Virus record (IMG/VR): IMGVR_UViG_3300027996_002186
Location: 248,001 to 312,000 of that record
DNA: 64,000 bases
Strand: one strand, 5' to 3'
Shown: positions 1 through 64,000 of the stretch, piece by piece
Layout of the letters: every line of letters begins with the position of its first letter
How positions within the stretch are numbered: the first letter of the stretch is position 1
Position numbers and translations under genes: made by a program
Notes under the pieces: generated by a model
Told to the model about the DNA's origin: nothing
What the model saw: only the letters and a program-made list of their open reading frames with translations
The model's database searches: none

Positions 1-1776
1 ATATTCTATGCCTCTTTTATAAAAAGAATGTGCTGCTACTGCAATAGGTTGTGTAATAGCCGTGGTTGTATAACCATCAATATACCTTGTCCATGATCCA
101 ACTCTGAATTTATCATCAAAGAATTTAATAACATCTTTTGAATTATCATTTATTTTAATTCCTTTGATATAAAATGAATCTTTTAATTTTAACCTTTCAA
201 AATCACTTCTACTAAGATAAAATTTATAAACTTTGTGTGATATTTCTCTTGAACTAAATGTACCACCAGATTTATATTCGGAAATGTTAAACTCATCATA
301 ATCCAATATTTTAATTATTTCATCACTAAGATAATTTGAATTCTTTATAACTGATTTACCATAATTGGAGTTAACTGACTTTATGTTATTAAACATTGTA
401 TTTGTTGATCTAGATGTTTTAACTTCTGAATTATTAACAAAGGCATCTTCGAACCGACAATTCTCAAAGAATGCTTTATTTACTGTATTATTATACTTTT
501 GTGTTATTCCTAGTTGTTTGTTGATATATCGTAAAATATGACTTTCGACAATTGAATATGTTAATGATATATCACCACCAATATTTGTATTTATGAAATT
601 TCCGTTATTAACAACAGATTTTTTGATTTCAGAATCAATTATATAATTAAACCCTTTGTTATTATTATCTGGTTTGTTTACCTTTTGGTAAGGTATTCCA
701 TATTCATCAAGCTCAGATAAATAACTTTCTGGTAATGTATATTTAGAATCAAATGTACCATCTTCCCATTCAGTATTTAATAATGTTCCATTGTACCAAG
801 AACCTTTTCCTTCCCATTTTATTTTCTCATCTTGTCTACCATAAACTCCTGTGTTCCAATCTCCTTTAAAATTACCATTCCTAAAATTACCCTTAGTTAA
901 CAAAGATTGATTATATAAAATATTAATTATCCATTCTGATTGTGTACCTGGTACAGCATCGTGCTCTGGTGCCGTTCCCCACTCATAAGTAAATCCTTCT
1001 TTGAATTCAAATGATTTACCCCCAAAACTATGACTAAATGTATCATTTAATATTCTAACCTTGTTATTATTTGTGTATGTTGGTGAAAGTGCATAAGAAA
1101 ATGAACCAGACATAAACTCAGTTGTTATATTAGTCCATCCATCTATGTCATCTCTAACAAAAAATCCTGGACTACCAACTAAACCATCATTCTGACCCCA
1201 AGAAGTTAGTGGATCCCAATTTTGTTCTGTATAAATTATACTATTTTGATAGTAATTATATTTGTAATCAAAACTACCTTCTCTAGTTGTTATCTCTCTA
1301 TTAACATTTAAGAAATCTTCTTTTGTTTTAACGTTACGAACTTTTATAAATTGGTCTAAATCATCATCTTGCCAAACCGGAACACCTATATAATCAATAT
1401 CTAAAACAACTTGGCAATTATCAATGAATATAACTTTATAACCATCCCTACCTTTCTTATATTTATCTAATTTTATTAATAAATCATTGTCATAATTACC
1501 GTTAAGTATAAATACTCTATCACCAACTTTTAATCCAGAATTTACCTCAGTATAAAACAAGGTTTTTCTTATACCACCTATTATATAAGGCTCTACCCAA
1601 TTTAATAATCTTGGTGAAAAGGGTTTATCTGATTGATAATCTAAGCTTTTGAGAGGATCAACACCAACCAATTTTATATTATCACCAGCAGATTTTAAAT
1701 CCTCTGATGATATTAATCTAGGTTTGGTGGAAATTAATTTCCCAATATTTTTAGATAAAGATGAAAATGATGCCAT
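1..1776 (-). CDS. Large hypothetical (likely virion) protein, truncated by left window edge; contains NGxW/NGxF-type repeats
   Basis: Not in ORF track. ATG at 1776, MASFSSLSKNIGKL...; frame read open at both ends (592 codons to position 1, middle only spot-checked); repeats such as NGNFRNGNF and WYNGTLLNTEWEDGTF; TATATATA 23 nt upstream. Confidence 0.8.
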   Translation of the reverse strand, partial: MASFSSLSKNIGKLISTKPRLISSEDLKSAGDNIKLVGVDPLKSLDYQSDKPFSPRLLNWVEPYIIGGIRKTLFYTEVNSGLKVGDRVFILNGNYDNDLLIKLDKYKKGRDGYKVIFIDNCQVVLDIDYIGVPVWQDDDLDQFIKVRNVKTKEDFLNVNREITTREGSFDYKYNYYQNSIIYTEQNWDPLTSWGQNDGLVGSPGFFVRDDIDGWTNITTEFMSGSFSYALSPTYTNNNKVRILNDTFSHSFGGKSFEFKEGFTYEWGTAPEHDAVPGTQSEWIINILYNQSLLTKGNFRNGNFKGDWNTGVYGRQDEKIKWEGKGSWYNGTLLNTEWEDGTFDSKYTLPESYLSELDEYGIPYQKVNKPDNNNKGFNYIIDSEIKKSVVNNGNFINTNIGGDISLTYSIVESHILRYINKQLGITQKYNNTVNKAFFENCRFEDAFVNNSEVKTSRSTNTMFNNIKSVNSNYGKSVIKNSNYLSDEIIKILDYDEFNISEYKSGGTFSSREISHKVYKFYLSRSDFERLKLKDSFYIKGIKINDNSKDVIKFFDDKFRVGSWTRYIDGYTTTAITQPIAVAAHSFYKRGIEY

Positions 1777-1847
1777 TAATAGTTTGCAAACTTTTTAGTA
1801 TATATAAATTTGTTAATAGTTTCTATAAGGTATTAAACATTTTTACC

Positions 1848-1855
1848 TATATTTG
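1848..1855 (+). promoter_or_regulatory. Bacteroidota-type -7 promoter element TAnnTTTG
   Basis: TATATTTG 10 nt before sirtuin ATG. Confidence 0.6.
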
Positions 1856-1865
1856 TATAAATAAT

Positions 1866-2573
1866 ATGAAAAAGAAAATTTTAGTATTTACAGGAGCCGG
1901 AGTTTCGGCGGAGAGTGGGGTGGAAACATTTCGTGATACCAATGGATTATGGTGTAATCATAAGATAGAAGATGTGGCTACTCCTGATGGTTGGAAAAAA
2001 GACAAAGAAACTGTCTTAGAGTTCTATAACCAACGAAGAAAACAGTTAAAAACTGTATTTCCAAATAAAGCTCATGAAATAATTGCTGAATTAGAAAAGG
2101 ATTTTGATGTAACTGTTGTTACTCAGAATGTTGATAACCTCCACGAAAGAGCAGGTTCTACTAATGTTGTGCATTTACACGGTGAATTAACAAAAGTTCG
2201 TTCAACATTAAATCCTAGATTAATATATGATTGGGAAGATGATTTGAATATAGGTGATAAATGTGAGAAAGGTTCTCAACTAAGACCACATATAGTTTGG
2301 TTTAGTGAGGTTTTATCTACTAAAGATACTGAAAAGGCATACGTTGCAGCAGAAGAAGCTGATGTTTGTGTTGTTGTTGGTACTTCTATGCAAGTTTCTC
2401 CTGCAAATACTATACCTTTCTTAACAAAGGGAGATTCACTGATATATTATGTTGATCCATCTGAAATAAACTTCTTTATTGATAAACAGAGAAAACCGTT
2501 TTTTGAACACGTTAAGGGTGGTGCTGGTGATGGAATGGAAAAAGTTAAAAATGATTTAATTAAATTAATATGA
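1866..2573 (+). CDS. cobB: NAD-dependent protein deacylase, Sir2/CobB class III
   Basis: GAGVSAESG, TQNVDNLHERAG, LHG, RPHIVWF, GTS motifs; FYNQRR with class III Tyr/Arg; start moved to MKKKILV (1866). Confidence 0.9.
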   Translation: MKKKILVFTGAGVSAESGVETFRDTNGLWCNHKIEDVATPDGWKKDKETVLEFYNQRRKQLKTVFPNKAHEIIAELEKDFDVTVVTQNVDNLHERAGSTNVVHLHGELTKVRSTLNPRLIYDWEDDLNIGDKCEKGSQLRPHIVWFSEVLSTKDTEKAYVAAEEADVCVVVGTSMQVSPANTIPFLTKGDSLIYYVDPSEINFFIDKQRKPFFEHVKGGAGDGMEKVKNDLIKLI

Positions 2574-2794
2574 AAGAATATAATATTTATAAATCCGGAG
2601 ATTACTATAATGTGAAGTATGGTGATGGGTACGGTAGTTACTATAAAACTTATGATGAGTGTGTGAAAGAGGTTTCTAAATATTACACGATGGGTAATTT
2701 TGTTGAGGTTGAATCCGAATCTGAAATATCTGATCGTTTACAGAGAGAGAAAGCTTTGAAAAGAAATAATAAGATTGATCAAATTTTAGGATAA
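2570..2794 (+). CDS. Small hypothetical protein with C-terminal RxxK tag
   Basis: ATGA overlap; ends RNNKIDQILG. Confidence 0.75.
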   Translation: MKEYNIYKSGDYYNVKYGDGYGSYYKTYDECVKEVSKYYTMGNFVEVESESEISDRLQREKALKRNNKIDQILG

Positions 2795-3330
2795 TGGGAA
2801 TATATCATTTCTTAATAGCATTTTCAATAGTCATCCCATTTTTCGCATTGATGATATCAATACCGTCAATAATATCTATATTTAAGATAGGTCGTTCAGA
2901 TTATTTTAGAAATATAAAATTACTTTATAGACTTCCCAAGAAATTAAACTTATGTTATAAATTAGATTCTAGAATATCATATAATATAAATGGCCGGATA
3001 CATAATAGAAAGGATAAAGATTATTATTTTCCGATATATGTGAATGATGAAAATGTATTCATTGTTAATAAAAGTGATAAGGGTTTGTGGTATAATTTAA
3101 GAATAAATGATGCTAAGTATGATGGTGAAAATTGGAAAACAGACCTCATAGAAATAAGAACAACAACTTGTATGTTTACACAAATACTTAATGATAGATT
3201 TCAGAAAAAATTAGATAATTTAGTAGAATCATCAGTTATGTTAGAAGATATTGAAAATTTAAATCAATTAATAAATAGTGAGATAGTGAGTATAAGAAGA
3301 GAAAGTAAATTAAACCAAATAATAAACTAA
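2794..3330 (+). CDS. Hypothetical protein, N-terminal TM helix, C-terminal RxxK tag
   Basis: Hydrophobic residues 3-30; ends RESKLNQIIN. Confidence 0.75.
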   Translation: MGIYHFLIAFSIVIPFFALMISIPSIISIFKIGRSDYFRNIKLLYRLPKKLNLCYKLDSRISYNINGRIHNRKDKDYYFPIYVNDENVFIVNKSDKGLWYNLRINDAKYDGENWKTDLIEIRTTTCMFTQILNDRFQKKLDNLVESSVMLEDIENLNQLINSEIVSIRRESKLNQIIN

Positions 3331-3446
3331 TGGATTATAGTTGGATAATGACTAATCTAAATAAGGCATTACGAGAGAGTAGTACCTTTTTGAAATCTAG
3401 AAAAAGGAAAGAGAAATTGAAAAAACTTTTATATGAAAAAGCTTAA
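3330..3446 (+). CDS. 38 aa small protein with RxxK tag (missed by ORF track)
   Basis: TAATG coupling to upstream stop; MDYSWIMTNLNKALRESSTFLKSRKRKEKLKKLLYEKA. Confidence 0.6.
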   Translation: MDYSWIMTNLNKALRESSTFLKSRKRKEKLKKLLYEKA

Positions 3447-3696
3447 TGAGATAGTATTATATAAACCAACGGTGAATGATATTAAGAAGAAAATTAGATT
3501 TTTACCTAATTTAGATGAAAATCTTAGTAAACACAAACCATATTTTATAGACCATACTAGTATTATTAGTGGATTTAATAACCTTGGTAAGACTTCAATG
3601 AATTTATCAAATATGATGAATCAAATGACTCAGATGATGAATAGGTTGAAACCACATAATAGACGTAAAGATAAAATTAAAAGAATATTCGAATGA
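3433..3696 (+). CDS. Small hypothetical protein with RxxK tag
   Basis: Ends RKDKIKRIFE. Confidence 0.7.
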   Translation: MKKLNEIVLYKPTVNDIKKKIRFLPNLDENLSKHKPYFIDHTSIISGFNNLGKTSMNLSNMMNQMTQMMNRLKPHNRRKDKIKRIFE

Positions 3697-3827
3697 AACA
3701 AATGATTTTACTAAAGTCGAGACAAGTGGGTAAATCCTATATGAATTCAATGAATATGATGAAACATTTCATGGAATATAAAAAATTCTCAAGGTGTCAA
3801 AGTATAAAGAAAATATTTAATATATAA
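3693..3827 (+). CDS. 44 aa small protein with RxxS tag (missed by ORF track)
   Basis: ATGA overlap; MKQMILLKSRQVGKSYMNSMNMMKHFMEYKKFSRCQSIKKIFNI. Confidence 0.6.
   Translation: MKQMILLKSRQVGKSYMNSMNMMKHFMEYKKFSRCQSIKKIFNI
3819..3826 (+). promoter_or_regulatory. Putative phage late promoter AATATATA
   Basis: 20 nt before HD gene ATG. Confidence 0.45.
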
Positions 3828-3846
3828 CAAAAACGAATTAATTTTT

Positions 3847-4407
3847 ATGGACTTACAGGAGTTATTAAATAAATGGAATATAAAATGTGATGTTAATACA
3901 GTATTAGCTATGTGGAATGAATCTCATAGAGCTTATCATACATTAACACACTTAAATGATCTTATTGATCAGATAAATGAAAATAAATCAAAGTTTTCAG
4001 AAAAACAATATGAAAAACTCCTAATTACATCACTTTTTCACGATTGTATTTATGATCCAATGGCTTATGATAACGAAGAAAAGTCAGCAGATTTCTTTAT
4101 AGAATGTGCTGTTGATAAGACTAATGAAGATATACAAGAAATTAATCAAATGATACTTGATACAAAAACACACCAATCAAATACACTATTATCCGAATCT
4201 TTTAATAATTATGATATGAACATAGTTGAAAGAGACTTTGATCAACTTCTAATGTGGGAGGAAGGTATCCACGAAGAGTTTAAGGGTTATGGTGATGAAA
4301 TGTATAAGATGGGTAGATTAAAGTTCTTAGAATCACTCTTAGATAAATATCCAAATAACACAGAGAATTTAATTAAACTTGTTGATTGGGTTAAAGAAAA
4401 CTACTAA
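3847..4407 (+). CDS. HD-superfamily metal-dependent phosphohydrolase
   Basis: RAYHTLTHL, LFHDCIYDP, EEKSA motifs. Confidence 0.8.
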   Translation: MDLQELLNKWNIKCDVNTVLAMWNESHRAYHTLTHLNDLIDQINENKSKFSEKQYEKLLITSLFHDCIYDPMAYDNEEKSADFFIECAVDKTNEDIQEINQMILDTKTHQSNTLLSESFNNYDMNIVERDFDQLLMWEEGIHEEFKGYGDEMYKMGRLKFLESLLDKYPNNTENLIKLVDWVKENY

Positions 4408-4408
4408 T

Positions 4409-4831
4409 ATGGATTATGGTGTTATTTATGTCAAGATTTGTCCACCAAAAGGACATAATGCTGAATGGATAAAATATTGTCATATATTAAGTAGTACACC
4501 AACTTCATTACAGTCTAATATAAGACAAATTGTAAATCAAATAAATTCTGATTATAAAGATAGTATAGTTATACCAATGGATATAACTGTTCATCCTGGT
4601 TGTACAACAACTGTTGAGTCTGTTGAAGAGATATCAAAAGAGATATATTCTTATTTTGTAGAGATGATGAATAGACAAGATGTTCCTGATTGTGTTAGGT
4701 GTGTTTATTCTGTTGGTGAGTTATCTAATATAAACGTTGATTCTACACATCACTTAGGTCCCGATGAAGTTATGATTGAACTTGGTAGGTTTTTAGATTC
4801 GTCTGATGAGTCTGGTATATTTAAGGTTTAA
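4409..4831 (+). CDS. Hypothetical protein
   Basis: ORF; start moved to MDYGVIY right after upstream stop. Confidence 0.65.
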   Translation: MDYGVIYVKICPPKGHNAEWIKYCHILSSTPTSLQSNIRQIVNQINSDYKDSIVIPMDITVHPGCTTTVESVEEISKEIYSYFVEMMNRQDVPDCVRCVYSVGELSNINVDSTHHLGPDEVMIELGRFLDSSDESGIFKV

Positions 4832-5538
4832 TAATTGGATATAAAATATTCAGTACCCATTATAGTCTTCTTGGATTCAAATTTACAATTAGGGTAAAGT
4901 TCTCTTAATCCATCAAAGTAAAAATAACTCAATATAAATTTACCTTTAATTTTATTTATAATTTCTGATAATTCTTTATGTGATTCTTTATCGAAGCTAT
5001 GATTTAAGTAATAATCTTCTTTATCCATATAGGGTGGATCTAAATAAAAGAATGTTGATTCAGAATCATATTTACTGATAACTTCTTTGTAATCTATGTT
5101 TAATATGTCAGTTATTTTATTAACCTTTTTCTTATAAGAACTCCACTTTAACTTAAAAATATTAAATTCCTCGGATCCTATCCATGAGTCTTCTCCTATT
5201 TTTCGTGGGTGTGAACAAGTTAATACAATTAACCAATCCAATGCTAATTGTTTCTTATCTTTATTCTCTAAATTATTTAATGAGTTTTGGTAATAAAGTT
5301 TATCAATAGTAGTCGCCTTAACTAAATCAATAAACTCTGAATCTTGTAATTGAAGAAACAGATTATAGTTTAAATGATTAGAGTCATTATAAACGTATTT
5401 AATATCTTTAATATTGAGTGAGAAATAAATACCAAACATACCACCAAATGGCTCCACATAAGTAGAAATATCAGTAGGTATATTTGGTGTTATAAAGTTT
5501 GAAAGCTTTGATTTTTCTCCTAGATAGGGAACAATCAT
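4828..5538 (-). CDS. dam: DNA adenine methyltransferase (Dam/D12 class)
   Basis: PYLGEK, YVEPFGG, YND, FFYLDPPY, LSY motifs. Confidence 0.85.
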   Translation of the reverse strand: MIVPYLGEKSKLSNFITPNIPTDISTYVEPFGGMFGIYFSLNIKDIKYVYNDSNHLNYNLFLQLQDSEFIDLVKATTIDKLYYQNSLNNLENKDKKQLALDWLIVLTCSHPRKIGEDSWIGSEEFNIFKLKWSSYKKKVNKITDILNIDYKEVISKYDSESTFFYLDPPYMDKEDYYLNHSFDKESHKELSEIINKIKGKFILSYFYFDGLRELYPNCKFESKKTIMGTEYFISNY

Positions 5539-6648
5539 TTATTTCTTGAACTCTTTTTTATCACTAGAGATATGGAAGTTCTCAAATTGAAAATACTTAT
5601 CATAAACTTCTTTAACCTTTTTCATGTTAACGTCATCTAAAATGTCATAAACAGACCATCCATCTGGGCTAATCCATTGTCCAACATTCTTATATCTAAG
5701 AATTTCATCTTTTTGTTTTCTAACTAAGTAATATTCTTTACATATGTTAAGTCTTTCTTTCGTTAGATACTTATCTGGTTTAGTTAAAACTTCTTTAGTA
5801 GCTTCAACAACAGCTTTATAGTTCTTATTTGATGTTAGTGTTGCGATAGTAGATATACCTTGTTTATTAACTCTAGATAAGTAACAATGTACGTAATAAA
5901 CTAATCCTTTTTTCTCTCTTATCTCTTGATAAAGAGGTGACATAAGACCCATAGATAACATAGCATTTATAAAATGCACATATCCAAAATCTTCTTCGAT
6001 CACAGGAGATAACATTATCAATGATGTTTTATCTTTAAATTCATTACCTAACTCAAGGTCAGTCTCGAAGTCACCATAAACTAATGGTTTAACTATTTCT
6101 CTTTCGGCGAAATCAATTGTATTATTTTTATATTCTTTACCCTTAGAAACGTTTATTATCTTAGTTGGTCTAGCATATTGTAATTCATAATAATTAAGAC
6201 AATCCATAAATTTCATTTTCTCTAAATCTGATTTTAATCCAATTGGATCATAATCATTAAATAATTTACGAGAAAGATTTAAGCTATGTGTTTGTGTTTG
6301 ATCATTAAAACAATCCATATATTCTTCTAAAACAATATTTCTTTCATTTTTAAATTGTTCTTTAGTAACGTTAAATTGACCAAGTAATTTTACAAATTCA
6401 TGTTTCCATTTATTTACCTTTTCTTCTAAACCTTGTATATAAAATACAATTTCGTTTCCAGAAGTATAAGCATTCCAATCAATACCATCTTTATCGAAAT
6501 CTTCTTGTAGGTGGTCGAAATTCTTACACATCAAGTGTTCCATTAAATGTGATATTCCGTACCATCCTGGCTTCTCTAAATTAGTTGATCCGTCATATAC
6601 GACATAGAATCCAGATAGATCTGTTTGTGATTTTAAATTTATTATCAT
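5539..6648 (-). CDS. M16 (insulinase-like) zinc peptidase
   Basis: GISHLMEH (HxxEH), WNAYT, ERNIVLEE, LYQEIREKKGLVY. Confidence 0.9.
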   Translation of the reverse strand: MIINLKSQTDLSGFYVVYDGSTNLEKPGWYGISHLMEHLMCKNFDHLQEDFDKDGIDWNAYTSGNEIVFYIQGLEEKVNKWKHEFVKLLGQFNVTKEQFKNERNIVLEEYMDCFNDQTQTHSLNLSRKLFNDYDPIGLKSDLEKMKFMDCLNYYELQYARPTKIINVSKGKEYKNNTIDFAEREIVKPLVYGDFETDLELGNEFKDKTSLIMLSPVIEEDFGYVHFINAMLSMGLMSPLYQEIREKKGLVYYVHCYLSRVNKQGISTIATLTSNKNYKAVVEATKEVLTKPDKYLTKERLNICKEYYLVRKQKDEILRYKNVGQWISPDGWSVYDILDDVNMKKVKEVYDKYFQFENFHISSDKKEFKK

Positions 6649-6682
6649 GTTAAAATATTTAGTTTATTATTATAGTATAATT

Positions 6683-6690
6683 TATATATT
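6683..6690 (-). promoter_or_regulatory. Putative late promoter AATATATA
   Basis: 34 nt before M16 gene. Confidence 0.4.
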
Positions 6691-6716
6691 AGTTCTGTCA
6701 TTTACACAATCTGGTT

Positions 6717-7667
6717 TTAATAATGATGGTCGAAATTCTTTTCGAAATCTCCGTATAGTATTAATTCGTTTCCGGTTGACTCAATATCTTTACCAAACCC
6801 ATATAATAAATTTGATAATTCACTTCCAAATTCCTCATTTGTGATTTTATTACCACCATTTAATTCACTTAGTAATTCGTTTAAATCCTCAACGGCCTCT
6901 CTTATGAAGAAAATAATTCTATCTTCTTCCAATATATGATATTTATCGAAATCTCTAACATTACTATTTCTCACTATATTACTAATATCCGTATAGTTTT
7001 GATTTTCATACTTACTCCTAATTACACTATTTATAACGTCATCTAACCAATCTTCTTTCATCATAGAAACCAAAAACTTAGTAACTTTTAATACAAATTC
7101 ATCAACACTACTGTTTGCTTGTTTTAGCATCAAGTGACCATATTGTGTATGGTGGTATCCATATTTATATCTTATTGGTAATTCCTCATCCATGTATAAA
7201 GAATCAACCCATCCGTTACCACCTAATCTAACTTTGTTTTTATCAAGTCCTAATTTATCAACAGTTCTGTATAAATAATAATCAATGTATCCATTTGTCA
7301 CATCCATTGGTGATTTATGTATAACACCAAATATATCATCACCACAAAGTTTATCAACCTCTTTAGAAAATAGATTTTTTATACTTTCAAAATCCCAACC
7401 CTTTCTATCGAGTAATTTTTGCATATTATTGTAATCTAAATCTAAATCTGATTGGGTAAGGTTGTGTTTTTTACACAAATCAGAAAAATTTGTTCTATAA
7501 AATTCACTTAAAAGTAAAACATCATCTGTAAACTCATCTCTTAAAACAGTCATCTTATCTCTAGTGAATCTATGTTCCATAATAAAATCACTTACCTTTT
7601 GTGGTACTTTAGACTTTCTATAATAAGATTCTTTTATAAAGTCACTATATTTCCGATTAATCGCCAT
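6717..7667 (-). CDS. Putative internal head protein (capsid-targeting-like N-terminus)
   Basis: MAINRKYSDFIKES; AATATATA 4 nt upstream (7672-7679). Confidence 0.6.
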   Translation of the reverse strand: MAINRKYSDFIKESYYRKSKVPQKVSDFIMEHRFTRDKMTVLRDEFTDDVLLLSEFYRTNFSDLCKKHNLTQSDLDLDYNNMQKLLDRKGWDFESIKNLFSKEVDKLCGDDIFGVIHKSPMDVTNGYIDYYLYRTVDKLGLDKNKVRLGGNGWVDSLYMDEELPIRYKYGYHHTQYGHLMLKQANSSVDEFVLKVTKFLVSMMKEDWLDDVINSVIRSKYENQNYTDISNIVRNSNVRDFDKYHILEEDRIIFFIREAVEDLNELLSELNGGNKITNEEFGSELSNLLYGFGKDIESTGNELILYGDFEKNFDHHY

Positions 7668-7681
7668 AATGTATATATTAA

Positions 7682-8659
7682 TTAGTATTTTCTATTTTTT
7701 AGATGATTTATAAAATCAAATGAATTATCGATGGTATCTCCTATTAAATCTTTAGTAACATTTATTTTATCAACATTATCCCAACCATCTTCCATTTGAA
7801 AGAAATGATCCGAAGCATCTAATTTTGATTTACTAATGTATATTTCACAATCAATAAAGCTTTTCATAAAAAAATCTTTTAATATGGCTGATGTTCTTAA
7901 ACCAACTTCATCACTATCAGAGAATATGTTTATCTTAGATGGCTTCTTTTTGAGTACTTTGTATAATTGAACCCCGCTCCACATAGCACTTGAACACGAT
8001 ACACACTTCTCCCCATTTGTTTGTATAGCCATCATATCAAATACTCCTTCTGTTAACCATACCTCATCTCCTTCATTTATATTATCTAATCCCCAAACTG
8101 GGATATCTGGACAAGCTAATGAATACTTTAGTGATTTCTTATCTGTGTTCTCTATAGCTATTTTTCTGATAGCACAATTTACTAAAACTCCATTTTCAAA
8201 TAGTGGTATAATTATACCACCATTTTTTATACCATCAACTAATATTTTTTTAAGAGTTGGGTGGCAAGTAGCTCCTATTGTTTCTAGATTTTTATAATCT
8301 TTTATGTTTGATAGTCCTAATAAGTCATACTTTTCAATGATAACATCACAACCTCTTCCAATTAGATAATTATATTCATTTTCACTAAATTTACCTTTAT
8401 TCTTTATGAATAGATTTGTTAATGATTCTAAATCTTCTTTATTCACTATAACATCATCACACTCAGTATCAATTTCACTAAGATTAACTTCAACCATCCT
8501 TGAATCAGAAACATATAAAGATTTTGATTTATTAAATTTTCTTTCTATGTTTATAATTTTAAATGGATTAATATCATCTGATAAAAAATTATTAACAACT
8601 CCTTTAACAGAACGATTGTTATATAATATAAACCCAAGTTCTTCTTTGGTATAATTCAT
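7682..8659 (-). CDS. TOPRIM-domain (primase-like) protein
   Basis: WLTEGVFDMMA and FSDSDEVG acidic motifs; no CHC2 zinc finger seen. Confidence 0.7.
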   Translation of the reverse strand: MNYTKEELGFILYNNRSVKGVVNNFLSDDINPFKIINIERKFNKSKSLYVSDSRMVEVNLSEIDTECDDVIVNKEDLESLTNLFIKNKGKFSENEYNYLIGRGCDVIIEKYDLLGLSNIKDYKNLETIGATCHPTLKKILVDGIKNGGIIIPLFENGVLVNCAIRKIAIENTDKKSLKYSLACPDIPVWGLDNINEGDEVWLTEGVFDMMAIQTNGEKCVSCSSAMWSGVQLYKVLKKKPSKINIFSDSDEVGLRTSAILKDFFMKSFIDCEIYISKSKLDASDHFFQMEDGWDNVDKINVTKDLIGDTIDNSFDFINHLKNRKY

Positions 8660-8697
8660 TTAATCAATTAATATTTGTTTTATTTATTAATTATTAC

Positions 8698-8705
8698 TAT
8701 ATTTG
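8698..8705 (+). promoter_or_regulatory. TAnnTTTG promoter element
   Basis: TATATTTG before coaE. Confidence 0.6.
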
Positions 8706-8724
8706 TTTTATAAAATTAATTATA

Positions 8725-9348
8725 ATGGTTCATATAGGATTAACAGGAAATAGATATTCAGGTAAAGATAGAGTAGCCAAGCTATTTAAACAAATACATA
8801 TACCAGTGTTTGACGCTGATGTTGTGTTAAGATTTGCTATTAATTATAATATCGAACTTTTAAAAAAGTTAAAATTATCAATGGGTGAATATTACTTCGA
8901 TAATGTTATCCTAAATATGGATAGAGTAAGATGTGATAATAAATTCGGTGAAGTTATTGACTTTTTCAAAGAAGATATATTTAATGCTTTCGATAGATTC
9001 AATAAAAAAAATTCAAATTCGGTTTATACAATTTTCCACTCTTCAATTTTATTTGAATCAGGATGGGATAAAAAAATGGACCAAACTATAAGCGTATTTT
9101 CTCCTATTAATAGCAGAATAGAAAGATGTCAATTTCTTACAGAATATAAGTTATCTGAAATACATAAACTTATTAAGACGGAAATAGATGAATTAGAAAA
9201 AAATAAATTATCAACATATGTAATACATAATTATGAACTAATTGGTCGAGATACTTTAGATAGTGTTTGTGATACTGATCAAAAAATCATAAATTTTTAC
9301 CTATATGATAAGTTATCCGAACAAATAGAAAATCAACTATATGATTAA
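8725..9348 (+). CDS. coaE: Dephospho-CoA kinase-like protein
   Basis: IGLTGNRYSGKD P-loop, VFDAD, LFESGW, RIER; some canonical residues diverged. Confidence 0.75.
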   Translation: MVHIGLTGNRYSGKDRVAKLFKQIHIPVFDADVVLRFAINYNIELLKKLKLSMGEYYFDNVILNMDRVRCDNKFGEVIDFFKEDIFNAFDRFNKKNSNSVYTIFHSSILFESGWDKKMDQTISVFSPINSRIERCQFLTEYKLSEIHKLIKTEIDELEKNKLSTYVIHNYELIGRDTLDSVCDTDQKIINFYLYDKLSEQIENQLYD

Positions 9349-9406
9349 TAATATCTAAAAAAGATTTAGAATAAATATTTAGTAAAAATAAGAAAATAAA
9401 TAAGTT

Positions 9407-10129
9407 ATGATAGTAGTTTGTAAAAAAGGAACAAAACGTTTAATCAAAGGACATAGATATGAAGTTACAAGTCTATATAATAGTGGAGTTGGAAGTTCTT
9501 GGAGAAACGGTAAAATAGTTATTAAGAATATTGGTAGGTTTAGTGTTAAGAGCTTTACTGATACTAATGGTGAAGAAATAGCTAAAGTAGATTATCAGGC
9601 AACAATAGTAAGACCAACAAGATATACATTTGAAGATTGTAGTAAGGGAGATATATTAGTTTGTAATAGTGATAGATATAAAACATTTGTTAAGGGTGGT
9701 ATGTATAAAATTGAAGAATTAACAACCGTTAATAGTGTTGTTAATATCAAATATAATAACACTACTAGAAATGTAACTACAAATTATGTTAAATTTGTTG
9801 GTATAAAAAGAAAGTTGAAATTTAATTCTTGGAGTTTTAGAAGACTCAATTCAGATGAAGCAAGGGAGATTTCATTAAATCACATATTAAATAATGACGA
9901 TACTAATATCATAATAGAATCAGTTAAAAGAAATATTGAATTGGTTGATGATAAAGATGGTGTTTTGTTGAAAATATTAGCTAAGTCTATTTTAGATCCA
10001 TACAGACATGATTTATCAGTTATTGAATGGGGTTGTAATAAACACGGAGATAAACTTTCATTAGAATCTAGTGATTTTGATCCATACTTAAATATGACAC
10101 TTGCTGATATTTTGAAAAAAATAGATTAA
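9407..10129 (+). CDS. Hypothetical protein with internal RxxS tag
   Basis: ORF; REISLNHIL internal. Confidence 0.7.
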   Translation: MIVVCKKGTKRLIKGHRYEVTSLYNSGVGSSWRNGKIVIKNIGRFSVKSFTDTNGEEIAKVDYQATIVRPTRYTFEDCSKGDILVCNSDRYKTFVKGGMYKIEELTTVNSVVNIKYNNTTRNVTTNYVKFVGIKRKLKFNSWSFRRLNSDEAREISLNHILNNDDTNIIIESVKRNIELVDDKDGVLLKILAKSILDPYRHDLSVIEWGCNKHGDKLSLESSDFDPYLNMTLADILKKID

Positions 10130-10185
10130 AACTTGTTAATGTAAATTTAATTACGTATATTAATAGTTGAATAAAAATATACATT

Positions 10186-10959
10186 ATGTACAATAAAATA
10201 TATGACTTTTGTAAAGTAAGAAATGTTGGTGGTGTTCATAGTAATGATCCCGAAAATCCAACACCAAGAGTTATATTCCTTATGGAGTTACTAGACTCAG
10301 AGGGTATTGAATATGAATTAGACAAATTCCCAACAAATGGGGGTTGGACTTCTAAAGAAGGAGTTGGTTATAATTTAATATTAAAGGGTACATCAAATCG
10401 AATGGTTGTTGCACATCACGATGTTAACAATCCTAACATAGATAATGCTAATGATAACTCAGCTTCCGTTATAAATGCTATAATGGTTAAGAAGTTAATG
10501 CCGAATATGAATGTTGTCCTATTGGATGGTGAAGAGTTTGGTGGGTTAGGTTCTCAAAGAGTTTCTGAGCAAATAAACGAAAATTACTACGGTGATATAG
10601 AATGGGTATTAAATTTTGAATTAACTGGTAAGGGTGGTAAACACTTTTTCATCGGTAATTATCCAGGTAAATTAACAGAGCACATCAAGTCTTTATTTGA
10701 TTGTCCTATTGTAAACACTCCTTATAATGATTCTGTTACTATTCGTAGAAATGGTATAGACTCTTGTGTTATTAATCCATTACCACCTTTATTAGAAGGT
10801 AAATCTCAAGTTAAATGGGAAGAAGATGTTTATTTGGATTATCAAATGTTATTCAATTGTCACAACGAAAGAGATAATATTGATTCTATTGATATTAAAG
10901 ACATGAAAGAATTTGTTGAAGAAGTTGCTATAAAAATACTTTCCTACCAATTGAACTAA
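10186..10959 (+). CDS. M28-family metallopeptidase
   Basis: VVAHHD, ANDNSAS, DGEEFG, LNFE, C-terminal H. Confidence 0.8.
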   Translation: MYNKIYDFCKVRNVGGVHSNDPENPTPRVIFLMELLDSEGIEYELDKFPTNGGWTSKEGVGYNLILKGTSNRMVVAHHDVNNPNIDNANDNSASVINAIMVKKLMPNMNVVLLDGEEFGGLGSQRVSEQINENYYGDIEWVLNFELTGKGGKHFFIGNYPGKLTEHIKSLFDCPIVNTPYNDSVTIRRNGIDSCVINPLPPLLEGKSQVKWEEDVYLDYQMLFNCHNERDNIDSIDIKDMKEFVEEVAIKILSYQLN

Positions 10960-10988
10960 AAAACCCTCAAATCGATTCAAGGGTTTTA
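10958..10988. terminator. Bidirectional intrinsic terminator
   Basis: AAACCCT...AGGGTTT hairpin between convergent genes. Confidence 0.65.
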
Positions 10989-11006
10989 TTAATGTTTATT
11001 TCCTAA

Positions 11007-11216
11007 TTATTTAACAATTTTAAAATCCGAAGGTGATATTTTAGAGTTTTTATTAAATCTTTTAATACAATTAATTACTAATCTTAAACCTCTTCTACTT
11101 ATTTCCGGGTGTTTCTTGTTAATTTCGTCATTTGCACCACTAAAGGCAGATAGATAAATCTCATCACTACCAGCATCATATATTAATTCACCAGCACCGT
11201 TTGTTTTTGTTATTTC
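11007..11216 (-). pseudogene. Start-less 69-codon frame (probable damaged ATG)
   Basis: EITKTNGAGELIYDAGSDEIYLS...KIVK*; preceded by ATTAGGAA, one T short of ATTATGGAA. Confidence 0.4.
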
Positions 11217-11224
11217 CTAATTTT

Positions 11225-11995
11225 TTATTTGAAATTAGTAAATTTATTAATATGTATAAGTTTAGATTCATAGGCTATCGAACCCCTCCCCATCATTTCC
11301 TTTTCTTCTTCTGGTGTAATATCAAAAGAATCATCCGGTGTATCAGTATCAGTTAAAGGAGTCTTTTTCTCAGTTGGTTTAACCTCTACTGGTTCTGATA
11401 CTTTTGATTTTGGTATATCCTTTAATAAATCTTCAAAATTCTTACTAAGTCCTTCCTCTCCTCTATGTAAACCAAACTTCAACATCTGGTAATCACCACC
11501 AGCTTTTTCTTTCCACTCACTCAAATATTCATTTCCTGTTGGGAATTTTTCCGATTCATGACTAAATATATAACCATCTTGTACAATCCTCATCCAAATC
11601 TGTTCGAATGTATTTACATCAATATCATAATTATCATTAACTGGGTATGGTATAAATCTATCATATGTTTTCACAAAACCATCTTTAGTTATATTAGCAA
11701 AATCTAAAATATTATATATTCGAAAATATATAGAAGCAAGTCCCATATATGGTGATGAGTTAGTGTTATTCCTCCATCCTTTTTGTTCTTTTTTAAGTTT
11801 TGTAAGCTCAGATTTTAACTTTTTTAAAACAGGTGTTAAATTTTTAGGAGCTATTAATGTTTTTTGTTCTTTACCTCGGATAATCCTTTTACCGAATTTA
11901 GCTTGTTCCTCAAACCTTTTTTTATCTTTATTATCAAGCATCCTCTCATTAATAGCTTGTGTATTAAATTCGTTAAATTTTTTAACATTACCCAT
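11225..11995 (-). CDS. Putative internal head protein
   Basis: MGNVKKFNEF...AINE; acidic Pro/Thr linker; C-terminal IAYESKLIHINKF; AATATATA at 12022-12029. Confidence 0.65.
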   Translation of the reverse strand: MGNVKKFNEFNTQAINERMLDNKDKKRFEEQAKFGKRIIRGKEQKTLIAPKNLTPVLKKLKSELTKLKKEQKGWRNNTNSSPYMGLASIYFRIYNILDFANITKDGFVKTYDRFIPYPVNDNYDIDVNTFEQIWMRIVQDGYIFSHESEKFPTGNEYLSEWKEKAGGDYQMLKFGLHRGEEGLSKNFEDLLKDIPKSKVSEPVEVKPTEKKTPLTDTDTPDDSFDITPEEEKEMMGRGSIAYESKLIHINKFTNFK

Positions 11996-12071
11996 AATTT
12001 TCTATTTTTTTTAATATAAGTTATATATTAATATAGAAATATACCTTTTTGTGATAAATAAAATTAAGCAT

Positions 12072-12099
12072 AAAAAAACCCAGATAAATCTGGGTTTTT
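12072..12099. terminator. Intrinsic terminator
   Basis: AAAAAAACCCAGA-TAAA-TCTGGGTTTTT, downstream of the S1 gene. Confidence 0.8.
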
Positions 12100-12117
12100 C
12101 GTTTGATTAATTATTAA

Positions 12118-13221
12118 TTAATCTAGTGTCAAGAAGATTTTTCTACTTTGACGGTCAACAGAAAGTACTTTCACATTAACATTATCACCTTTAGAGAAAG
12201 ATTTATTTAACTTAGACATTTCTGATGTGTGTATAAGACCAACAGTCTCTTCGTCTAAATTAACAAGTGTACCAAATTGTTTAACATCTTTGATTTTACC
12301 TTTGATAACTTGTCCATTTTTAATAGTGTCCCATAGTGTTTCTCTCAAAATTTGAGTTAAGATAATTTTAGGGAACTTAGCGTTCTTTATTATCTCTTTA
12401 ACATAGAATTCAATTTGGAAACCAGCACTTATTTCTGATATTCTATTTTCCCACTCTGGATTAATATTAGCCTTGTGTATCATACCAGTTAAGCATTCAT
12501 TAAACTCAACAAATACTCCAAACGGGGCGGTTCCGGTCACTGTTCCTGTGTAAGATTCATCAAATGTTAATTCTTTAACAACTGATGGTATTAAACTATG
12601 AAGATATTTTCTTCTACTTACAATGTAAGTTCCTTCTCTCTCAGCATAAGATTCAATCATTACATCGAAAGTTTCACCAATAATTGATGTTGGGTCGTGT
12701 AATTTATTGATACCAGCTAGTGTGTTCGGCATAAATGCTGGTAGAACAACTCCACCGTGTAATAACTCAATATCATACCCAGCTGGATTTAATGCTTTTA
12801 CATAAGCTTGTACAGATTCGTTATCTTTTAATGATTTAAGTGTAACGTGTGCCATACTTTCATACAATGCTGATACACTACCTTTGATGAAAAATTCATC
12901 GTGATTAATACTTATCACAATAATATCGATTGTAGTTCCTACTTCTATATCTCTAAGATATTTAGATTCACCTGGTTTAACATCAACTCTAACATCATCC
13001 TTAAAACCATCTACTGAGAAAACATATTGTTCAGATGAAATACCTTGGTATTCACCATTTACAACTTCACCAGGTTTTGGCATTTTCATAATAGTTGCTT
13101 CATAAAGATCTGATAATCTTTTATATTCTTCTGAATTCATTTTATCTTCGAGTGAATCATTACTATATAATAAATCGAAGTCGGGATTACCCATTTCATT
13201 TTTTGTTTTAATCATATTCAT
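12118..13221 (-). CDS. rpsA: Ribosomal protein S1-like, multiple S1 domains
   Basis: Repeated S1 motifs: YTGTVTGTAPFGVFVEF...GMIHKA, GKIKDVKQFGTLV...GLIHTSE, VKVLSVD; about 4 domains, shorter than full bacterial S1. Confidence 0.85.
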   Translation of the reverse strand: MNMIKTKNEMGNPDFDLLYSNDSLEDKMNSEEYKRLSDLYEATIMKMPKPGEVVNGEYQGISSEQYVFSVDGFKDDVRVDVKPGESKYLRDIEVGTTIDIIVISINHDEFFIKGSVSALYESMAHVTLKSLKDNESVQAYVKALNPAGYDIELLHGGVVLPAFMPNTLAGINKLHDPTSIIGETFDVMIESYAEREGTYIVSRRKYLHSLIPSVVKELTFDESYTGTVTGTAPFGVFVEFNECLTGMIHKANINPEWENRISEISAGFQIEFYVKEIIKNAKFPKIILTQILRETLWDTIKNGQVIKGKIKDVKQFGTLVNLDEETVGLIHTSEMSKLNKSFSKGDNVNVKVLSVDRQSRKIFLTLD

Positions 13222-13272
13222 ATTTTTTTAGTTCCGTGTTTTTTTATTGAAAAATGCTGAAAAGTTGTAAAA

Positions 13273-13665
13273 TTAATTATTTCTTTTAATTCTATTTTCT
13301 ATCATATAGTCTCTTAGTCTAGCAGCTTCTTCATACTTTTCACCTTTCAATAGTTCCATCATTTTTTGATTTAACTCTTTCAATATTTCTTTTTTATCTT
13401 TTGATTCAGATATATTCGAAAGTGAATTATAGAATTCTTCCATCTTAGAGATATCAGGAAAATAAATAGGTGTTAATTCATAACCCCCTTCATTTGACAT
13501 TTTTTCTTGTAGTTCCTGTAACTTATCACTTTTTAAAATTTTACTAATAAAATTAGTATCGAGAGCGGAATTTTCGATTAAATATTTGCTTAAGTGATAT
13601 GGTCTATTTTTAAATAATTTAAGTAAAGTAACTAAATTATTATACAACTCGTCATCATTATTCAT
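13273..13665 (-). CDS. Protein with C-terminal UVR (UvrB/UvrC) motif
   Basis: MMELLKGEKYEEAARLRD. Confidence 0.7.
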   Translation of the reverse strand: MNNDDELYNNLVTLLKLFKNRPYHLSKYLIENSALDTNFISKILKSDKLQELQEKMSNEGGYELTPIYFPDISKMEEFYNSLSNISESKDKKEILKELNQKMMELLKGEKYEEAARLRDYMIENRIKRNN

Positions 13666-13695
13666 AAAGTGTTTATGATGAAAGTAGAGATAAGT

Positions 13696-14382
13696 TTATA
13701 TCTTTTCGAATAAAATATTGAAATAATAATCAAAGTTATAGATAGCACTATCTTTCTCTTGATTAAACAAGAGATTTATAGATGATCCATCAAAAGCTGT
13801 TTCAGTTTGAATTTTAGTTAATTTAGATGATATCGGTGTATTAATATTCCAATTATTTTTATATCTTAATAAAGATTGGTCTCTCATATCTTTATAATCA
13901 ACATATAAATCAATTGATTTATACTTATATCTATTCAATACATTATACCTTATATAATCTCTTATGGCAACATCAACATCATTATATTTATTCATTCCGT
14001 TTTTAACACCCTCAAAGGTTCTAAAATTCTTTAATGTAGAGAATAAATAATTTGAAAGTATTTGATTAAGGTTTATCGACATTATCCATTTAGTATTATT
14101 GTCTAATTGGTATTTAGATTGACTTTCATCTATTACTAATGTATGATTATCCAATTTATCATTTGATGATGAGTAAATATAAGATGATAATGTTGATTCT
14201 ATTGATAAATCTATTTGTTCATTATTTAATTTTTGATAATAGATTATATCTTGTTTATCTATTGGTATCATATCTTCAACTTCAAGCATTTTAGCACCGA
14301 AGAAATTACTTTCTTCTACCATATTAAATGTACCATATACATTATTGTAATAATATTCAGGTGATATATAGGTTCTTCTCAT
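13696..14382 (-). CDS. Hypothetical structural-operon protein
   Basis: Tightly coupled to large upstream genes. Confidence 0.7.
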   Translation of the reverse strand: MRRTYISPEYYYNNVYGTFNMVEESNFFGAKMLEVEDMIPIDKQDIIYYQKLNNEQIDLSIESTLSSYIYSSSNDKLDNHTLVIDESQSKYQLDNNTKWIMSINLNQILSNYLFSTLKNFRTFEGVKNGMNKYNDVDVAIRDYIRYNVLNRYKYKSIDLYVDYKDMRDQSLLRYKNNWNINTPISSKLTKIQTETAFDGSSINLLFNQEKDSAIYNFDYYFNILFEKI

Positions 14383-14383
14383 T

Positions 14384-17300
14384 TTATGATAATTTTTTTA
14401 TAATTAGTGGTTGTCCGATTATTTTAGGGATAATTAGTGGTGTTGTTATTCGAATATTTGGTCTCGTCCTCTTACGTAAATTCAGAGTTTCTACATGGTA
14501 TTTATAATCCCAAGTAGATGCAAATATGAAAAAGTCTTTAACACCATATCCAAATTCATCAACCATAGGGTATATAGATTTTATATCCTCTTCTTCACTC
14601 AACTTTAATACAGAACCTTTTCTATTAATTTTCCTTATTTTCCTTTCTTTTATAATACCAAAATCTGTTAAGGTAGTATCAAATTTATAATTACCACTCG
14701 TCTTATATTCACTATTTTTTTCAAAAATTTGTAAATCATAGAATAGTGGCATATAGAATCCACTAAATCTATAAATATTATCAGCGACTATATTTTTATT
14801 ACCATGATAATTTTCAAAAACTTTTGGTCGAAATTGATTTTCGATTATATTAGATGCTATCGGTATTTTATTGAAATAATTTAGATCATTTAAAGATTTA
14901 ATTTTTCCATTTGATAATTCCTTTTTAGGGTTTAATTCATTTGGTAATTCAATTGGTATCTTTCTTAAAGATTTAATTTTAGTTGAAAATAAATCAGGAT
15001 TATTACACTTTATCATATAAGGTAATGTTTCTATATTATTTTTATAATTGTGTCTGGTAAAAGTTCCATCTTCTTCAATAATTACATAATTCACATAATC
15101 AGTAAATCCGTTTTTATTAGAAATATCGTTTATAGACTCCATAAAGTTATAAGCTGTTACCTTTTTATATAAATCATCATAAAGTTCATCCCTATCAGTC
15201 TCGGATATATTCGGAAGTGTGTTATCAGATATATTAATGTTTATTAAAACATTTTTCCACTTTTTATTTATGTATATAACAATACCATTGTCTAATGTGG
15301 AATCAGATATATTAGAATTACAAAGATAATACCTATTATTCATATCTATAATAGGGTTAATTGGGTAGAGCGGTGGTAGTGCTTCTTGTCCTGGATAAAC
15401 ATAATCAGTATCCGGCTCTAATCTATATTCTTGAGTCCATATATTAGAAACTCCTGGTTCATTACCAGGTCTCGCTGGTGTACTTGTAGACCAAATAGTA
15501 TCGTTGTGTATGACTGATTGAGTACCAACCGGAAATACATTTTCTAGGTAAGAAACACTTGGGTTCCAAAGTTCAATAGTTTTCCACCTTGGATTACTTG
15601 ATTGTGTACCCACCCAATACCCTGAAGTAGAAAATTGATTATTCCTAACAAATTTTCTTCTGAAATTTGGATCATAATGGTTACTACTTGTCATCGACAT
15701 ATAATAATTACCTTTATAAAGAACTACATCACCAAAATCATAACCAGTACTAGATGATGCTGGGTTCCAGAAATCTTCTGTTCCACCTGATGAATATTTA
15801 TAATACTCACCGTGATTATACACAAAATCATTTGTAGTATATGTCGTGTTAGGTTCCCAAAATATATTATTTGGACCTAGGAATTGAATAGGTGCACCAT
15901 AGCTGATACTTAATTGGTCATAAAATTCCCACTGTGATTGGTTATAAGGAGCTGATTTTACTTGTCTAAGTGAATATAATCTAATTGGATTATTAGTTGT
16001 TACGTTTGAGTTTGATACGTATAATATATCATCAAATATAACAACAGAACCAGTAGCATAATCTTTATCCATTTTCCAATCATCTATTATCGTCCAATCC
16101 ATTAAATTATCTGATACAGTAACATTATTATTATCAACATCAATTGAAAAATTGTTATCCGATAATAGAATAGAAAATTTATAACCATCAAATCTATTAC
16201 TAGATGATATATTAAATGATTCCAATTCATCAGAATCATTAAGAGTTACACTTTCAACATCATAAATTGAAAATTCAATACCTCTTAATAAAGTTGTATT
16301 TGGTATTGATTTATCACCAATATTAAATTCTGAGTATTTTTTAACATTCTTTTTAATATCAGAATTGTTGAAATATGTATTTCTGTCAAATAGTGATGTG
16401 AAATAATCGAAAGAATAGGTTGCTGATGAAGCACTACCAGTAGAATATGTAGCAACATTTAAATACTTATCCAATTCAAATCTAAAGTTAGTATCTATAT
16501 CACCATTATCATCAAAACTTTCAATGTGTAATGTGTGATGTAAATATGAAGCTGTTGATGAATTTATTGTATAAAAATAATCTAAATTTCTTTCTATCCT
16601 TTTTGGATCAGGATCAAAAGGATTAACACTTCTATTAAATTCTTCAAACATATTAGAATTATTTAAGGAATAAGGATAATCATTAGCTGATGTGGAATTT
16701 TGATAAGACCATCTACAATAGACTGGATTCTTTCTCCAAATTTCCGATAAATCATCATCATCAATCTTAAATGTTTCGTAATTAGCTGTATATTCAGATG
16801 AAACTGGTATATTAACAACTTCGTCCTTATAGATAAAATCATCCAAATCTTTCGGGTTGGATCTACTTGATAAGTTCTCCATATACATTTTTGTTTCATC
16901 CGTTAATGTTATCTCATCTTCTTTTTCATATTCATATTTTGAATATTCTGTGTCAATTATTCTGTCATCAAAATCTTTGATATCACTAAATTTACATTTA
17001 TAAATGTTAAATTTCTTAGGTTGGTTATTATAATCAACTATTATACTAACTTTAGTAGTTTCATTCCTTACTGTATATTCATAATCATTTTGGTTGAAGT
17101 TGAATGAATAATCAGTAACTATTTTTATTGATTCACCATCCCCGATCAAGTTATGTAAAATTCCGTCTATCTCTATCATCCAAACATCAGCATCTTCAAA
17201 TCCATCTATTTGAAGATAATCTATATTATAATCTATTAATTTATTATCAACATCAATTAATCCAAAGTTTTTATTTAAATCATTTTGCTTACCGGTTAAG

Positions 17301-18445
17301 TCAACATCAGAAATTATTCTATATCTAGTAACTTCTGTTGGTTGATATGACTCTTTTATAAACCTAACACCTTTAGTCTTCTTAGACTTTTGTAAACTAA
17401 CACCAACATTTTCAACAAATCTTTCTACCTTGTAATAAGATCCATTACACTCTACATAAAATGGTCTAGTAGATACCCAACCTGTACCTGTCTCTTCATT
17501 ATAAAATGGATCAGTGTTAGTTGGTGAATATATAATATTACCATCCGATATAATAACATCATCTCTTAAAAATGGTGTTATATAAGGTGATATTGTTTGT
17601 GTCAATTCCATATCTTCCAAGTAAAATCCAAGATATCTATTTAAAGACCACTTTCTTTTAATATCAGGTGTTGATGGTGTGTCATCAAATAAGAATGTAA
17701 AATTCATTATATTTGGAAAAACAACTTTATTTTCTTGATAAGAATCTAAAATGAATTTATCCAGTTCAAATATTTCTTTTTCCTCATCTAGTATATCATC
17801 TATAAATTTAGATTTTGATGTATATCCACCAGTAGTATAATCAATACCATTCCAATTAGAGAATTCAAGATTTCTAAAATCCACATCCAATGGTGTTAAA
17901 GGGAAAAATTCATTATTAACAAAATTAATATCTAACCATTCTCCTAGTGAAGATTCTTTAGTCATATCAAATAGTTTAATAACCTTTAAGTTATTTATTA
18001 TCTCTGATGTAAAATTCTCTTTTGATAAAACTCCCAATCCAGGTCCATCAACTCTAAATATTATGAATTTCTTAGGTAGATTATTAGTTATATATAATGG
18101 AGCAAAATATTCAAACTCTTCTTTATAGTTTTTATTACTTACTATATTTCTAGCTCCATATTGATATATCTCATCATATTGCTCACTAAATTCATCACTC
18201 ATTGTATCAACATCATTATCATATTTAATACTATAAGCTATTTCACTAGGCAAACCCTTGTAAAAATATGGTATTAGTTCATCATAATAATTTGTTTTAA
18301 TAAACGAAACATTTTTATATTTATCTAAAGATAATTCATCAGCAGAATCAATACTATCCAAGCTAAGTGAATAGTTAGAATCAACCATTAACTTAATATT
18401 GGTTGTTAATCCTACGTTTGTTCTGAGTAAACCAAAGCTTTTCAT
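14384..18445 (-). CDS. Large virion (baseplate-like) protein with aromatic carbohydrate-binding-type repeats
   Basis: 1353 aa; W-x(4-5)-Y..GD.V.Y-type repeats (WEPNTTYTTNDFVYNHGEYY, YDFGDVVLYKGNYY, WKMDKDYATGSVVIFDD). Confidence 0.6.
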   Translation of the reverse strand: MKSFGLLRTNVGLTTNIKLMVDSNYSLSLDSIDSADELSLDKYKNVSFIKTNYYDELIPYFYKGLPSEIAYSIKYDNDVDTMSDEFSEQYDEIYQYGARNIVSNKNYKEEFEYFAPLYITNNLPKKFIIFRVDGPGLGVLSKENFTSEIINNLKVIKLFDMTKESSLGEWLDINFVNNEFFPLTPLDVDFRNLEFSNWNGIDYTTGGYTSKSKFIDDILDEEKEIFELDKFILDSYQENKVVFPNIMNFTFLFDDTPSTPDIKRKWSLNRYLGFYLEDMELTQTISPYITPFLRDDVIISDGNIIYSPTNTDPFYNEETGTGWVSTRPFYVECNGSYYKVERFVENVGVSLQKSKKTKGVRFIKESYQPTEVTRYRIISDVDLTGKQNDLNKNFGLIDVDNKLIDYNIDYLQIDGFEDADVWMIEIDGILHNLIGDGESIKIVTDYSFNFNQNDYEYTVRNETTKVSIIVDYNNQPKKFNIYKCKFSDIKDFDDRIIDTEYSKYEYEKEDEITLTDETKMYMENLSSRSNPKDLDDFIYKDEVVNIPVSSEYTANYETFKIDDDDLSEIWRKNPVYCRWSYQNSTSANDYPYSLNNSNMFEEFNRSVNPFDPDPKRIERNLDYFYTINSSTASYLHHTLHIESFDDNGDIDTNFRFELDKYLNVATYSTGSASSATYSFDYFTSLFDRNTYFNNSDIKKNVKKYSEFNIGDKSIPNTTLLRGIEFSIYDVESVTLNDSDELESFNISSSNRFDGYKFSILLSDNNFSIDVDNNNVTVSDNLMDWTIIDDWKMDKDYATGSVVIFDDILYVSNSNVTTNNPIRLYSLRQVKSAPYNQSQWEFYDQLSISYGAPIQFLGPNNIFWEPNTTYTTNDFVYNHGEYYKYSSGGTEDFWNPASSSTGYDFGDVVLYKGNYYMSMTSSNHYDPNFRRKFVRNNQFSTSGYWVGTQSSNPRWKTIELWNPSVSYLENVFPVGTQSVIHNDTIWSTSTPARPGNEPGVSNIWTQEYRLEPDTDYVYPGQEALPPLYPINPIIDMNNRYYLCNSNISDSTLDNGIVIYINKKWKNVLININISDNTLPNISETDRDELYDDLYKKVTAYNFMESINDISNKNGFTDYVNYVIIEEDGTFTRHNYKNNIETLPYMIKCNNPDLFSTKIKSLRKIPIELPNELNPKKELSNGKIKSLNDLNYFNKIPIASNIIENQFRPKVFENYHGNKNIVADNIYRFSGFYMPLFYDLQIFEKNSEYKTSGNYKFDTTLTDFGIIKERKIRKINRKGSVLKLSEEEDIKSIYPMVDEFGYGVKDFFIFASTWDYKYHVETLNLRKRTRPNIRITTPLIIPKIIGQPLIIKKLS

Positions 18446-18448
18446 CTA

Positions 18449-21400
18449 TTATCTTACTAATGTATTTATAGCCCTTGATGTTTTTCTAACAATGACTTTG
18501 TTTCTATTTAAATTAAATTTAATAGTGAATATAAAAGGTCTGTTTTCAGATTCATTTTCCAAAAAGAATCGAACTTTTTTAATGTGTTTGACTGTTCTAT
18601 TTTTTCTATTTAAGTTTATATATTCATAGTTTAATCCATTTTGGTTATTATCTAAAGCATTCATCTTGAAATAAATATTAAGTGGTACAATTAGTGAGTT
18701 TTTATCACCAGCATTTACGACCTTAACCTTATCACTATTTGATTCAACAATAGTTTCTAAATCCTTAATAACTGGGTGTATAGTTGATAACAATTTTCCT
18801 GTTGATGCTACTGAAACACTTGAATCAACCCATTTAGCTGAATCTAGTAATGATTTATTATTCCCAACAAATGATAATATCGTTGTTTCGTTATATCCAA
18901 TATTATATTCTGTTGAACTCAGTATTGGTGTTATTGAATTATCTGCATTTGTAGTAAATGAGTTTCCGATATTTTCGGAAACTTTAGCAACTTCTGTTTC
19001 ATTTACTGAATCATAATTCATACCCCAAATAAATTGATTATTTAATTGTGTTCTTGTTTGTGTTGAAATATCAGATGTTATCATCTCATCTTGATCATTA
19101 ACCCAGAATACTTGTGGTACTGCTGTATTATAAACATTAGAATTTTGTAAATATGTTCTATTTGATAATAACCCAAGTGGTGATTCAGTAGCTTTATTTC
19201 TAAGCTTTACTACGAAATCTTTTATTACGTAGATGTCATTAGCATAAACTCTACCAGTAGGTATACCTTGACCGGTGAAGTTATTAAGATAATCTTCACA
19301 TTCTACATTGAACACTGTTTCTGATCCATTACTAACAATATATTCTTGGTTATTTCTAAGTATAATAACTTCAAGTTCACCTTTAGATCTTTTAATTTTC
19401 TCTTCAAGTCCTCTTATTCTATCCTCAAGACCTTTCATATATTCGAATAAATCAAGTGATATACCATTTTCATCTCTAAAACCAGACAATATCTTTGTGG
19501 AATCATGATGAAATGTTTTAGAATTTTGTGTTATTGTATCAGATAAGTGATCATCTAAACCTTTAGCTGATAACTCATTTTCCATACTAACAATCAAATC
19601 TTCTTTAGTAGCTTCTTGTAATATAAAATCAGTATCGTTTAAAACATTATTTAAATCATCAGGAAATTCTACATTTAAAATGTCAGACCAATCAGACTCA
19701 ACTGCTGATTCTGGCCAACCTACCTCAGATATAGACTTTATTCTAACCTCAACTCTTTCATTCGCTTTTATTGCAATATCCATTTGGTTTATGTTTGGTG
19801 TATCAGCATTTTCTATATCTTCAATTTCCCAAAAGTATGCTCCTGTTTCCTTATTATATGTCCTTTTCCTAGCATCAGTTTTGAATTCTGTCCAGTTAGA
19901 GAAACTAGCTCTTTCCTGTGTGTTATTAACTTGGAAAGTTTCAATAGGTGTTTCTCGCCCATCCTTACTAACATATCTATATTGTACTCTAAATTGAACA
20001 ATTTCTTGTGGTTTAGTTCCTCTAGTTACAACTGATTCTGGCATTGTCCAGAATCCCCTAACTCTAAACTTAGGTTCAACTTTTGTAGAAGGACTTTTTG
20101 ATAACTCAATTATCTCTTTTGTTACAGATGCTAGTAATTTAGATTTACTGACTTTCTTCCTTCCTAATTCCGTGATTTCTAATTTAGATTGCTTTTTAGA
20201 AGATTTAGATTTAAATTTATTATATCTCAATTTTTTATTTCTATCTAAAATAGCATCTTGTATTTGTATAACTTCTGATTTAAGTGAAAGTTGGTAATTA
20301 TGTTTTTGCTTTATAAGGTTACCATCTGGTGTATCAGTTAAATGTTTGTTAACCTGAACAACCTTGAAATTATCATTAACTAATGATGGTGAATTTGGTG
20401 TGCCAGCTAATTTACTTGGTGTTTTTTTAGCAACCAAATCTTGTAGTACTTCACCATAATCATAAACATAATCAACATAGAATTGTTCCATTGTTAACCC
20501 ATTTGAATCTGATTCGTTTTCTAATCTTAAATCATTTGTATAAAACCCAGTACCTAAACTCCATTTTTTAGCAACTAAATGGTTATTTGCATTAATCGGT
20601 TTTAAGAAAACAATATTTCTTTCATTATATCCAATACTAATCCTCACATTTTTAGTATAAATAACCGGTGAGTATATTTTCAATGCTCCAATTGCTACTG
20701 GAATTACTTCAATACCTTCAACTCTTTCAAATCTAGCTCTTGGGTTAGATTGAGCTGTTGATATTTCTATTACTTTATATCTTGATGATGTTCTTTGAGA
20801 ATTAATAATTACTTCATCTCCCTCGGTTAAGGTTTGAACCTCAGTAGTATCAACAATAATATATTCTAATGTATTTAGTACATACCAAAGTTTTCTATTT
20901 AATCTATCTTCTTGTATTCTTAATACAGAAAATTCACCATCATATAATAAACTATTAGGTTGTAAATCGAAAACTTGTTCATCATACCTTGGGTTATTCG
21001 GTTCAACCAACCCTGGTGTTGTTTTATGCCAAGATTCAAAATCAGAAAAAACAATATTAGCATTTCCTCTGAATAAACTATTATAGCTAGTAAGAGCTGA
21101 TTGGCCTAAATTTGTTAGGTTACCAGCAACATCTTTAGCAAAATCAACAATATATCTTCTAGATTGACACTTTCTTACATTATCCTCTATCTTTCCTGAT
21201 AAATCAATTTCCACAGAAAGTAATGGATCAAGTAAACTATCAAAAAACCAATTAACATCAGACTTAAAGTTAGAAATACTACCCAGACTATTAACTGAAT
21301 TAGGTTCTCTGTTTAAATCAACAGTTATAATCTTCTTAAATTTGTTTTGATTACTTGTTTGTATAAGTGCTCCATCAGCATCTATACTATAAAGTGAATT

Positions 21401-21616
21401 AATATTATTATTCAATCTATCAATTTCAGCTTTTAATGATGTAAATGATGGTAAAGAAAAATTTCTTAAAACCCCATTTTCATCAAAAATTTGAATATTA
21501 ACAGTTGAATCAGTCGTAGTTGTAAGAGTGTTGATTTTTGATAAAATATCAACAATGTTCTTGTTATAAGTTATGACTTGGTCAGCTACCTTAGGAAATG
21601 AACTTTGAATCGGCAT
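18449..21616 (-). CDS. Large virion structural protein with coiled coils and FN3-like segment
   Basis: 1055 aa; EVRIKSISEVGW...SDWSD resembles FN3 end; AATATATA at 21638-21645. Confidence 0.6.
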   Translation of the reverse strand: MPIQSSFPKVADQVITYNKNIVDILSKINTLTTTTDSTVNIQIFDENGVLRNFSLPSFTSLKAEIDRLNNNINSLYSIDADGALIQTSNQNKFKKIITVDLNREPNSVNSLGSISNFKSDVNWFFDSLLDPLLSVEIDLSGKIEDNVRKCQSRRYIVDFAKDVAGNLTNLGQSALTSYNSLFRGNANIVFSDFESWHKTTPGLVEPNNPRYDEQVFDLQPNSLLYDGEFSVLRIQEDRLNRKLWYVLNTLEYIIVDTTEVQTLTEGDEVIINSQRTSSRYKVIEISTAQSNPRARFERVEGIEVIPVAIGALKIYSPVIYTKNVRISIGYNERNIVFLKPINANNHLVAKKWSLGTGFYTNDLRLENESDSNGLTMEQFYVDYVYDYGEVLQDLVAKKTPSKLAGTPNSPSLVNDNFKVVQVNKHLTDTPDGNLIKQKHNYQLSLKSEVIQIQDAILDRNKKLRYNKFKSKSSKKQSKLEITELGRKKVSKSKLLASVTKEIIELSKSPSTKVEPKFRVRGFWTMPESVVTRGTKPQEIVQFRVQYRYVSKDGRETPIETFQVNNTQERASFSNWTEFKTDARKRTYNKETGAYFWEIEDIENADTPNINQMDIAIKANERVEVRIKSISEVGWPESAVESDWSDILNVEFPDDLNNVLNDTDFILQEATKEDLIVSMENELSAKGLDDHLSDTITQNSKTFHHDSTKILSGFRDENGISLDLFEYMKGLEDRIRGLEEKIKRSKGELEVIILRNNQEYIVSNGSETVFNVECEDYLNNFTGQGIPTGRVYANDIYVIKDFVVKLRNKATESPLGLLSNRTYLQNSNVYNTAVPQVFWVNDQDEMITSDISTQTRTQLNNQFIWGMNYDSVNETEVAKVSENIGNSFTTNADNSITPILSSTEYNIGYNETTILSFVGNNKSLLDSAKWVDSSVSVASTGKLLSTIHPVIKDLETIVESNSDKVKVVNAGDKNSLIVPLNIYFKMNALDNNQNGLNYEYINLNRKNRTVKHIKKVRFFLENESENRPFIFTIKFNLNRNKVIVRKTSRAINTLVR

Positions 21617-21719
21617 TTGTCTATCTTTGATTTTGTTTATATATTAATTTTTATCTATTTCTTTGACTATTTAATTTTAATTTTATATATTTGTAGTTAT
21701 AAAACTATTCGAGCTTAGT

Positions 21720-21754
21720 AATTTATTGGTTAAATTGAATAATTTATTGGTTAA
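21720..21754 (+). repeat. 14 bp direct repeat, 21 bp period
   Basis: AATTTATTGGTTAA at 21720-21733 and 21741-21754. Confidence 0.7.
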
Positions 21755-21769
21755 TTAAAATTAAATTAG

Positions 21770-21777
21770 TATATTTG
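21770..21777 (+). promoter_or_regulatory. TAnnTTTG promoter element
   Basis: TATATTTG 4 nt before ligase ATG; second copy at 21686-21693. Confidence 0.55.
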
Positions 21778-21781
21778 TAAT

Positions 21782-23638
21782 ATGATAGAACAATTAAAAG
21801 AAAATATAATTAAGGCCAATGCGTCTTATAGAAAAGGTAATCCTATTATGTCTGATTCTGAGTATGATACATTACTTGAAGAATTAGCTTTACTATCACC
21901 AGATGATGATTTACTATCTTTAGTAGGTCATGTCGTTGTTGATGAATCTCGTAAGAGAAGACTTCCCATTGATATGGCATCAATGAATAAAATTAAATCT
22001 ATGGATGATGTCAATGATTGGTGTCGTCTTAAAGGTATTTCAAAATCCGAAATAGTTATCATAACTCCTAAATTTGATGGTCTTTCTCTTTGTGTGAATG
22101 AATTGGATAATTCTTCATCCACAAGAGGTGATGGAACTTTTGGACAACAATCAGACGAACATTATAAATTGATTGGTAATCATTTAGATGTACATGAAGA
22201 TGTTAATACTTTACCATTTACATATACTTATGGTGAGGTGATGATGGCTAAGAAAAAATTTGAAGATGATTATTCAAAAGACTTCGCTAACCCAAGAAAT
22301 CTTGTTGCTGGTTTACTAAATTCAAAAAGTATTAGTGAATCACTAAAAGATTGTGATTACATTAAGTATGGTGCTATTTGTAGAACTAAATTTAGCACAA
22401 AAAAAGAAATAATTGACGAACTAAATAATGGTCAACGAGTAAAAGTTAATTACCATATCTGTATGATTTCAGAATTAACAGAAGATTTACTTATTGACCT
22501 TTTCCATAAATTATCACCTGATTATGAAATTGATGGTTTAATCATTGAGATTAACGATATATCAATACAAAATAGATTGGGTAGAGAAACTTCCTCAAAC
22601 AATCCAGTTTGGGCAAGAGCATTCAAACATCCAAGTTTCGAGCAAACTGCTGAGTCAGAAGTTATCGGGATATCTTGGAATATTTCAAAACAAGGTTTAT
22701 TAAAACCTATTCTACACATTACTCCTATTAAACTTGATGGTGTTACAGTATCTAATGTTACTGGAAACAACGCTCGTTTTGTAAAAGATATGGGTATCGG
22801 AGTTGGTGCTAAAGTATTAGTGAAACGTAGTGGTATGGTTATACCATTAATCGTTGATGTTTTAGAAACTGTTGATTTCATACAACCTACAATCGAAGGT
22901 GTTGATATTGGTTGGAATGAAGCTGGTATTGAATTAATAACATTAACAGAAACAGACGACCAAAAATTAAAAAAGAATGTTGCATTCTTTGAAATCCTAG
23001 AAGCTGATAATGTATCAGAGGGTGTTATTACCCAACTTTGGGAAGCTGGTCATACAACAATAAAAGACATTCTAAACCTCACAAAAGTTGATTTAGAGAA
23101 GATTGACCGGTTCGGGAAAAGAAAGTCAAGTATAGTGTTCAACTCTATTCAAAAGTCTGTTAAAGACGTTCAATTGAGTAAACTACAACACGCTACAGGT
23201 ATCTTTAGAGGCTTGGGAAGTAAGAAATTAGTATTACTAGAACAATTCACTGAAAAGCCTAGTATTGATAACGTAATGGTGATTGATGGATTCGCTGAGA
23301 AGTCAGCAAAATCTTACATTGATTCTTATGATGAATTCTTTGAGTTCATAAAAGACTTACCCGTTACTATCGAAGAAAAGGTCGAAGTGGCTCCCGTTGG
23401 TGATGATTTAATTGGTAAACAATTTGTCTTCACAGGAGTTCGTAGAAAAGACTTGAATGAAGTGATTGAATCAAGAGGTGGTAAGATTGGTAGTGGTGTA
23501 TCTAAAAACACATCATACTTAGTTGTAAAGGCTACTGGAAGTGGATCATCAAAAGAAAATAAAGCTATCAAGTTAAAAGATTCTGGACAAGATATTGAGG
23601 TTATAACAGTTGAACAATTAGAAGTGATATTAGGATAA
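21782..23638 (+). CDS. ligA: NAD-dependent DNA ligase
   Basis: MSDSEYD, PKFDG, TRGDG, ANPRN, YEIDG, ARAFK, OB domain, HhH, BRCT (FVFTG...GSGVSKNTSYLV). Confidence 0.95.
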   Translation: MIEQLKENIIKANASYRKGNPIMSDSEYDTLLEELALLSPDDDLLSLVGHVVVDESRKRRLPIDMASMNKIKSMDDVNDWCRLKGISKSEIVIITPKFDGLSLCVNELDNSSSTRGDGTFGQQSDEHYKLIGNHLDVHEDVNTLPFTYTYGEVMMAKKKFEDDYSKDFANPRNLVAGLLNSKSISESLKDCDYIKYGAICRTKFSTKKEIIDELNNGQRVKVNYHICMISELTEDLLIDLFHKLSPDYEIDGLIIEINDISIQNRLGRETSSNNPVWARAFKHPSFEQTAESEVIGISWNISKQGLLKPILHITPIKLDGVTVSNVTGNNARFVKDMGIGVGAKVLVKRSGMVIPLIVDVLETVDFIQPTIEGVDIGWNEAGIELITLTETDDQKLKKNVAFFEILEADNVSEGVITQLWEAGHTTIKDILNLTKVDLEKIDRFGKRKSSIVFNSIQKSVKDVQLSKLQHATGIFRGLGSKKLVLLEQFTEKPSIDNVMVIDGFAEKSAKSYIDSYDEFFEFIKDLPVTIEEKVEVAPVGDDLIGKQFVFTGVRRKDLNEVIESRGGKIGSGVSKNTSYLVVKATGSGSSKENKAIKLKDSGQDIEVITVEQLEVILG

Positions 23639-23639
23639 T

Positions 23640-23831
23640 ATGAATTATATAGTTTGGAAAGTAATCGGAGATGCAACAGATGAAATAGTACAATTCATAA
23701 AAAATAAAATAAAATCCAATTATAACAAAATCCAAAAGAAATTATCGAATGCTGGAATAACACCAGAGAGTGATTATATCTCTGTGAGTAAAGGTAGTGC
23801 TGAGTTTTGGGATAATTGGTCTAAAAAATAA
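23640..23831 (+). CDS. Small hypothetical protein
   Basis: Coupled ORF. Confidence 0.55.
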   Translation: MNYIVWKVIGDATDEIVQFIKNKIKSNYNKIQKKLSNAGITPESDYISVSKGSAEFWDNWSKK

Positions 23832-23832
23832 T

Positions 23833-24141
23833 ATGAATATGGTAAAATTGGAGATAGGATTTACACATATACGGTATATCTGGGTACCGGGTGATAAATC
23901 CACCGAAATGTATTACATGGGTGGTGAGTCAGAAGATAATGATAAAAGATTAACGATTGGTAATAGATATCGAGTTAGTCAACCACATTATGCAGAAAAT
24001 AAAGACCAGAAAAGAAGAAGAGTTTGGACTTGTAATGATGATGAAAATAAAGGGAAGCTTTGTAGAATCAATAAAGGAAATTTTAGTATTCTTCCACTTG
24101 ATAAACGCCGAGATAATAAACTTAAAAAAATATTAAAATGA
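23833..24141 (+). CDS. Hypothetical protein with RxxK tag
   Basis: Start moved to ATG 23833; ends RDNKLKKILK. Confidence 0.7.
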   Translation: MNMVKLEIGFTHIRYIWVPGDKSTEMYYMGGESEDNDKRLTIGNRYRVSQPHYAENKDQKRRRVWTCNDDENKGKLCRINKGNFSILPLDKRRDNKLKKILK

Positions 24142-24156
24142 TAACATTAAAAGAAA

Positions 24157-24783
24157 TTGAATCGTATGTATAATATAGAAGATGGAGATACCCTTAAAAT
24201 ATTACCATTCATAGAAAATGGTAAGTTGATATGGGGTAAGCAGTATGATCTTGTGAGTACTAATAGTGGTTTAGTTTATGACACAAATGGTTATTTAAGA
24301 AAGATGTGGTTTATACACAGAGATAAACGTTCTTATGATAAAGATTATTATAAACCTATTAGTTTATCGAAGAGAACTATGTTACACGTTTATGTAAATG
24401 GTGAATCAAAGTTAATAGGAGTCGGTAGAAAAATAGTTGATTTAGTAACTGAGAATAAATCAACTTTGTTTGACTTGAGATGTAATGATCACATTTTAGT
24501 ATCTAAAGATATGGTTAAGGTCAATCATCAAGGACTTATATTACCTAGTTATGACAACTGTTCTGTTATAACAAAGGATTGGAATGCTCCCGTAACAGAT
24601 ATTAATTCAAAAGAAGAATGGTTTGAGTATTTAATTAATAACCAACCAGAACCAAATCCATACGATTCAAAATATGATATATTAAATCAAAGAGATGCTT
24701 TGATAGATTTATTTGGTAGTGATTTATTAAGCGAAGTGATTAAAACAGAGAGAAATAAAAAGTTGGAAACAATATTAAATTAA
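24157..24783 (+). CDS. Degenerate T4 gp32-like ssDNA-binding-fold protein with RxxK tag
   Basis: LKILPF, IGVGRKIVDLV, LFDL, PSYDNCS echo gp32 IRFLP, FGKKIWD, SNYDES; ends RNKKLETILN. Confidence 0.45.
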   Translation: MNRMYNIEDGDTLKILPFIENGKLIWGKQYDLVSTNSGLVYDTNGYLRKMWFIHRDKRSYDKDYYKPISLSKRTMLHVYVNGESKLIGVGRKIVDLVTENKSTLFDLRCNDHILVSKDMVKVNHQGLILPSYDNCSVITKDWNAPVTDINSKEEWFEYLINNQPEPNPYDSKYDILNQRDALIDLFGSDLLSEVIKTERNKKLETILN

Positions 24784-24787
24784 GTGA

Positions 24788-24824
24788 TATATTTGTTAAT
24801 AAAGGAAACAACTTTTAATATATA
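24788..24824 (+). promoter_or_regulatory. Tandem TAnnTTTG and AATATATA elements before sigma gene
   Basis: TATATTTG 24788-24795; AATATATA 24817-24824. Confidence 0.5.
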
Positions 24825-24912
24825 ATGGGTATAAGTAAGTACAATTAACGGCAATAAAAAGATTGACAAGACTAAAAAAGTTGAAGTCAAATTAAAAACA
24901 AAAAGCATAAAT

Positions 24913-25521
24913 ATGAAATTAGATGCAATAACTACATTCTCTGATCAAGAGAAATTATTCAGAGAAAGAACAGGTAAAGATTTTACCGAACTCTACCAAA
25001 AGTACTATCCAAAACTTATTTATTTCACAGGAAGAATTTGTAATGACCCTCAGAAAGCAGAGGATTTATCAACAGATGCTTTCATGACAGCACTTGAAAA
25101 AATCGAAAAGTATGACAGAGAGAAATCACAATTCTCGACATGGCTTTTCACAATCGCAAAAAATCTAACATTACAAAACATTAAGGTCTCTAAGAAGTCA
25201 GTATCATTAGATGTTGAATTTGATAACGAGGGTACAACTATGAAAGATTTCATAGAAGAAGACGACACATCAAACCAAACTGTTGTTAATAATGTCTTTG
25301 ATAAAAAGGCTACTATAATGAAAAGTAGAATCAAGCAATTAAAGGAACCGTATCGAACGGTAATTGAAATGAGAGAAATTAACAGGATGGCATATAAGGA
25401 TATAGCAGACCAACTTGGTAAAAACCTATCAACTATTAAATCACAAATTAGAAATGGCCGCCATATTCTTATTGAACAAACTCAAAATGAGTTTGATGAA
25501 ATAGATGAAATGTACCTTTAA
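24913..25521 (+). CDS. ECF-type sigma-70 factor
   Basis: Region 2 AEDLSTDAF, FSTWLFTIAKN; region 4 LKEPYRTVIEM...YKDIADQLGKNLSTIKSQIRNGR. Confidence 0.9.
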   Translation: MKLDAITTFSDQEKLFRERTGKDFTELYQKYYPKLIYFTGRICNDPQKAEDLSTDAFMTALEKIEKYDREKSQFSTWLFTIAKNLTLQNIKVSKKSVSLDVEFDNEGTTMKDFIEEDDTSNQTVVNNVFDKKATIMKSRIKQLKEPYRTVIEMREINRMAYKDIADQLGKNLSTIKSQIRNGRHILIEQTQNEFDEIDEMYL

Positions 25522-25532
25522 AAATTAAAACA

Positions 25533-26783
25533 ATGGACGTAGAAAACCTTGGTCGTCAAGCTATAGACCAAATTAAGTCAAAATGGGGTTTACCCTTACA
25601 GGGATTTGTCGCTGGTGGATCAATTGCTAATATAATTTGGGAATTGGTTTCTGGTAACAAAGCAGTTGTCAATGATATTGATATTTTCGTTTTCGAAAAG
25701 CAGATAGATAAGATTGATGATAATACCAAAACTCTATTTAAATATAAAGATCAGGACTTAAAGTATTACGAAGATTATTCAGGGATTCAATTCTCTTCGT
25801 ATACCAAGGATTTCTACACCATTTCTGAATCTTTAAGAGACGGTATTTTCAATACTATAACCTATCAATCGAATACAACAGACCCCGGGCTTGTAATTAG
25901 CTCATTTGATATAAACGCTACTAAAGTAGGGTACTCTATTGATGAGGATAAATTTTATTGGACAAAAGACTTTGAAGAGTTTTTAGAAACGGGTGAGTTA
26001 AGAATATCTAATTTAATGACTCCATCACATAGTGCTGTTAGATTAGCTAAAAAATCAAAAGAATTGAATGTTGAATTAAAAGAGTTTGAATGTAATTTAT
26101 TACAGTACGCTTTATATTATAGGTTCAGTGATATGATTAAATTAAGATTCAAGGAAAGATATTTTGATATGTATAAGGATAATGAAGATTTACTTAAAAA
26201 ACATTTTATTCTATGTCGCGATGAAGAAATGGAAGAATATGTTTTTACTAAGTTTGGTGATAAATCAGAATTACATTATGTTAAAAGTATTGAAATGAAA
26301 GATCATAAACACTCTGATATTTTTGAAAATAGAAGACCACTTATCTTTTCAGAAGACACCAATCTAAGTAATATTTTTCTATCTGGTATTTACTTATTCT
26401 ATATGAGGAATATTTATGGAGATGATGAAAAAGTAAAACTTTGGTCTAAGCTAAGTTATTTCTTTGATGATCCTAATTACTTTGATAAAGAAGTTAATAA
26501 CGAAGATATTGATTTATTAAATAGACTTTGTAAATTTGCACCAAAATCAATATCTAACTTGAAGGGTATTAAATTATCTGAACAAGTAATAATAGTTAAG
26601 AAGTTACTTGATAAATTCAAAGACGATCCAATTATTGCTATTTCAATTTTAGAGAAAGTTAAAGTAGATAAAGATATGGTGTTGGACGAACAAACTTCAT
26701 TATTATTAGAATTGTCTGTTAGAAAAGAAATCATTAATGATACAAGAGGTAAAGTTAATTCTATCTTGAGAAGAAAAGGTTAA
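25533..26783 (+). CDS. Class II nucleotidyltransferase-like (CCA/poly(A) polymerase head)
   Basis: FVAGGSIAN, NDIDIF (DxD), SFDINA. Confidence 0.6.
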   Translation: MDVENLGRQAIDQIKSKWGLPLQGFVAGGSIANIIWELVSGNKAVVNDIDIFVFEKQIDKIDDNTKTLFKYKDQDLKYYEDYSGIQFSSYTKDFYTISESLRDGIFNTITYQSNTTDPGLVISSFDINATKVGYSIDEDKFYWTKDFEEFLETGELRISNLMTPSHSAVRLAKKSKELNVELKEFECNLLQYALYYRFSDMIKLRFKERYFDMYKDNEDLLKKHFILCRDEEMEEYVFTKFGDKSELHYVKSIEMKDHKHSDIFENRRPLIFSEDTNLSNIFLSGIYLFYMRNIYGDDEKVKLWSKLSYFFDDPNYFDKEVNNEDIDLLNRLCKFAPKSISNLKGIKLSEQVIIVKKLLDKFKDDPIIAISILEKVKVDKDMVLDEQTSLLLELSVRKEIINDTRGKVNSILRRKG

Positions 26784-26862
26784 TACCGGTCTTACCTCCG
26801 ATTTAGATGATTTAGTAAACTTTTGAAGATTTACTAAATATAACTTAAAATAAAATAAAATT

Positions 26863-27192
26863 ATGGTAGTGTTTATAACAGAATTAAACGATAGTAACTA
26901 TTCGGATTTCTTATCAAATAACAATCTTGCTCTTGTTGATATTTGGGCTGAATGGTGTGGACCTTGTAAATTGATAGGTCCAATCATTGATCAGATATCA
27001 GTTGATTTTCAAAGTAAATTATCAGTTGGTAAATTAGAAGCGGATGTAAATAGAGATATCGTGAAAGAACTTGGTATCAGAAACATCCCAACTATTTTAC
27101 TTTATAAAGATGGTGTGATTATTAATAAATCAGTTGGTGCGATTACTAAAGAAAAATTAACAGAAATGATTAACGAGCACATTTCTGAATAA
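26863..27192 (+). CDS. trxA: Thioredoxin
   Basis: WAEWCGPCK, IRNIPT. Confidence 0.95.
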   Translation: MVVFITELNDSNYSDFLSNNNLALVDIWAEWCGPCKLIGPIIDQISVDFQSKLSVGKLEADVNRDIVKELGIRNIPTILLYKDGVIINKSVGAITKEKLTEMINEHISE

Positions 27193-27861
27193 ATGGAATC
27201 AATTGAATATTTATATGACCTTGTTGATAAGTCTGATGTTTCAGTTTTAGGATACACTTATAAAAGTGAAAGAATAAAGGATGAATTTATTTCAAGATTA
27301 CCACACTTGAAAATTGGTGAAGTAGATTCATCCTTCAGTTTCGTTAGTTATTTGAGAGAAATAAAACTAACACAGATTTTGGGAGATTCTCCTTATTTCA
27401 AGTATGTTGTGTTGGATATAGGTGATGTGAGATATTCGAGTAAGGTTGATGGTATGGGATTTTCAGTGGTTATAAGGAAAATGATTGAGAAAATCAGAAC
27501 AGATATGTTCAAAGCATACAACAAAATACAAGAAGAAAGTTTAGGTCTTGATTTTGATGATCCAGAAAGTCACAAACCAGAAGTTATAGAAACCCCTTAT
27601 AAATTAATAATAACAACCCCAATGTATAAGAGTTCAAGTAAGTTTCAGATACATAATTTTACTGGTGGTGATTCTACACTAATGATTTCTGATTTAGCGT
27701 TTGTTATACAAGACTCTAATATAACAGATAAACTTCTTGGAAAGAAACCATATATATCCATAATGAAGAATCGATATGGTATGGATGGTGAAAATGTTTC
27801 ACTTGAAGAAATTTTATTACCATTAGAGAGAAACTATAAATTAGAAAAGGTTCTTAATTAA
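27193..27861 (+). CDS. Hypothetical protein with two RxxK tags
   Basis: Internal REIKLTQIL, terminal RNYKLEKVLN; KNRYG is reminiscent of DnaB C-terminus. Confidence 0.7.
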   Translation: MESIEYLYDLVDKSDVSVLGYTYKSERIKDEFISRLPHLKIGEVDSSFSFVSYLREIKLTQILGDSPYFKYVVLDIGDVRYSSKVDGMGFSVVIRKMIEKIRTDMFKAYNKIQEESLGLDFDDPESHKPEVIETPYKLIITTPMYKSSSKFQIHNFTGGDSTLMISDLAFVIQDSNITDKLLGKKPYISIMKNRYGMDGENVSLEEILLPLERNYKLEKVLN

Positions 27862-27868
27862 ATATACC

Positions 27869-28306
27869 ATGAGTATAGTAAAAAATAGAAAAGCATATTA
27901 TGAATATCACATACTTGATGAGTATGAAGCTGGTGTTGTGCTTATGGGTAGTGAAGTTAAATCTATAAGAATGGGTAATGTAACATTATCTGATTCATTC
28001 ATATACTTAAAAAGTGGTGAGGTTTGGATAAAGAATCTAAAGGTAGCAAGGTATGCACAAACTCATATTTCCGAACCACATAATGAGAATCGTGATAAAA
28101 AACTACTTTTAACTAAAAAAGAAATAAATAAAATAAGTAGAAGTTTAGAAGACCAAGGTATAACTTGTATTCCACTTACTATTTTTACTAAACGAAATAA
28201 GCTTAAGATAAAAATTGGTGTTGCTAAGGGAAAAAAGCTTTTTGATAAAAGGCAGAGTATTAAAGAGAAGGATATGAAAAGAGAACTTCAAAGAAATCTA
28301 AAATAA
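27869..28306 (+). CDS. smpB: SsrA-binding protein SmpB
   Basis: NRKAYYEY, EAGVVLMGSEVKS, KKLLL, GVAKGKKLFDKRQSIKE. Confidence 0.95.
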   Translation: MSIVKNRKAYYEYHILDEYEAGVVLMGSEVKSIRMGNVTLSDSFIYLKSGEVWIKNLKVARYAQTHISEPHNENRDKKLLLTKKEINKISRSLEDQGITCIPLTIFTKRNKLKIKIGVAKGKKLFDKRQSIKEKDMKRELQRNLK

Positions 28307-28308
28307 TA

Positions 28309-28680
28309 ATGTCTAAAGAAGAAGAATTTATTTTTTTATTTGAGGAATTAGAAAACTCAAATAATGAAGAAGAAGTTTTTAAGAATCTTAAAAGAATTCT
28401 TAAAGAATCTAGTTCTGTCTTTTATAAGAATAAAATACTTAATAACCCATATTTCAAATCTCTTTTGATTGATGTAAGGGAAGATGTATTAATAGAAATA
28501 TCAGAAATAAGGAAATCATTAAAGGATGAAATAAAATCAATTGATGTTGAAATTATGAGTCTTTTGTCTAAAGACAAAGACAACTCAAATATAAATAAAT
28601 TCAAATCATTGAAACGAGATTGTATATCATTAGTTTATGAAATCGATGATAGAAAAAAAGATATAATTAATTTAATATAG
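28309..28680 (+). CDS. Hypothetical coiled-coil protein
   Basis: Coupled ORF; ends RKKDIINLI (possible tag variant). Confidence 0.6.
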   Translation: MSKEEEFIFLFEELENSNNEEEVFKNLKRILKESSSVFYKNKILNNPYFKSLLIDVREDVLIEISEIRKSLKDEIKSIDVEIMSLLSKDKDNSNINKFKSLKRDCISLVYEIDDRKKDIINLI

Positions 28681-30394
28681 ATTTTATATACTTTTCTATA
28701 TTTTTCAATCTTTCTAAATCATTTTTCATTATATCAATGTCATCAATATTACTATCATTATTCATATAATCTATAACTCCCGTTGGTGATGATGAATTAG
28801 AAAACATTTTATCTAAGCAATGTCTTATAGGTGTGGATTCTGGCTTAAATAAATTATTAATCATAACTTTTCTAATAGACTCAACTTTGCTACATAAAAA
28901 TATGTATTCTTCAATAGAATTTATTTCTTGTTTTAATAAGTAATCTTTTATATACGAACCTAAATATTTACAAATTTTAAGATATTCATTTAGTAGATCA
29001 AATTGTTTGCCTTTTTCTGGTATATCTATATATGTCTGATAATTTTTAGATATTTTATTTTTATAAAAAGAAGATCTTTCATTACTATCTTCATAAAGAA
29101 TTATTACTTTATTAAAATTTCTTTTAATTCTTTCTTCACTATATTCATCTTTAATGGATACCATTAAAGTCAAAATAGACTTATAAAATTGCTCAACATA
29201 GGTTCCAAATTCTGGTCTATTACTATTAATTGAGAAGTATGAATAATCTCCTAATATTGTTGTTGATATAAATTTTTGTAAATTTTTCAAGTCTATTGAC
29301 TTTACATTTATTCCCATTTTGGAAACCAAAATACCTATATATCTTTTAATATTATCGTTTTTAATATCATTATCACTCATTAATTTTAAAGCTCCTAGTC
29401 TATTTACAATTCTATCATTATTAGTTTCTGAACTTTTCTTAAATCCAGCATCTAACATTTTATCTAGATATATAACAACTGCAAAATCAGCATTTTCAAT
29501 ATCTTTCCAATTTTTATTATAAAGTGAGGTGTGTTCATCTTTATATTTAGACCAATTTTTTAATCTACCACGACCACTTAATGGTAAATTAAATATAAAT
29601 GGACTATCTATTTTTTCTTCAGGTTTATTATCGAAATCACTAATAATTAAAGGATAGGCACCTTCTGTATATTTATACACCAGTGAATGGTCATCATTTA
29701 TACTACCTGGGTTACCTAATGACCATGAATACATATGATTTCCACCCAACCAATTTGGAATTCCTATTGAAGAATCAGATCCCCAATTTTTCCAATCGTT
29801 ATTAGGGGGTGAGCTACCCGAAGAAACATCTTGTATAGCATATAATTGTGGATGTGGGGCATTGGTGTCTATATATATTTTACCCTTAGAAAAGCTATCA
29901 AAACTTAGTGAATTATTGAAACAACCAATAATATCATCACCATGTTTAAGATCATAATAATCAACAATTTTAGTTAATGTTCCGGTTTTTATATTTAATG
30001 TGTTTTTTATATATGATACAATTTCACTTGTCATAACATTTCTTTTGTTATTATCATTACTTTGCCACATGATAAAATCATCCATCTTTTTATCACCAAC
30101 ACCAGTATATCCTATAAACCCATCTTCTAAAGAGAACCAGAATTTTAAACAAAAAACACCTTTATCATTTGATACTTCATTATCTGAGTTTATTAATAAA
30201 GCTTTTTTAGCAGATAAATATTCAACATCATTATCTGATATCTTATCAATTGGGTAATCATAATTTTTCAAAATACTTTTTAACCCAATAACAAACTTTT
30301 TAGAATGTTTTTTACCAACCCTTTTACTAACATATTTTAATACTTTAGAAATTGCATCAGAATCAAACGCCTCATATAGATATAAATACTTCAT
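28667..30394 (-). CDS. Putative internal head protein
   Basis: MKYLYLYEAF; AATATATA at 30400-30407, 5 nt upstream. Confidence 0.7.
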   Translation of the reverse strand: MKYLYLYEAFDSDAISKVLKYVSKRVGKKHSKKFVIGLKSILKNYDYPIDKISDNDVEYLSAKKALLINSDNEVSNDKGVFCLKFWFSLEDGFIGYTGVGDKKMDDFIMWQSNDNNKRNVMTSEIVSYIKNTLNIKTGTLTKIVDYYDLKHGDDIIGCFNNSLSFDSFSKGKIYIDTNAPHPQLYAIQDVSSGSSPPNNDWKNWGSDSSIGIPNWLGGNHMYSWSLGNPGSINDDHSLVYKYTEGAYPLIISDFDNKPEEKIDSPFIFNLPLSGRGRLKNWSKYKDEHTSLYNKNWKDIENADFAVVIYLDKMLDAGFKKSSETNNDRIVNRLGALKLMSDNDIKNDNIKRYIGILVSKMGINVKSIDLKNLQKFISTTILGDYSYFSINSNRPEFGTYVEQFYKSILTLMVSIKDEYSEERIKRNFNKVIILYEDSNERSSFYKNKISKNYQTYIDIPEKGKQFDLLNEYLKICKYLGSYIKDYLLKQEINSIEEYIFLCSKVESIRKVMINNLFKPESTPIRHCLDKMFSNSSSPTGVIDYMNNDSNIDDIDIMKNDLERLKNIEKYIKSILN

Positions 30395-30439
30395 GTTATT
30401 ATATATTAAATTTTATTTTATAAATCTAAACTTTATTAC

Positions 30440-30447
30440 TATCTTTG
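30440..30447 (+). promoter_or_regulatory. TAnnTTTG promoter element
   Basis: TATCTTTG at 5' edge of candidate RNA. Confidence 0.5.
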
Positions 30448-30861
30448 TCTAAGATTTAAAGTCACTAAGATAATATATCGTGAGATAAGTTTAGACTTTC
30501 CATCCGGAGACCGATTAAAAGGATTTGGGTATATATAATATGGATGAGTTTTAGTGAAATTATGGTGGTAAGTAGCTGTTAAATAAGTTAACATCTTTGA
30601 TAAACCCAGTGAACCACCTTGTATATAACTATATAATACGTAAAGATGTAGGTGCTTAAAATGTGTTGGTGATAAAGTACTTCAAATAACTAAATGAATA
30701 ATCCCAACTCTATGAAGATTAAAACGAGTAGAAAGGTAACACTACTCAACCAAGGGTGATGAGCCCATTAAAAGGTAATCCTAAGTGATGAGGTCACTAA
30801 AAGTCAAGCAGAAGGTTCTAGGGTTCCGACCATACTTGACAGAAGTTCCAGAATCTTCATA
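30447..30861 (+). ncRNA. Candidate large structured non-coding RNA
   Basis: No ORF of 60 codons or more in the track; more than 10 helices including 10 bp 30711-30720/30852-30861 and 9 bp 30549-30557/30794-30802; family not recognised. Confidence 0.6.
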
Positions 30862-31022
30862 TTATTTCTGTGAATATGAGAAGAATAATTTTTACATATA
30901 ATGATAAAGTTCATAAGGGGATAGTTATTCCTGATAAAATGTTTTGGGGTAATTATAAAATTATATCAGATAATATGATTTTATCATATAGTTTAATTGA
31001 AAAAAAAATAATAAAAATAGAT

Positions 31023-31418
31023 ATGTTACTAAGAGAACAAATTAGCAAAGACTACATGACAGCTTTCAAAGAAAGAAATTTAGTAGCAAAGAGTTTACTT
31101 TCTGTTATTAAGGGAGAAATCCAAACAATTGAAAAAAACAAAATAAAAGAACTATCTGATGAAGAAGTAATGGCTATTTTGTTAAAAACAGCTAAGTCTC
31201 TAAAAGAAACTATTAAGTATGGTGGGGTTCAAGCATCTCTAGAATTAGCTATTGTTGAAGCTTACTTACCAAAACAAATGTCAAGAGAAGAAGTAACTGA
31301 AAAGTTAACTGAGCTTGTAAACTCTGGTGTCACTAAAATGGGTGTTGTTATGAAGGAGTTCGCTGGGTTCAACGACAAGAAGATGGTTTCTGAAATTTTC
31401 AGAGAATTAACAAAATAA
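31023..31418 (+). CDS. yqeY: GatB/YqeY domain protein
   Basis: Start moved to MLLREQISKDYMTAFKER; LSDEEV, VEAYLPKQMSREE, MGVVMK. Confidence 0.85.
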   Translation: MLLREQISKDYMTAFKERNLVAKSLLSVIKGEIQTIEKNKIKELSDEEVMAILLKTAKSLKETIKYGGVQASLELAIVEAYLPKQMSREEVTEKLTELVNSGVTKMGVVMKEFAGFNDKKMVSEIFRELTK

Positions 31419-31430
31419 TTTAGGAAAGAT

Positions 31431-31459
31431 AAAGACTCAGAGTAATCTGGGTCTTTTTT
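31431..31459 (+). terminator. Intrinsic terminator
   Basis: AAGACTCAGA-GTAA-TCTGGGTCTTTTTT. Confidence 0.8.
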
Positions 31460-31610
31460 ATTTCTATTGTATTATATTTTTTATATATACATTATGTCAA
31501 AAACAATCTATAATTATAGAACCGTTTGACTCATTAATAAACGATAGATAGTCTAATATCATAAAACTTTTTTGTACTTTTTGTATATATTAAAAAAAGA
31601 ATAGTTAAAT

Positions 31611-31823
31611 ATGAGTGATTTTAAACCAAGTGGTATAATAACAGAGCGTGATTATACTGGGAAAACATTGGAAGAAGCAACAAATGAAGCTCGCAAACGT
31701 GGATTTGTAGTTAGAATAGTTGAAACTAATGGTAATTCTGTAATGTTAGATATGTCTGTTAGTGGATCTAGAATAAATTTCAGAGTATCTAATGGTATTA
31801 TAACAGCAGCTTTCGGTGGATAA
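31611..31823 (+). CDS. Peptidase inhibitor I78-like small protein
   Basis: YTGKTLEEA...VRIV...MLDMSVSGSRINFRVSNGIITAAFGG resembles I78 xMDYRxDRxN pattern. Confidence 0.5.
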   Translation: MSDFKPSGIITERDYTGKTLEEATNEARKRGFVVRIVETNGNSVMLDMSVSGSRINFRVSNGIITAAFGG

Positions 31824-31824
31824 T

Positions 31825-32247
31825 ATGATGTATAAGATAGATAAACAACAAGCATATCATTCCTTTACGGTTATGCCCAAAGATTGTAATTTCAATAAAA
31901 GGGATAATGGCGGTAATGATACACTATTTGGAGGTAAGTTAATGTATGAGATGGATTATGCTGGTGCTAAAATAGCTAGAAGAGCTACTTATGGTATCGA
32001 TATTGACATGATAGTAACTGCTTCAACTGACAGGATTAACTTTGAGAAACCTGCCTTTATTGGTGATTTGGTAACTATGGAAGCCACTATTAAAGCTTAT
32101 GGTAAATCATCTATACAAATACGTATAAAGGTAAGGAGAGAAGATTTGAAAGGTGAGGTAGAACAAATTTGCTCAGCTAATATGACTTTTGTTACTATAA
32201 AAGGTGGTAAGCCGATAACTCATGGATTATGCTTTACTAAAAATTAA
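31825..32247 (+). CDS. Acyl-CoA thioesterase (hotdog fold, YciA-like)
   Basis: VMPKDCN, LFGGKLMYEMD, VTAS, INFEKPAFIGD, ANMTFV. Confidence 0.85.
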   Translation: MMYKIDKQQAYHSFTVMPKDCNFNKRDNGGNDTLFGGKLMYEMDYAGAKIARRATYGIDIDMIVTASTDRINFEKPAFIGDLVTMEATIKAYGKSSIQIRIKVRREDLKGEVEQICSANMTFVTIKGGKPITHGLCFTKN

Positions 32248-32254
32248 TATTAAT

Positions 32255-32524
32255 ATGAATTCAACTAGATTAGATTTAATTAAAGATGGTGATGTAGTTA
32301 TAATAGTTGGGAATAATCAACCATTTAAGGTTTTTAGTAAGAGTAGTTTGTCTAGGAAAGTTAAGGGTATTTGGTTATTAACAGGTGATGAAATTTTTTT
32401 AGATGGTGGAGAAGCTACATTACCAACAGACCAAGATTGGATACTATCATTAGTTGAGAAACTAGAAAATGATAAAATCGAAATTGATAAAAGAATCAAA
32501 TCTATAAAATCTATTGTTAATTAA
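32255..32524 (+). CDS. Small hypothetical protein with RxxS tag
   Basis: Start moved to 32255; ends RIKSIKSIVN. Confidence 0.6.
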   Translation: MNSTRLDLIKDGDVVIIVGNNQPFKVFSKSSLSRKVKGIWLLTGDEIFLDGGEATLPTDQDWILSLVEKLENDKIEIDKRIKSIKSIVN

Positions 32525-32637
32525 AACAATCAAAAATACCTATGAAAAAGGTATTAAAATTCACCAACATACCCTATTAAAAAATATAAAATATAGAATT
32601 AAATCTAAATTTGATTGGTGATCAACAATAAAAAACC

Positions 32638-32645
32638 TATATTTG
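32638..32645 (+). promoter_or_regulatory. TAnnTTTG promoter element
   Basis: TATATTTG 7 nt before leader-peptide ATG. Confidence 0.65.
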
Positions 32646-32652
32646 TAACATA

Positions 32653-32697
32653 ATGAAACATTTACACACATATAAAATTATGATTGACTGGGGTTAA
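32653..32697 (+). CDS. Putative hisS attenuator leader peptide MKHLHTYKIMIDWG
   Basis: 14 aa, His codons at 3 and 5; codons 11-14 form the antiterminator arm. Confidence 0.7.
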   Translation: MKHLHTYKIMIDWG

Positions 32698-32751
32698 TAC
32701 CAGCTACACATTATATATGTATAGCCTAGTCAATTTTGACTGGGTTTTTTT
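32683..32751 (+). promoter_or_regulatory. Attenuator: antiterminator/terminator switch
   Basis: ATTGACTGGG (32683-32692) pairs with CCTAGTCAAT (32725-32734), mutually exclusive with terminator CCTAGTCA/TGACTGGG (32725-32744) followed by T7. Confidence 0.75.
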
Positions 32752-32784
32752 ATGCAAAAAATAAATGATTAAAAAATTATAAAG

Positions 32785-33420
32785 ATGGAAATTAAAATTG
32801 ATAGTACTTACAAAGGAACAAGAATCCTTTTTGCGGAAACAGCTAAGAGTAAACGAGTTTTACTTAATGATATGATTGAAATACTTGAGTCTTATGGATA
32901 TCAAGAAATTATGATACCTATCATTCAAAAGCAAGAAACTTTCGAATTGAAGGTTGGTGATGAAAACCAAAATATGATGTATAACTTCAAAGACAGAGGT
33001 AACAGAGATTTATGTTTATCACCAGAATACACAGCAATTGTTCAACAATTAGCTTCTAATAGAATGAAATTTGACAAAGATGTTAAGATGTTCTACATAG
33101 GAGAATGTTTTCGTGGAGAGAATACGCAAAGGGGTAGATGGAGACAATTTACACAATTTGGTGTTGAAGTCTTGAATCCAAGTAAAGATTACTCAGACGA
33201 GATGGTTGAAATTGCTACTAAACTAATTCAATTAGTTACAAAAAATTATGAACTAAACACAGAAGCAACAAGAGGTCTAGATTACTATGATGGTGGAAAA
33301 GGATTCGAAATCGCTTGTCCTGAGTTGGGAGCCGCTAAACAAATTTGTGGAGGTGGGTCTTATAAAGGAGGAGTAGGGTTTGCAATAGGTGTGGATAGAT
33401 TACTATTATGCAACAAATAA
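32785..33420 (+). CDS. hisS: Minimal histidyl-tRNA synthetase catalytic domain
   Basis: LSPEYT, motif 2 FRGENTQRGRWRQFTQFGVE, RGLDYY, GGGSY, motif 3 GFAIGVDRL; only 211 aa, no anticodon domain. Confidence 0.85.
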   Translation: MEIKIDSTYKGTRILFAETAKSKRVLLNDMIEILESYGYQEIMIPIIQKQETFELKVGDENQNMMYNFKDRGNRDLCLSPEYTAIVQQLASNRMKFDKDVKMFYIGECFRGENTQRGRWRQFTQFGVEVLNPSKDYSDEMVEIATKLIQLVTKNYELNTEATRGLDYYDGGKGFEIACPELGAAKQICGGGSYKGGVGFAIGVDRLLLCNK

Positions 33421-33451
33421 GATATTTAAATTTTAATAAAGTAAGTGATAG

Positions 33452-33562
33452 ATGGGCATCGATGTAAAAATCACATTTAAGACTGTTAAAGAACAACGAA
33501 AGTTTATTAATAGTCATGAGACCATACTTTATTACCAACACTATATGTCCCTACACTCATAA
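33452..33562 (+). CDS. Possible 36 aa ORF
   Basis: MGIDVKITFKTVKEQRKFINSHETILYYQHYMSLHS; no recognised motif. Confidence 0.3.
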   Translation: MGIDVKITFKTVKEQRKFINSHETILYYQHYMSLHS

Positions 33563-33576
33563 ACTATGTATATTTT

Positions 33577-34950
33577 TTAATCTGTTGTTACTATCCACCC
33601 CTTTGTTATTAAATCATTCTTAGCCGTTACTCCATCATAACCACCAGAACTTCCATCTGGAGCTATATTTGATGATATGTTTATTTGTCTACCTGTGAAT
33701 CCAGCGGTACACCCATTATTAACATTAACTAAAAATTTATTAACTTCTACAACACCAAGTGAATTATCATGCACCTCATATCGGGCATTATTAACATCAC
33801 CCCATTGTGTGAATTTTTCAAACCCATTAAGAGCGGTTAAGCCACATCCATAATATTTTACTGATACAATTATCGCATTAGATCCAGTTGGAGCTGTTAC
33901 TTGGGTTAAGTTAGGGTTATTCCATCCATCTAAATATAATTGAGGACCTTCCCATAAGGTTAAATCTTTCATATCTAGATGTCCAACTAAATCACAATCA
34001 TTGAATCGGATTATATACCAAGTGCCTAATGTAGCTCCTGGTAGTGTAACAGTTTGTAACAACGGACAGTTTTGGCAATCTATCCAGAGTTGTACACTAT
34101 TTTGCCACCCAAGAACACTAAAATCAATTTCATTAACTGCTGTGTCGTATATACTCATCGTCCTCATTGTGGAAGTTCCATCAAAATAGATATTTTGTAT
34201 ATTACCTGTGGCTCCAGTTATACCAGTACCCTTTATATGAAATTGACTATTTAAATTTTGGTTTGTGAAATCAGCATCCCAGTTGTTCGCATCCCCAGCA
34301 CTTGGACCAACAGCCACTAAATCTGACCTCCAAAAAAACTGACCTCCTGAATCAGAATTAACATCATTTAATTTTATCCTATCAAAATTAACAGTACTAC
34401 CTAGTGTGTAAAGTGAATTAAAACCACCCCACTGAGTTGTATCAAATGTACTATCCGTAATACCTTGTATATTTATCGATCCACTATTACTTCGAAAGTA
34501 TAAACTTGTATTATTACCAAGAGGAGTAGATAAGTATTGTGTTGGCATAATTATAGAAGCTGTTGCTGTGCTAGGTAAATAAAATTTCCTCATATAATTA
34601 TAATTTGAGAAATCCAAAGTTCCCCAATCAACCCCACTTGGTGCACTAAATTGCCACCCACCGAAACTATTTATGGGATCTCTACCATATACCCTTATGG
34701 TATAACTACCAGTAACACCATAAGAATGTCCCAGGAATGGACTATCATCTATATTTTGTGTATCACTACCATCACCCCAATCAATTTCAAAAGTACCGTG
34801 ATAAAAATCGTAAGATTTGGCTCCTCCATAGTTTGTAAGCGCGGGGGTAAATGCACAATTATATGTTGTGGGTGGAGAAGTTACATTAATATTTATTTCG
34901 ATATAATCATTCTCATTCTTTTCTCTAAATTGTCTGCTAAGTCCTATCAT
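33577..34950 (-). CDS. Fibre-associated / receptor-binding protein with PKD-like and LRR-like repeats
   Basis: IDWGDG...HSYGVTGSYTI; repeated NxxLxxVxxP units. Confidence 0.6.
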   Translation of the reverse strand: MIGLSRQFREKNENDYIEININVTSPPTTYNCAFTPALTNYGGAKSYDFYHGTFEIDWGDGSDTQNIDDSPFLGHSYGVTGSYTIRVYGRDPINSFGGWQFSAPSGVDWGTLDFSNYNYMRKFYLPSTATASIIMPTQYLSTPLGNNTSLYFRSNSGSINIQGITDSTFDTTQWGGFNSLYTLGSTVNFDRIKLNDVNSDSGGQFFWRSDLVAVGPSAGDANNWDADFTNQNLNSQFHIKGTGITGATGNIQNIYFDGTSTMRTMSIYDTAVNEIDFSVLGWQNSVQLWIDCQNCPLLQTVTLPGATLGTWYIIRFNDCDLVGHLDMKDLTLWEGPQLYLDGWNNPNLTQVTAPTGSNAIIVSVKYYGCGLTALNGFEKFTQWGDVNNARYEVHDNSLGVVEVNKFLVNVNNGCTAGFTGRQINISSNIAPDGSSGGYDGVTAKNDLITKGWIVTTD

Positions 34951-34952
34951 AA

Positions 34953-36770
34953 TTATGTGAAATTTTTACCAAATGACGCATAATAATCAGTACCGTCATA
35001 TACCATAGTTACTAAATCTAAAGCGTTGTCGATACTAGTAGGTATTAATGAAACACCACTTTCCCATTTAATAGATGTTGGCCAATTTACAGTAGTTAAG
35101 TTAGATCCTTGTATTATTTTAATAGTATATGTTCCTCCAGTTTTTTGGTTTGAGAAACTAAATGTAACTCCTGTTGGAGCACTTTGGAAATCAACAACTT
35201 GTATATTACCATTATCCCAATCTATATTTTGTGAATTGGTTGATGGGCTTAATGTGACGGGTATATCAACATAAACTTGCCCAGTTATTTTAATATTCCC
35301 AACAACCTCTACCTTTTCAACTGGTGAGGCTGTACCAAATCCAGAAAATCCAGTTGATTCTGAAAAAACTACATCAGCCGATTCTGGTAAAATAGTTATG
35401 GTCTTTCCACTTCCACTATCTACGTCTAATATCATTCCATCCAGTCCCGAATTGGCCTTCATAACTAACATATTCTGGTATTTGGGTGATCCACCACTAG
35501 TTAAATATGTCGGAGAGAAATATGCAAATTGTCCATGAACTTTATTTGCTGGTGTTGTGAAATCACCAACGATAAACCTAGCAACAGCATTAGTACCAGA
35601 TGTGTCAGAATTATGTAACATATGTACGGTGTCTCCATCATGATCAAACCAAGTAACTGATCCCTGTGCAGTTCCACCAAGTGTTGTTATTGTATCTGAG
35701 TGTATTAAATAATCACCCGTTATATTAACATCACCAAAAACAGTTAACATATTATCAGCCGATGCTGTTCCTATACCAACACCAGTATCGTCCGATGATG
35801 CTAAAGAATCTGTTAATCCAGTTGCCGATGACCACTTAGGTATATAATTTGTTGTTCCTGTTCCAGAAATTCCCGAAGGTGTCTCCCAAGAACCAACACC
35901 ATCTCCAGCAACATCTGTTAGTACTTTACCAACCCCTTCATTACCATCAACCATTCTAATTGAACCACCAACGTGAAGTTGTTCTGTTGGTGTAAGTTCA
36001 CCAATTCCTACATTACCATCATTGGTGAGTAAAGCATAATTGTTATTACCGTTTATAGCATTGAAATATCCACCAACATTATTCCCAGCTGCGTGAGTTC
36101 CTTCTATTGAAACGAAATATCCATATACTGCATTTGCTCCCGACTTAGTAGTATTACTTAAAATTCTAGACCCATATATTGGATTCGTTGCATCAGCCTT
36201 TTGTTGTATGATGTAGTGAGCCGTATTGTGTGTCGTAGCCACTTGATAGAATTGATAGGAAGGAGTATTTCCTTGACCTATTGACCAACTTGCATCAACA
36301 TTCGTAGTTTTCAATCCTCCCGAACCTGAAAACTCTATATCAAATCCACTTGTGTTTACTATAATGTCAGATGGTAAAGCACCACTTCCTCCGTATATAC
36401 CAGTATTTTTTGAATCAACATAAGCAATTGAAGATACAGTTCCAAAATCAACCTCTAATTGGTTATTTGATTTTGTTAATCCAGAACCAGCTTCTGTTAT
36501 TATTGTAGATTCAGACCCAGATAAACCAGCTACCCAGTAATCTGTTGTTTCATTCCAAATTAATCTAGAATTTGTACTATTCCCCCTATTTATTTCTATA
36601 CCAGAATCCAATACAGGAGATCCAGAAAATGTAGCATTTAATGTTATTATATTATCAGATACATATAATTCTTCTACATTTAGAGAAGTTTGTGTTCCTG
36701 ATATAACCATATTCCCCAATACAGTTAAGTCTCCACCTAGTATTTCTGTATTACCGTATATTTTTGGCAT
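34953..36770 (-). CDS. Tail fibre protein
   Basis: Gly/Ser/Thr rich; GNVGIG.xP.E.L.V.G repeats; C-terminal DWDNGNIQ...IKW domain. Confidence 0.75.
   Translation of the reverse strand: MPKIYGNTEILGGDLTVLGNMVISGTQTSLNVEELYVSDNIITLNATFSGSPVLDSGIEINRGNSTNSRLIWNETTDYWVAGLSGSESTIITEAGSGLTKSNNQLEVDFGTVSSIAYVDSKNTGIYGGSGALPSDIIVNTSGFDIEFSGSGGLKTTNVDASWSIGQGNTPSYQFYQVATTHNTAHYIIQQKADATNPIYGSRILSNTTKSGANAVYGYFVSIEGTHAAGNNVGGYFNAINGNNNYALLTNDGNVGIGELTPTEQLHVGGSIRMVDGNEGVGKVLTDVAGDGVGSWETPSGISGTGTTNYIPKWSSATGLTDSLASSDDTGVGIGTASADNMLTVFGDVNITGDYLIHSDTITTLGGTAQGSVTWFDHDGDTVHMLHNSDTSGTNAVARFIVGDFTTPANKVHGQFAYFSPTYLTSGGSPKYQNMLVMKANSGLDGMILDVDSGSGKTITILPESADVVFSESTGFSGFGTASPVEKVEVVGNIKITGQVYVDIPVTLSPSTNSQNIDWDNGNIQVVDFQSAPTGVTFSFSNQKTGGTYTIKIIQGSNLTTVNWPTSIKWESGVSLIPTSIDNALDLVTMVYDGTDYYASFGKNFT
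36414..36680. repeat. Module shared between two fibre genes (copy 1)
   Basis: EELYVSDNIITLNAT...GLSGSESTIITEAGSGLTK...VDFGTVSSIAYVD; copy 2 at about 38658-38927. Confidence 0.85.
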
Positions 36771-36773
36771 CCC

Positions 36774-39700
36774 TTATATTATTATTGTTTTTATATTTGT
36801 TAGTGTTTGACTAATAGTTACATCAATAGATGCTGTTCCATTAATCTGAATTGTATCAGGTATAATTTGAAGTCCTGTTGAATCATATGTTTGTATAATT
36901 AAATCTTCTGTATTTAAATTGTGTATAATTGTTTCAGCTACACTAGCAGTGAAGTTTCTTATATCACTTACTTTGTTTATTATATCCGAAGTCAAGGCAA
37001 TAGTTCCTGACGCATCAGGTAGTCTCCAAGTTCTGTCTGCCATTAATACTGATGAACCTAACCTTCCACCAAATATAGTTCCGTTTGCTTGTATAAATTC
37101 AAACATTCTATCTGATGTTGTGCTATCAAGCCAAAATCCTGATGTCATTAATCCAATACCCCCACTAAACTCCATTTCATCACCAGTATCGTCTATTAGA
37201 ACCACACCAGCCGTATTACCTTCAATAATCAAAGAACCACTATCGTTGTATATATTATCTCCGACAAATTGTAGTTGATTAAGTCCCATTGCAATATTAC
37301 CACTCATCGTTCCACCAGCAAGAGGTAAGAAATCTCCAGTAGGATTACCAGAAACTAAAGCAACTGTACCTGTTGCGTCAGGCATTCCCCAACTCCTATC
37401 TGTTGTTGGTAAAGTCGATAGGTCTAAAGTATTCTCGATACCAGATAACGTAGCTCTAATCGTTCCGTCACTTGCATCCATGACCAGCGACCCAGGAGCC
37501 ATACCACTACCAGTTATAGTTATTTGAGGACCACTATCCGAAAAATCGTAGGTTTGACCATTCGCATCTATTGTTGTATTTTTATTAGACCGTATAGTTA
37601 ATACACCGGCCGGATTTGTAATATAACCAAGATTTCCTCCAAAGTCAATAGCAGTAGCTCCAGTAAGAGTTATCTCGTCTGCATAAATATCGTAACCTCC
37701 ATTGGTAATATCACCGCTCATTGTGCCACCAGCAAGTGGAAGATACGTTCCAGATAATGTACTAGGTGAGAATTTAACACCATCAAACAAAAGAGCTTGT
37801 CCGTTTGTTGCTGATGTTGGATCAATTTCAACTGAATTAACAGAGAATGAAGAACCAACGACATAAACACCATCAGTTGCTAATAAATCTAAGTTAGTAC
37901 TTGATAATGTAGTATCACCGCCAGATAAAATCTGTGTAGAACCTGTTCCAGAATCCAAACTAACAAAGTCACTTTCAACATCAAAAACAGATGATGTGAA
38001 TAGTAAATACCCAATATCACCTAGTGTAATATCATACCCATCAGAATTAATGGAAGTGTTTTGTGATAATGTACCACCTAATCCAATATAGTCAGACGTA
38101 ATAGATAAACCATTATTAACTTGAGCATCTAAAGTAACAACACCAGCAGTTCCACCACCAGTAAGTCCTTGACCACCTATAACTTCTGTTATATAATCGT
38201 TATTAATGTTATCAATTGCTATCCATAAAGAATTAGTAGCTGTGTCTAAATCAGATGATAAAGAAACTGTTCCGCTAATATTAGGCATTATCCAATCCCT
38301 ATTATCTGTTAATATAGAGCTTTTTATATCTCCGGTAAATGATCCACTAAGTCCAAATCTAAAACCAAATGTTCCACCAATCGCAAGGCTGGTGTTTGTG
38401 AATTCCATTTTATTAGTACCATCTTGTTCAAATCTAATTTGACCAGTAGAACCACCATCTAATACAACATCACCACCTGGTTTATTATTGTATAAAACAA
38501 CTTCATTACCGGCTGATTGGTATTGTAATCCAGAGTACGCATCAGTTGATAAGTTAATGTATGAATTATCTAATAGTTGAAGTGCTTCTCCAGATGATAA
38601 ATTAATAGAACCGGACATTGTTCCACCAGTAAGTGGTAAGTAATTACCAACTTGTGTATCTACATAAGTAATAGAAGATACAGTTCCAAAATCAACTGAT
38701 AGTTCGTTATTTGTTTTGGTTAAACCACTTCCTGCTTCTGTTATAATTGTAGATTCAGAACCCGAAAGTCCAAGAGCCCAATATTCAAGTGTTTCATCCC
38801 ATATTATGGATGATGATTGTGATGAACCTCTTAATACGTGAACACCAGCATCTAAGAATGGTGTTCCTGAACTATAAGTAGCATTTAATGTTATTATATT
38901 ATCAGCTACATATAATTCTTCTGTATTTACATAAGTTGCTGTTCCCGAAACAGTTAAATCACCAGATATAATTACAGAATCAGCAAATGTTCTATTACCA
39001 ACAACCGTATCTTTTAATCTTATTTGATTATTAGAATCAACTTCCAATGAATTTGAATTCAATTCTAATGTTATATCATCTACGGAAAAAGTAAGTCCTG
39101 AGTTTGTTTCTAGATTAACATCTAAAGTAACTACACCAGCAGTTCCACCACCAGTTAAACCAACACCACCTATAACTTCTGTTATATAATCATTGTTTAT
39201 ATTATCAATTGCTGTCCATAATGAAGATGTTCCACTATCGACATATAGTTTACTAACTAAAGAATTATTAACAAATGTTCCTGAGTAATCAGTTACATAA
39301 ACAAATCCTTGTAAATTACCAGTAAAAACACTTGCTGTATTAGCAGCATTAATTGATATATCAGTATCTAATGATATGTTTGTTGGTAAAAAAGGATCTG
39401 GTGATATATAAATTGAGTTTGGTGATCCGTTGTAATCTAGGTGTATTTCCGAACTACCATTTGAAGAAAGAATATTAGTACTGGTACCCATTATTATATT
39501 ATGAGTACCGGAATTATTATCAATTAATAAAACATCACTCAGTCCGGATGTATTAACATCAGAAGACCAATAAATATTTCCCAATCCATCACTTGTTAAT
39601 AATTGACCAGAAGAACCATCAATATTAGGTAATGTATAAGAATCATTTATATTAAGACTACCACCTATATAAACATAATTAGATTGTGATCCTGTTATAG

Positions 39701-40310
39701 ATTGTCCACCAATTATAACAGAGTTAACCACACCAGGACTCATCATTGAATTTCTAGTACCAACAAAAACAGCTTGTTTGTTATTATCACTAGTTGATGA
39801 TGTTGAACTACCATTATTTGATATTTTCAAATCATCGCGTGATAACAAACCAACACCTAATTTCAAATCACCCAATGTATTATATAATTCAATATTATCA
39901 GTTCCATCATGAAGCACTAAAGCTTGTGAATATCCATTAGCAAAAAGTGAATAATTTGAATCATCCATTAAAATACCATGTTCTCCTTGAGAAGCATTAT
40001 CAGTTGATATTAATATTGAATTTGTACTACCAGAATAATCTAAATCTATTCTACCTCCACCATTTGATGATAATATCGAAGTTGATGTTCCCATTATTAA
40101 GGGTACATTAGCAATGTTTGAGATACCCATAACTTCACTCAGAGAAGGGGTTAAACCTAATTCTGGACCACCACCAATTTCGGTGATAATTCCAAATTCA
40201 TCTTTTTGTTTTAATATACCATCTAAATCATAAGCCACAACTTTACCACCACTTGATGGAGTTGCCGCTGTTAACATATCTAAGGTACTGCCGAATATTA
40301 CTGATGCCAT
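36774..40310 (-). CDS. Long tail fibre protein
   Basis: 1178 aa; 3x [YF]LPL[AT]GGTMSG, 3x R.W.[ML]P..[ST]GT[VI].L; AATATATA at 40334-40341. Confidence 0.75.
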   Translation of the reverse strand: MASVIFGSTLDMLTAATPSSGGKVVAYDLDGILKQKDEFGIITEIGGGPELGLTPSLSEVMGISNIANVPLIMGTSTSILSSNGGGRIDLDYSGSTNSILISTDNASQGEHGILMDDSNYSLFANGYSQALVLHDGTDNIELYNTLGDLKLGVGLLSRDDLKISNNGSSTSSTSDNNKQAVFVGTRNSMMSPGVVNSVIIGGQSITGSQSNYVYIGGSLNINDSYTLPNIDGSSGQLLTSDGLGNIYWSSDVNTSGLSDVLLIDNNSGTHNIIMGTSTNILSSNGSSEIHLDYNGSPNSIYISPDPFLPTNISLDTDISINAANTASVFTGNLQGFVYVTDYSGTFVNNSLVSKLYVDSGTSSLWTAIDNINNDYITEVIGGVGLTGGGTAGVVTLDVNLETNSGLTFSVDDITLELNSNSLEVDSNNQIRLKDTVVGNRTFADSVIISGDLTVSGTATYVNTEELYVADNIITLNATYSSGTPFLDAGVHVLRGSSQSSSIIWDETLEYWALGLSGSESTIITEAGSGLTKTNNELSVDFGTVSSITYVDTQVGNYLPLTGGTMSGSINLSSGEALQLLDNSYINLSTDAYSGLQYQSAGNEVVLYNNKPGGDVVLDGGSTGQIRFEQDGTNKMEFTNTSLAIGGTFGFRFGLSGSFTGDIKSSILTDNRDWIMPNISGTVSLSSDLDTATNSLWIAIDNINNDYITEVIGGQGLTGGGTAGVVTLDAQVNNGLSITSDYIGLGGTLSQNTSINSDGYDITLGDIGYLLFTSSVFDVESDFVSLDSGTGSTQILSGGDTTLSSTNLDLLATDGVYVVGSSFSVNSVEIDPTSATNGQALLFDGVKFSPSTLSGTYLPLAGGTMSGDITNGGYDIYADEITLTGATAIDFGGNLGYITNPAGVLTIRSNKNTTIDANGQTYDFSDSGPQITITGSGMAPGSLVMDASDGTIRATLSGIENTLDLSTLPTTDRSWGMPDATGTVALVSGNPTGDFLPLAGGTMSGNIAMGLNQLQFVGDNIYNDSGSLIIEGNTAGVVLIDDTGDEMEFSGGIGLMTSGFWLDSTTSDRMFEFIQANGTIFGGRLGSSVLMADRTWRLPDASGTIALTSDIINKVSDIRNFTASVAETIIHNLNTEDLIIQTYDSTGLQIIPDTIQINGTASIDVTISQTLTNIKTIII
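38128..38227. repeat. ~100 bp internal direct repeat in fibre gene (copy 2 at 39121-39220)
   Basis: Both encode W.AIDNINNDYITEVIGG.GLTGGGTAGVVTLD. Confidence 0.9.
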
Positions 40311-40366
40311 TATAAAATATTATTTTATTACTCTATATATTATTTCTGAATATTCTTTTTATTTAT

Positions 40367-40374
40367 TATATTTG
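40367..40374 (+). promoter_or_regulatory. TAnnTTTG promoter element
   Basis: TATATTTG upstream of M42 gene. Confidence 0.5.
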
Positions 40375-40455
40375 TAAAAAACATATAATGAATTATAACT
40401 TCTGATTAAATCAGTGATATACAATTAGAAGGAATATTAATCAAATAATAAATAA

Positions 40456-41526
40456 ATGAAAGTAAACGAAAAATTCTTAGAAAAGTACCTAAATTCTAAT
40501 TCACCAACTGGTTTTGAATACCAATTAGGTGGACAGAAAGTTTGGATGGACTATATCTCAAAGTTTGTAGATAAAGTTGAAATTGATAATTATGGAACAG
40601 CCTATGGTGTGATGGGTAATTTAGATTCAGATTTCAAAGTAGTGATAGAAGCACACGCTGATGAAATCTCTTGGTTTGTCAATTACATAGACTCTAAGGG
40701 TTATATTAAAGTTATTCGTAATGGAGGGTCAGATGCAACAATTGCACCGTCTATGAGAGTAACATTACACGGTGAAAATGGACCAGTTGATGGTGTATTT
40801 GGACATCCAGCTATTCATATAAAGAATAGAAAAAAAGAAGCAACTTTAGATTCAATTTTTATTGATGTTGGAGCTTCTTCAAAAGAAGATGTTGAGAAAA
40901 TGGGTATTCAAATCGGGACCGTTATAACATTCAAAGATAATTTCATGAAACTTGGAGAAAACTATTATACAGGTAGAGCACTTGATAATAGAATAGGTGG
41001 GGTTATGATAGCAGAAGTTGCTAGAAAATTAAAAGAGAAGGGTAAGAAATTACCATTCAAACTTTACGTAGTTAATAGTGTTCAAGAAGAAATTGGATTA
41101 AGAGGAGCACAAATGATTGCTGATACACTTAAACCAAATGTTGCAATTATCACAGATGTATGTCACGAAACATCATCACCTTGTTATACACCTAGTAAAC
41201 AAGGAGAACATATTGCTGGTAATGGTGGAGTTGTAACAAGAGCACCAGCAGTTCACAACATTTTAAGAAAACTTATTTTAGATACTGGTGATGAGAAAAA
41301 GATTCCATATCAATTAGCGGCTTCATCAAGAGCTACTGGAACTGACACAGATGCGTTTGCGTTTTCTAACGGAGGAGTACCATCAGCACTTATCTCTCTA
41401 CCTTTGAAGTATATGCACACGACTTGTGAAACTGTTCATAAAGATGATGTTAAGAATGTTATTAAGTTAATATACCAAACACTTCTTAATATTGAAGAGA
41501 ACCACAATTTTAAGTATAATGTCTAA
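40456..41526 (+). CDS. M42-family aminopeptidase
   Basis: IEAHADEI, RALDNRIG, SVQEEIGLRGA, TDV, GTDTD, YMHT. Confidence 0.95.
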   Translation: MKVNEKFLEKYLNSNSPTGFEYQLGGQKVWMDYISKFVDKVEIDNYGTAYGVMGNLDSDFKVVIEAHADEISWFVNYIDSKGYIKVIRNGGSDATIAPSMRVTLHGENGPVDGVFGHPAIHIKNRKKEATLDSIFIDVGASSKEDVEKMGIQIGTVITFKDNFMKLGENYYTGRALDNRIGGVMIAEVARKLKEKGKKLPFKLYVVNSVQEEIGLRGAQMIADTLKPNVAIITDVCHETSSPCYTPSKQGEHIAGNGGVVTRAPAVHNILRKLILDTGDEKKIPYQLAASSRATGTDTDAFAFSNGGVPSALISLPLKYMHTTCETVHKDDVKNVIKLIYQTLLNIEENHNFKYNV

Positions 41527-41827
41527 GACTGATAAAGAGAAAGCTTATAATTTATCTTGTAGATTCAGAAGAATAAATCTCATACGTAGTTTGAAGGATT
41601 TTTCTATCGAGCATCAAGAGTATGAATTTGCGGCATATCTTAGAGATATTGAAAGAGATATTGAAAAGGAACATGATTTTGATGAAGAGGTATTAACACT
41701 TGATGATGTCTATATAAGATTGACAAAATTATATGAGAAAATGAGAGAGAGTAATTCAAAAGATTATCTTAACTCAGTATTAAGAGAACATAAAATAGAT
41801 ACAATACTAAAAAACCCACTCGATTGA
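41519..41827 (+). CDS. UVR-motif-like protein with RxxK tag
   Basis: QEYEFAAYLRDIE; REHKIDTIL near C-terminus. Confidence 0.65.
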   Translation: MSKTDKEKAYNLSCRFRRINLIRSLKDFSIEHQEYEFAAYLRDIERDIEKEHDFDEEVLTLDDVYIRLTKLYEKMRESNSKDYLNSVLREHKIDTILKNPLD

Positions 41828-41837
41828 GTGGGTTTTT
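41810..41837. terminator. Bidirectional intrinsic terminator
   Basis: AAAAACCCACTC-GATT-GAGTGGGTTTTT. Confidence 0.85.
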
Positions 41838-41840
41838 GTT

Positions 41841-42209
41841 TTAATATTTTGGTATTTTCATATCGGTTGAAATTTCAATCTTAAATCCAAATCCTAGTTC
41901 ATCATCAGATCCATACTTAGTATGTGATTCATATCCATCTTGTCCTTCAAATGTTATTGGTTTAGGTCCGTTTTGAGCTTTTATTCTATCTTGTTCAGCT
42001 TTTTTCTTAGCTTCTTCTTGAGCAACCATTTCCTCAAATGTTTGTGCTGGTTTTACTGGTTCAACTTCTTGTTTGTGAGTTGAGAAGCTTTCATCTGGGT
42101 TATGACCATATCTACGTAGAATTTCTTCTGCCTCTGATCCAGTTATTTCTCTCTCGGCTTCAACCTTCTGACCTTCTATTTGTCTAGTATTTGCTAATCC
42201 TCTATTCAT
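41841..42209 (-). CDS. Hypothetical protein
   Basis: ORF; AATATATA 4 nt upstream (42214-42221). Confidence 0.7.
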   Translation of the reverse strand: MNRGLANTRQIEGQKVEAEREITGSEAEEILRRYGHNPDESFSTHKQEVEPVKPAQTFEEMVAQEEAKKKAEQDRIKAQNGPKPITFEGQDGYESHTKYGSDDELGFGFKIEISTDMKIPKY

Positions 42210-42241
42210 ATCTTATATATTAATTTCTAAAACCCACTCTG

Positions 42242-42973
42242 TTATTTAATTAGAATACTAAATTCTGATTTTATATCATCAACTTTACCACTTAGTAACT
42301 TCTCAATATAATCCAAATCTCCTTCTTTGTACCAATCTCCAATCCATTTGCCTGTTATCCTTGAAAAATAATTAGAATTGGCTCTACCACGAATTGAAAT
42401 ATAATCAATAGTATATTTACTATCATTAAGATATGATATTAAACTAACTATGTTACTTACTAATTCTTCATCAGTAATATTAGATTCAAATTTTGATGAG
42501 TAGTTACCTTTTATATTTATTGAATAGGTGTATTTATCTGATCCCTTTACCATTTTTAGAAATTTTGGAAATAAATCTACATAATGATACCAATCTCTAT
42601 CTCGACCAAATGACTTTGTTAATACATGAACGGTGTTGGCTTCTATACCAACTGATACTTTATAACTATTATCGGTTAAATCAAGTAAAAAATCTTTTAT
42701 ATTACCAAGAAGTTCATCATCAACATCAATAACATCTTTAGAATATGTGATATACTTATATACTGTATTTATATCTTCATCTGATAGATTACCCATTTCA
42801 TCTTCTACCCAATAAGGATTTTCTATATCATAACCACCTCTTGTTAATATAGCATATACCCGACCAGTATCCGGATCCAAAACATGACCAATTGATTGAA
42901 GTTCGATAAAATTATCTGGTATAGGTTCACTTTTCCATTCAAATACTTTACTATATTTTTTCAAATACTTCAT
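42242..42973 (-). CDS. Putative internal head protein
   Basis: Start moved to MKYLKKYSKVFE (track extension overlaps the tRNA); AATATATA at 42979-42986. Confidence 0.7.
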   Translation of the reverse strand: MKYLKKYSKVFEWKSEPIPDNFIELQSIGHVLDPDTGRVYAILTRGGYDIENPYWVEDEMGNLSDEDINTVYKYITYSKDVIDVDDELLGNIKDFLLDLTDNSYKVSVGIEANTVHVLTKSFGRDRDWYHYVDLFPKFLKMVKGSDKYTYSINIKGNYSSKFESNITDEELVSNIVSLISYLNDSKYTIDYISIRGRANSNYFSRITGKWIGDWYKEGDLDYIEKLLSGKVDDIKSEFSILIK

Positions 42974-43054
42974 AACAATATATATTAAGTTACTAACTTT
43001 GAAAATAAATTCCAAAAGGATACCAACCTTTTTAATATATAAACGTATATATAT

Positions 43055-43126
<72 letters not shown>

Positions 43127-43283
43127 CTAAAAGAGAAGAAATTCCCAAATAAATGAAAATAAATTTGGTTAGAAATAACTAAATGTTAAATAACTGGAGT
43201 TTTTTAATTTATTCTAAATATGTAATAATCTACTCTATGTAAATAATTTTCGGATTCAAATAGTTTATATGCTTTTAAGTATC

Positions 43284-43940
43284 TCATCTTTTTGATATCT
43301 TGGTGTGTATATTTTCTTCTTCCTTTGATAACATTTCCTCAAGATATAAATAAATGTATTTTCTATACCTTTTAAGTATATTCTCATCACAAACTCTATT
43401 AATAGTACCCCATAGTTGTTTCCACTGTAATTGCTCAAATCCCTTTGTATCTAATCTATGAATAGCTTCTTTAACTGTTTGACTTTTCTTTGAAAGGTCA
43501 TTTGCTATTGTCCAAGAGAAAGCCATTATTTCTTCTTTATCAGAGAAATACTTATTTTGTTCAATAGGGTTTGGTAATTCAAATTTTATTCCTCTTCTTC
43601 TTTTAGTTTGCTCTTTGTGAATTAATTCATGGCCAATTATATCATTAACTATTTCTTTGAAATTTGGAAATCTTTTAATGATCTTATCATCAGATATTAC
43701 AAACATTGGTTTTTTTCTCTCAGGGTGGAAGAGTGCAAAAAATGGGGCAAATTTTGGTGGAGCTGTTTTCTTATCAAGTTCATTTAATGAATCATAAAAT
43801 TCATCATACCCAACTACATCAAAATCATTTTGATTTCCATATTCAACTAAATCATCAAATGAATTGATAAATAAATCGCTTTCTATTTTTTGTGGAATAA
43901 TAACTGCTTCGAATGTCTTGTATGTTTTAAGATATTTCAT
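43284..43940 (-). CDS. Putative internal head protein with HExxH zinc motif
   Basis: MKYLKTYKTFEA; GHELIHKEQ...EIMAFS; AATATATA at 43945-43952. Confidence 0.7.
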   Translation of the reverse strand: MKYLKTYKTFEAVIIPQKIESDLFINSFDDLVEYGNQNDFDVVGYDEFYDSLNELDKKTAPPKFAPFFALFHPERKKPMFVISDDKIIKRFPNFKEIVNDIIGHELIHKEQTKRRRGIKFELPNPIEQNKYFSDKEEIMAFSWTIANDLSKKSQTVKEAIHRLDTKGFEQLQWKQLWGTINRVCDENILKRYRKYIYLYLEEMLSKEEENIHTKISKR

Positions 43941-43990
43941 AATGTATATATTCATATCATGAAACATGAAATCAATAGAATAATAAAAAC

Positions 43991-44017
43991 AAAAAGTCCA
44001 GATTAACTGGACTTTTT
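43991..44017. terminator. Intrinsic terminator
   Basis: AAAAAGTCCAG-ATTAA-CTGGACTTTTT. Confidence 0.85.
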
Positions 44018-44024
44018 ATTTAAT

Positions 44025-44681
44025 TTATTTACTATTGAGATATTCACTTTTGTAAGTAGACCAAGCTTTTCTTGTAAAAGGACCGAAACTACCATACCCA
44101 TTTGATTTGTTAACGTTTTTACCTTTAACCCAACCTGAGTGAGTAACATCCATCCAATCTTGGAAAGCTCTAACATCATCAGGAGCATCTGGTTTAACTG
44201 GTTTAGTTGGTTCGGGTTCTTTATCAAGACCTTGTATAAATGAATCAATCAATCTAGAAACCATTTCCGGTTTTTCATCAGATTTGAATTTAACTTTTAT
44301 TTTAGCTAAACCAGAACCGTCTGGGTTTTTACCAGAGTCCACTTCTATACCTTTGATGTTATGTTCGTGACTATCTTCTTTATTTTTGAAGAATCCTAAT
44401 ATACTTCTTTTTAAGTCTGATGGTTCGTTATCACCAATCACCAATCTAGCATCAAACTCTATATCAAGTTCATCTACCCCAATTGAAGAATGATCTGCTA
44501 ATATGTATAATGGTACATAAACATCTTTATCACCAATAACAAACTTTTGTGTTTTTGGAGCACCATTATCATTAAAATAATTTGATAGGTTATTGATATG
44601 TTGTTTTTCTGCAATTCTACCAGCTACCATCGCGGCTTCTAATAAACCACCCACTAATTCCTCTATATTCAATCTTGCCAT
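44025..44681 (-). CDS. DUF2589-like protein with C-terminal possible peptidoglycan-binding extension
   Basis: LNIEELVGGLLEA, VPLYIL..HSSIGVDELDIEF, PEMVSRL; PT/KP linker then VRAFQDW...GSFGPFTRKAW. Confidence 0.6.
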   Translation of the reverse strand: MARLNIEELVGGLLEAAMVAGRIAEKQHINNLSNYFNDNGAPKTQKFVIGDKDVYVPLYILADHSSIGVDELDIEFDARLVIGDNEPSDLKRSILGFFKNKEDSHEHNIKGIEVDSGKNPDGSGLAKIKVKFKSDEKPEMVSRLIDSFIQGLDKEPEPTKPVKPDAPDDVRAFQDWMDVTHSGWVKGKNVNKSNGYGSFGPFTRKAWSTYKSEYLNSK

Positions 44682-44731
44682 CTATTTTATATATTTTTCT
44701 TCTTATTATAGACATAAAATAATCTAAGTTT

Positions 44732-44766
44732 AAAAAAAAGGGTGGTTATTAAATAACCACCCTTTT
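44732..44766. terminator. Intrinsic terminator
   Basis: AAAAGGGTGGTTATT/AATAACCACCCTTTT perfect inverted repeat. Confidence 0.8.
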
Positions 44767-44783
44767 AATAATTTTAATTCTAA

Positions 44784-45389
44784 TTATTTATCTTTCTTAT
44801 CACCTTCATTCATTGGAATAGCAGATGGTTCTAACATTTGTATTAGATAATCTGATAATTTCAACATACCCTCAGTTGGTGGTAATTGCTCAGCATGAAC
44901 TTTTACATTATACTTAGCTGAATTATCAGTACTTCTAGTATTTTCTTTGTGTGTAGAAACTTTACCAGAAACACTTGCTGAATATTTCATTCCCCAGAAA
45001 CCTCCGGATGCAGATGCTTCAACTTTTGTTTCAGTATCAAGACTTGATTTATCAACTTCAGCAGTTTTTACTTCCATTGTGAATTCAATATCCGCTGATG
45101 TAATAGCTAATGATGGAAGAGGTACTAATGGCAACATTGGAATTTTCGAATAAACTTTTTCTAAAGATTGAACACCTTCACCATCAGTAACTACTCTATT
45201 CATTTCAACATCCAAAGACCTTGCTGTTGTTACACCATCATCATCAGTTACGAAAGCAACCTCTGAGATATATTTCCAGGTTACATCATTTAATTGAGCT
45301 TGTCCTTTCGCCATACCAACTAATGGTGATACAATAAGATCTTCAATTGGTAGTCCAGAGAATTGTGACGCTATGTTATTTTCTGCCAT
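44784..45389 (-). CDS. DUF2589-family protein
   Basis: QFSGLPIEDLIVSPL..MAKGQ, IPMLPLVPLPSLAI..ADIEFTMEV, TRSTDNSAKYNV...PPTEGM; AATATATA at 45411-45418. Confidence 0.8.
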   Translation of the reverse strand: MAENNIASQFSGLPIEDLIVSPLVGMAKGQAQLNDVTWKYISEVAFVTDDDGVTTARSLDVEMNRVVTDGEGVQSLEKVYSKIPMLPLVPLPSLAITSADIEFTMEVKTAEVDKSSLDTETKVEASASGGFWGMKYSASVSGKVSTHKENTRSTDNSAKYNVKVHAEQLPPTEGMLKLSDYLIQMLEPSAIPMNEGDKKDK

Positions 45390-45436
45390 AATTTATTTGT
45401 TATTTGTTATTATATATTAAAAGGTAAATACGTTTT

Positions 45437-45640
45437 TTATTTAAATTTCGTTGTTTTTTCATACCTTTTCTTTATATCATTAATATCTCCCAACACCTTA
45501 GAAAACTTATCTTTTATGTCTTTATCAACTGTGAAATTTAAAATGATATCACAAAAAGGACATTTTGAAATTGGGTTTTTAATGATAAATTTTAAGTCTA
45601 ATCCGATATCTTTTCCACAAGAAGGACAAGGTAAAGCCAT
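45437..45640 (-). CDS. Small zinc-ribbon protein
   Basis: CPSC...CPFC. Confidence 0.75.
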   Translation of the reverse strand: MALPCPSCGKDIGLDLKFIIKNPISKCPFCDIILNFTVDKDIKDKFSKVLGDINDIKKRYEKTTKFK

Positions 45641-45725
45641 ACATTTAATTTTTTTTTATATTTTATATATCATTTTTTACATATTTGTTATTTAATTAGA
45701 ACACTCATTATTTTATAAATAATGA

Positions 45726-46235
45726 ATGGGAAGAAAATCAAGTATAAATAAAATAAAGAGAGATAATTCAAAAAGCAAAAACATAGAAGCGGCTATGTGT
45801 ATGTATCTGTATGAGAAATCACACTCACCAATCACAACACACTTTACTGGCATGGGTCTTATGGAATGTGATGTACTTTCAATTTCAAAGGCCGATTATA
45901 TCTATGAGTATGAGGTGAAGATTAGTAGAGCTGATTTTAAGAAAGATTTTATAAAAGAAAAACACACTCATATAATAAATGAGAAGTATACCAGAACTCG
46001 AAAGGGTTCATTAGTATATTTACTTCCAAATTACTTTAACTTTGTCACACCAAAAGATTTAATCTCAATAGATGAAGTTCCTGATTATGCTGGTCTAATT
46101 TATATGAACGAGGATAGTAGTTTCACTATTGTTAAAAAACCAAAACTTTTACACAAGACAAAAGCTAACGAGGCTTTTATCAGACAAGTTGCACATAATC
46201 TGAGCTGTAAACTTATTTTCAAGAAAATTTCTTAA
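45726..46235 (+). CDS. PD-(D/E)xK nuclease-fold protein (MmcB-like)
   Basis: ECDVL, YEYEVKISRADFKKD, PNYFNFVTP, YAGL. Confidence 0.7.
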   Translation: MGRKSSINKIKRDNSKSKNIEAAMCMYLYEKSHSPITTHFTGMGLMECDVLSISKADYIYEYEVKISRADFKKDFIKEKHTHIINEKYTRTRKGSLVYLLPNYFNFVTPKDLISIDEVPDYAGLIYMNEDSSFTIVKKPKLLHKTKANEAFIRQVAHNLSCKLIFKKIS

Positions 46236-46389
46236 AATGCTCTTTCTACGTAACTTCGATCCTGTTTATCCATATTCAAAACTATATCATATAGTTTATC
46301 ATAATCAAACTCAATAAAGACACCCATTAAACCACCATATCTATCATCAAGTATATTAAAACTTGTATGTTATTTTTAATATAAATGAT

Positions 46390-46713
46390 ATGGAGAAATG
46401 TAGAAGAGTACATCACAGAAAGGAACCTTATGATATACTAATTGATAGAACTTCAAAATGGGGTTCTCCATATAGCACAAAATCACATTCAAAAGCTAAG
46501 TATTTAGTTTCTAGTAGAAAAGAAGCTATTGATAATCACAAAGAATGGTTACAATATGGTGATGGCCAATATCTATTAGAAGACTTACATGAACTCAAAG
46601 GTAAAGTATTGGGTTGTTGGTGTAATCCAAATCAAACTTGTCATGGTGACATACTTGTTAAACTAGTAAATAATTTAGATAAGAAGGGATTGGAAGATGT
46701 TTTCTTTGGATAA
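46390..46713 (+). CDS. DUF4326-domain protein
   Basis: IDRTSKWGSPY, LKGKVLGCWC...CHGDIL. Confidence 0.85.
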   Translation: MEKCRRVHHRKEPYDILIDRTSKWGSPYSTKSHSKAKYLVSSRKEAIDNHKEWLQYGDGQYLLEDLHELKGKVLGCWCNPNQTCHGDILVKLVNNLDKKGLEDVFFG

Positions 46714-46771
46714 ACTTTTAACATCTAAAGTGATAAGAGATATATGAATCAAAAGATAAAATAATATCGAA

Positions 46772-47434
46772 ATGGAAAAAGAACTATTTATGTTTGATAT
46801 AGAAACAACAGGAGCTCACCCTGATTATGATACCTTTAAATTAGAAGATGAAAGGGGTGCTAAACTATTTGAATCAAAATATTCAAAATTCAAATGGGAA
46901 GAAAAATATGAGGACATAAACGATGCTTATGTTAATAATGCTGGTATCGTATCAACATTCGGTAAGATAGTTTGTATATCATTCGGATACATTAATAACT
47001 CAGGAGAAAAGAAAATATCATCATATTATGGTGATGATGAAAAAGATATTGTTAATTCATTTAATGAACTACTTAAAAAGATTGAGAAGAAAACATTTAA
47101 CATTTCTGGGTTTAGAATAAATCACTTTGATATTCCTTGGGTATTACACAAGTTACATAAATATAGTATAAAGCCAGCTAATATAATTTATATGTATGAT
47201 AAGAAGCCTTGGGATATGAGAGTTACTGATATGGCTGATGATTGGAAACAAAAGTTTGCTTGGGCTTTCTCATTCGATGAAATGTGTTATGAACTTGGTG
47301 TAGTATCTCCAAAAGAGAATATGAATGGTTCTGATGTACATCAAGTTTATTGGGATGGTGGTGTTGAGAAGGTTAAAGATTATTGTGAAAGAGATGTTAG
47401 TTCATCAATAGACGCTTCATTAAAAATATATTAA
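46772..47434 (+). CDS. DEDD 3'-5' exonuclease (PolB exonuclease-like)
   Basis: FDIET, GKIVCIS, GFRINHFDIP, YCERDV. Confidence 0.85.
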   Translation: MEKELFMFDIETTGAHPDYDTFKLEDERGAKLFESKYSKFKWEEKYEDINDAYVNNAGIVSTFGKIVCISFGYINNSGEKKISSYYGDDEKDIVNSFNELLKKIEKKTFNISGFRINHFDIPWVLHKLHKYSIKPANIIYMYDKKPWDMRVTDMADDWKQKFAWAFSFDEMCYELGVVSPKENMNGSDVHQVYWDGGVEKVKDYCERDVSSSIDASLKIY

Positions 47435-47675
47435 AATAACTCGCATGAAATTCGCTACAAAAGAAAAATATATGATATTGTATTAACACTACTTATTTGT
47501 GTATCATTTTGGATAGCTTTAGAGTGGATAACTCCTGGTGATATTGAAGAAAAAACAATCAATCTTTATATAATGTGTGTGTTCGTTAAGAAATTCAAAC
47601 TCAAAAAGTAGGTATATTAATATATTTTCCTTATATTTATTATTATTATTAATAACCACTTAAAACAAAAAGATT

Positions 47676-47861
47676 ATGGGAAGAATGAAAGATATATTTA
47701 TCGACTTACAAAATCAATATGGTGAGAACCTTGAAAGAGCTCCAGAAGATTTCTCTGTGGAGAATCATCTAAAAGAATTGGAGTCTGAATCTTTAGAAAG
47801 ATGGAAGAAACAATTAACTACTGATGAATTCAATGCGAAATTTCCCTATTACAATAAGTAA
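47676..47861 (+). CDS. Small hypothetical protein
   Basis: ORF followed by terminator. Confidence 0.6.
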   Translation: MGRMKDIFIDLQNQYGENLERAPEDFSVENHLKELESESLERWKKQLTTDEFNAKFPYYNK

Positions 47862-47882
47862 TAGTATAAAATATTAAGACAG

Positions 47883-47911
47883 ACCACCAATTTTTTATTG
47901 GTGGTTTTTTT
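47883..47911 (+). terminator. Intrinsic terminator
   Basis: ACCACCAAT...ATTGGTGGTTTTTTT. Confidence 0.75.
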
Positions 47912-47924
47912 ATATATAGTCTTA

Positions 47925-48629
47925 ATGAAATACCTAAACACATACGATAAATTATTTGAGGCTCATTGGAAAGATGATTTGATAAAGAGTGATAAACTTT
48001 CATTCCATAGAAAGGACTCTATCGAGGAAGTTTTCTATGAACTTATGGATAATGGTTATCTTGTACGTATCTCTCAAGAATTATATGATGATGAATTTAA
48101 TTACCCTGGTAAAAAGATAGATTTTTTATCTGATAATAAAAAATTGTATGAGGGTTATAAAATTGCTTTTAATAATAACTCAACACATGTAACGGATATA
48201 GATAAAATAATCGAAAATAAAGAAGAGGAAATTATTATACTTAAAAGATTAAAAGATATGGGTTTTGTTATGAGAGTTGTGATGAGCAGTCATCCCACAA
48301 TAAGTCTTTATCATAAAGATGATATAATATCAAAGAATTTATTTATTGTTACAGATAAGGATTTTAGTTTTTTTAAGAAGTTTAGAGGTAACCTTATAGA
48401 AGCTGAGGAAAAACTTACAAAGATATTTGGTAAAATAGCTTATGTTTTAAAGCTACAAAATGGTAATTTAATAATGAGATTAGATCCTCATAGTGGTGAT
48501 GATTATACACTTGATCAATTATATAAATTTACTAAAAAAGTTCTTATAAATGACGTATTCGTGGTTGATAAGATTATCTCTCTAAGAAGAAGTACTGAAC
48601 CAGATGCTTTAGAAATTTCTATTAGATAA
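47925..48629 (+). CDS. Putative internal head protein
   Basis: Start moved to MKYLNTYDKLFEA; TATATATA at 47911-47918. Confidence 0.65.
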   Translation: MKYLNTYDKLFEAHWKDDLIKSDKLSFHRKDSIEEVFYELMDNGYLVRISQELYDDEFNYPGKKIDFLSDNKKLYEGYKIAFNNNSTHVTDIDKIIENKEEEIIILKRLKDMGFVMRVVMSSHPTISLYHKDDIISKNLFIVTDKDFSFFKKFRGNLIEAEEKLTKIFGKIAYVLKLQNGNLIMRLDPHSGDDYTLDQLYKFTKKVLINDVFVVDKIISLRRSTEPDALEISIR

Positions 48630-49179
48630 TTTCTAATTCCCTAATAGACTCAATAGTATCACCAATAAATACGTCTTTATTATTAACACTTATATTAGAA
48701 AATTTAGCTTTTTCAATATCACCACTTATCACCATTTCCATTAATGCTAAATCATTATGATTACTAGACCATTTTTTAATCATTGATTTGGTTTCTATTA
48801 ATGATTCAATAGCATCTTCTTTGTTAGTAAATATTGCTAACTTATCAAGTAAGTGATCATTAAAGTATTTAGTATTCTTTCTATACAGAGAACTATAAGA
48901 TTTGTATTCTATTTTACCCCTTTTGTATCTAAATATACCTGAGACTATTGAATAGTAATTAAGATTTATTTTCTCAACCACTTTATAACCCTTGTATGAA
49001 TATAATTCTGTTTCTTCAAAGTCGCTATAGGTTGGTACAAACTTTTCAATCAATTGATTTGTTGCTTTATTTCTATACTCCTTATCCTCTTCTTTTTTCA
49101 TAGGAAAACCTTTGAATTTTTGTAATAAAATTTCTTCACTACTTAACTCCTTAATATACTCTATATAACTCTTAATCAT
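48622..49179 (-). CDS. Putative internal head protein
   Basis: MIKSYIEYIKE; AATATATA at 49184-49191. Confidence 0.65.
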   Translation of the reverse strand: MIKSYIEYIKELSSEEILLQKFKGFPMKKEEDKEYRNKATNQLIEKFVPTYSDFEETELYSYKGYKVVEKINLNYYSIVSGIFRYKRGKIEYKSYSSLYRKNTKYFNDHLLDKLAIFTNKEDAIESLIETKSMIKKWSSNHNDLALMEMVISGDIEKAKFSNISVNNKDVFIGDTIESIRELEII

Positions 49180-49285
49180 ATACTATATATTGAATTATAT
49201 AATTCAATTTTAACTTTTATAGTAAAAATTCTATCTATGAGGAAGTATATACTTGTATATATAAGTTAAATTAAAAATACTTATT

Positions 49286-49453
49286 ATGCCAGCTAAAGAT
49301 AAAATGTTTTCACTTAGAATTCCAGAAAAATTATTAGAAGATTATAGACAGTTCTGTGATGAGAACTCCATAAACATATCTAAAAGATTAAGAAAGTTTA
49401 TGGAAAGAGACTTAGATAGTTGGAGAGAAAGGAAAAAGAATTCCAATAATTAA
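49286..49453 (+). CDS. Ribbon-helix-helix (CopG/Arc-like) DNA-binding protein, 55 aa (missed by ORF track)
   Basis: MPAKDKMFSLRIPEKLLEDYRQFCDENSINISKRLRKFMERDL. Confidence 0.8.
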   Translation: MPAKDKMFSLRIPEKLLEDYRQFCDENSINISKRLRKFMERDLDSWRERKKNSNN

Positions 49454-49462
49454 TATATAGTT

Positions 49463-50545
49463 ATGATGAACCATATAAGAAATTTCGAGAATTATAAGAG
49501 AGCTAGAATTACAGAAAATAAATATAATTCTCAGGTATTATTATTACAAGGTGTTGAACTTAGTAATAATGATGAACAACTATTTAAGAATATATTGGAG
49601 AAAGTTTTAGATAATTATAAAAACGAATCTATAAGACAAGAGATTAAACAATATCTTACTAAATCAGAAATGCTTAATGAGGGATTCCTTAATGAGGGAT
49701 TTTTTGATAAATTAAAAGATAGATTTCCCAAGGCTGCTGAAATTTCTAAAATTCTTTCTGATAAAGCAGAATCTGCTTTAAGTAATATACTTAATAAAGT
49801 AAAAGATGCTGTTTCATTTGTTAAGAAAATTGGATCTGGTATAAAAGAATTATTTTTATCAGTTGTTGAGAAGAGTAAGGCATTCTTTATTGATCAAATA
49901 AAGAATGGTAAGTTAAAAGATAAAATAGCAGAACTCACAAAAAACAAAAAGGAAGGATTAATGTCTGATTTATCAACGGTTAAAGAAATTATAACTTTTT
50001 ATAAAACGAAATTTATGTCTAAATTATTGGGTAGTTGTGAAAAAAATATGGGTGATTTTTTATCAAAAGAACAAGATCCAATTGCTGAAGGAATGATAAA
50101 TGAGGAAAAAGGTAATGTTATATCAACACTTATACATGGTATTGAGAAGATACCACCATTTAATTTTTTACAACAAATTGCCAATACTGGTGAGGCCGGT
50201 GCTAATAAACTTATTAATGTTATTAGTAATGTCACTAATAAGTTAGGTGGTCCAAATTTTGCATTACCAGTTATCGGAATACTAATTGGTTTAACCATTG
50301 AATATGTTGTTAAAGATTTTGCTGGACATTGGTTGATAGATATTGCAGGAGATGCTACAGGACTTGGATTAGCAATAAAGGGTGTTAAAATATTAGCTAC
50401 TGTTATTGCATTTTTTGTTGCAATCGATGCTGTAACTGGTGGAAAAGCACTTGGTGGTGGAGAAGCGGTATCTGCTAAAACTGATAAATTAAATGATGAA
50501 AAAACTGATGTTGATCAAGAAGAAGAAGATAAAGAAGGTAAATAA
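49463..50545 (+). CDS. Putative internal head protein with C-terminal hydrophobic helices
   Basis: MMNHIRNFENY; several [ILM]-x-E sites (RITE, MLNEGFLNEG, MINE); hydrophobic 275-325; AATATATA at 49452-49459. Confidence 0.7.
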   Translation: MMNHIRNFENYKRARITENKYNSQVLLLQGVELSNNDEQLFKNILEKVLDNYKNESIRQEIKQYLTKSEMLNEGFLNEGFFDKLKDRFPKAAEISKILSDKAESALSNILNKVKDAVSFVKKIGSGIKELFLSVVEKSKAFFIDQIKNGKLKDKIAELTKNKKEGLMSDLSTVKEIITFYKTKFMSKLLGSCEKNMGDFLSKEQDPIAEGMINEEKGNVISTLIHGIEKIPPFNFLQQIANTGEAGANKLINVISNVTNKLGGPNFALPVIGILIGLTIEYVVKDFAGHWLIDIAGDATGLGLAIKGVKILATVIAFFVAIDAVTGGKALGGGEAVSAKTDKLNDEKTDVDQEEEDKEGK

Positions 50546-50620
50546 AATTAGTCACTCTTTTTAAGATCATCTGTTCACCAATTAGTGATTAATTTATTTG
50601 GAATAATATTAAAAAAATAT

Positions 50621-50628
50621 TATATTTG
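50621..50628 (+). promoter_or_regulatory. TAnnTTTG promoter element
   Basis: TATATTTG before gltX. Confidence 0.6.
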
Positions 50629-50659
50629 TAAGACTTATAAATAATTAAACATTCCCTAT

Positions 50660-52147
50660 ATGAAGAATATCATCACAAGGTTGGCGCCAAGTCCCACTTC
50701 AAATTTTTGTCATCTTGGAAATATCCGAACACTATTATATAACTACTTACTTGCTAAAAAGCATGGTGGTAAATTCCTTGTTAGACTAGAAGATACCGAT
50801 AGAGATAGATACACACCTGGATTTCTAAACTATTTCAGAGACACACTAGATTGGTTAGGAATTGTACCTGATTCTTCTTATTGGAATCCAGATACTTCAA
50901 TTGGATCATTCACACAATCAGAAAGAGATTATAGTGACAAAATCAATTATCTTATCGATAATGGTTATGCTTACTACGCTTTTGATACTAAAGACGATTT
51001 AGACAAAGCACATAAAAATATTCCGAATTTCAAATATGACGCGACTACTCGTATATCAATGAGAAATTCATTCACAATGTCAAAAGAGGATTTTGATAAA
51101 ACTATTAATGATAGAACACCTTATGTTATCAGGTTTGCTGTAACACCTGGAGTTGATATTACTTTCACTGATGCTATCTTAGGAGACATCACAATTAACA
51201 CTAATGTTGTTGATGATAAAGTGCTATTAAAGTCTAATGGTATTGGTTCTTATCACCTTTGTAATGTTAGTGACGACCACGATATGGGAGTAACTCACGT
51301 ACTTAGAGGACAAGAGTGGGTAAACTCAACACCTTTACACGTTTTACTTTACCAAGCTTTTGGTTGGGATGTGCCAACATTTGCACACTTACCACTAATT
51401 ATGAATCCTGATGGGAAAGGAAAATTATCTAAGAGAACATCTACTAGATATGGTATTCCAATCGCTCCACTTGGATATAATGATGGTGATGGTAACTACG
51501 TTAAGGGTTGGAAAGACTTAGGATATGATCCGAAATCATTTATGAATACATTAGCTCTAATTGGATGGAACCCTGGTAATGATGTTGAAATTATGTCAAT
51601 GGATGATATGATTAATAGTTTTACATTGGATAGAGTTCACAAATCAGGAGCTAGATTTGATATGGTTAAATCACAATGGATTAATTCACATTACTTGAAA
51701 CACACACCAAATTCTTGTTTACGTCCTTATATCACATTACCCGATGGTAGATATAATGTTGATAAAGTAGATATGATTATAACACTTGCTAAAGATAGAG
51801 TTGAATTCAAACAAGATTTGAATACGATTGTTGATTTATTCTTTGATAATCCAGTGATTACATCAACTAAGAAATTAGATAACAAATATAAATCTGCTAT
51901 GTCTGTTTTTGTTGATGAAATTGATTCAATTAGTTTTGATGATAACGATTCATTAAAAAAATCAATATTTGATATTTGCTCAAGTGTTGATGTTAAGATG
52001 GGTAAAGTGATGCCTGGATTAAGAATGGCTCTTATGGGTGGTGTCTCTGGTCCAGATTTAATAACAACGATGATAATTCTTGGTAAAGACCAAGTTAAAG
52101 ATAGAATTGCTAATTCGTTGATTTTTGAAAAAGCTATTTTATCATAA
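50660..52147 (+). CDS. gltX: Glutamyl-tRNA synthetase
   Basis: RLAPSPT..CHLGN (HIGH), RLEDTD, SYHL, DDHDMGVTHVLRGQEW, KLSKR, C-terminal anticodon domain LRMALMG..SGP. Confidence 0.95.
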   Translation: MKNIITRLAPSPTSNFCHLGNIRTLLYNYLLAKKHGGKFLVRLEDTDRDRYTPGFLNYFRDTLDWLGIVPDSSYWNPDTSIGSFTQSERDYSDKINYLIDNGYAYYAFDTKDDLDKAHKNIPNFKYDATTRISMRNSFTMSKEDFDKTINDRTPYVIRFAVTPGVDITFTDAILGDITINTNVVDDKVLLKSNGIGSYHLCNVSDDHDMGVTHVLRGQEWVNSTPLHVLLYQAFGWDVPTFAHLPLIMNPDGKGKLSKRTSTRYGIPIAPLGYNDGDGNYVKGWKDLGYDPKSFMNTLALIGWNPGNDVEIMSMDDMINSFTLDRVHKSGARFDMVKSQWINSHYLKHTPNSCLRPYITLPDGRYNVDKVDMIITLAKDRVEFKQDLNTIVDLFFDNPVITSTKKLDNKYKSAMSVFVDEIDSISFDDNDSLKKSIFDICSSVDVKMGKVMPGLRMALMGGVSGPDLITTMIILGKDQVKDRIANSLIFEKAILS

Positions 52148-52210
52148 AAAATTGTAAAGTTCTCTTATAGAACCTTTTATCATTTTAAACTATAATATAT
52201 ATTATATAAT

Positions 52211-52279
52211 GTAACTCGACCTGCCCATGGAAGATGGGGGTTTCGATTGGGGATTTCAATTGATTCTTCAAGTGAGTAT
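52211..52279 (+). promoter_or_regulatory. GC-rich structured 5' leader candidate
   Basis: TCG-ACC-tg-CCCAT-GGAAG-ATGGG-GGT-tt-CGA hairpin plus a weaker second hairpin, just after AATATATA (52194-52201). Confidence 0.35.
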
Positions 52280-52296
52280 AAAAAATAATCTAAACC

Positions 52297-52698
52297 ATGA
52301 AAAGTTTATTATTAATACTTGCCTTATTTATAGGATCATTTTCTTATTCACAAAGTGATAAAACCACTACAAAACTATCGTTTGATGAATGGATTAACAC
52401 AAAAAACAATATACCATCTGACATATTTGATGAAGAATGGTACGCATCATTAGATGAACCAATTAATTTCATAACTTATAGAAGAAGATGTGAAGTAACT
52501 ATACAATTTAGAATTTATAGAGGATTTGAAGAAACATATACCGTTGTTTTAACAAACAAAAATGGATTAGTAGTTTGGAAAGGTGAATTAAAACAAATTG
52601 ATGAGATCGATATTTCTTATTTATATAAAGGTATTTATACATTAACAGCTACCGATTCTGATGGTAATTCAATGGATAAAGAGGTTATTATTGGTTAG
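52297..52698 (+). CDS. Secreted protein with type IX secretion (T9SS type A) CTD-like C-terminus
   Basis: Signal peptide MKSLLLILALFIGSFSYS-Q; IDISYLYKGIYTL...KEVII. Confidence 0.6.
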   Translation: MKSLLLILALFIGSFSYSQSDKTTTKLSFDEWINTKNNIPSDIFDEEWYASLDEPINFITYRRRCEVTIQFRIYRGFEETYTVVLTNKNGLVVWKGELKQIDEIDISYLYKGIYTLTATDSDGNSMDKEVIIG

Positions 52699-52728
52699 TA
52701 TGTTTTTGTTTATATTTGATTAACCCAG

Positions 52729-54969
52729 TTATTCAAAGAGTGGGAATTTTGGAAGATACAATCTAGTAGTTGCGTTATCTGCAAATACTAAGTATTTAGA
52801 ATCGTCTCTAATAATATATTGATTTAATATCTTATTATGTACATTCTCTGGTATAACATCTAAGAACATTCTAATATTAGTAATCTTCATATCAGACGCT
52901 AATATCTCAGGATTGAAGTTTAATAATTCATATTCAATCGGTACTATTGTTTGAGTATCTTGATATAATTTTCTCAGAAGAGTATTTGGTAAACTAGGAG
53001 CATCTTCTTCAAAGTCAACATTTCTCTTATAAATATATTGTTCCATTTTTCTATTTCTCTGATCAATATTAAGAACATAACAGTGCCAAGTTTCCTCTTC
53101 TAATCCTGTTGGATCAGCACCAGTTGTATATGGTGTTAAGTTGAATACATACGTATCTGAGTTAAGTGTTATTGTTATTGTATCATTTAATAACTCAGCT
53201 TTCCAACCAAGTGAAGTCGTTGTATCATAATGAGTCATGAAATTATAAATTTCATCTTGTATGTAATTATTTATATTAAACCAAACTTGGAATCCAATAT
53301 TATCAGATACTTTGAAAATAGGATCAAGATTCTTATATGAAACAGCAGAGTTTCTATAATTGATAGATGATAAGTCATAATGAGCCTTAGCTATAATTGT
53401 TGAAGAATTCTCAACAAGTTCTTTATCTATTTGTGCGTTATATTCTAATCTAATTGGATCTCTTGTTAAAGGAGTAAATTGTTGCTTATTAGCAACTGCT
53501 GCTTTATCCTTAGTTTGTTCGATACCCATTAATTCATCAATTGTAGTATTCTTAGTAAGCTTATCAAGTTTATTTTGTATATCAATAGTACCAGCTTGGA
53601 TATTTGCTTTCTGAGTGTATTTTTTCAGAATCAATTTATAGTAAACTGCTGAGTTATTGAAATTTCTAAACTGTTGTGCGTGATCTACTTGATACATTCT
53701 ATTCACCTCACAGAAATAAAGAAAGTCTTCTTTAGATGGTCTCCTTTGAACACCAAAGATTTCCTTAAATTGTTGTTTGGTTATATGTGCTTCCATTGTT
53801 TCAAACAGATTCAAGTCAAATTGATTCATAACAATTTGACTATCCGGGAAATTATTACCTTCTATTGAAATTTTAATTTCTCCCTCACAAACAACATTAA
53901 ATAATTGATATTCATTTAATGTGTGATCTTGTCCTTTCTTATCAGGATCAGTAACAAAATAAAGAATCTTATGACCGAATACTTGTTCAGCATCTTTACT
54001 TAATTTTGTTAATAAATTAACAGCCGTATTTTGTTGATATGGGTTATATAAATTTGCCTTTTCTTGATCAGTCATAGGTGCGTTAACACCATCAACATCA
54101 CATTTATCACCTGCGCCAGAATTTAGATTCTCATTAGGTATGAAATTACCATCAGCATCAAATATTCCATTCATATTAGACAAACAACATTCTCTTATAC
54201 CAAATAAATTACTTTTTTTCGAATCATTTGTTACATTTTGAAAGTCACCGATTAAATTAATATCTTGTATAGTAACTAATTGACCAGAATTATTTGTAAT
54301 AGAATATTCGATTTGGAAAAACCTTATAGGATTTATATCAGTAGTTGATATATTTTCTTTTGTTAAAGGTTCCCAACTGGACCAAGTTCTTGAACTATCT
54401 TGTGAATATCTATATTCTAATGTTAAACCATCAGGTAACCCACTTTGGTGTGATATTGATATTATTTCTAAATCTGTTATTTTAAATATTTTAAAAATAA
54501 AAGGAGGTTTTATTATTTTTGTTTCACCAGTTGGTATAGAAACAATATCACTATTTTCAATAGGTCTTTCTAATTCACCTTGTAATTCATATTCTAATAT
54601 TCTAATATTATCTAATGTAGATATTCCTTCCCTAATCCATTTTATATCTACATATAATGGATCAAGTGAATCTATAACCGGAAAATTATCAATAAACCTT
54701 TTTAAAACTAACCACTCAGACCAAGATATACCATCTCTAGATACTCTATAATATTGTGATAAAAATCTTTCATCAGATAATCCTAAAGTATCATATTGAA
54801 ATTTGGTAAATTCAGTAACATTTTGTAAATTAGTAAAACTAATAACATACTCATCTCCTGGTTCATAAAAGTAAGGAGTGAAATCACTCGAACCAGTAGC
54901 CGCGTTTATATCGAATTTGTCGGAAATGGTAATAGTACCATCATTAAGGTTTGTAACTACATCATACAT
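52729..54969 (-). CDS. T4 gp14-like neck/head-closure protein with added N- and C-terminal beta domains
   Basis: LYNPY, FGHKILYF, RPSKEDFLYF, RMYQVD, YYKLILKKY parallel gp14; AATATATA at 54975-54982. Confidence 0.65.
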   Translation of the reverse strand: MYDVVTNLNDGTITISDKFDINAATGSSDFTPYFYEPGDEYVISFTNLQNVTEFTKFQYDTLGLSDERFLSQYYRVSRDGISWSEWLVLKRFIDNFPVIDSLDPLYVDIKWIREGISTLDNIRILEYELQGELERPIENSDIVSIPTGETKIIKPPFIFKIFKITDLEIISISHQSGLPDGLTLEYRYSQDSSRTWSSWEPLTKENISTTDINPIRFFQIEYSITNNSGQLVTIQDINLIGDFQNVTNDSKKSNLFGIRECCLSNMNGIFDADGNFIPNENLNSGAGDKCDVDGVNAPMTDQEKANLYNPYQQNTAVNLLTKLSKDAEQVFGHKILYFVTDPDKKGQDHTLNEYQLFNVVCEGEIKISIEGNNFPDSQIVMNQFDLNLFETMEAHITKQQFKEIFGVQRRPSKEDFLYFCEVNRMYQVDHAQQFRNFNNSAVYYKLILKKYTQKANIQAGTIDIQNKLDKLTKNTTIDELMGIEQTKDKAAVANKQQFTPLTRDPIRLEYNAQIDKELVENSSTIIAKAHYDLSSINYRNSAVSYKNLDPIFKVSDNIGFQVWFNINNYIQDEIYNFMTHYDTTTSLGWKAELLNDTITITLNSDTYVFNLTPYTTGADPTGLEEETWHCYVLNIDQRNRKMEQYIYKRNVDFEEDAPSLPNTLLRKLYQDTQTIVPIEYELLNFNPEILASDMKITNIRMFLDVIPENVHNKILNQYIIRDDSKYLVFADNATTRLYLPKFPLFE

Positions 54970-55040
54970 ATCCTTATATATTAAAAATATATTTTCGTTA
55001 ATTAATTTAGATATAATTTGGTAGAATGAATATAAATACC

Positions 55041-55048
55041 TATATTTG
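55041..55048 (+). promoter_or_regulatory. TAnnTTTG promoter element
   Basis: TATATTTG before M28-like gene. Confidence 0.6.
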
Positions 55049-55070
55049 TTAAAATTAATACATAATAAAA

Positions 55071-56258
55071 ATGGTTATGAACATAAAAGAAAAATTCTTA
55101 GAATTAACAAGCAGAACTTATCCTCACGGAACAGAGCAGGAATTATTTCACTTACTTCATGATGAATTACAACCAGATGAATTCGGTAATTTATTTATAA
55201 AAATTGGGGAAAGTGATGCAATGTTTACTTCACACTTAGACACAGCTACTTCTGCATTGAGTAAAATAACTCACGTTTTTGATAAAAATATTATTAAAAC
55301 TGATGGTAAATCCATCTTAGGAGCTGATGATAAAGCTGGTGTAACTATTATGCTTTATATGATTGAACAAAATATCCCTGGTTTATATTACTTTTTCCTT
55401 GGTGAAGAGGTTGGGTGTATCGGTTCTAAAAAAGTTGCTAATAAACTAAAAGATGAAAAAATAGAAGGAATTAATAAAGTTATTTCTTTCGATAGAAGAG
55501 GAACTACAAACGTAATCACACACCAAAGTTCACAAAGATGTGCATCTGATGCTTTTGGAGAAGCTTTAAGTAAACAATTTAATGAAGCTGACGAAACATT
55601 CGCATATGAAAATGACTCAACTGGTGTACTTACTGATTCTATTCAGTTTGTAAAAATATATCCTGAGTGTACTAACATTTCTGTTGGTTACCAAAGAGAA
55701 CACACTTTTTCTGAGTCTCAAGATATCGAACACTTAGATAAATTAGCGAAAGCTTGTTGTAAAGTTGATTGGAATTCACTACCAGTTGAAAGAGACCCAT
55801 CTACAACTGAATATAAAAGTTATGGTGGATATGGTGGATATGGTGGATGGGGTGATGATTACGACACTGGATATAGCAGACACAATAGATCTAATTGGGG
55901 AAGTTCTTTTAATAATACTCCAAAAAAAAACGTAAAAGTTTACGTTCACGATAAAACATTCAACTATGTTTCTTGTATCGAGGTACTTGCTGATACTAAT
56001 AAAGTTGTAAAAGTTGATTTATGTGAACAACGTATTGATTACGAAAAGAAAATCATTGATAATTTACTAAAGTCATTAGAATTGGATTATGAGTATATCA
56101 ATTGGGATGGAATGACTTTGGGTGTTGAGTATGGTGGAGAACACAGTTCAGATTGTGATAGAAACGACTTAATAGAATATTTACCAGAGTTTGACTATAC
56201 TAAACTTGAAGAAATCGGCGGAGAAGAAATAGTATTCACAGGAGATTTAGTTGATTAA
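55071..56258 (+). CDS. M20/M28-family metallopeptidase with C-terminal extension
   Basis: FTSHLDT, LGADDKAG, LGEEVG, SFDRRG, NISVGY..EHT. Confidence 0.8.
   Translation: MVMNIKEKFLELTSRTYPHGTEQELFHLLHDELQPDEFGNLFIKIGESDAMFTSHLDTATSALSKITHVFDKNIIKTDGKSILGADDKAGVTIMLYMIEQNIPGLYYFFLGEEVGCIGSKKVANKLKDEKIEGINKVISFDRRGTTNVITHQSSQRCASDAFGEALSKQFNEADETFAYENDSTGVLTDSIQFVKIYPECTNISVGYQREHTFSESQDIEHLDKLAKACCKVDWNSLPVERDPSTTEYKSYGGYGGYGGWGDDYDTGYSRHNRSNWGSSFNNTPKKNVKVYVHDKTFNYVSCIEVLADTNKVVKVDLCEQRIDYEKKIIDNLLKSLELDYEYINWDGMTLGVEYGGEHSSDCDRNDLIEYLPEFDYTKLEEIGGEEIVFTGDLVD
55821..55848 (+). repeat. 9 nt tandem repeat (TATGGTGGA x3) encoding YGG x3
   Basis: Direct reading. Confidence 0.85.
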
Positions 56259-56273
56259 AAATATATATAAAAT

Positions 56274-56307
56274 AAAAAAGAGTCGAGGTTTAATTCGACT
56301 CTTTTTT
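56274..56307. terminator. Bidirectional intrinsic terminator
   Basis: AAAAAAGAGTCGA...TCGACTCTTTTTT. Confidence 0.85.
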
Positions 56308-56328
56308 ATTTTATATATTATTTGTTTT

Positions 56329-56877
56329 TTACTTAAAATTACCTGCTCTATCCGTTTCAACATTATTCAACCCAATTAGTGTTGCTGTTAAAGAGATTAC
56401 TACTGCAATACCACCCATTATAATAGCAGTGTTAGGTTCAACAACTGAATTTGGTACGAAATCAGCTAAGTTAGTTGCTGTTTCAAGTGCGTGTGCACCA
56501 ATACAAACAGATGTTATACCACCTATCATACCCATAACTCCTAATCTTGTTAACCACTTGAAAAAGGTTTGTTTAACTCTTCCCCACCAATCACTTAAAC
56601 CTTCGTTAAGAGATTCACTAACTTCACCAAGTTCATCAGCTTCTGCTGCTTGTTTAGCAAGAGCTTCTCCTACTTTATTAGTATCTGTCATATCTTCTAG
56701 TGATAAACCAAGTTTATTAGCTAAATCAGATAACTCTTTTTTAACTTTTTCTTTTTCATCATCAGATAATTTATCTAACTTGCTTGTAACAGTTTCACCA
56801 ACTTGCTTCTTTATATCAGCAACGGATGAATCATTTTCGTTAATTTTAAAACTTTCAAATGCTTTAATATATTTCAT
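56329..56877 (-). CDS. Putative internal head protein with two C-terminal TM helices
   Basis: MKYIKAFESFKINE; SLNEG; hydrophobic LGVMGMIGGITSVCIG and IIMGGIAVVISLTATLIGL; two AATATATA copies in 56902-56916. Confidence 0.7.
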   Translation of the reverse strand: MKYIKAFESFKINENDSSVADIKKQVGETVTSKLDKLSDDEKEKVKKELSDLANKLGLSLEDMTDTNKVGEALAKQAAEADELGEVSESLNEGLSDWWGRVKQTFFKWLTRLGVMGMIGGITSVCIGAHALETATNLADFVPNSVVEPNTAIIMGGIAVVISLTATLIGLNNVETDRAGNFK

Positions 56878-56966
56878 AATTATTAATATTTTTTCTTATT
56901 GTATATATTATATATTAAACACCGCTTTTTGTAATTTTTTACATACCAGTATTTAATATATAATGT

Positions 56967-57344
56967 ATGAAACATATTAAACATATTAATGAATATAGAA
57001 CAGTGGGATTTAGATATTCAGAACCAGACTTGGGATTCACTATTTCATTTTATTATAAAGGTGAAATAACAGAGGATGATATATCAGCAATTGCAGAAAG
57101 ATTAGGTGTGAAAGTATCATCTATTAATATAGGTAAAGAATTTGGTGAAATAGAAATAGAATCACCTGATGGTGATGTTAAAGAATTAGAAGTTGATGGT
57201 AATATTAGTTTAGACTTTCACCTTTATGATGAAAAGAAGATTGACGCAATATTAGATGAAATGTCTAAATTGATGTATTCTATATTCACCACAAGTACTT
57301 ATGAATATAATATTAAGGAACACAAAGAAAACCTTAAAAAGTAA
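56967..57344 (+). CDS. Putative internal head protein
   Basis: MKHIKHINEY; AATATATA at 56955-56962. Confidence 0.7.
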   Translation: MKHIKHINEYRTVGFRYSEPDLGFTISFYYKGEITEDDISAIAERLGVKVSSINIGKEFGEIEIESPDGDVKELEVDGNISLDFHLYDEKKIDAILDEMSKLMYSIFTTSTYEYNIKEHKENLKK

Positions 57345-57827
57345 ATGAAATTCTTAAAAAAATTCTTTGAACACAATATATCTATCTTTGATGATAATTG
57401 GAAAAAACTTCTACCAAAAAAAATACAGATTATTACATCAAATGGTTTATTCAATTTGAAATCAAATCAAATGACAATGACCGGTGAGTTGATTAGAATT
57501 TCATATATACAACGTATAAAAGGAGAACCTTTTTTTTTAATGTTTGATATACATCTTGTTAAAGATAATGATGGATTCGAGGCAAATCCAGATACTTTGA
57601 GGTTGAATGTTGATATTACTTATGGTAATAGAATGTGTTCTGAATTCATAATCGAAAAGCCTAATAAAGTAAATATTATTTTATATGATGGGAAAGGTTC
57701 TAAGTATGATAGTGATAATTCTTTTGGATTTACAGACGAATCATTAAATCACTTAGTCAAATTCTTTAATTCATTTGGGTATGAATTAACTATTGGTGAT
57801 TTATATTTTTTAGATAAAGAAAAATAA
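57345..57827 (+). CDS. Putative internal head protein
   Basis: MKFLKKFFE; abuts upstream gene. Confidence 0.65.
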   Translation: MKFLKKFFEHNISIFDDNWKKLLPKKIQIITSNGLFNLKSNQMTMTGELIRISYIQRIKGEPFFLMFDIHLVKDNDGFEANPDTLRLNVDITYGNRMCSEFIIEKPNKVNIILYDGKGSKYDSDNSFGFTDESLNHLVKFFNSFGYELTIGDLYFLDKEK

Positions 57828-57836
57828 TTTAAAATC

Positions 57837-58202
57837 TTAGAAATCTTCATCGCTTATAATCTCTTGTAGTTTATCATCACGTAATTCATCAGGTGATTTG
57901 ATTTCATCATAAAATATATGATAATATTCGATAAAGTCAGATTCTTGTACTCTAATCGTGTCATGATAAATAAATCTATTATCAATAAAAGTATTATTTT
58001 GATATAACCCAGTGATAACTTTAAATGAAAAAACCTTTGTATCATTGTTTGTTCCAACTGTTGGTGATTCAAATATTATATTCATTTCGTTCCCAACTAT
58101 ATTTATATTCAAAAGTTTAGAATATGATGGTACATTACAATTTTGAATATCATAGTCATATTGTGGGATTGTTGATTGTTTTGTTATTATAAACTTAGAC
58201 AT
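57837..58202 (-). CDS. Hypothetical protein with RxxK tag
   Basis: RDDKLQEII near C-terminus. Confidence 0.65.
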   Translation of the reverse strand: MSKFIITKQSTIPQYDYDIQNCNVPSYSKLLNINIVGNEMNIIFESPTVGTNNDTKVFSFKVITGLYQNNTFIDNRFIYHDTIRVQESDFIEYYHIFYDEIKSPDELRDDKLQEIISDEDF

Positions 58203-58247
58203 GACTTATATATAATTTTTGATAATAAAATATTATAAATTTTTTAC

Positions 58248-58255
58248 TATATTTG
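58248..58255 (+). promoter_or_regulatory. TAnnTTTG promoter element
   Basis: TATATTTG before 58276. Confidence 0.6.
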
Positions 58256-58275
58256 TAATTAAATATATATAAAAT

Positions 58276-58734
58276 ATGTTAAAGAAAGTCTATAAATTAA
58301 ATTTCAAAAAATCATCCTATGATCTAAATGAGGATTATGAAAGATTATCAGATCATGAAAAAGAGAGAATATCTGAATTAGACGCTGACACTTACTTTGA
58401 TTATGATGATGATGATGAATGTTATATTTGTTATGTGATAACAACACAACAAGAGATAGATAGATACCTAAAAATATTAACAAATAATCTAATTTATAAT
58501 GTTTGTTATGATTTATCAGAAGATGTCTTGGGTGGGAATATAAATTTAGCAAAAGATTTAAAGTCAATGGTTACGGCCACGACCGCTATAAAGTATAGTT
58601 TTTTTGTCGATGATATAGATGATTGGATTTTACAAAACTTAGATATAGATATAGTTTTGGATAGAATTTCAGAAGTTGGTATTGATAAATTAAGTAATAT
58701 CGAAAATAAGTTTCTTAAAAACTTTCAATTTTAA
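58276..58734 (+). CDS. Hypothetical acidic protein
   Basis: C-terminal DIVLDRISEVGIDKLSNIENKFL helical motif. Confidence 0.7.
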   Translation: MLKKVYKLNFKKSSYDLNEDYERLSDHEKERISELDADTYFDYDDDDECYICYVITTQQEIDRYLKILTNNLIYNVCYDLSEDVLGGNINLAKDLKSMVTATTAIKYSFFVDDIDDWILQNLDIDIVLDRISEVGIDKLSNIENKFLKNFQF

Positions 58735-58757
58735 ATATTTATCCTTATTTTTACTAA

Positions 58758-59171
58758 ATGAATTTATATTTAGATGATAATAGAATGCCGTATATGTCTA
58801 ACTCCGAAGGAAGAGGGTTAGGTGTTTCTTACGCCTCAGAGGATAAATGGGTAATTGTTAGAGATTACTTTGAGTTTATTGATTTTGTGAGTCAAAATTT
58901 TGACGAGATTAATTTAGTGTCGTTTGACCATGATCTTGCATGTTATAAAGATGGTAGAGAGTACACTGGTAAAGATGCTGTCGATTTTTTAATTAACTAT
59001 TGTATGGATAATGATAAGAAATTTCCTAATTGGTTTGTACACTCAGACAACACAACAGGTAAAAGTAATATAATAGGTGTAGTAGTTAATTACTTAAATA
59101 AAGTAGAGGGTATAGATATATCTAAATTTAGATACTACCATAACGGAATTATAAACGGATTAGCAGTATGA
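58758..59171 (+). CDS. Cyclic-phosphate-processing receiver-like domain
   Basis: LYLDDNR.P, W.IVRDY.EF, VSFDHDL, VHS.N.TG. Confidence 0.75.
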   Translation: MNLYLDDNRMPYMSNSEGRGLGVSYASEDKWVIVRDYFEFIDFVSQNFDEINLVSFDHDLACYKDGREYTGKDAVDFLINYCMDNDKKFPNWFVHSDNTTGKSNIIGVVVNYLNKVEGIDISKFRYYHNGIINGLAV

Positions 59172-59485
59172 AACAAAACTTTATAACAGAACATGTTATT
59201 AAACTAATAACAAATGAAATAGAGAACAAAATGAAATTTGTCGAAACTAGTTTTCTTTATTTCAATGATCCAATAACAAATGGAAATAAAAATATTAATA
59301 GAGTTAGCCAATTTAACCCATTTGAAAAAGAGGGAATTTTACCTGTTGGTTGGTATACTTTAGAAGGAAATATACTATTGGGAATTTATGATAAATTAAA
59401 AAGTAATGAATTCTTCTTCTATAAAAGAATAGAAGGTAAGAGTTATAAAGCTAGGTTAAAGAAAAATGTCAAAACTATTAAATAA
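59168..59485 (+). CDS. Hypothetical protein
   Basis: Coupled ORF. Confidence 0.6.
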   Translation: MKQNFITEHVIKLITNEIENKMKFVETSFLYFNDPITNGNKNINRVSQFNPFEKEGILPVGWYTLEGNILLGIYDKLKSNEFFFYKRIEGKSYKARLKKNVKTIK

Positions 59486-60212
59486 AAATTTCAGTTATTC
59501 AATTGATTATGATTTTAATACACAATACTCCTGTGAGGATAGTGGTTGTGGTGATATATGCCGTTGTGGTACTATATATGATGAACATATCAATTCAATT
59601 GATTTCAATGCTATTGTTGGTGATATTTATTCCGAATATTTTGATAACTCCGTATCAACAAAACGTGATAATAGTATAAATTCTATAATATTCGGAATTA
59701 CTAAGGATATTGATTTATATACAATTGATAGAGTTTTAAGACACTTCAAAATTTGGGAAAACTTTAATTGGGAAATGGAAATAGATGAAGGATACTATGG
59801 GCAAGAAATGGGTGATATAGTTCTAAAAAAATCATTATCTAAAGAAATTGAATTTCATTTAGACACCGCATTCTCAATTGATGATTTGAGTGGTAGAATA
59901 GAATATTTATTAGGTCTTGAATATGGTCACTTACTTCCTGAATTGGTCGGGTGTAAATATGAAGTTATTGTAGTTAATAAATCTGATATTATATCTGAAT
60001 CACTTTTCCGTGAAAAGGGTATAGATGGTGTTTATCGGAGAATAAAAAATAAAAAATTCACATTTTATTCGGATTCAAATTATTCTGGTATTAGAGGAAT
60101 TGTTTCTTTGAAAGAAAGAAAGGTCGGTAATCAATGGAGATTAATTGATGGTCACCACAGATGTTCTTCAACTCAAAAAGATAAGGTGAAAGTTCTAAAA
60201 GCTTATAATTAA
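59466..60212 (+). CDS. Protein with Cys cluster and ParB/Srx-like C-terminal motif
   Basis: CEDSGCGDICRC; internal RDNSINSII; WRLIDGHHR. Confidence 0.6.
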   Translation: MSKLLNKNFSYSIDYDFNTQYSCEDSGCGDICRCGTIYDEHINSIDFNAIVGDIYSEYFDNSVSTKRDNSINSIIFGITKDIDLYTIDRVLRHFKIWENFNWEMEIDEGYYGQEMGDIVLKKSLSKEIEFHLDTAFSIDDLSGRIEYLLGLEYGHLLPELVGCKYEVIVVNKSDIISESLFREKGIDGVYRRIKNKKFTFYSDSNYSGIRGIVSLKERKVGNQWRLIDGHHRCSSTQKDKVKVLKAYN

Positions 60213-62162
60213 TTAGGAATCTAATTCTAAGTCAGGTATTTCAATACCCTCTATAAAATCACCATCTTCTATTTGGTCACTTCTTTTTATTAGGTCTTTC
60301 TTCTTTTCTTTTAATTCTTTTCTATATTTTGTATCATCATCTTCATCAAACTTTAATCTTAATTGACTCTTATTTTTGAGTTTATTCCAAACACCAGCAA
60401 GTTCAGTATTTATCCTTTTGTAAATCATTATTAAATGATCTTTAATATCCTCATGATATTGGAATTGGTCTGTTAAAATAGAATCCTCTTCATCTATCTT
60501 ATATTTAAGAATTTTAGCATCTAACTTGTTTAAGTATTCAACTTCAATATTAACTGATTCATTTGTAGGTATAATTTTATATAACTCAACACTAAATATT
60601 TTAGGTATCCAATCACCATCACTATTTTTTATCATAATATCATCTTTTATCCATCCACCACTTTTATAAATACTACTTGATTTAAGTATATAATCAAAAT
60701 CATCCCAATAACGATATTTAGAATCTAAAAATTCAAACCATGTCTTGTCTTTATCAATTTTAATTATATCATCATCTCCCTCTGGATACCAATCACCATC
60801 ACCATCAATATCACCGTTATTTTGTATTTCAACAATTACTCTAACAGCAGTTTCATCATAAATATAATGACTGTATGCTTCTGAATAAACAGCATCATCT
60901 TGATGTATATACTCATCTATATTTTCATCATAAATTATATAATCATCATCCTGGTGGTAAACACCAGTATGCGATCCCTTTGATACGTTAATAGCTTGAT
61001 CTCTATATAACCAATCACCATAAACATCAGAATAAATAGCATCATCTTCTGGTATATGACGATCATGCCATTCAGACCAATAACCACCTTCTACCTCAGT
61101 ATAACCACCACAAGTACTTTCTAATATATAACATCCTTCTTCATCAGACCCTTGATTCTCATCATTCATAAGTATTCCTGTTCTTGGATCAAATCTTCTA
61201 AATGTATCTAAATAAGGATATTTAACATAATCATAATCATTATCAGAACTTCCTACCTTTTTAACTTTAACAGTCATATCCACATTTATTACTTCATCAC
61301 CACCTTTATGTATCAATATAGGTTCGAATGAGTGATGGTTGTTATTTGCTTTTGATACCCAATTCTTTTGTTCTTTAGCATAATTTCTAAATTTTTCAAC
61401 ATCCGAATCTTTAATAGTGTATTGTCTATCCATAAAATAATCAACATCCAAATCATCACCTCTAAATTTTTTAATTGAGTTTAACTTCCAAACAAGTGCT
61501 CTCCCTAATATCTTATCATCTTCTTTTAGAATTAACATTCTACAAACTTCCGGATTCTTAGTATAAATATTAAATATATTATTCTTTTCTGACATACAAG
61601 AACTACCTAATGTACCTCGATTTCCAGCATAGTTTTCAGATTTATACCAAAATGCGATATCATCACCATCAACAATTTCAAATTTCTCACCTTTGTTTTC
61701 AATAGCCGCTTTGAATTTATTTACAAATTCCTCGACATCTTTATCTTTATATTTACCAGTTAATAACTTATTAATAAATTTACCTATTTTAACAGAATTC
61801 CTTGATTTATTATAGACATCATCTTCATCTCCATTTTGATGTCTCATCCAAATAGCATTACGGTGAATTCTGTCTATAACTTCATTACCCCATTCTTCTT
61901 CACCAGTAGGTGGATATGCTTTGGCTAATGTTTTAGCAGCATTTCTCATTGTTGTAAAAGAAAGATATCCTTCCTTATCAATATCAACAAATGTAATGTC
62001 TGGTTTAATATCTGTCAGTTCAACTGATATTAAATCATCTGATATATCTCCACCAACCTTTGATATTACGCTTATAAGATCCGGTGAAAAATAAAGAAAA
62101 GATTCATTCACTAAACTCTCTAGTAACAAGTCTTCTTTAAATTTATTATACTTACTAATCAT
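60213..62162 (-). CDS. Large putative internal head protein
   Basis: Start moved to MISKYNKFKEDLLLESLVNES; AATATATA at 62168-62175; SCM...ILGRALVW...MDRQY domain and acidic aromatic repeats. Confidence 0.7.
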   Translation of the reverse strand: MISKYNKFKEDLLLESLVNESFLYFSPDLISVISKVGGDISDDLISVELTDIKPDITFVDIDKEGYLSFTTMRNAAKTLAKAYPPTGEEEWGNEVIDRIHRNAIWMRHQNGDEDDVYNKSRNSVKIGKFINKLLTGKYKDKDVEEFVNKFKAAIENKGEKFEIVDGDDIAFWYKSENYAGNRGTLGSSCMSEKNNIFNIYTKNPEVCRMLILKEDDKILGRALVWKLNSIKKFRGDDLDVDYFMDRQYTIKDSDVEKFRNYAKEQKNWVSKANNNHHSFEPILIHKGGDEVINVDMTVKVKKVGSSDNDYDYVKYPYLDTFRRFDPRTGILMNDENQGSDEEGCYILESTCGGYTEVEGGYWSEWHDRHIPEDDAIYSDVYGDWLYRDQAINVSKGSHTGVYHQDDDYIIYDENIDEYIHQDDAVYSEAYSHYIYDETAVRVIVEIQNNGDIDGDGDWYPEGDDDIIKIDKDKTWFEFLDSKYRYWDDFDYILKSSSIYKSGGWIKDDIMIKNSDGDWIPKIFSVELYKIIPTNESVNIEVEYLNKLDAKILKYKIDEEDSILTDQFQYHEDIKDHLIMIYKRINTELAGVWNKLKNKSQLRLKFDEDDDTKYRKELKEKKKDLIKRSDQIEDGDFIEGIEIPDLELDS

Positions 62163-62228
62163 AATTCTATATATTAACTTTGTTGATTCAAAATATTTGC
62201 TTATCTTTATAAATAACAAAATATAAAT

Positions 62229-62714
62229 ATGGAACTTATAAATTTAAAGAAACCTTTCGTTATAGTACTTATTGGACCGCCACTTTCAGGTAAAACAACT
62301 TGGATAAGAAATAACTTTCCAGATACGGAAGTTATTAGCCGAGACGAAATACTTATGGAGGTTTATGGTTCCAGAAATTACTCAGAAGCTTTTAAGAATG
62401 TGGACCAAAGAAATGTTGATAAAGTTCTTAAAGAAAGATTGGTTAATGCTGATAAAGAAATGAAGAATACTATTATTGATATGACTAATATGAGTTCTAA
62501 AAGAAGAAGAGGAAACTTAGACTACTTCTCAGATGATTATTTCAAATTAGGAGTAATATTCCCAATTTTAAAGGATGAGGAATATGAAAGAAGAAATAAA
62601 AAGAGAATTGAAGAAGAAAATAAAGACTTACCAATGCACATCGTTAAAAGGATGATATCACAATATCAAAATATTAAAGAAGATGAAGGATTTGATAAGA
62701 TAATTTCTTTATAA
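62229..62714 (+). CDS. P-loop kinase, polynucleotide-kinase-like (AAA_33)
   Basis: LIGPPLSGKTTW, ISRDEI, IIDMTN, RNKKR. Confidence 0.8.
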   Translation: MELINLKKPFVIVLIGPPLSGKTTWIRNNFPDTEVISRDEILMEVYGSRNYSEAFKNVDQRNVDKVLKERLVNADKEMKNTIIDMTNMSSKRRRGNLDYFSDDYFKLGVIFPILKDEEYERRNKKRIEEENKDLPMHIVKRMISQYQNIKEDEGFDKIISL

Positions 62715-62785
62715 AGAAACTGAAAATATATTACTTTAAGGTGATTTATATTGCCTTAAAGTCTTGCCGTTTAAAATAATTTCCG

Positions 62786-62793
62786 TATATTTG
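62786..62793 (+). promoter_or_regulatory. TAnnTTTG promoter element
   Basis: TATATTTG before 62819. Confidence 0.6.
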
Positions 62794-62818
62794 TTATACA
62801 CTAAAAAACAAACACAAT

Positions 62819-63175
62819 ATGGGATTCATCGAAAAATGCACATTAGACCTTAATAACTTAGAAGTAGTTGATACTTATATATTTTCTGATTGGGATGAAT
62901 TAATCTGTGAGCATGATGGTCACTATTCAAGTGATGATCAATATATTATATTCAAGTCTAATGGGATTGAAATGTGTGTAAACTTTGAATTAAGTGTTAC
63001 TGGTTACTATATTTATGATGAAGGTGATTATTGGACACCACCAAGTAGTGATTCTGAAATTACCGATGTTGAAATAAATATTGGTGATGTTTTAATTGAT
63101 GATTCTTATGAGTTAACATTAAATAAAGAAACTCTGAATTTACTCACAAATAAAATTAAGACTTTAATTAAGTAG
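62819..63175 (+). CDS. Hypothetical acidic protein
   Basis: ORF; GDYWTPP motif. Confidence 0.7.
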   Translation: MGFIEKCTLDLNNLEVVDTYIFSDWDELICEHDGHYSSDDQYIIFKSNGIEMCVNFELSVTGYYIYDEGDYWTPPSSDSEITDVEINIGDVLIDDSYELTLNKETLNLLTNKIKTLIK

Positions 63176-63199
63176 TATATTTTTTTTTATATATACCTT

Positions 63200-63706
63200 A
63201 TGCGTATTAAAGGGGTATATGAATTTTTCGATGATGATGATCTAAAATCACAATTCGAGATCCCACATCTAAGAGGTGAAATGGGTGACGAAATTAGTAA
63301 ATGGAAAACATTTGCTGAACCTTTAGGTGATGAAACGCCAAAATCCTTTCTAAATAAAATAGCATTTAAATTTCCCGTACTTAAAAGTTTTCACCAAGAT
63401 GTGAAAACAACTGATGATAATGTTGAAATATATTGCTTTTATGATTACTCACAAGAAGTTTGTGAAAATGGTAATGAATATTATGTGCAGTTAGTTATAT
63501 CATATGATATAAAAACCAAAGAATACTTCATAAACATTGTTATAAGAAACAAAGATGATTACGAAGACCAAAGTAAATGGAAGAGGTATGATGTTGAAAC
63601 TAAAGATATTACTCAAGCTTATGGATTAATCGAATCCTTTTTAACTAGTTGTATAAAACTAAATGTTATAACTCCTGAGCAAAAATCTGCTTTACTATCA
63701 AACTAA
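63200..63706 (+). CDS. Putative internal head protein
   Basis: MRIKGVYEFF; TATATATA 4 nt upstream. Confidence 0.6.
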   Translation: MRIKGVYEFFDDDDLKSQFEIPHLRGEMGDEISKWKTFAEPLGDETPKSFLNKIAFKFPVLKSFHQDVKTTDDNVEIYCFYDYSQEVCENGNEYYVQLVISYDIKTKEYFINIVIRNKDDYEDQSKWKRYDVETKDITQAYGLIESFLTSCIKLNVITPEQKSALLSN

Positions 63707-64000
63707 TGAAACATATTAAAACATTCGAAAGTAAATGGAATTTACCTCAAAATAAGAGGTTAATAGTTCAGGGATCATTTAATAAATCTAACTTTACTCC
63801 AGCAACTGATAAAGTTAATTTATCACAAATATACCAATATATTATAATTGAAACCGAGGGAGGTAATATTATAACAATTGATAAGAGTGGTGTTCTTGAT
63901 ATTTGGATGAATGATGATTCTGGTGTTACTTCTGCTATCAGAAAAGCACTCGATAATATAAGTGACGAAACTTATGATGATATATATTTTGAGGATTTCG
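63706..64000 (+). CDS. Putative internal head protein, truncated by right edge
   Basis: TAATG coupling; MKHIKTFESKW; open to end of window. Confidence 0.7.
   Translation, partial: MKHIKTFESKWNLPQNKRLIVQGSFNKSNFTPATDKVNLSQIYQYIIIETEGGNIITIDKSGVLDIWMNDDSGVTSAIRKALDNISDETYDDIYFEDF

What the first reader, a model, noticed from the sequence alone, without database searches (positions are those of the whole stretch)
32638..32785. Phage-encoded ribosome-mediated histidine attenuator
Seen in order: TATATTTG promoter; 14-codon leader MKHLHTYKIMIDWG with His at codons 3 and 5; segment 32683-32692 (codons 11-14) complementary over 10 bp to 32725-32734; a spacer hairpin (GCTA-ACAT/ATGT-TAGC); terminator 32725-32744 plus T7; then hisS. 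Established: in his/trp attenuation a ribosome stalled on regulatory codons frees the antiterminator arm, while a ribosome reaching the stop masks it. The geometry fits: a stall at His5 covers up to about nt 28-30 and the arm starts at nt 31. Inference: the phage senses charged tRNA-His and makes its own HisRS only when it is short. I know of no described viral amino-acid attenuator. Caveat: only two His codons.
Basis: partly seen in the sequence, partly recalled or inferred. Interest (0 to 1): 0.85.

Follow-up and report, generated by a model that had tools for sequence, protein, structure and literature searches.

The report
Phage leader-ORF attenuator, not histidine-specific
A giant marine phage carries a conserved switch made of a tiny reading frame and two competing RNA hairpins, which probably turns an RNA-repair gene cluster on when translation falters, but it shows little sign of sensing histidine in particular.

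Summary
The element is conserved: I found 23 distinct variants in huge phages related to LR745206 and LR756502, one copy per complete genome and none in cellular genomes.

The ATG is invariant and the frame always ends in or just after antiterminator arm A. Arms A, C and D change together in L091. Transcripts cut off before arm D fold the antiterminator, unless a ribosome footprint sits on the stop codon. This supports a ribosome-dependent transcription attenuator.

The histidine reading is weak:
- His3 occurs only in the window's own subclade. His5 is a single codon, replaced by Phe or Ser in two lineages and missing in two more.
- In relatives the element precedes a 67-aa basic protein gene and two RNA ligase genes. 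The hisS-like gene is an optional member, and it abuts the leader in the window only because of a deletion.
- The hisS-like protein is a 211-aa catalytic core, not a full HisRS.

Verdict: a real, undescribed phage attenuator family whose signal is more likely general translation lag or stalling than histidine supply. Translation, termination and the signal are all untested.

The parts
32638..32645 (+). Bacteroidota-type -7 promoter box TATATTTG. Predicted start of transcription is about 32650.
   Evidence: Sequence. A TAnnTTTG box lies upstream of the leader ATG in 22 of 23 variants. The box occupies -12 to -5 in flavobacteria (PMC9723704). The same octamer sits 19-31 nt upstream of several long ORFs in the window. 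Promoter activity was not tested.
32653..32697 (+). Leader ORF of 14 codons plus stop, MKHLHTYKIMIDWG.
   Evidence: The ATG is invariant in 23 variants while its flanks vary. The frame stays open up to arm A in every variant even though the ATG-to-arm distance ranges from 26 to 34 nt and all three frames are used across arm A. The chance of staying open, multiplied over 9 lineages, is 8e-4. Translation itself was not shown.
32667..32675 (+). Region R1 (codons 5-8, CACAUAUAA), which can pair with the 3' half of hairpin 2.
   Evidence: It is part of the free-RNA minimum-energy fold. An equivalent duplex of 6-14 bp is present in all 19 variants tested, with different sequences in L082, L091 and L094; mean z is -1.4. 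Support is moderate.
32682..32692 (+). Arm A, the 5' arm of the antiterminator (GAUUGACUGGG), overlapping codons 10-14.
   Evidence: The 8-bp core pairs with arm C in all 22 aligned variants, and L091 carries compensatory swaps. The nucleotides are kept while the encoded peptide changes frame in L058, L064 and L085.
32688..32703 (+). Hairpin 1 (CUGG/CCAG), with the stop codon UAA in its loop.
   Evidence: The stop codon lies in this loop in 15 of 20 variants. The stem varies between lineages: CUGGG/CCCAG, GGAU/AUCC, CUCU/AGAG, AUUGACU/AGUCGGU.
32704..32724 (+). Hairpin 2, the AU-rich spacer hairpin. Its 3' half (about 32713-32721) is the partner of R1.
   Evidence: Constrained folds. It is present in variable form in the relatives.
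32723..32751 (+). Intrinsic terminator: arm C 32725-32735, arm D 32736-32744, T7 32745-32751.
   Evidence: The stem is 98.5% paired across 22 variants, with 3 pairs showing compensatory changes.
32785..33420 (+). HisRS-like catalytic-core gene (211 aa), the only gene left downstream of the leader in this phage.
   Evidence: PF13393, E = 1.3e-22. TIGR00442 scores 155 bits against a cutoff of 286.75. The alignment to solved HisRS structures shows neither the insertion domain nor the anticodon-binding domain. No TAnnTTTG box lies between the terminator and its ATG.

Best explanation
The element is a ribosome-dependent transcription attenuator at the head of an RNA-ligase operon, found in a clade of huge phages predicted to infect Bacteroidota.

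Proposed sequence of events:
1. A host-type promoter starts a transcript that opens with a 10-17 codon ORF.
2. The last codons of the ORF form arm A, which is complementary to arm C, the 5' arm of the downstream terminator.
3. Arm C is transcribed before arm D. If arm A is free at that moment, A:C forms and holds, and RNA polymerase reads through into the operon.
4. If a ribosome has reached the end of the ORF, it covers arm A. C:D then forms and transcription stops at the T-run.

The operon would therefore switch on when leader translation is absent, late, or stalled within about codons 4-7, and switch off when translation keeps pace.

The signal is most likely general translation lag or stalling, not histidine supply. 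In this window the operon has shrunk to the HisRS-like gene alone.

Shown: the sequence features, their conservation, covariation of the helices, and the folding preferences. Inferred: that the ORF is translated, that the terminator works in vivo, the kinetic order of folding, and the nature of the signal.
For: - 23 distinct variants were recovered by DNA pattern and, independently, through the neighbouring 67-aa protein.
- There is one copy per complete genome and none in 185,579 cellular species genomes.
- The ATG is invariant. The frame stays open to arm A in all variants despite frame-changing indels, and stops appear at new positions to compensate.
- The predicted transcription start coincides exactly with the ATG in L081 and L084.
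- Terminator stem: 98.5% paired, with 3 compensatory pairs.
- Antiterminator: the 8-bp core is kept in all 22 aligned variants. L091 changes arms A, C and D together. L088 changes the terminator from A-U to G-C while keeping U.G in A:C. L087 and L094 keep 10 bp by shifting register into the loop.
- Transcripts truncated before arm D fold A:C: arm C pairing is at least 0.75 in 14 of 20 variants and above 0.5 in 17 of 20. It drops to 0.5 or below in all when a ribosome footprint is placed on the stop codon.
- In the window A:C is the minimum-energy fold at 78-88 nt, and the terminator only from 92 nt. The estimated barrier from antiterminator to terminator is 11-16 kcal/mol in 11 of 12 variants.
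- No promoter box lies between the terminator and the next gene.
- Leader-peptide attenuation is reported for flavobacterial hosts (PMC9723704).
Against: - There is no experimental evidence for translation, termination or read-through. The only metatranscriptome fragment (32412-32708) begins upstream of the promoter and is uninformative.
- At equilibrium the full-length leader folds the terminator in every scenario, so the model depends on folding kinetics.
- Most arm positions are invariant, partly because two of the searches required them. The decisive covariation rests on a few independent events: L091, L088, the L082 clade and L094.
- In most variants free RNA also forms A:C, so 'no translation' and 'stalled translation' are not distinguished. 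Only the L082 clade shows full trp-like three-state logic.
- Near-leaderless translation in the window is an assumption.
Confidence: 0.6

Rival explanations
1. One reading: a histidine-specific attenuator. A ribosome stalls at His3 or His5 when charged tRNA-His is scarce, arm A stays free, and the phage HisRS-like gene is induced.
For: - The geometry fits: with codon 5 in the A site the ribosome covers up to about nt 28, and arm A starts at nt 30-31.
- All 12 variants whose operon holds the hisS-like gene have His5. Their nearest relative without that gene (L088) has Phe5, and L065 has Ser5.
- His makes up 1.5% of the window's proteins, so two or more His in 13 codons has P = 0.015.
- L081 has His5 and His7.
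Against: - His3 is not conserved, and only one His codon is shared. As far as I recall, known amino-acid attenuators use two to seven or more regulatory codons.
- L081, L085 and the L082 clade have His codons but no hisS-like gene. L084, L087 and L094 have no His at all.
- The His codon sits in an RNA motif that encodes His in any frame. That motif is read in another frame in L082 and pairs with a downstream segment.
- The gene next to the leader ancestrally is a 67-aa basic protein gene, followed by RNA ligases.
- The hisS/His5 association is confined to one clade, so it amounts to at most one or two independent contrasts.
Confidence: 0.12
2. An independent small-RNA gene with its own promoter and terminator. 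The terminated transcript of about 100 nt acts in trans, and the ORF and the A:C complementarity are incidental or serve RNA stability.
For: - It has its own promoter and a strong terminator.
- Weak resemblances to terminator-bearing sRNA families, all far below threshold.
- Released attenuator RNAs can act in trans (PMC6614838, listed).
Against: - The invariant ATG and the compensating stop codons.
- Three-way covariation of A, C and D, which a simple sRNA terminator does not need.
- The next gene always follows within about 20-45 nt on the same strand with no promoter box of its own.
- No conserved unpaired seed region apart from R1, which is itself paired.
Confidence: 0.12
3. A nascent-peptide or small-molecule dependent arrest leader, like ermCL, TnaC or toiL. 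The peptide LHTYK would stall the ribosome in response to a ligand or a translation inhibitor.
For: - Within the main clade, codons 4-8 vary almost only at synonymous third positions: TTA/TTG, CAC/CAT, TAT/TAC, AAA/AAG.
- The stall position that the switch needs (codons 4-7) matches that of short arrest leaders.
- uORFs that sense general translation stress are known (PMC12121999).
Against: - The peptide is not conserved across the wider family. Examples: MLLYTHIKNRIDL, MKKTLYIFKTKLTKG, MKKIYLHKKY, MTNLNYIYLID, MKVTFTKYQFYELIDC.
- The same nucleotides are constrained by R1 pairing, which could equally explain the transitions seen at third positions.
Confidence: 0.1
4. No switch at all: an ordinary terminator after a tiny gene or an upstream operon. 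Under this reading arms A, C and D are three copies of a DNA operator for a phage protein.
For: - C and D form an inverted repeat and A is a third half-site. Concerted change of all three in L091 would also fit a change in operator specificity.
- Similar CCCAGTCA/TGACTGGG terminators occur elsewhere in relatives.
Against: - G.U pairs are tolerated exactly where an RNA helix allows them: window C-to-U in arm C, L088 U.G, L091 G.U.
- L087 and L094 preserve A:C by shifting register rather than by keeping a fixed site sequence.
- The stop codon is consistently placed next to arm A.
- The T-run is invariant.
Confidence: 0.06

Closest known systems
Leader-peptide transcription attenuators of amino-acid operons (trpL, hisL, pheL, leuL, thrL) and of the E. 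coli pheST synthetase operon (pheM leader). Named from my own knowledge; pheL and trpL papers were listed.
   Same: A short translated leader ORF. An antiterminator that shares a strand with an intrinsic terminator. The end of the ORF overlaps the antiterminator arm, so ribosome position selects the fold. A T-run lies directly before the regulated genes. The 14-codon length matches S. meliloti trpL and pheM.
   Different: There is no run of codons for one amino acid. The peptide varies across the family, and all three frames are used over arm A. The regulated operon encodes RNA ligases and small basic proteins, not a biosynthetic pathway. The element is carried by a virus. In most variants free RNA also favours the antiterminator, so the trp-type superattenuation state is missing, except in the L082 clade.
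uORFs that sense general translation stress, such as toiL upstream of topAI (PMC12121999) and the antibiotic-responsive leaders ermCL and cat/cmlA (from my own knowledge).
   Same: A very short uORF in which stalling at early codons remodels the downstream RNA structure. The response need not be specific to one amino acid.
   Different: Those act through RBS occlusion and Rho, or through translation attenuation. Here the output is an intrinsic terminator. No inducing drug or ligand is known, and no conserved arrest peptide spans the family.
Rfam His_leader (RF00514) and T-box (RF00230), the two described ways of coupling his-related genes to charged tRNA-His.
   Same: A terminator/antiterminator alternative upstream of a his-related gene.
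   Different: Neither model matches, even at E <= 10. The leader is about 100 nt, with no Stem I or specifier loop and no run of His codons.

Membership tests
Ribosome-mediated (leader-peptide) transcription attenuator | Short ORF with a start codon inside the 5' leader, kept open in relatives | tested here: met
   The ATG is invariant in 23 variants. The frame stays open to arm A in all of them despite indels that change the frame, and stops are re-created at new positions. The chance product is 8e-4.
Ribosome-mediated (leader-peptide) transcription attenuator | The leader ORF is actually translated | not testable with these tools
   No ribosome profiling or proteomics is available. The only RNA fragment is uninformative.
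Ribosome-mediated (leader-peptide) transcription attenuator | Intrinsic terminator between the leader ORF and the regulated genes, with no promoter after it | tested here: met
   No TAnnTTTG box lies between the T-run and the next ATG.
Ribosome-mediated (leader-peptide) transcription attenuator | Antiterminator helix mutually exclusive with the terminator and supported by covariation | tested here: met
   The A:C core of 8 bp is present in all 22 aligned variants. Three pairs show changes on both sides, and L091 changes A, C and D together. Shuffle controls gave 0/300 and 1/300. The number of independent events is small.
Ribosome-mediated (leader-peptide) transcription attenuator | Ribosome position decides the fold (the ORF end or stop overlaps the antiterminator arm) | tested here: met
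   The stop codon lies between nt 4 and nt 25 counted from the first base of arm A in every variant. A footprint placed on the stop codon abolishes A:C in truncated transcripts. This is modelled, not measured.
Amino-acid-specific (His) attenuator | Cluster of codons for the sensed amino acid at the stall site, conserved in relatives | tested here: not met
   The window has two His codons. His3 is not conserved. His5 is a single codon, replaced in L088 and L065 and absent in L084, L087 and L094.
Amino-acid-specific (His) attenuator | The regulated genes serve the supply or charging of that amino acid | tested here: inconclusive
   The operon core is a 67-aa basic protein plus two PF09414 RNA ligases. 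The hisS-like gene is present in one clade only and is a truncated core that falls below the hisS cutoff.
Rfam His_leader / T-box | Match to the covariance model | tested here: not met
   cmscan found no hit at the gathering threshold or at E <= 10 in 32400-32900.
Histidyl-tRNA synthetase (hisS, TIGR00442) | Full-length match above the curated cutoff, including the anticodon-binding domain | tested here: not met
   155.2 bits against a cutoff of 286.75. Only model positions 2-146 and a second stretch containing motif 3 are aligned, and the protein is 211 aa against about 420 aa.

The most novel reading that the evidence does not exclude
The leader is a sensor of tRNA damage. Its early codons are always at least one Tyr or His codon within codons 4-8, often with Lys, Asn and Asp codons nearby. 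These codons are read by tRNAs that, from my own knowledge, are typical targets of anticodon nucleases. If a host defence cleaves those tRNAs, ribosomes stall on the leader, the antiterminator forms, and the phage switches on its RNA-ligase (tRNA repair) operon together with the HisRS-like enzyme. That would be a self-regulating counter-defence circuit.
Probability: 0.1. Interest if true: 0.85.

Novelty: new variant of a known kind. Interest (0 to 1): 0.6.

Why it matters
Leader-peptide attenuation is a textbook bacterial mechanism. My literature searches found no virus-encoded example, though they were not exhaustive.

Here a whole family of huge-phage genomes appears to use the position of the host ribosome on a phage mini-ORF to gate an operon of RNA ligases and a minimal HisRS-like enzyme. 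If confirmed, it would show that giant phages monitor the state of the host's translation apparatus and link that reading to RNA repair or tRNA-related functions.

It would also add a compact riboregulator of about 100 nt, free of Shine-Dalgarno sequences and in some variants leaderless, from the little-studied Bacteroidota system. The family is absent from Rfam.

Tried and rejected
- **Rfam.** Scans of the window and of the region at E <= 10 gave only sub-threshold sRNA-like hits, driven by the terminator.
- **RNA-seq.** Two searches for runs and one lay of four metatranscriptomes produced a single duplicated fragment, 32412-32708. It says nothing about the transcription start or the 3' end.
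- **Equilibrium folding with ribosome footprints.** The terminator wins in every scenario, so this cannot discriminate between models. I moved to truncated transcripts and folding paths instead.
- **RNAalifold on the 22-sequence alignment.** It recovered only the terminator, because the AU-rich middle aligns poorly.
- **Search for variants through the ORF motif.** No new members beyond those already known.
- **Cellular genomes.** Two chance matches only.
- **L063.** This locus has a 75%-identical hisS-like gene but no recognisable element, by short-word BLAST or nhmmer.
- **Second copy.** None in the window or in the complete relatives.
- **Considered and rejected:** a T-box (no Stem I, no model hit); a ligand riboswitch (the middle of the element is the least conserved part); a minus-strand ORF at 32561-32671 (it spans a region with a 29-43 nt indel in relatives).

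Full report
**1. The observation**

All the features are present.
- The -7 box TATATTTG lies at 32638-32645.
- The ORF starts with ATG at 32653 and ends with TAA at 32695-32697. It encodes MKHLHTYKIMIDWG.
- ATTGACTGGG (32683-32692) is complementary to CCTAGTCAAT (32725-32734) over 10 bp, one of them a G.U pair.
- An AU-rich hairpin lies at 32704-32724.
- The terminator stem lies at 32723-32746 and is followed by T7 at 32745-32751.
- A HisRS-like ORF occupies 32785-33420.

The leader folds better than all 200 shuffles (z = -3.1), and the terminator is in the minimum-energy structure. A separate scan also calls the terminator. Rfam has nothing here, even at E <= 10.

**2. Origin of the window**

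The region matches two unannotated 'uncultured phage' genomes, LR745206 (634,780 bp) and LR756502 (642,428 bp). These sizes match the 634 and 642 kb genomes of Al-Shayeb et al. 2020, which fall in the Mahaphage clade and are predicted to replicate in Bacteroidetes (PMC7162821). DNA runs that hold the window are marine.

A Bacteroidota host fits three observations:
- the TAnnTTTG promoter type;
- the lack of Shine-Dalgarno sequences;
- the same octamer sitting 19-31 nt upstream of several long ORFs in the window.

In flavobacteria this box occupies -12 to -5 (PMC9723704). That puts the transcription start near 32650, only 3 nt before the ATG.

**3. The element is a conserved family**

I recovered homologues by three routes:
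- a DNA pattern built on the three arms, searched in viral and metagenome contigs;
- loci encoding the hisS-like protein;
- the 67-aa basic protein that follows the element in relatives, a route independent of the element's own sequence.

This gave 23 distinct variants. Each complete relative has one copy, the window has one, and 185,579 cellular species genomes have none.

**4. Genomic context argues against a hisS leader**

In 20 of 22 non-window variants the element precedes a 67-aa basic protein gene. In the L082 clade, L058 and L088 one extra gene lies between. After the basic protein gene come small ORFs, two PF09414 RNA ligases and, in one clade only, the hisS-like gene. Homing endonucleases are scattered among them.

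The window, and its near-identical relative L073, have lost the 67-aa gene by a deletion that joins the terminator tail to the hisS-like start. No RNA ligase is found anywhere in the 64 kb. A broken remnant of the ORF that normally follows hisS-like lies at 33408-33544.

The hisS-like gene is absent from the operons of L065, L081, the L082 clade, L085, L087, L088 and L094.

The protein is a 211-aa catalytic core. It retains motifs 2 and 3 but lacks the insertion domain and the anticodon-binding domain. It scores 155 bits against a hisS cutoff of 286.75.

**5. The leader ORF**

| Variant | Leader peptide |
|---|---|
| window, L041, L069, L073, L074 | MKHLHTYKIMIDWG |
| L001 | MRALHTYKITIDLG |
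| L006 | MKALHTYKIVIDWGN |
| L066 | MKALHTYKILIDWR |
| L075 | MRTLHTYKTLIDWG |
| L078 | MRTLHTYKIPIDWT |
| L002 | MKTLHTYKNVIDWM |
| L091 | MKTLHTYENMISWI |
| L058, L064 | MKTLHTYKIRLTGY |
| L088 | MRDLFTYKRMIDWT |
| L065 | MFVLSTYQILIDSKRVV |
| L082 | MLLYTHIKNRIDL |
| L083, L090 | MLLYTHIENLIDL |
| L084 | MKKTLYIFKTKLTKG |
| L085 | MKKIYLHKKY |
| L087 | MTNLNYIYLID |
| L094 | MKVTFTKYQFYELIDC |
| L081 | MKLEHKHKNVFVK |

- The ATG is invariant while its flanks vary.
- The distance from the ATG to arm A ranges from 26 to 34 nt, and all three frames are used across arm A. The frame from the ATG nevertheless stays open up to the arm and closes in or just after it.
- In L058 and L064 a 1-nt deletion changes the C-terminal frame, and a new in-frame stop appears in the same hairpin loop.
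- The chance of the frame staying open, multiplied over nine lineage representatives, is 8e-4.
- In L081 and L084 the -7 box sits 4 nt before the ATG, so the predicted transcription start is the A of the ATG itself, giving a leaderless mRNA. Elsewhere the predicted 5' UTR is 28-46 nt and A-rich.

I conclude that the ORF is probably translated. The C-terminal codons are constrained as RNA, not as peptide.

**6. Histidine**

- His3 occurs only in the window's subclade.
- His5 is kept throughout the LHTYK clade. It is Phe in L088 and Ser in L065, and L084, L087 and L094 have no His at all.
- The His and Tyr codons lie in the motif ACACACAUAU, which gives a His codon in every frame. L082 reads it one frame over, giving YTHI.
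- That motif (R1) pairs with the 3' half of hairpin 2 in all 19 variants tested. L082 (ACACAC/GUGUGU), L091 (GAAA/UUUC) and L094 (UACAAAAUA/UAUUUUGUA) use different sequences for the same pairing. Mean z is -1.4.

Every operon with a hisS-like gene has His5. Two or more His in 13 codons has P = 0.015 against a 1.5% background. Both points are confounded by shared ancestry, so I keep the His-specific model as a rival at about 0.12.

**7. The RNA switch**

*Terminator (C:D).* It is 98.5% paired over 22 variants, and three pairs carry compensatory changes. These are A-U to U-A in the L082 clade, A-U to G-C in L088, and two swapped pairs in L091.

*Antiterminator (A:C).*
- An 8-bp core is present in all 22 aligned variants.
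- In L091, arm A changes GAC to AGC, arm C changes GUC to GCU, and arm D changes GAC to AGU. This is a three-way concerted change.
- L088 keeps a U.G pair in A:C at the position where its terminator pair became G-C.
- L087 and L094 keep 10 bp by extending into the terminator loop.
- Shuffling the sequence upstream of arm C reaches the observed pairing in 0 of 300 trials for the window and 1 of 300 for L091.

*Hairpin 1.* It joins the 3' part of arm A to a segment just after the stop codon, and its sequence varies between lineages: CUGGG/CCCAG, GGAU/AUCC, CUCU/AGAG, AUUGACU/AGUCGGU. The stop codon lies in its loop in 15 of 20 variants.

**8. Folding logic**

- At equilibrium the full-length leader always folds the terminator.
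- Transcripts that end before arm D fold A:C. Arm C pairing is at least 0.75 in 14 of 20 variants and above 0.5 in 17 of 20.
- A ribosome footprint centred on the stop codon reduces that pairing to 0.5 or below in all variants.
- In the window, A:C is the minimum-energy fold at 78-88 nt. The terminator takes over only from 92 nt.
- The estimated barrier from antiterminator to terminator is 11-16 kcal/mol in 11 of 12 variants.

The most economical model follows. A ribosome that has reached the end of the ORF while C and D are being transcribed causes termination. A ribosome that is absent, late, or stalled at about codons 4-7 allows read-through. In the L082 clade, free RNA sequesters arm A through R1 pairing, and only an early stall frees it, which is the full trp-type logic.

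**9. Comparison with known systems**

The element works like a leader-peptide attenuator and meets the structural criteria I could test. It fails the criteria for an amino-acid-specific attenuator: there is no codon run, and the operon is not a pathway for one amino acid. The closest functional analogues may be uORFs that sense general translation stress (PMC12121999). Literature searches found no virus-encoded leader-peptide attenuator, but they were not exhaustive.

**10. Limits**

- Nothing here is experimental.
- The public RNA data gave one fragment, 32412-32708. It starts upstream of the promoter and is uninformative.
- Two of the searches fixed the arm sequences, which inflates their apparent invariance.
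- The covariation rests on a handful of independent events.
- The kinetic argument uses thermodynamic models without RNA polymerase or ribosome dynamics.

Noticed in passing
window 32785-33420; relatives L001:1994-2629, L002:2670-3302: The 'hisS' is a 210-211 aa HisRS-like catalytic core without the insertion or anticodon-binding domains. It is conserved at 74-100% identity in one phage clade and usually sits between two RNA ligase genes. Its substrate is unknown.
   Followed up: partly
relatives L001:1777-3602, L002:1634-4275, L065:2621-4395, L081:2947-4545: The operon behind the leader encodes a highly basic 63-71 aa protein (182 homologues, no Pfam or PHROG family), a second small basic protein, and two PF09414 RNA ligases. 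It looks like an RNA or tRNA repair module.
   Followed up: partly
window 32752-32784 and 33408-33562: The window's operon is a reduced remnant. The 67-aa gene and both RNA ligase genes are missing from the whole 64 kb. The ORF that normally follows hisS-like survives only as a broken piece (two tblastn segments in different frames).
   Followed up: yes
relatives, 6-15 nt upstream of the leader ATG (e.g. L041, L006, L058, L091, L094): A conserved AATATATAA motif lies just upstream of the leader ATG in most variants. In the window the TATATTTG box occupies the equivalent position. It may be a second promoter or an initiation enhancer.
   Followed up: no
relatives L058, L088, L092, L082/L096, L062: Homing-endonuclease genes (HNH, GIY-YIG, NUMOD1-type) are inserted at varying positions inside the operon, in L058 and L088 between the leader and the 67-aa gene. 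The locus appears to be a hotspot for mobile elements.
   Followed up: no
window 32526-32560: A 7-bp hairpin (AATACCT...AGGTATT) lies between the upstream gene and the promoter. On the minus strand it is followed by a T-run. It gave a weak, sub-threshold CRISPR-DR5 hit (21.7 bits against 40). It may be a minus-strand or bidirectional terminator.
   Followed up: no
window 30870-32524: The upstream genes are a YqeY-like protein (PF09424), a 70-aa protein with a weak PASTA match, a 4HBT thioesterase (also next to the locus in the L082, L090 and L096 relatives, on the other strand) and a 100-aa ORF with no family. A clean terminator lies at 31431-31456.
   Followed up: no
window 43055-43127: A tRNA-Met (CAU) gene, the only tRNA in the window.
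   Followed up: no
L135 (Prevotella amnii NZ_KB905279.1) 6799-6860: A host-phylum genome has a terminator with the same CCCAGTCAAG/CTTGACTGGG arms, preceded by GATTGACT at the end of a gene. There is no leader ORF, so this is probably coincidence.
   Followed up: partly

What the first reader, a model, noticed from the sequence alone, without database searches (positions are those of the whole stretch)
32785..33420. Half-size HisRS lacking insertion and anticodon domains
Seen: 211 aa retaining class II motifs 1-3 and the His-pocket signatures RGLDYY and GGxY, ending six residues after motif 3, with no downstream partner ORF. Established: bacterial HisRS is about 420 aa and identifies tRNA-His mainly by G-1; HisZ paralogues lose RGLDYY. 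Inference: a natural minimal (urzyme-like) synthetase that is anticodon-blind and might charge cleaved tRNAs, or one repurposed for His-AMP/Ap4A chemistry.
Basis: partly seen in the sequence, partly recalled or inferred. Interest (0 to 1): 0.65.

Follow-up and report, generated by a model that had tools for sequence, protein, structure and literature searches.

The report
Half-size histidyl-tRNA synthetase of giant phages
A marine giant phage encodes an intact, conserved 211-residue histidyl-tRNA synthetase reduced to its catalytic core; if active, this widespread family often found next to tRNA-His genes would be among the smallest natural tRNA-charging enzymes.

Summary
Window 32785-33420 (+) encodes a 211-aa protein that is the HisRS catalytic core. 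It keeps motifs 1-3, LxPExT, RGLDYY and GGGSY. Compared with full-length HisRS it lacks about 100 aa of insertion domain, an 11-aa loop before motif 3, and about 100 aa of anticodon-binding domain.

It is not a truncation or an assembly error. Independent metagenome assemblies show no indel. More than 80 viral loci and dozens of 50%-identity clusters share the same ~200-220-aa form. dN/dS against the window gene is 0.06-0.28. One member carries an intein inside the His-binding signature. On the tree, all short forms sit on one side of a single well-supported branch.

No anticodon domain exists anywhere in these phage genomes that could act as a split partner. The model folds confidently onto E. 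coli HisRS, and a canonical dimer is predicted.

The gene is repeatedly embedded in tRNA arrays, in phages and in some bacteria. tRNA-His (G-1, mostly C73) is often its immediate neighbour, although the window's own phage has no tRNA-His.

Best reading (about 0.6): a genuine, anticodon-blind HisRS that reads only the acceptor stem. "Urzyme-like" overstates the reduction. The ideas about cleaved tRNAs and Ap4A are untested. The family is annotated as HisRS in databases, but I found no description of this architecture.

The parts
32785..33420 (+). Mini-HisRS coding sequence, 211 aa plus TAA stop
   Evidence: AF2 model pLDDT 90.1; Foldseek TMq 0.83-0.87 to E. coli HisRS.
32812..32823 (+). N-terminal K10-G-T-R13 motif. 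It corresponds to the HisRS 'RGTRD' motif; Tt Arg7 contacts the acceptor-stem backbone.
   Evidence: Alignment. In the short family, position 10 is R/K in 24 of 35, G11 in 33 of 35, T12 in 29 of 35. Role of Arg7 from PMC4357726.
32896..32931 (+). Motif 1 region (about residues 38-49, ...GYQEIMIPIIQK), the core of the predicted dimer interface
   Evidence: Predicted interface residues 40-49 have the least expected error. P45 is nearly invariant.
32992..33033 (+). D70-R-G-N-R74 loop (equivalent to the cross-subunit G-1 pocket, Tt 70'DRGGR74') followed by L78-S-P-E-Y-T83 (histidine-binding 'LRPEGT' signature)
   Evidence: L78, P80 and E81 are invariant and T83 is nearly invariant. Pocket role from PMC4357726. 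In P0122 an intein is inserted between Y82 and T83.
33106..33168 (+). Motif 2 and its loop, C108-FRGENTQRGRWRQFTQFGVE128. It carries the ATP-binding arginines and the acceptor-end contacts.
   Evidence: R110, R118, F122, Q124, G126 and E128 are invariant; Q115, G117 and R120 are nearly invariant. N113 replaces the Arg (Tt R115) that most family members keep.
33243..33244 (+). Junction where full-length HisRS carries the ~100-aa insertion domain (after residue 153)
   Evidence: 92-112 residues of 12 full-length relatives fall in this gap; 33 of 34 short members have nothing there, and one (P0151) has 12 residues.
33271..33288 (+). HisA signature R163-GLDYY168
   Evidence: R163 and Y168 are invariant; G164 and Y167 are nearly invariant.
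33349..33405 (+). HisB signature G189-GGSY193, a shortened linker (the 10-11-aa loop of full-length HisRS is missing after residue 195), and motif 3 G196..GFAIGVDRLL207
   Evidence: G190, G191, G198, G202 and R205 are invariant. Loop deletion.
32723..32756 (+). Terminator-like hairpin plus T-run 39 nt upstream of the start codon. It separates the gene from the upstream YqeY / PASTA-like / thioesterase / orf100 block.
   Evidence: 10-pair stem, 2 terminator-like sites found against 0.5 expected in shuffles.

Best explanation
The gene encodes a functional, homodimeric, minimal histidyl-tRNA synthetase. It activates histidine with ATP using the complete class II/HisRS active site. It then transfers histidine to tRNA-His, which it recognises only through the acceptor end: the G-1 5'-phosphate, G-1:C73 and the CCA end. 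These contacts come from the motif 2 loop, the N-terminal K/RGTR motif and the cross-subunit DxGxR loop. The protein has no clamp from an insertion domain and cannot read the anticodon. Shown here: the architecture, conservation of the catalytic and acceptor-contact residues, the fold, purifying selection, family breadth, and the genomic association with tRNA arrays and tRNA-His. Inferred: histidine activation, dimerisation in the cell, and tRNA-His as the acceptor. In phages that carry their own tRNA-His, the enzyme and the tRNA would form a portable pair. In the window's phage, which has no tRNA-His in about 492 kb of sequence, it would top up charging of host tRNA-His during infection.
For: 1) All residues that define HisRS chemistry are kept, and they are invariant or nearly so across 30 diverse short members. 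They are E81 and T83; R110, E112, R118, Q124 and E128; R163, Y167 and Y168; G189-191 and Y193; and R205. 2) Residues whose known role is tRNA acceptor binding are also conserved in the family (roles from PMC4357726). They are K/R10, Q115, R118 (C74), R120 (G-1 phosphate) and the D70..R74 loop. 3) The AF2 model has pLDDT 90.1. Its best fold matches are E. coli HisRS, TMq 0.83-0.87 over the whole query. The next group is the small anticodon-blind PylRS enzymes. 4) Homodimer prediction scored 0.88 against a best of 3 controls of 0.00. That mark was reached by 20 of 30 proteins solved as pairs of one chain and 1 of 23 solved as single chains. The runs agree in at least 97% of contacts and partner pLDDT is at least 85. 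The interface is the N-terminus, motif 1 and the 63-78 loop. 5) dN/dS against the window gene is 0.06-0.28 for the 31 pairs where dS could be estimated. An intein with a homing endonuclease sits between PEY and T83 in one member. 6) Context: tRNA genes lie within 10 kb at 45 of 80 viral loci, and tRNA-His at 21 of 80. tRNA-His is the immediate neighbour (13-700 bp) in L091, L122, L132, L133 and L082. It lies 275 bp upstream in Sinorhizobium phage Phosso and 2.6 kb upstream in the 634-kb relative. The gene is also inside tRNA arrays that include tRNA-His in the Thalassospira and Pararhizobium chromosomes. 7) Of 24 distinct neighbouring tRNA-His genes, 23 encode G at -1 and about three quarters have C73. 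8) Phosso infects a Rhizobiales host. That order has tRNA-His without G-1, and the HisRS of that type (tested for Caulobacter) charges a G-1-type tRNA-His over 250-fold worse (PMC3064791). Phosso nevertheless carries a G-1:C73 tRNA-His next to its mini-HisRS. 9) Precedents: HisRS charges mini- and microhelices that carry G-1:C73 (PMC4357726). The Tupanvirus mini-AlaRS charges through the acceptor stem alone and rescues yeast (PMC10036535).
Against: No biochemistry exists for any member. Engineered truncation is costly: the 320-aa E. coli catalytic domain, which still has its insertion domain, is about 2000-fold less active (PMC3060492). [quoted passage not shown] In the window's clade the Arg equivalent to Tt R115 is Asn (N113), and Tt Glu64 is Met; Glu64 is only semi-conserved in HisRS. 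The window's own phage shows no tRNA-His and only 4 tRNAs in about 492 kb. The enrichment of tRNA-His among neighbouring tRNAs is modest after dereplication: it is the nearest tRNA in 3 of 12 clusters at 70% identity, roughly P = 0.05 by my estimate. The Pseudomonas members sit beside a GNAT and a TauD dioxygenase, not beside tRNAs. A minority of the family has lost catalytic residues. The dimer pass may reflect the model's memory of solved HisRS dimers.
Confidence: 0.6

Rival explanations
1. The protein is a histidine-adenylating enzyme whose acceptor is not tRNA-His in translation. It could histidylate a small molecule, a carrier or another protein. It could also supply His-AMP or His-tRNA to a partner transferase. 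This would resemble other truncated synthetase paralogues: AsnA, PoxA/EpmA, the amino acid:carrier-protein ligases and YadB.
For: Known synthetase paralogues that lack anticodon domains usually have non-canonical acceptors (review PMC9437257). The Pseudomonas and Chromobacterium short copies nest within the short family. They lie directly behind a GNAT acetyltransferase and beside a TauD-family dioxygenase and a LysR regulator, with no tRNA within 3 kb except one tRNA-Gln about 2 kb away in L166. The window's phage has no tRNA-His.
Against: The phage members have no conserved protein-coding neighbour. YqeY, the thioesterase and the RNA ligases are each confined to close relatives. The recurrent neighbours are tRNA genes. 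Residues that contact only the tRNA acceptor end stay conserved. The Pseudomonas clade is N-terminally shortened and derived, so it may be a secondary recruitment.
Confidence: 0.15
2. The protein is an anticodon-blind HisRS specialised for damaged tRNA. It would keep charging tRNA-His whose anticodon loop has been nicked or is being repaired after attack by host anticodon nucleases, working together with phage RNA ligases.
For: RNA-ligase genes (PF09414) lie directly upstream or downstream of the homologue in the 634- and 642-kb relatives and in 4-6 related contigs. [quoted passage not shown] An enzyme without an anticodon domain cannot be affected by the state of the anticodon loop.
Against: The ligase neighbours are restricted to the window's close relatives and are absent from the window itself. 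Divergent lineages show tRNA arrays rather than repair genes. A nicked tRNA would still be useless to the ribosome until repaired, so the benefit is unclear. There is no direct evidence.
Confidence: 0.1
3. The protein is a non-catalytic or regulatory factor. It could be a HisZ-like regulator, a decoy that binds or sequesters tRNA-His, or a subunit that forms mixed dimers with host HisRS to alter host charging.
For: HisZ shows that a HisRS core can become a regulator. The dimer interface is retained, so mixed dimers are conceivable. A subset of short members has lost RGLDYY and the motif 2 arginines: P0130, P0151, P0152, P0157, P0161, P0203, P0204, P0211 and P0225. Four of these fall in the window's own well-supported clade.
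Against: The window protein and most of the family keep every catalytic residue under purifying selection, which a pure binder would not need. No HisG is found in five phage genomes. HisZ models score far below hisS: 96 against 155 bits.
Confidence: 0.1
4. The gene is a pseudogene, a gene fragment or an assembly artefact of a full-length hisS.
For: It is half the normal length, and NCBIfam hisS scores below its equivalog cut-off.
Against: Stop-to-stop frames are mostly 205-235 aa at 80 viral loci, and 75 of 80 end within 17 residues of the end of the match. The internal deletions are clean and identical across the family. dN/dS is 0.06-0.28. Independent assemblies agree with no indel. No anticodon domain exists elsewhere in the genome. 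The fold is confident.
Confidence: 0.01

Closest known systems
Canonical bacterial/archaeal HisRS (class IIa; e.g. E. coli 1KMM/2EL9, T. thermophilus 4RDX)
   Same: The catalytic fold is the same (TMq 0.83-0.87). Motifs 1-3 and the HisRS-specific LxPExT, RGLDYY and GGGxY signatures are kept. The motif 2 loop and the N-terminal RGTR-type motif that contact the acceptor end are kept. A motif 1 dimer is predicted.
   Different: It lacks the ~100-aa insertion domain that clamps the acceptor stem, a 10-11-aa loop before motif 3, and the whole ~100-aa anticodon-binding domain. It is about 50% of normal size. It scores below the TIGR00442 equivalog cut-off. In the window's clade, Asn replaces the Arg equivalent to Tt R115.
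Engineered E. coli HisRS fragments: the 320-aa N-terminal catalytic domain (Augustine & Francklyn 1997, as cited in PMC3060492) and the 119-145-aa HisRS urzymes (PMC3060492)
   Same: They show that HisRS chemistry survives removal of the anticodon domain, and in the urzymes removal of the insertion domain too. The size here lies between the two.
   Different: Those fragments are artificial and badly impaired: about 2000-fold and 4-9 million-fold. The urzymes lack the HisA loop, and two of the four lack motif 3. This protein is natural, keeps the whole active site, and has evolved under purifying selection as a large family.
Tupanvirus mini-AlaRS (PMC10036535)
   Same: It is a virus-encoded, naturally shortened class II synthetase for a tRNA whose identity lies in the acceptor stem. 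It has been shown to bind and charge a microhelix and to replace the cellular enzyme in vivo.
   Different: It is a different synthetase family from a eukaryotic giant virus. [quoted passage not shown] It has been characterised experimentally, whereas the mini-HisRS has not.
ΔN-type PylRS (e.g. Methanomethylophilus alvus PylRS, ~275 aa)
   Same: It is the second-best structural match (TMq about 0.7). It is a small natural class II synthetase that, from my own knowledge, does not read the anticodon.
   Different: It belongs to a different family with a different amino acid. It is still about 65 residues longer, and its tRNA recognition uses other elements.
HisZ (regulatory subunit of ATP phosphoribosyltransferase)
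   Same: It is a HisRS paralogue without a functional anticodon-binding role. It is a weaker sequence hit (TIGR00443, 96 bits).
   Different: HisZ has no adenylation activity (PMC9437257), keeps the insertion region (about 300-390 aa) and works with HisG. Here the catalytic residues are intact and the phages have no HisG.

Membership tests
Class II aminoacyl-tRNA synthetase catalytic core | Motifs 1, 2 and 3, with the motif 2 and motif 3 arginines | tested here: met
   P45 (motif 1), R110 and R118 (motif 2) and R205 (motif 3) are invariant or nearly invariant in the family. Pfam PF00587, PF00152 and PF13393 all score above their cut-offs.
Class II aminoacyl-tRNA synthetase catalytic core | Antiparallel beta-sheet fold of the class II active site | tested here: met
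   AF2 pLDDT 90.1, pTM 0.87. Foldseek probability 1.00 and TMq 0.83-0.87 to E. coli HisRS chains.
Class II aminoacyl-tRNA synthetase catalytic core | Homodimer through motif 1 | tested here: inconclusive
   In silico only. Score 0.88 against a best of 3 controls of 0.00. The mark was reached by 20 of 30 proteins solved as pairs of one chain and 1 of 23 solved as single chains. Runs agree in at least 97% of contacts and partner pLDDT is at least 85. The result may reflect memory of solved HisRS dimers.
Histidyl-tRNA synthetase (HisRS, TIGR00442 equivalog) | HisRS-specific histidine-pocket signatures (LRPEGT-type, RGLDYY = HisA, GGGRY = HisB) | tested here: met
   LSPEYT 78-83, RGLDYY 163-168, GGGSY 189-193.
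Histidyl-tRNA synthetase (HisRS, TIGR00442 equivalog) | Whole-protein score above the curated equivalog cut-off | tested here: not met
   155.2 bits against a cut-off of 286.75; only the first 146 of 406 model positions are covered by the best stretch.
Histidyl-tRNA synthetase (HisRS, TIGR00442 equivalog) | C-terminal HGTP anticodon-binding domain (PF03129) | tested here: not met
   The protein ends 6 residues after the motif 3 Arg. There is no PF03129 hit in G000, G001, LR745206 or LR756502.
Histidyl-tRNA synthetase (HisRS, TIGR00442 equivalog) | Insertion domain between motif 2 and the HisA loop | tested here: not met
   92-112 residues of full-length relatives have no counterpart after residue 153.
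Histidyl-tRNA synthetase (HisRS, TIGR00442 equivalog) | Histidine activation and aminoacylation of tRNA-His | not testable with these tools
   This needs ATP-PPi exchange and charging assays. The only support is indirect: residue conservation and tRNA-His neighbourhood.
HisZ | Loss of the catalytic (adenylation) residues | tested here: not met
   Catalytic residues are retained and invariant.
HisZ | Partnership with a HisG encoded in the same genome | tested here: not met
   No PF01634 hit in five phage genomes, while the control genomes all gave hits. A host HisG cannot be excluded.
HisRS urzyme (Carter) | 119-145-aa fragment containing motifs 1-2, with or without motif 3, lacking the HisA loop | tested here: not met
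   211 aa with the HisA and HisB signatures and motif 3 all present. Definition from PMC3060492.

The most novel reading that the evidence does not exclude
The roughly 200-aa mini-HisRS is catalytically competent. That would make it the smallest natural aminoacyl-tRNA synthetase known, reading only the acceptor-stem 'operational code'. It would be one of a set of minimal class II synthetases (His, plus Gly-like and Ala-like cores of ~246-248 aa in related phages) that travel with tRNA arrays on giant phages and bacterial mobile DNA. Together with their tRNAs they would form self-contained charging modules. In hosts such as Rhizobiales, whose own HisRS does not use G-1, the phage tRNA-His and mini-HisRS would be a naturally orthogonal pair.
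Probability: 0.45. Interest if true: 0.85.

Novelty: new variant of a known kind. Interest (0 to 1): 0.64.

Why it matters
Three things would follow if the enzyme is active.

1. Origin of translation. It would be a natural test of an old idea: that a class II catalytic core alone can pick its tRNA from the acceptor stem. So far this has been approached with engineered fragments that lose 10^3 to 10^6-fold activity, and with one viral AlaRS. A family shaped by selection shows which compensations make a core-only enzyme workable.

2. Phage biology. It would show that giant phages and tRNA-array elements carry compact enzyme-plus-tRNA modules, not just spare tRNAs. This bears on how they take over or buffer host translation.

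3. Engineering. A 200-aa, anticodon-blind HisRS with its own tRNA is an attractive orthogonal pair. Yuan et al. (PMC3064791) proposed this use for G-1-type pairs in hosts whose tRNA-His lacks G-1.

Sinorhizobium phage Phosso is cultured, so the genetics can be done.

Tried and rejected
- Hidden frameshift or assembly error: rejected. There is no indel in independent contigs, and the short frame is conserved at 80 loci.
- Split gene with a separate anticodon-binding subunit: rejected. There is no PF03129 hit in the window's record or in its 483-, 634- and 642-kb relatives. Phosso's single hit lies in a 665-aa frame 400 kb away.
- Alternative genetic code or read-through: not invoked. The stop is TAA, followed by an AT-rich spacer and a convergent gene. 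Family stops are a TAA/TGA/TAG mixture.
- HisZ: rejected.
- A conserved protein partner among the neighbours: not found. YqeY, the PASTA-like ORF, the 4HBT thioesterase and orf100 occur only in the window's lineage and one or two close relatives. The RNA ligases occur only in close relatives, and NADAR only in another lineage. The YqeY gene 1.4 kb upstream is a tempting trans-acting tRNA-binding helper, but its co-occurrence does not support this.
- Rfam scan of the window: only the tRNA-Met at 43055; nothing in the 260-bp upstream spacer.
- PHROGs: no informative family.
- Literature: searches for a described phage mini-HisRS found none. Al-Shayeb et al. 2020 report phage synthetases in general.
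- Transcription: metatranscriptome contigs show only a ~94%-similar relative's 5' end (32771-32907) in an RNA library. This does not prove transcription.
- Sinorhizobium: I could not confirm from the searchable library that S. meliloti itself lacks G-1. PMC3064791 names the order Rhizobiales. My recollection that Wang et al. 2007 verified S. meliloti is from memory only.
Full report
**Observation**

The ORF at 32785-33420 (+) runs from ATG to TAA and encodes 211 aa.
- It matches Pfam tRNA-synt_His (1.3e-22) and the NCBIfam hisS equivalog (2.5e-45). The hisS score of 155 bits is below the 286.75-bit cut-off, because only the first ~146 of 406 model positions form the main match.
- Against solved HisRS structures it aligns in two blocks: residues 10-136 to S. 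aureus HisRS 6-138, and residues 158-209 to 252-316.
- I aligned 34 short homologues with 12 full-length HisRS. The full-length proteins carry 92-112 residues after window residue 153 (the insertion domain). They carry 10-11 residues after residue 195 (a loop before motif 3). They carry 97-108 residues after residue 211 (the anticodon-binding domain). No short member has any of these; the only exception is one degenerate member (P0151) with 12 residues after position 153.

**Not an artefact, and no missing partner**

- The next gene downstream is convergent (33577-34950, minus strand).
- No HGTP_anticodon domain occurs anywhere in the window's 312.7-kb record, in a 483-kb record that overlaps it at 99.999% identity, or in two complete relatives of 634 and 642 kb.
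- Contigs from two independent seawater studies cover the gene without any indel. The stretch is held near-identically by marine metagenomes of at least 12 studies.
- No other genetic code was invoked.

**The genome**

The window comes from a 29% GC marine giant phage. Its relatives include LR745206 (634 kb) and LR756502 (642 kb), from the huge-phage survey of Al-Shayeb et al. Their homologues are 211 and 210 aa and 94% and 82% identical. Sinorhizobium phage Phosso (469 kb, cultured) has a 196-aa homologue, 45% identical and annotated 'histidyl-tRNA synthetase'.

**A large family under selection**

- The word-indexed search found 1,432 proteins in the 116-369-aa band. The top 120 are almost all 210-220 aa.
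- The exhaustive search of 50%-identity representatives found dozens of clusters of ~196-260 aa. These match the query as one contiguous stretch at 33-62% identity and rank ahead of ~420-aa HisRS, which match in two stretches.
- Eighty viral-contig loci have stop-to-stop frames mostly of 205-235 aa, and 75 of 80 end within 17 residues of the end of the match.
- Pairwise dN/dS against the window gene is 0.06-0.28.
- One member (P0122) is interrupted by a 360-aa intein with a LAGLIDADG endonuclease. The intein sits exactly between '...LAPEY' and 'TAVVQ...', inside the histidine-binding signature, with the near-invariant Thr as the +1 residue.
- A maximum-likelihood tree of the shared core places all 40 sampled full-length HisRS on one side of a single branch (SH-aLRT 99). 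All short forms lie on the other side. This is consistent with one origin of the short architecture. The full-length rows were the ones most similar to the query, and the tree is unrooted.

**Structure**

- AlphaFold2 with a 30-sequence alignment gives pLDDT 90.1 and pTM 0.87. The lowest confidence is in the motif 2 and HisA loops.
- Foldseek's best matches are E. coli HisRS chains (TMq 0.83-0.87 over the whole query). The next group is the small PylRS enzymes of Methanomethylophilus and relatives.
- A homodimer is predicted: score 0.88 against a best of 3 controls of 0.00.
  - That mark was reached by 20 of 30 proteins solved as pairs of one chain and by 1 of 23 solved as single chains.
  - The runs agree in at least 97% of contacts, and partner pLDDT is at least 85.
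  - The interface is formed by residues 3-31, 40-52 and 63-78.
  - This is the canonical motif 1 dimer, and it brings the D70-R74 loop to the partner's active site. The pass may reflect memory of solved HisRS dimers.

**Residues**

- Across 30 diverse catalytically intact members, these positions are invariant: L78, P80, E81, Y104, R110, R118, F122, Q124, G126, E128, R163, Y168, G190, G191, G198, G202, R205.
- These positions are nearly invariant: G11, P45, T83, Q115, G117, R120, G164, Y167, G189, Y193.
- By alignment and my knowledge of E. coli numbering, they include the equivalents of E83, T85, R113, R121, R123, Q127, E131, R259, Y263/Y264 and R311.
- Several of them have their documented role in the TtHisRS-tRNA complex in acceptor-end binding rather than adenylation (PMC4357726):
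  - Arg7 (window K10);
  - Gln117 (Q115);
  - Arg120, which reads C74 (R118);
  - Arg122, which binds the G-1 phosphate (R120);
  - the cross-subunit 70'DRGGR74' G-1 pocket (DRGNR here).
- Two departures in the window's clade are N113 in place of Tt Arg115 (R115A costs about 80% of activity) and Met in place of the semi-conserved Glu64. Most other family members keep Arg at the first position and have Gln at the second.

**Genomic context**

- No protein-coding neighbour is conserved beyond close relatives. The recurrent neighbours are tRNA genes.
- The 634-kb relative has 59 tRNAs. A His-Phe-His-Phe-Trp-Lys(x4)-Arg-Ser array ends 1.4 kb upstream of its mini-HisRS.
- Phosso has tRNA-His(GTG) 275 bp upstream.
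- In another lineage the gene sits in the middle of an 18-tRNA array.
- Of the 80 viral loci, 45 have tRNAs within 10 kb and 21 have tRNA-His. tRNA-His is the immediate neighbour (13-700 bp) in L091, L122, L132, L133/L134 and L082/L085.
- After dereplication at 70% identity, tRNA-His is the most often present isoacceptor (7 of 12 clusters that have tRNAs) and the most often nearest one (3 of 12). This is suggestive, not decisive.
- Of 24 distinct neighbouring tRNA-His genes, 23 encode G at -1. About three quarters have C73 and four have A73.
- The short form also occurs in cellular assemblies. In Thalassospira and Pararhizobium it sits inside chromosomal tRNA arrays that include tRNA-His.
- The Pararhizobium array tRNA-His genes lack an encoded G-1, and its enzyme has DRKAR in place of the glycine pocket. 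This is a single, anecdotal case of possible co-variation.
- Rhizobiales are among the lineages whose tRNA-His lacks G-1. The HisRS of this type, tested for Caulobacter, charges a G-1-type tRNA-His over 250-fold worse (PMC3064791). Phosso's adjacent G-1:C73 tRNA-His and mini-HisRS therefore look like a self-sufficient pair.

**The window's own phage is the exception**

- About 492 kb of it (G000 plus G001) holds only tRNA-Glu, -Gln, -Met and -Cys.
- The mini-HisRS is its only hit to the class II core families, and there is no hit to PF00133.
- The 90-91-aa ORF that follows the gene in the relatives is reduced to a 19-codon remnant at 33408-33467.
- The gene itself is intact and 94% identical to the relative's. 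Here the substrate would have to be host tRNA-His.
- The longest contig on record with this exact protein is 551 kb, so about 60 kb of the phage is unseen.

**Interpretation**

The best-supported reading is a genuine, dimeric, anticodon-blind HisRS that recognises tRNA-His by its acceptor end (confidence about 0.6).
- It fits established HisRS enzymology: G-1:C73 is the major determinant, the anticodon is a weak one, and mini- and microhelices are substrates (PMC4357726).
- It has a viral precedent in the Tupanvirus mini-AlaRS, which charges through the acceptor stem alone and rescues yeast (PMC10036535).
- The main caution is quantitative. The engineered 320-aa E. coli catalytic domain is about 2000-fold impaired, and the 119-145-aa urzymes 4-9 million-fold (PMC3060492).
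- Rivals: a non-tRNA or non-translational acceptor, prompted by the GNAT/TauD context of the Pseudomonas clade; a role tied to tRNA repair, prompted by RNA-ligase neighbours in close relatives; and a regulatory or decoy role, prompted by a degenerate subset of the family. HisZ is excluded.

**Novelty**

Databases already label these genes 'histidyl-tRNA synthetase' (JGI names; the Phosso record), and Al-Shayeb et al. reported phage synthetases in general. I found no description of this core-only architecture or of its link to tRNA-His arrays. I therefore rate it a new variant of a known kind. It would interest specialists in synthetase evolution and in phage translation takeover.

**Limits**

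- There is no biochemistry for any member.
- The dimer and the fold are predictions.
- The tRNA-His association rests on small numbers after dereplication.
- The expression evidence is only a relative's contig in an RNA library.

Noticed in passing
L033:8972-9712 and L033:9858-10604 (LR745206 367172-367909 and 368058-368801); also L060:16939-18549, L107:9273-9989, L130:4731-5399: The 634-kb relative carries two more short class II synthetase-like genes side by side inside a tRNA array. One is a 246-aa GlyRS-like core and the other a 248-aa AlaRS-like N-terminal catalytic fragment. Homologues recur near the mini-HisRS in other giant-phage contigs; in L107 the AlaRS-like gene ends 12 bp before it. 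They are absent from the window's phage. Minimal synthetases may be a wider habit of these phages.
   Followed up: partly
whole window and G000/G001 (window tRNA-Met at 43055-43127): The window's phage has only 4 tRNA genes (Glu, Gln, Met, Cys) in about 492 kb. Its 634-kb relative, whose mini-HisRS is 94% identical, has 59 tRNAs in five arrays within 80 kb of the gene. The arrays are missing at the syntenic places, so the tRNA complement differs greatly between close relatives.
   Followed up: partly
window 33408-33467 (+): This is a 19-codon remnant (MQQIRYLNFNKVSDRWASM*) of the 90-91-aa ORF that overlaps the mini-HisRS stop codon in LR745206 and LR756502. In those phages an RNA-ligase gene (PF09414) follows. 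In the window a convergent 457-aa ORF follows instead; it has no Pfam match and looks like a tail fibre only by eye.
   Followed up: partly
window 30870-31418 (+): A YqeY-like protein (PF09424, 1.3e-14) with a ~55-aa N-terminal extension lies 1.4 kb upstream. From my own knowledge, YqeY/GatB-type domains help tRNA binding in some synthetases, so it could be a trans-acting helper. However, it co-occurs with the mini-HisRS only in this lineage and in L059.
   Followed up: partly
window 31816-32247 (+) and 31611-31823 (+): A 4HBT hotdog-fold thioesterase (PF03061, 1.3e-13) and a 70-aa ORF with a weak, sub-threshold PASTA match lie between YqeY and the mini-HisRS. Their function in a phage is unexplained.
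   Followed up: no
window 32723-32756 (+): A terminator-like hairpin (10-pair stem plus T-run) lies 39 nt upstream of the mini-HisRS start. The gene is probably its own transcription unit, or is controlled by read-through.
   Followed up: no
P0122 (564 aa, metagenomic): This is a mini-HisRS interrupted by an intein with a LAGLIDADG homing endonuclease. The intein is inserted between PEY and T (window residues 82|83) in the histidine-binding signature.
   Followed up: yes
L163-L172 (Pseudomonas spp., Chromobacterium); e.g. L163:2146-3537: Bacterial short HisRS-like genes of 153-192 aa, shortened at the N-terminus, lie directly behind a GNAT acetyltransferase. They sit beside a TauD-family dioxygenase and a LysR regulator. 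No tRNA is nearby except one tRNA-Gln about 2 kb away in L166. This may be a small-molecule pathway that recruited the mini-HisRS.
   Followed up: partly
L173:702-776 and L173:1318-1395 (Pararhizobium sp. BT-229); mini-HisRS within L173:2890-3633: In this chromosomal tRNA array the tRNA-His genes have T at -1. One has G1-U72 and G73; the other has an ATG anticodon and A73. The adjacent mini-HisRS has DRKAR where others have the DxGGR G-1 pocket. This could be enzyme-tRNA co-variation, but it is a single case.
   Followed up: partly
tRNA-His genes in L056-L133, L032 and L001: In 23 of the 24 tRNA-His genes near a mini-HisRS on the viral contigs, plus the LR745206, Phosso and Thalassospira copies, the gene is preceded by the same trinucleotide, A-T-G(-1). 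The conserved A-T before G-1 is unexplained; it could be a processing signal.
   Followed up: no
P0130, P0151, P0161, P0204 (and P0152, P0157, P0203, P0211, P0225): A subset of short family members has lost RGLDYY and the motif 2 arginines. Four of them fall in the same strongly supported clade as the window protein. These may be pseudo-enzyme offshoots. I did not check whether they coexist with an intact copy in one genome.
   Followed up: no
L049:10635-11138 and L050:1416-1919: In one lineage a NADAR-domain protein (PF08719) directly follows the mini-HisRS inside the tRNA array. Weak NADAR homologues lie about 2 kb upstream in L123-L125.
   Followed up: no

What the first reader, a model, noticed from the sequence alone, without database searches (positions are those of the whole stretch)
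52297..52698. Phage protein apparently addressed to the host type IX secretion system
Seen: Sec signal ending before Gln, about 45 aa of passenger, then an Ig-like tail with IDISxLxKGIYxL and a terminal KxII. Established: T9SS type A CTDs have this pattern, and Bacteroidota signal peptides often expose a +1 Gln. Inference: a near CTD-only decoy that jams or exploits T9SS (gliding, surface receptors, superinfection exclusion).
Basis: partly seen in the sequence, partly recalled or inferred. Interest (0 to 1): 0.6.

Follow-up and report, generated by a model that had tools for sequence, protein, structure and literature searches.

The report
Cargo-less T9SS sorting-domain protein of a megaphage
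A giant marine phage of Bacteroidota encodes a small exported protein that is almost only the address tag of the host's type IX secretion system, preceded by an unusually conserved leader, so the phage probably uses or interferes with that secretion route.

Summary
The ORF at 52297-52698 (+) is real: 133 aa, under purifying selection (dN/dS 0.13-0.30). It keeps the same position, between a GluRS gene and a 746-aa gene, in related huge phages.

It has a Sec signal peptide with an invariant S-x-S|Q cleavage site, a variable linker of 7-25 aa, a conserved 11-aa motif, and a 79-aa C-terminal beta-sandwich.

The window protein scores below the curated cut-offs for the T9SS type A sorting domain (PF18962 22.8 < 27 bits; TIGR04183 19.7 < 23). 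A family profile settles the homology. All 30 single-stretch matches lie at the extreme C-terminus of their proteins. Every relative I scanned passes PF18962. The best structural matches are solved T9SS CTDs.

The same phage carries further type A and type B CTD genes.

So "addressed to T9SS" is well supported by homology. "Decoy that jams T9SS" is untested, and the phage's own T9SS cargo argues against wholesale jamming.

New here: a roughly 60-nt leader element (52214-52277) is invariant across deeply diverged loci. It sits at a fixed distance upstream of mini-CTD genes and of other secreted phage proteins. The gene looks like the head and tail of a mosaic class of phage cargo genes.

Verdict: a new variant of a known kind, of moderate to high interest.

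The parts
52214..52277 (+). Conserved 5' leader element. It has a 4-bp closing helix (ACTC/GAGT), an invariant hairpin (core 52218-52240), a variable optional hairpin (7 bp in the window) and a conserved TTCTTCAAG stretch. The ATG follows after an A-rich tail.
   Evidence: Invariant in 5 syntenic loci whose proteins are 41-84% identical. Single copy in the window, in G000 and in the 483-kb genome. Found 39-58 nt upstream of signal-peptide ORFs in the metagenomic loci that have room for an ORF. 99.3% of cells are paired against 34-59% in slid controls, and 3 closing-helix pairs show compensatory changes. No Rfam match. Folding energy is no better than shuffles.
52297..52350 (+). Sec signal peptide, residues 1-18; predicted cleavage S-Y-S|Q exposes Gln19.
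   Evidence: S16, S18 and Q19 are invariant. No Cys, so it is not a lipoprotein. Q-rule: PMC5837995.
52351..52425 (+). Variable linker, residues 19-43 (7-25 aa in homologues, rich in T, D, N and S). This is the only true 'passenger'.
   Evidence: Alignment A1. A 9-nt direct repeat at 52381 and 52426 suggests a partial duplication of the following motif.
52426..52458 (+). Conserved pre-CTD motif, residues 44-54 (F-D-E-E-W-Y-A-S-L-D-E), predicted as a short helix. W48 is invariant across the whole small family.
   Evidence: The same motif precedes the CTD of the 1425-aa protein P0026. Generic bacterial CTDs start matching the family profile only after it.
52459..52695 (+). T9SS type A C-terminal sorting domain homologue, residues 55-133. 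Seven predicted beta strands, the subfamily motif R-I-Y-R-G, a G-x-Y motif, and Lys128 five residues from the end.
52696..52698 (+). Stop codon (TAG). The gene converges on the 746-aa ORF of the minus strand.
50660..52147 (+). Upstream syntenic neighbour: glutamyl/glutaminyl-tRNA synthetase-like gene (495 aa).
   Evidence: PF00749 at 4.9e-70, PF19269. Synteny.
52729..54969 (-). Downstream syntenic neighbour: 746-aa protein with no family match.
   Evidence: Synteny.

Best explanation
The gene encodes a phage-made, Sec-exported, cargo-less substrate of the host type IX secretion system.

After signal peptidase I exposes Gln19, the mature protein of about 115 aa has three parts. These are a short variable linker, an 11-aa conserved pre-CTD helix, and a 79-aa type A C-terminal sorting domain. 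This is the same head (leader plus signal peptide) and tail (pre-CTD motif plus CTD) that flank passengers of hundreds of residues in related phage genes.

Because nothing else is left, its activity must lie in what a type A CTD does: dock into the PorV/SprA translocon site and move on towards PorU.

Shown here: homology, fold, architecture, purifying selection, conserved synteny, phage origin, and co-occurrence with other phage T9SS-type genes.

Inferred: that it is really routed through T9SS (my estimate about 0.65).

Inferred, weaker (about 0.3): that its job is to occupy or mask T9SS components. That would alter the display of T9SS-dependent surface proteins on the infected cell, for example as receptor masking or superinfection exclusion.

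Expression appears to be governed by a unique, extremely conserved 5' leader.
For: Homology
- PF18962 is hit by all 12 close homologues.
- The family profile, searched against 1.84 billion proteins, gave 30 single-stretch matches. All 30 lie at the extreme C-terminus of proteins of 79-1892 aa.
- In all 10 larger proteins scanned, that stretch is a PF18962 domain scoring 35.7-54.9 bits. Six distant small relatives also pass the cut-off.
- Distant small relatives keep the canonical F/Y-P-N-P motif.
- A wider family profile hits 65 places in one Flavobacterium genome.

Fold
- The AF2 model has pLDDT 89.4, with one helix and 7 strands.
- The top Foldseek hit is the NucA CTD bound in the translocon, 8glk_D, TM 0.81.
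- VIA-align ranks the mirolase CTD first at Z 10.2 (rmsd 1.9 A over 74 residues). The PorZ, NucA and RemZ CTDs score Z 9.3-9.6.
- Lys128 corresponds to the near-invariant C-proximal Lys that contacts PorV (PMC10994853).

Gene reality and context
- dN/dS is 0.13-0.30.
- Synteny is conserved down to 41% protein identity.
- The same phage has a G8 + type A CTD gene above the TIGR04183 cut-off and a type B CTD gene.
- The leader R1 precedes mini-CTD genes and the 1425-aa PKD_6/SprB/CTD protein P0026.

Background from the literature
- Model type A substrates bind the purified PorV complex without energy; energy is needed to extract substrates (PMC10994853).
- All type A CTDs use the PorV shuttle (PMC12618676).
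- T9SS and gliding-motility mutations confer phage resistance in Flavobacterium (10.1101/2020.10.02.323337; PMC9804748).
Against: - The window protein itself is below both curated cut-offs (22.8 < 27 bits; 19.7 < 23 bits).
- Its clade has lost the P-N-P motif of the first strand (T-Y-R-R-R-C instead).
- Generic beta-sandwiches score nearly as high in structure searches (Z 8-9.9).
- There is no experimental evidence of secretion.
- The host is unknown.
- The phage exports its own CTD cargo, so a general block of T9SS would be self-defeating.
- The strong conservation of the pre-CTD motif is not required by a pure translocon-plug model.
- Small CTD-only proteins also exist in bacteria, e.g. a 130-aa ORF in Leptobacterium flavescens and small Bacteroidota clusters. 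The architecture is therefore not a phage invention, and it may have a housekeeping role that is still unknown.
Confidence: 0.55

Rival explanations
1. Peptide delivery. The CTD is only the vehicle. After PorU-type cleavage, the short N-terminal piece is the product. That piece runs from pyroGlu19 to about residue 54 and is only about 14-36 aa across the family. It would be either released or anchored to the cell surface, acting as a surface mark or a signal.
For: The pre-CTD motif, with W48 invariant, is the most conserved part of the whole small family. It lies outside the region matched by generic CTDs. Relatives carry D-T-T triplets in the linker, which fit the Bacteroidetes O-glycosylation sequon as I recall it. 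Cleaved cargo is attached to A-LPS in P. gingivalis (PMC7712824).
Against: The same motif precedes the CTD in the 1425-aa P0026, and in weaker form in other long proteins. It therefore looks like part of this CTD subtype rather than a cargo. The rest of the linker is not conserved in length or sequence. The CTD itself is under strong constraint beyond what a mere vehicle would need (82% mean column identity).
Confidence: 0.15
2. PorA-like regulator. The CTD acts in the periplasm as a ligand of a host sensor, as the PorA CTD binds PorY in P. gingivalis. The phage would use it to tune expression of T9SS genes, for example to boost export of its own cargo.
For: There is a precedent for a CTD with a dual role as secretion signal and PorY ligand, dependent on basic residues and on the last strand (PMC12152298). 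The window clade carries a basic R-R-R / K-R-R patch where P-N-P normally sits. Co-occurrence with phage T9SS cargo genes fits an activator better than a blocker.
Against: PorA is 246 aa with a FimH-like N-terminal domain (PMC7712824), which this protein lacks. No sequence relationship to PorA was seen. The basic patch is not conserved in the wider small family. The presence of a PorXY-type pathway in the unknown host was not tested.
Confidence: 0.08
3. Not a T9SS substrate. This would be a periplasmic or outer-membrane-associated beta-sandwich that descends from a CTD but has been exapted for another job. One example would be binding another envelope protein used as a receptor, in the manner of small superinfection-exclusion proteins.
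For: Scores are sub-threshold and the P-N-P motif is lost in this clade. The C-terminal end I-I-G is invariant here but unusual among the relatives. The small beta-sandwich fold is generic.
Against: The C-proximal Lys, the G-x-Y motif and the extreme C-terminal position are kept. Syntenic orthologues with intact CTD scores (P0013 at 32.2 bits, P0017 at 38.6 bits) occupy the same locus. The leader is shared with a bona fide long CTD protein.
Confidence: 0.15
4. Functionless remnant. The gene would be what is left after deletion of the passenger from a larger phage cargo gene.
For: Head and tail are homologous to those of larger genes such as P0026.
Against: dN/dS is 0.13-0.30. The frame is intact in all homologues. 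The gene is retained in the same locus down to 41% identity and in unrelated phage contigs. The nearest Atlas cluster has 67 members, mostly viral.
Confidence: 0.03

Closest known systems
T9SS type A C-terminal sorting domain (Pfam PF18962 Por_Secre_tail / TIGR04183) of Bacteroidota cargo proteins
   Same: Homologous domain at the extreme C-terminus behind a Sec signal. It has a seven-strand beta-sandwich, a G-x-Y motif and a Lys near the end. The nearest solved structures are the CTDs of mirolase, PorZ, NucA, RemZ and RemA.
   Different: There is virtually no passenger. The gene is phage-encoded. The window protein scores below the curated cut-offs and has lost the P-N-P motif. It carries a subtype-specific R-I-Y-R-G motif and a conserved pre-CTD helix.
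Phage-encoded T9SS cargo proteins of 'Cryophage' (Bellas et al. 2020, PMC7468147)
   Same: Phage genes with T9SS type A sorting domains, presumed to hijack the host system. They are variable between phage variants.
   Different: Those carry enzymatic or PA14 passengers (an endoglucanase, a GH39 enzyme, a PA14 protein). This one has none, is syntenically fixed in a megaphage lineage, and has a dedicated conserved leader.
PorA (PGN_0123) of Porphyromonas gingivalis
   Same: A small T9SS cargo whose CTD itself has a function beyond sorting: it binds PorV and the sensor PorY (PMC7712824, PMC12152298).
   Different: PorA is 246 aa with a 144-residue FimH-like domain. No sequence kinship was detected. 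It is a host regulator, not a phage gene.
Small 'T9SS type A sorting domain-containing' ORFs of Bacteroidota genomes (e.g. the 130-aa ORF of Leptobacterium flavescens, L033:1495-1887)
   Same: Signal peptide with Gln at +1, an acidic linker of about 45 aa, then a CTD. Atlas clusters of 132-142 aa from Bacteroidota carry PF18962.
   Different: These are uncharacterised. They lack the pre-CTD motif, the R-I-Y-R-G subtype and the leader. No close relative of the phage family was found in 185,579 species genomes.
Small phage proteins that disable a host surface machine used as a receptor (e.g. Aqs1 of phage DMS3 against type IV pili, PMC13436744; T5 Llp, from my own knowledge)
   Same: The proposed logic is the same: a small phage protein targets an envelope machine whose products serve as phage receptors.
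   Different: This is an analogy only. Aqs1 is cytoplasmic and Llp is a lipoprotein. Neither mimics a secretion signal. No phenotype is known here.

Membership tests
T9SS type A CTD (PF18962 / TIGR04183) | HMM score at or above the curated cut-off for the protein itself | tested here: not met
   PF18962 gives 22.8 bits against a cut-off of 27 (E 1.2e-4), with residues 77-131 aligned to profile positions 18-74. TIGR04183 gives 19.7 bits against a cut-off of 23.
T9SS type A CTD (PF18962 / TIGR04183) | Demonstrable homology to accepted members (transitive, by family profile) | tested here: met
   The profile of 11 family members matches C-terminal stretches that are PF18962 domains of 35.7-54.9 bits in 10 of 10 larger proteins scanned. 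Six small relatives scanned pass the cut-off at 27.4-48.6 bits; among them, P0013 and P0017 sit in the same locus.
T9SS type A CTD (PF18962 / TIGR04183) | Domain sits at the extreme C-terminus of a protein with an N-terminal Sec signal peptide | tested here: met
   The domain ends at the last residue. The signal peptide is clear by inspection, with an invariant S-x-S|Q site. No dedicated predictor was run.
T9SS type A CTD (PF18962 / TIGR04183) | Compact seven-strand (3+4) Ig-like beta-sandwich (PMC11285876) | tested here: met
   The AF2 model has pLDDT 89.4 with 7 strands after one helix. CTDs give the best Foldseek and VIA matches, but generic sandwiches are within 1-2 Z units.
T9SS type A CTD (PF18962 / TIGR04183) | Near-invariant, functionally important Lys close to the C-terminus (PMC10994853) | tested here: met
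   K128 lies five residues from the end and is invariant in the 12 close homologues. It is replaced by Gln in some distant small relatives.
T9SS type A CTD (PF18962 / TIGR04183) | P-N-P motif in the first strand | tested here: not met
   The window clade has T-Y-R-R-R-C at that position. Distant family members and related long proteins keep F/Y-P-N-P.
T9SS type A CTD (PF18962 / TIGR04183) | T9SS-dependent secretion, PorV binding and CTD removal | not testable with these tools
   The complex prediction with a PorV from Leptobacterium flavescens gave no verdict. That is not evidence either way.
T9SS type A CTD (PF18962 / TIGR04183) | Host possesses a T9SS | tested here: inconclusive
   The host is unknown. 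Relatives above 634 kb are predicted to infect Bacteroidetes (PMC7162821). The same phage encodes other type A and type B CTD proteins and Q-rule signal peptides.
PorA-type regulatory cargo | FimH-like N-terminal domain plus a CTD that binds PorY | tested here: not met
   There is no N-terminal domain; only 25 variable residues precede the pre-CTD motif. PorA is 246 aa. PorY binding is not testable here.
SprB repeat (PF13573) | Match to the 37-residue repeat model | tested here: not met
   The last 30 or so profile positions cross-match SprB repeats in giant adhesins. PF13573 is not among the Pfam hits of the protein even at E <= 10. This is a resemblance of one hairpin only.
Superinfection-exclusion lipoproteins (Llp/Cor type) | Lipobox with Cys at +1 | tested here: not met
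   There is no Cys in or after the signal peptide. The only Cys is C65, inside the domain.

The most novel reading that the evidence does not exclude
Huge phages of Bacteroidota may carry a dedicated, leader-controlled module of T9SS-addressed genes. In this reading, a structured 5' RNA element, riboswitch- or attenuator-like and unknown to Rfam, gates expression of a mosaic gene class: leader, then Q-rule signal peptide, then an exchangeable passenger, then a sorting tail. The passenger-less member in this window would be a substrate mimic. It would occupy or mask PorV/SprA and so reshape the infected cell's T9SS-dependent surface, excluding competing phages.
Probability: 0.2. Interest if true: 0.8.

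Novelty: new variant of a known kind. Interest (0 to 1): 0.6.

Why it matters
T9SS builds the surface coat, the gliding adhesins and the secreted enzymes of Bacteroidota. In Flavobacterium, mutations in it confer phage resistance. Phage-encoded T9SS cargo has been reported once, with enzymatic passengers.

A conserved phage family that consists of little more than the sorting signal would be a natural tool. It could show what a bare CTD does to the translocon, the PorV shuttle and the PorU sortase. It would also be a candidate for a new type of phage interference with, or exploitation of, a host secretion system.

The invariant leader gives a second handle that can be tested independently: a possible new cis-regulatory element specific to secreted phage proteins.

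Both are directly testable in genetically tractable Flavobacteriia.

Tried and rejected
- Complex prediction of residues 44-133 with the PorV of Leptobacterium flavescens gave no verdict (score 0.00, controls not run). It is not evidence for or against binding.
- PHROGs has no family for the protein.
- A PDB sequence-profile search gave only a weak hit to the NucA CTD (E 0.52).
- The first AF2 model, built from 12 sequences, was poor (pLDDT 67). It was replaced by the domain model.
- The search for related loci with the wide alignment A3 failed because it has no conserved 7-10 column stretch.
- With the close alignment, IMG/VR yielded only one further viral contig, carrying an identical copy.
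- No close relative turned up in 185,579 bacterial and archaeal species genomes. The related long-protein CTD subtype gave only 25-29% matches there.
- For the leader: there is no Rfam family at E <= 10 beyond noise, and there are no further copies in the 483-kb genome.
- The leader core was not found in 401 genomes of the class around G004 at two mismatches or fewer.
- Minimum free energies are no better than shuffled sequences (z from -0.54 to +0.94). RNA structure is therefore not established, and a DNA-level operator remains possible.
- A terminator reading of the hairpin is unlikely to be the whole story. The element travels with the downstream gene in loci that lack the GluRS gene.
- The contexts of P0054 and P0022 were too short to say whether they are phage or bacterial.
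- A 299-nt contig inside the ORF is present in a metatranscriptome library. DNA carry-over cannot be excluded, so it is not counted as proof of expression.
- I rejected the lipoprotein, spanin and virion Ig-decoration readings. The protein has no lipobox and does have a cleavable signal peptide.

Full report
**1. The observation**

The window holds an ORF at 52297-52698 on the + strand encoding 133 aa.

- The N-terminus is a textbook Sec signal: M-K, then an 11-residue hydrophobic core, then S-F-S-Y-S followed by Gln19.
- Residues 104-116 read I-D-I-S-Y-L-Y-K-G-I-Y-T-L.
- The protein ends K-E-V-I-I-G.

An upstream ATG at 52227 is out of frame here. It is in frame only in one relative, so M1 at 52297 is the start.

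**2. Where the window comes from**

- The window is part of an IMG/VR virus record of 312,709 b.
- An identical copy of the gene lies in a 483,262-b viral contig rated 98% complete.
- The region is 81% identical in nucleotides to LR745206, one of the 634-735 kb 'huge phage' genomes. Those are predicted to replicate in Bacteroidetes (PMC7162821).
- Neighbouring genes include a Glu/Gln-tRNA synthetase, an NAD-dependent DNA ligase, an M28 peptidase, and weak virion and tail-fibre matches.
- The DNA is found in 18 marine, seawater or brine runs from 15 studies. The host is therefore probably a marine member of Bacteroidota, not necessarily Flavobacterium.

**3. Is it a real gene?**

The word search found eleven homologues of 106-133 aa.

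- The alignment shows invariant S16, S18 and Q19.
- The linker varies in both length (7-25 aa) and sequence.
- From residue 44 to the end the block is strongly conserved, with 82% mean column identity.
- Pairwise dN/dS over that block is 0.13-0.30.
- The gene keeps its place (GluRS, then this gene, then a convergent protein of about 747 aa, then an M28 peptidase) in contigs whose copy is only 41% identical.
- It evolves faster than its neighbours: 64% against 82-84% identity, and 41% against 52-67%. That is common for genes facing the host surface.

**4. Is the tail a T9SS sorting domain?**

The protein itself is sub-threshold:

- PF18962 gives 22.8 bits against a cut-off of 27.
- TIGR04183 gives 19.7 bits against a cut-off of 23.
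- The match starts only at profile position 18.

Because the family scans left this open, I used the large profile search once. The query was the family trimmed of its signal peptide (alignment A2). It returned 111 proteins in two kinds.

- The first kind comprised 30 single-stretch, whole-profile matches. Every one lies at the extreme C-terminus of its protein, and those proteins range from 79 to 1892 aa.
- The second kind were multi-stretch matches of only the last 30 or so profile positions to SprB repeats in giant adhesins. That is a resemblance of one hairpin (G-x-Y-x-x-T-x-T-D), not domain homology.

Pfam scans confirmed the first kind.

- In ten of ten larger proteins, the matched C-terminal stretch is a PF18962 domain of 35.7-54.9 bits.
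- Six more distant small relatives pass the cut-off at 27.4-48.6 bits.
- Those relatives show F/Y-P-N-P exactly where the window clade has T-Y-R-R-R-C. This explains the truncated, sub-threshold match.
- A wider profile (A5) hits 65 places in a single Flavobacterium genome. Those matches start at profile position 12-19, which sets the CTD proper at residues 55-133.

**5. Fold**

With the 22-sequence domain alignment, AlphaFold2 gives pLDDT 89.4. The model has a short helix (residues 46-52) followed by seven strands. This is the architecture described for CTDs (PMC11285876).

- Foldseek's best hit is the NucA CTD caught in the F. johnsoniae translocon (8glk_D, TM 0.81 on the target, rmsd 2.7 A). 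The RemZ, RemA and RgpB CTDs are also listed.
- VIA-align ranks the mirolase CTD first (Z 10.2, rmsd 1.9 A over 74 residues).
- PorZ, NucA and RemZ follow at Z 9.3-9.6. Generic sandwiches reach Z 8-9.9, so the fold alone would not be decisive.
- Lys128 matches the near-invariant Lys that touches PorV in all substrate-translocon structures (PMC10994853).

**6. There is no passenger**

Residues 44-54 (F-D-E-E-W-Y-A-S-L-D-E) are conserved across the whole small family, and W48 is invariant.

The same motif (V-F-D-N-E-W-R-E-S-I) precedes the same CTD subtype in P0026, a 1425-aa PKD_6/SprB-repeat protein. Weaker versions precede it in other long proteins.

The motif is therefore part of an extended CTD subtype, marked also by R-I-Y-R-G. 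What remains as 'cargo' is a 7-25 aa T/D/N-rich linker.

**7. The phage has more T9SS-type genes**

Outside the window, the same genome encodes:

- a 323-aa protein with a G8 domain and a canonical CTD ending K-K-I-I-I-K, scoring 25 bits on TIGR04183 against a cut-off of 23;
- a 197-aa protein with a signal ending L-S-A|Q, a PKD-like domain and a type B CTD (CHU_C, 52.5 bits);
- an adjacent 185-aa PKD-like protein with the same S-Y-S-Q signal end;
- a SprB-repeat ORF.

The 483-kb contig has three PF18962 matches and LR745206 has two.

Phage-encoded T9SS cargo has been described once before, with enzyme passengers (PMC7468147). Q-rule signal peptides have been noted in Porphyromonas phages (PMC10367356).

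**8. An unexpected leader**

The intergenic DNA upstream of the gene contains a block that is invariant in five syntenic loci. It spans 52215-52244, with a second block at 52261-52277. The proteins of those loci have diverged to 41-84% identity and their synonymous sites are saturated.

- It is single copy in the window, in G000 and in the whole 483-kb genome.
- It has no Rfam match.
- It was not found in 401 bacterial genomes of the class sampled.

An exact-core scan of metagenomes found 17 loci. In all 15 with room for an ORF, a signal-peptide ORF with Gln at +1 starts 39-58 nt downstream.

- Six of these ORFs are mini-CTD proteins, including members only 28% identical.
- Nine are Cys-rich secreted proteins of 486-676 aa with a different tail, and they lie in loci without the GluRS, 746-aa or M28 neighbours.

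A covariance model built from 16 distinct leaders found the element in two further places:

- directly upstream of the mini-CTD gene P0042, in an unrelated phage-like contig;
- directly upstream of P0026.

The N-terminal domain of P0026 is in turn homologous to the 676-aa leader-associated protein.

The proposed fold has these parts:

- a 4-bp closing helix;
- an invariant bulged hairpin;
- an optional variable hairpin;
- a possible loop-to-C-U-U-C pseudoknot.

Evidence for and against that fold:

- It pairs 99.3% of cells, against 34-59% for slid controls.
- Three closing-helix pairs show compensatory changes.
- The variable hairpin is 7 bp in the window, has a different sequence in others and is absent in two.
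- Folding energies are not better than shuffles.
- The hairpin is invariant, partly because the metagenome scan required it.

I therefore rate this as a strongly conserved leader of unknown mode (RNA structure likely, DNA operator possible).

The picture that emerges is a mosaic class of phage genes: leader, then signal peptide, then an exchangeable passenger, then a tail. The window gene is the member with no passenger.

**9. Mechanism**

Established background:

- Type A CTDs are recognised by PorV and bind a plastic pocket formed by PorV and SprA.
- Loading needs no energy, whereas extraction does.
- Model type A substrates bind purified complexes in vitro (PMC10994853; PMC12618676).

A bare, abundant CTD would therefore be expected to dock there. 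Whether it then passes through and is cleaved, lingers, or acts in the periplasm cannot be told from sequence.

I favour engagement of the T9SS as the activity. The most likely consequence is modulation or masking, for these reasons:

- No other functional part exists.
- The domain is more constrained than a mere vehicle needs to be.
- T9SS-dependent surface structures matter for phage susceptibility in Flavobacterium (10.1101/2020.10.02.323337; PMC9804748).

The phage's own cargo genes argue against a general jam. They keep the PorA-like activator idea (PMC12152298) and the peptide-delivery idea alive.

Small CTD-only ORFs also exist in bacteria, uncharacterised. The architecture as such is therefore not new.

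**10. Other notes**

- A metatranscriptome library from one of the studies that hold the phage contains a 299-nt contig identical to 52379-52677, inside the ORF. It also has short contigs in the GluRS gene. DNA carry-over cannot be excluded.
- No alternative genetic code was needed.
- No step had to be referred.

**11. Verdict**

- The 'addressed to T9SS' reading is supported by homology, fold and genomic company.
- The 'decoy' function is a reasonable but untested inference.
- The finding is a new variant of a known kind: phage T9SS cargo reduced to the sorting domain.
- It comes with an additional, possibly novel, conserved leader element.

Noticed in passing
window 52214-52277 (+); also L009:7921-7984, L011:2270-2332, and L037-L053: A leader element that is invariant across loci with 41-84% protein identity and single copy per phage genome. 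It lies 39-58 nt upstream of signal-peptide ORFs of several unrelated kinds. It has no Rfam match and was not found in 401 Bacteroidia-class genomes. The closing helix shows compensatory changes, but folding energy is not significant.
   Followed up: yes
G000:C1:88357-91602 (L002:1495-2466, minus strand), outside the window: A 323-aa phage protein with a signal peptide, a G8 domain (PF10162, 3.9e-9), an Fn3-like middle part and a canonical type A CTD above the TIGR04183 cut-off. It is a conventional phage-encoded T9SS cargo.
   Followed up: partly
G000:C1:15930-19181 (L014), outside the window: A cluster of secreted-protein genes. It holds a 197-aa protein with a PKD-like domain and a type B CTD (CHU_C, 52.5 bits), an adjacent 185-aa PKD-like protein whose signal ends S-Y-S-Q as in the studied gene, and a SprB-repeat ORF.
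   Followed up: partly
L037, L038, L041, L043, L046, L047, L050, L052, L053 (metagenomic loci): Leader-associated Cys-rich secreted proteins of 486-676 aa. Only a CUB hit and a weak Ig_3 hit appear in two of the five scanned. They share an Fn3-like domain (L-P-I-E-L-L ... Y-Y-R-L-x-Q-x-D-x-D-G) with the phage G8-CTD protein. They end in a short tail (K-R-I-I-K-like) that resembles the last strands of a CTD but is not detected by PF18962.
   Followed up: partly
L011:2348-6625 (P0026): A 1425-aa PKD_6/SprB-repeat/type A CTD protein. It has the same leader, the same pre-CTD motif and the same CTD subtype as the mini-CTD gene. It sits among many tiny ORFs, so giant adhesin-like T9SS cargo may itself be phage-encoded.
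   Followed up: partly
window 52381-52389 and 52426-52434: A 9-nt direct repeat (TTTGATGAA) encodes F-D-E twice. The linker insertion specific to this phage (S-F-D-E-W-I-N-T) looks like a degenerate duplicate of the pre-CTD motif. Relatives instead carry repeated D-T-T triplets in the linker, which fit the Bacteroidetes O-glycosylation sequon as I recall it.
   Followed up: partly
window 50660-52147 (+) and 43055-43127 (+): The phage encodes a Glu/Gln-tRNA synthetase-like gene. Relatives also carry a class II Asp/Asn-type synthetase nearby. There is also a tRNA-Met gene. This is typical translation-related cargo of huge phages.
   Followed up: no
window 32001-40000: GC content rises to 0.335-0.338 against about 0.27-0.30 elsewhere. 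The rise spans large minus-strand ORFs, among them a 1178-aa ORF with a weak virion structural match and a 605-aa ORF with a weak tail-fibre match.
   Followed up: no
G000 versus G001 (IMGVR_UViG_3300027996_002186): The window's record is 312,709 b and rated 91% complete. Yet an identical copy of the gene sits in a 483,262-b contig rated 98% complete, and relatives reach 634 kb. The completeness estimate for the window's record is probably too high.
   Followed up: no
window 52379-52677: A 299-nt contig identical to this stretch, lying inside the ORF, is present in a marine metatranscriptome library. That library is from the same study as DNA runs holding the phage. It is suggestive of expression but not proof.
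   Followed up: partly
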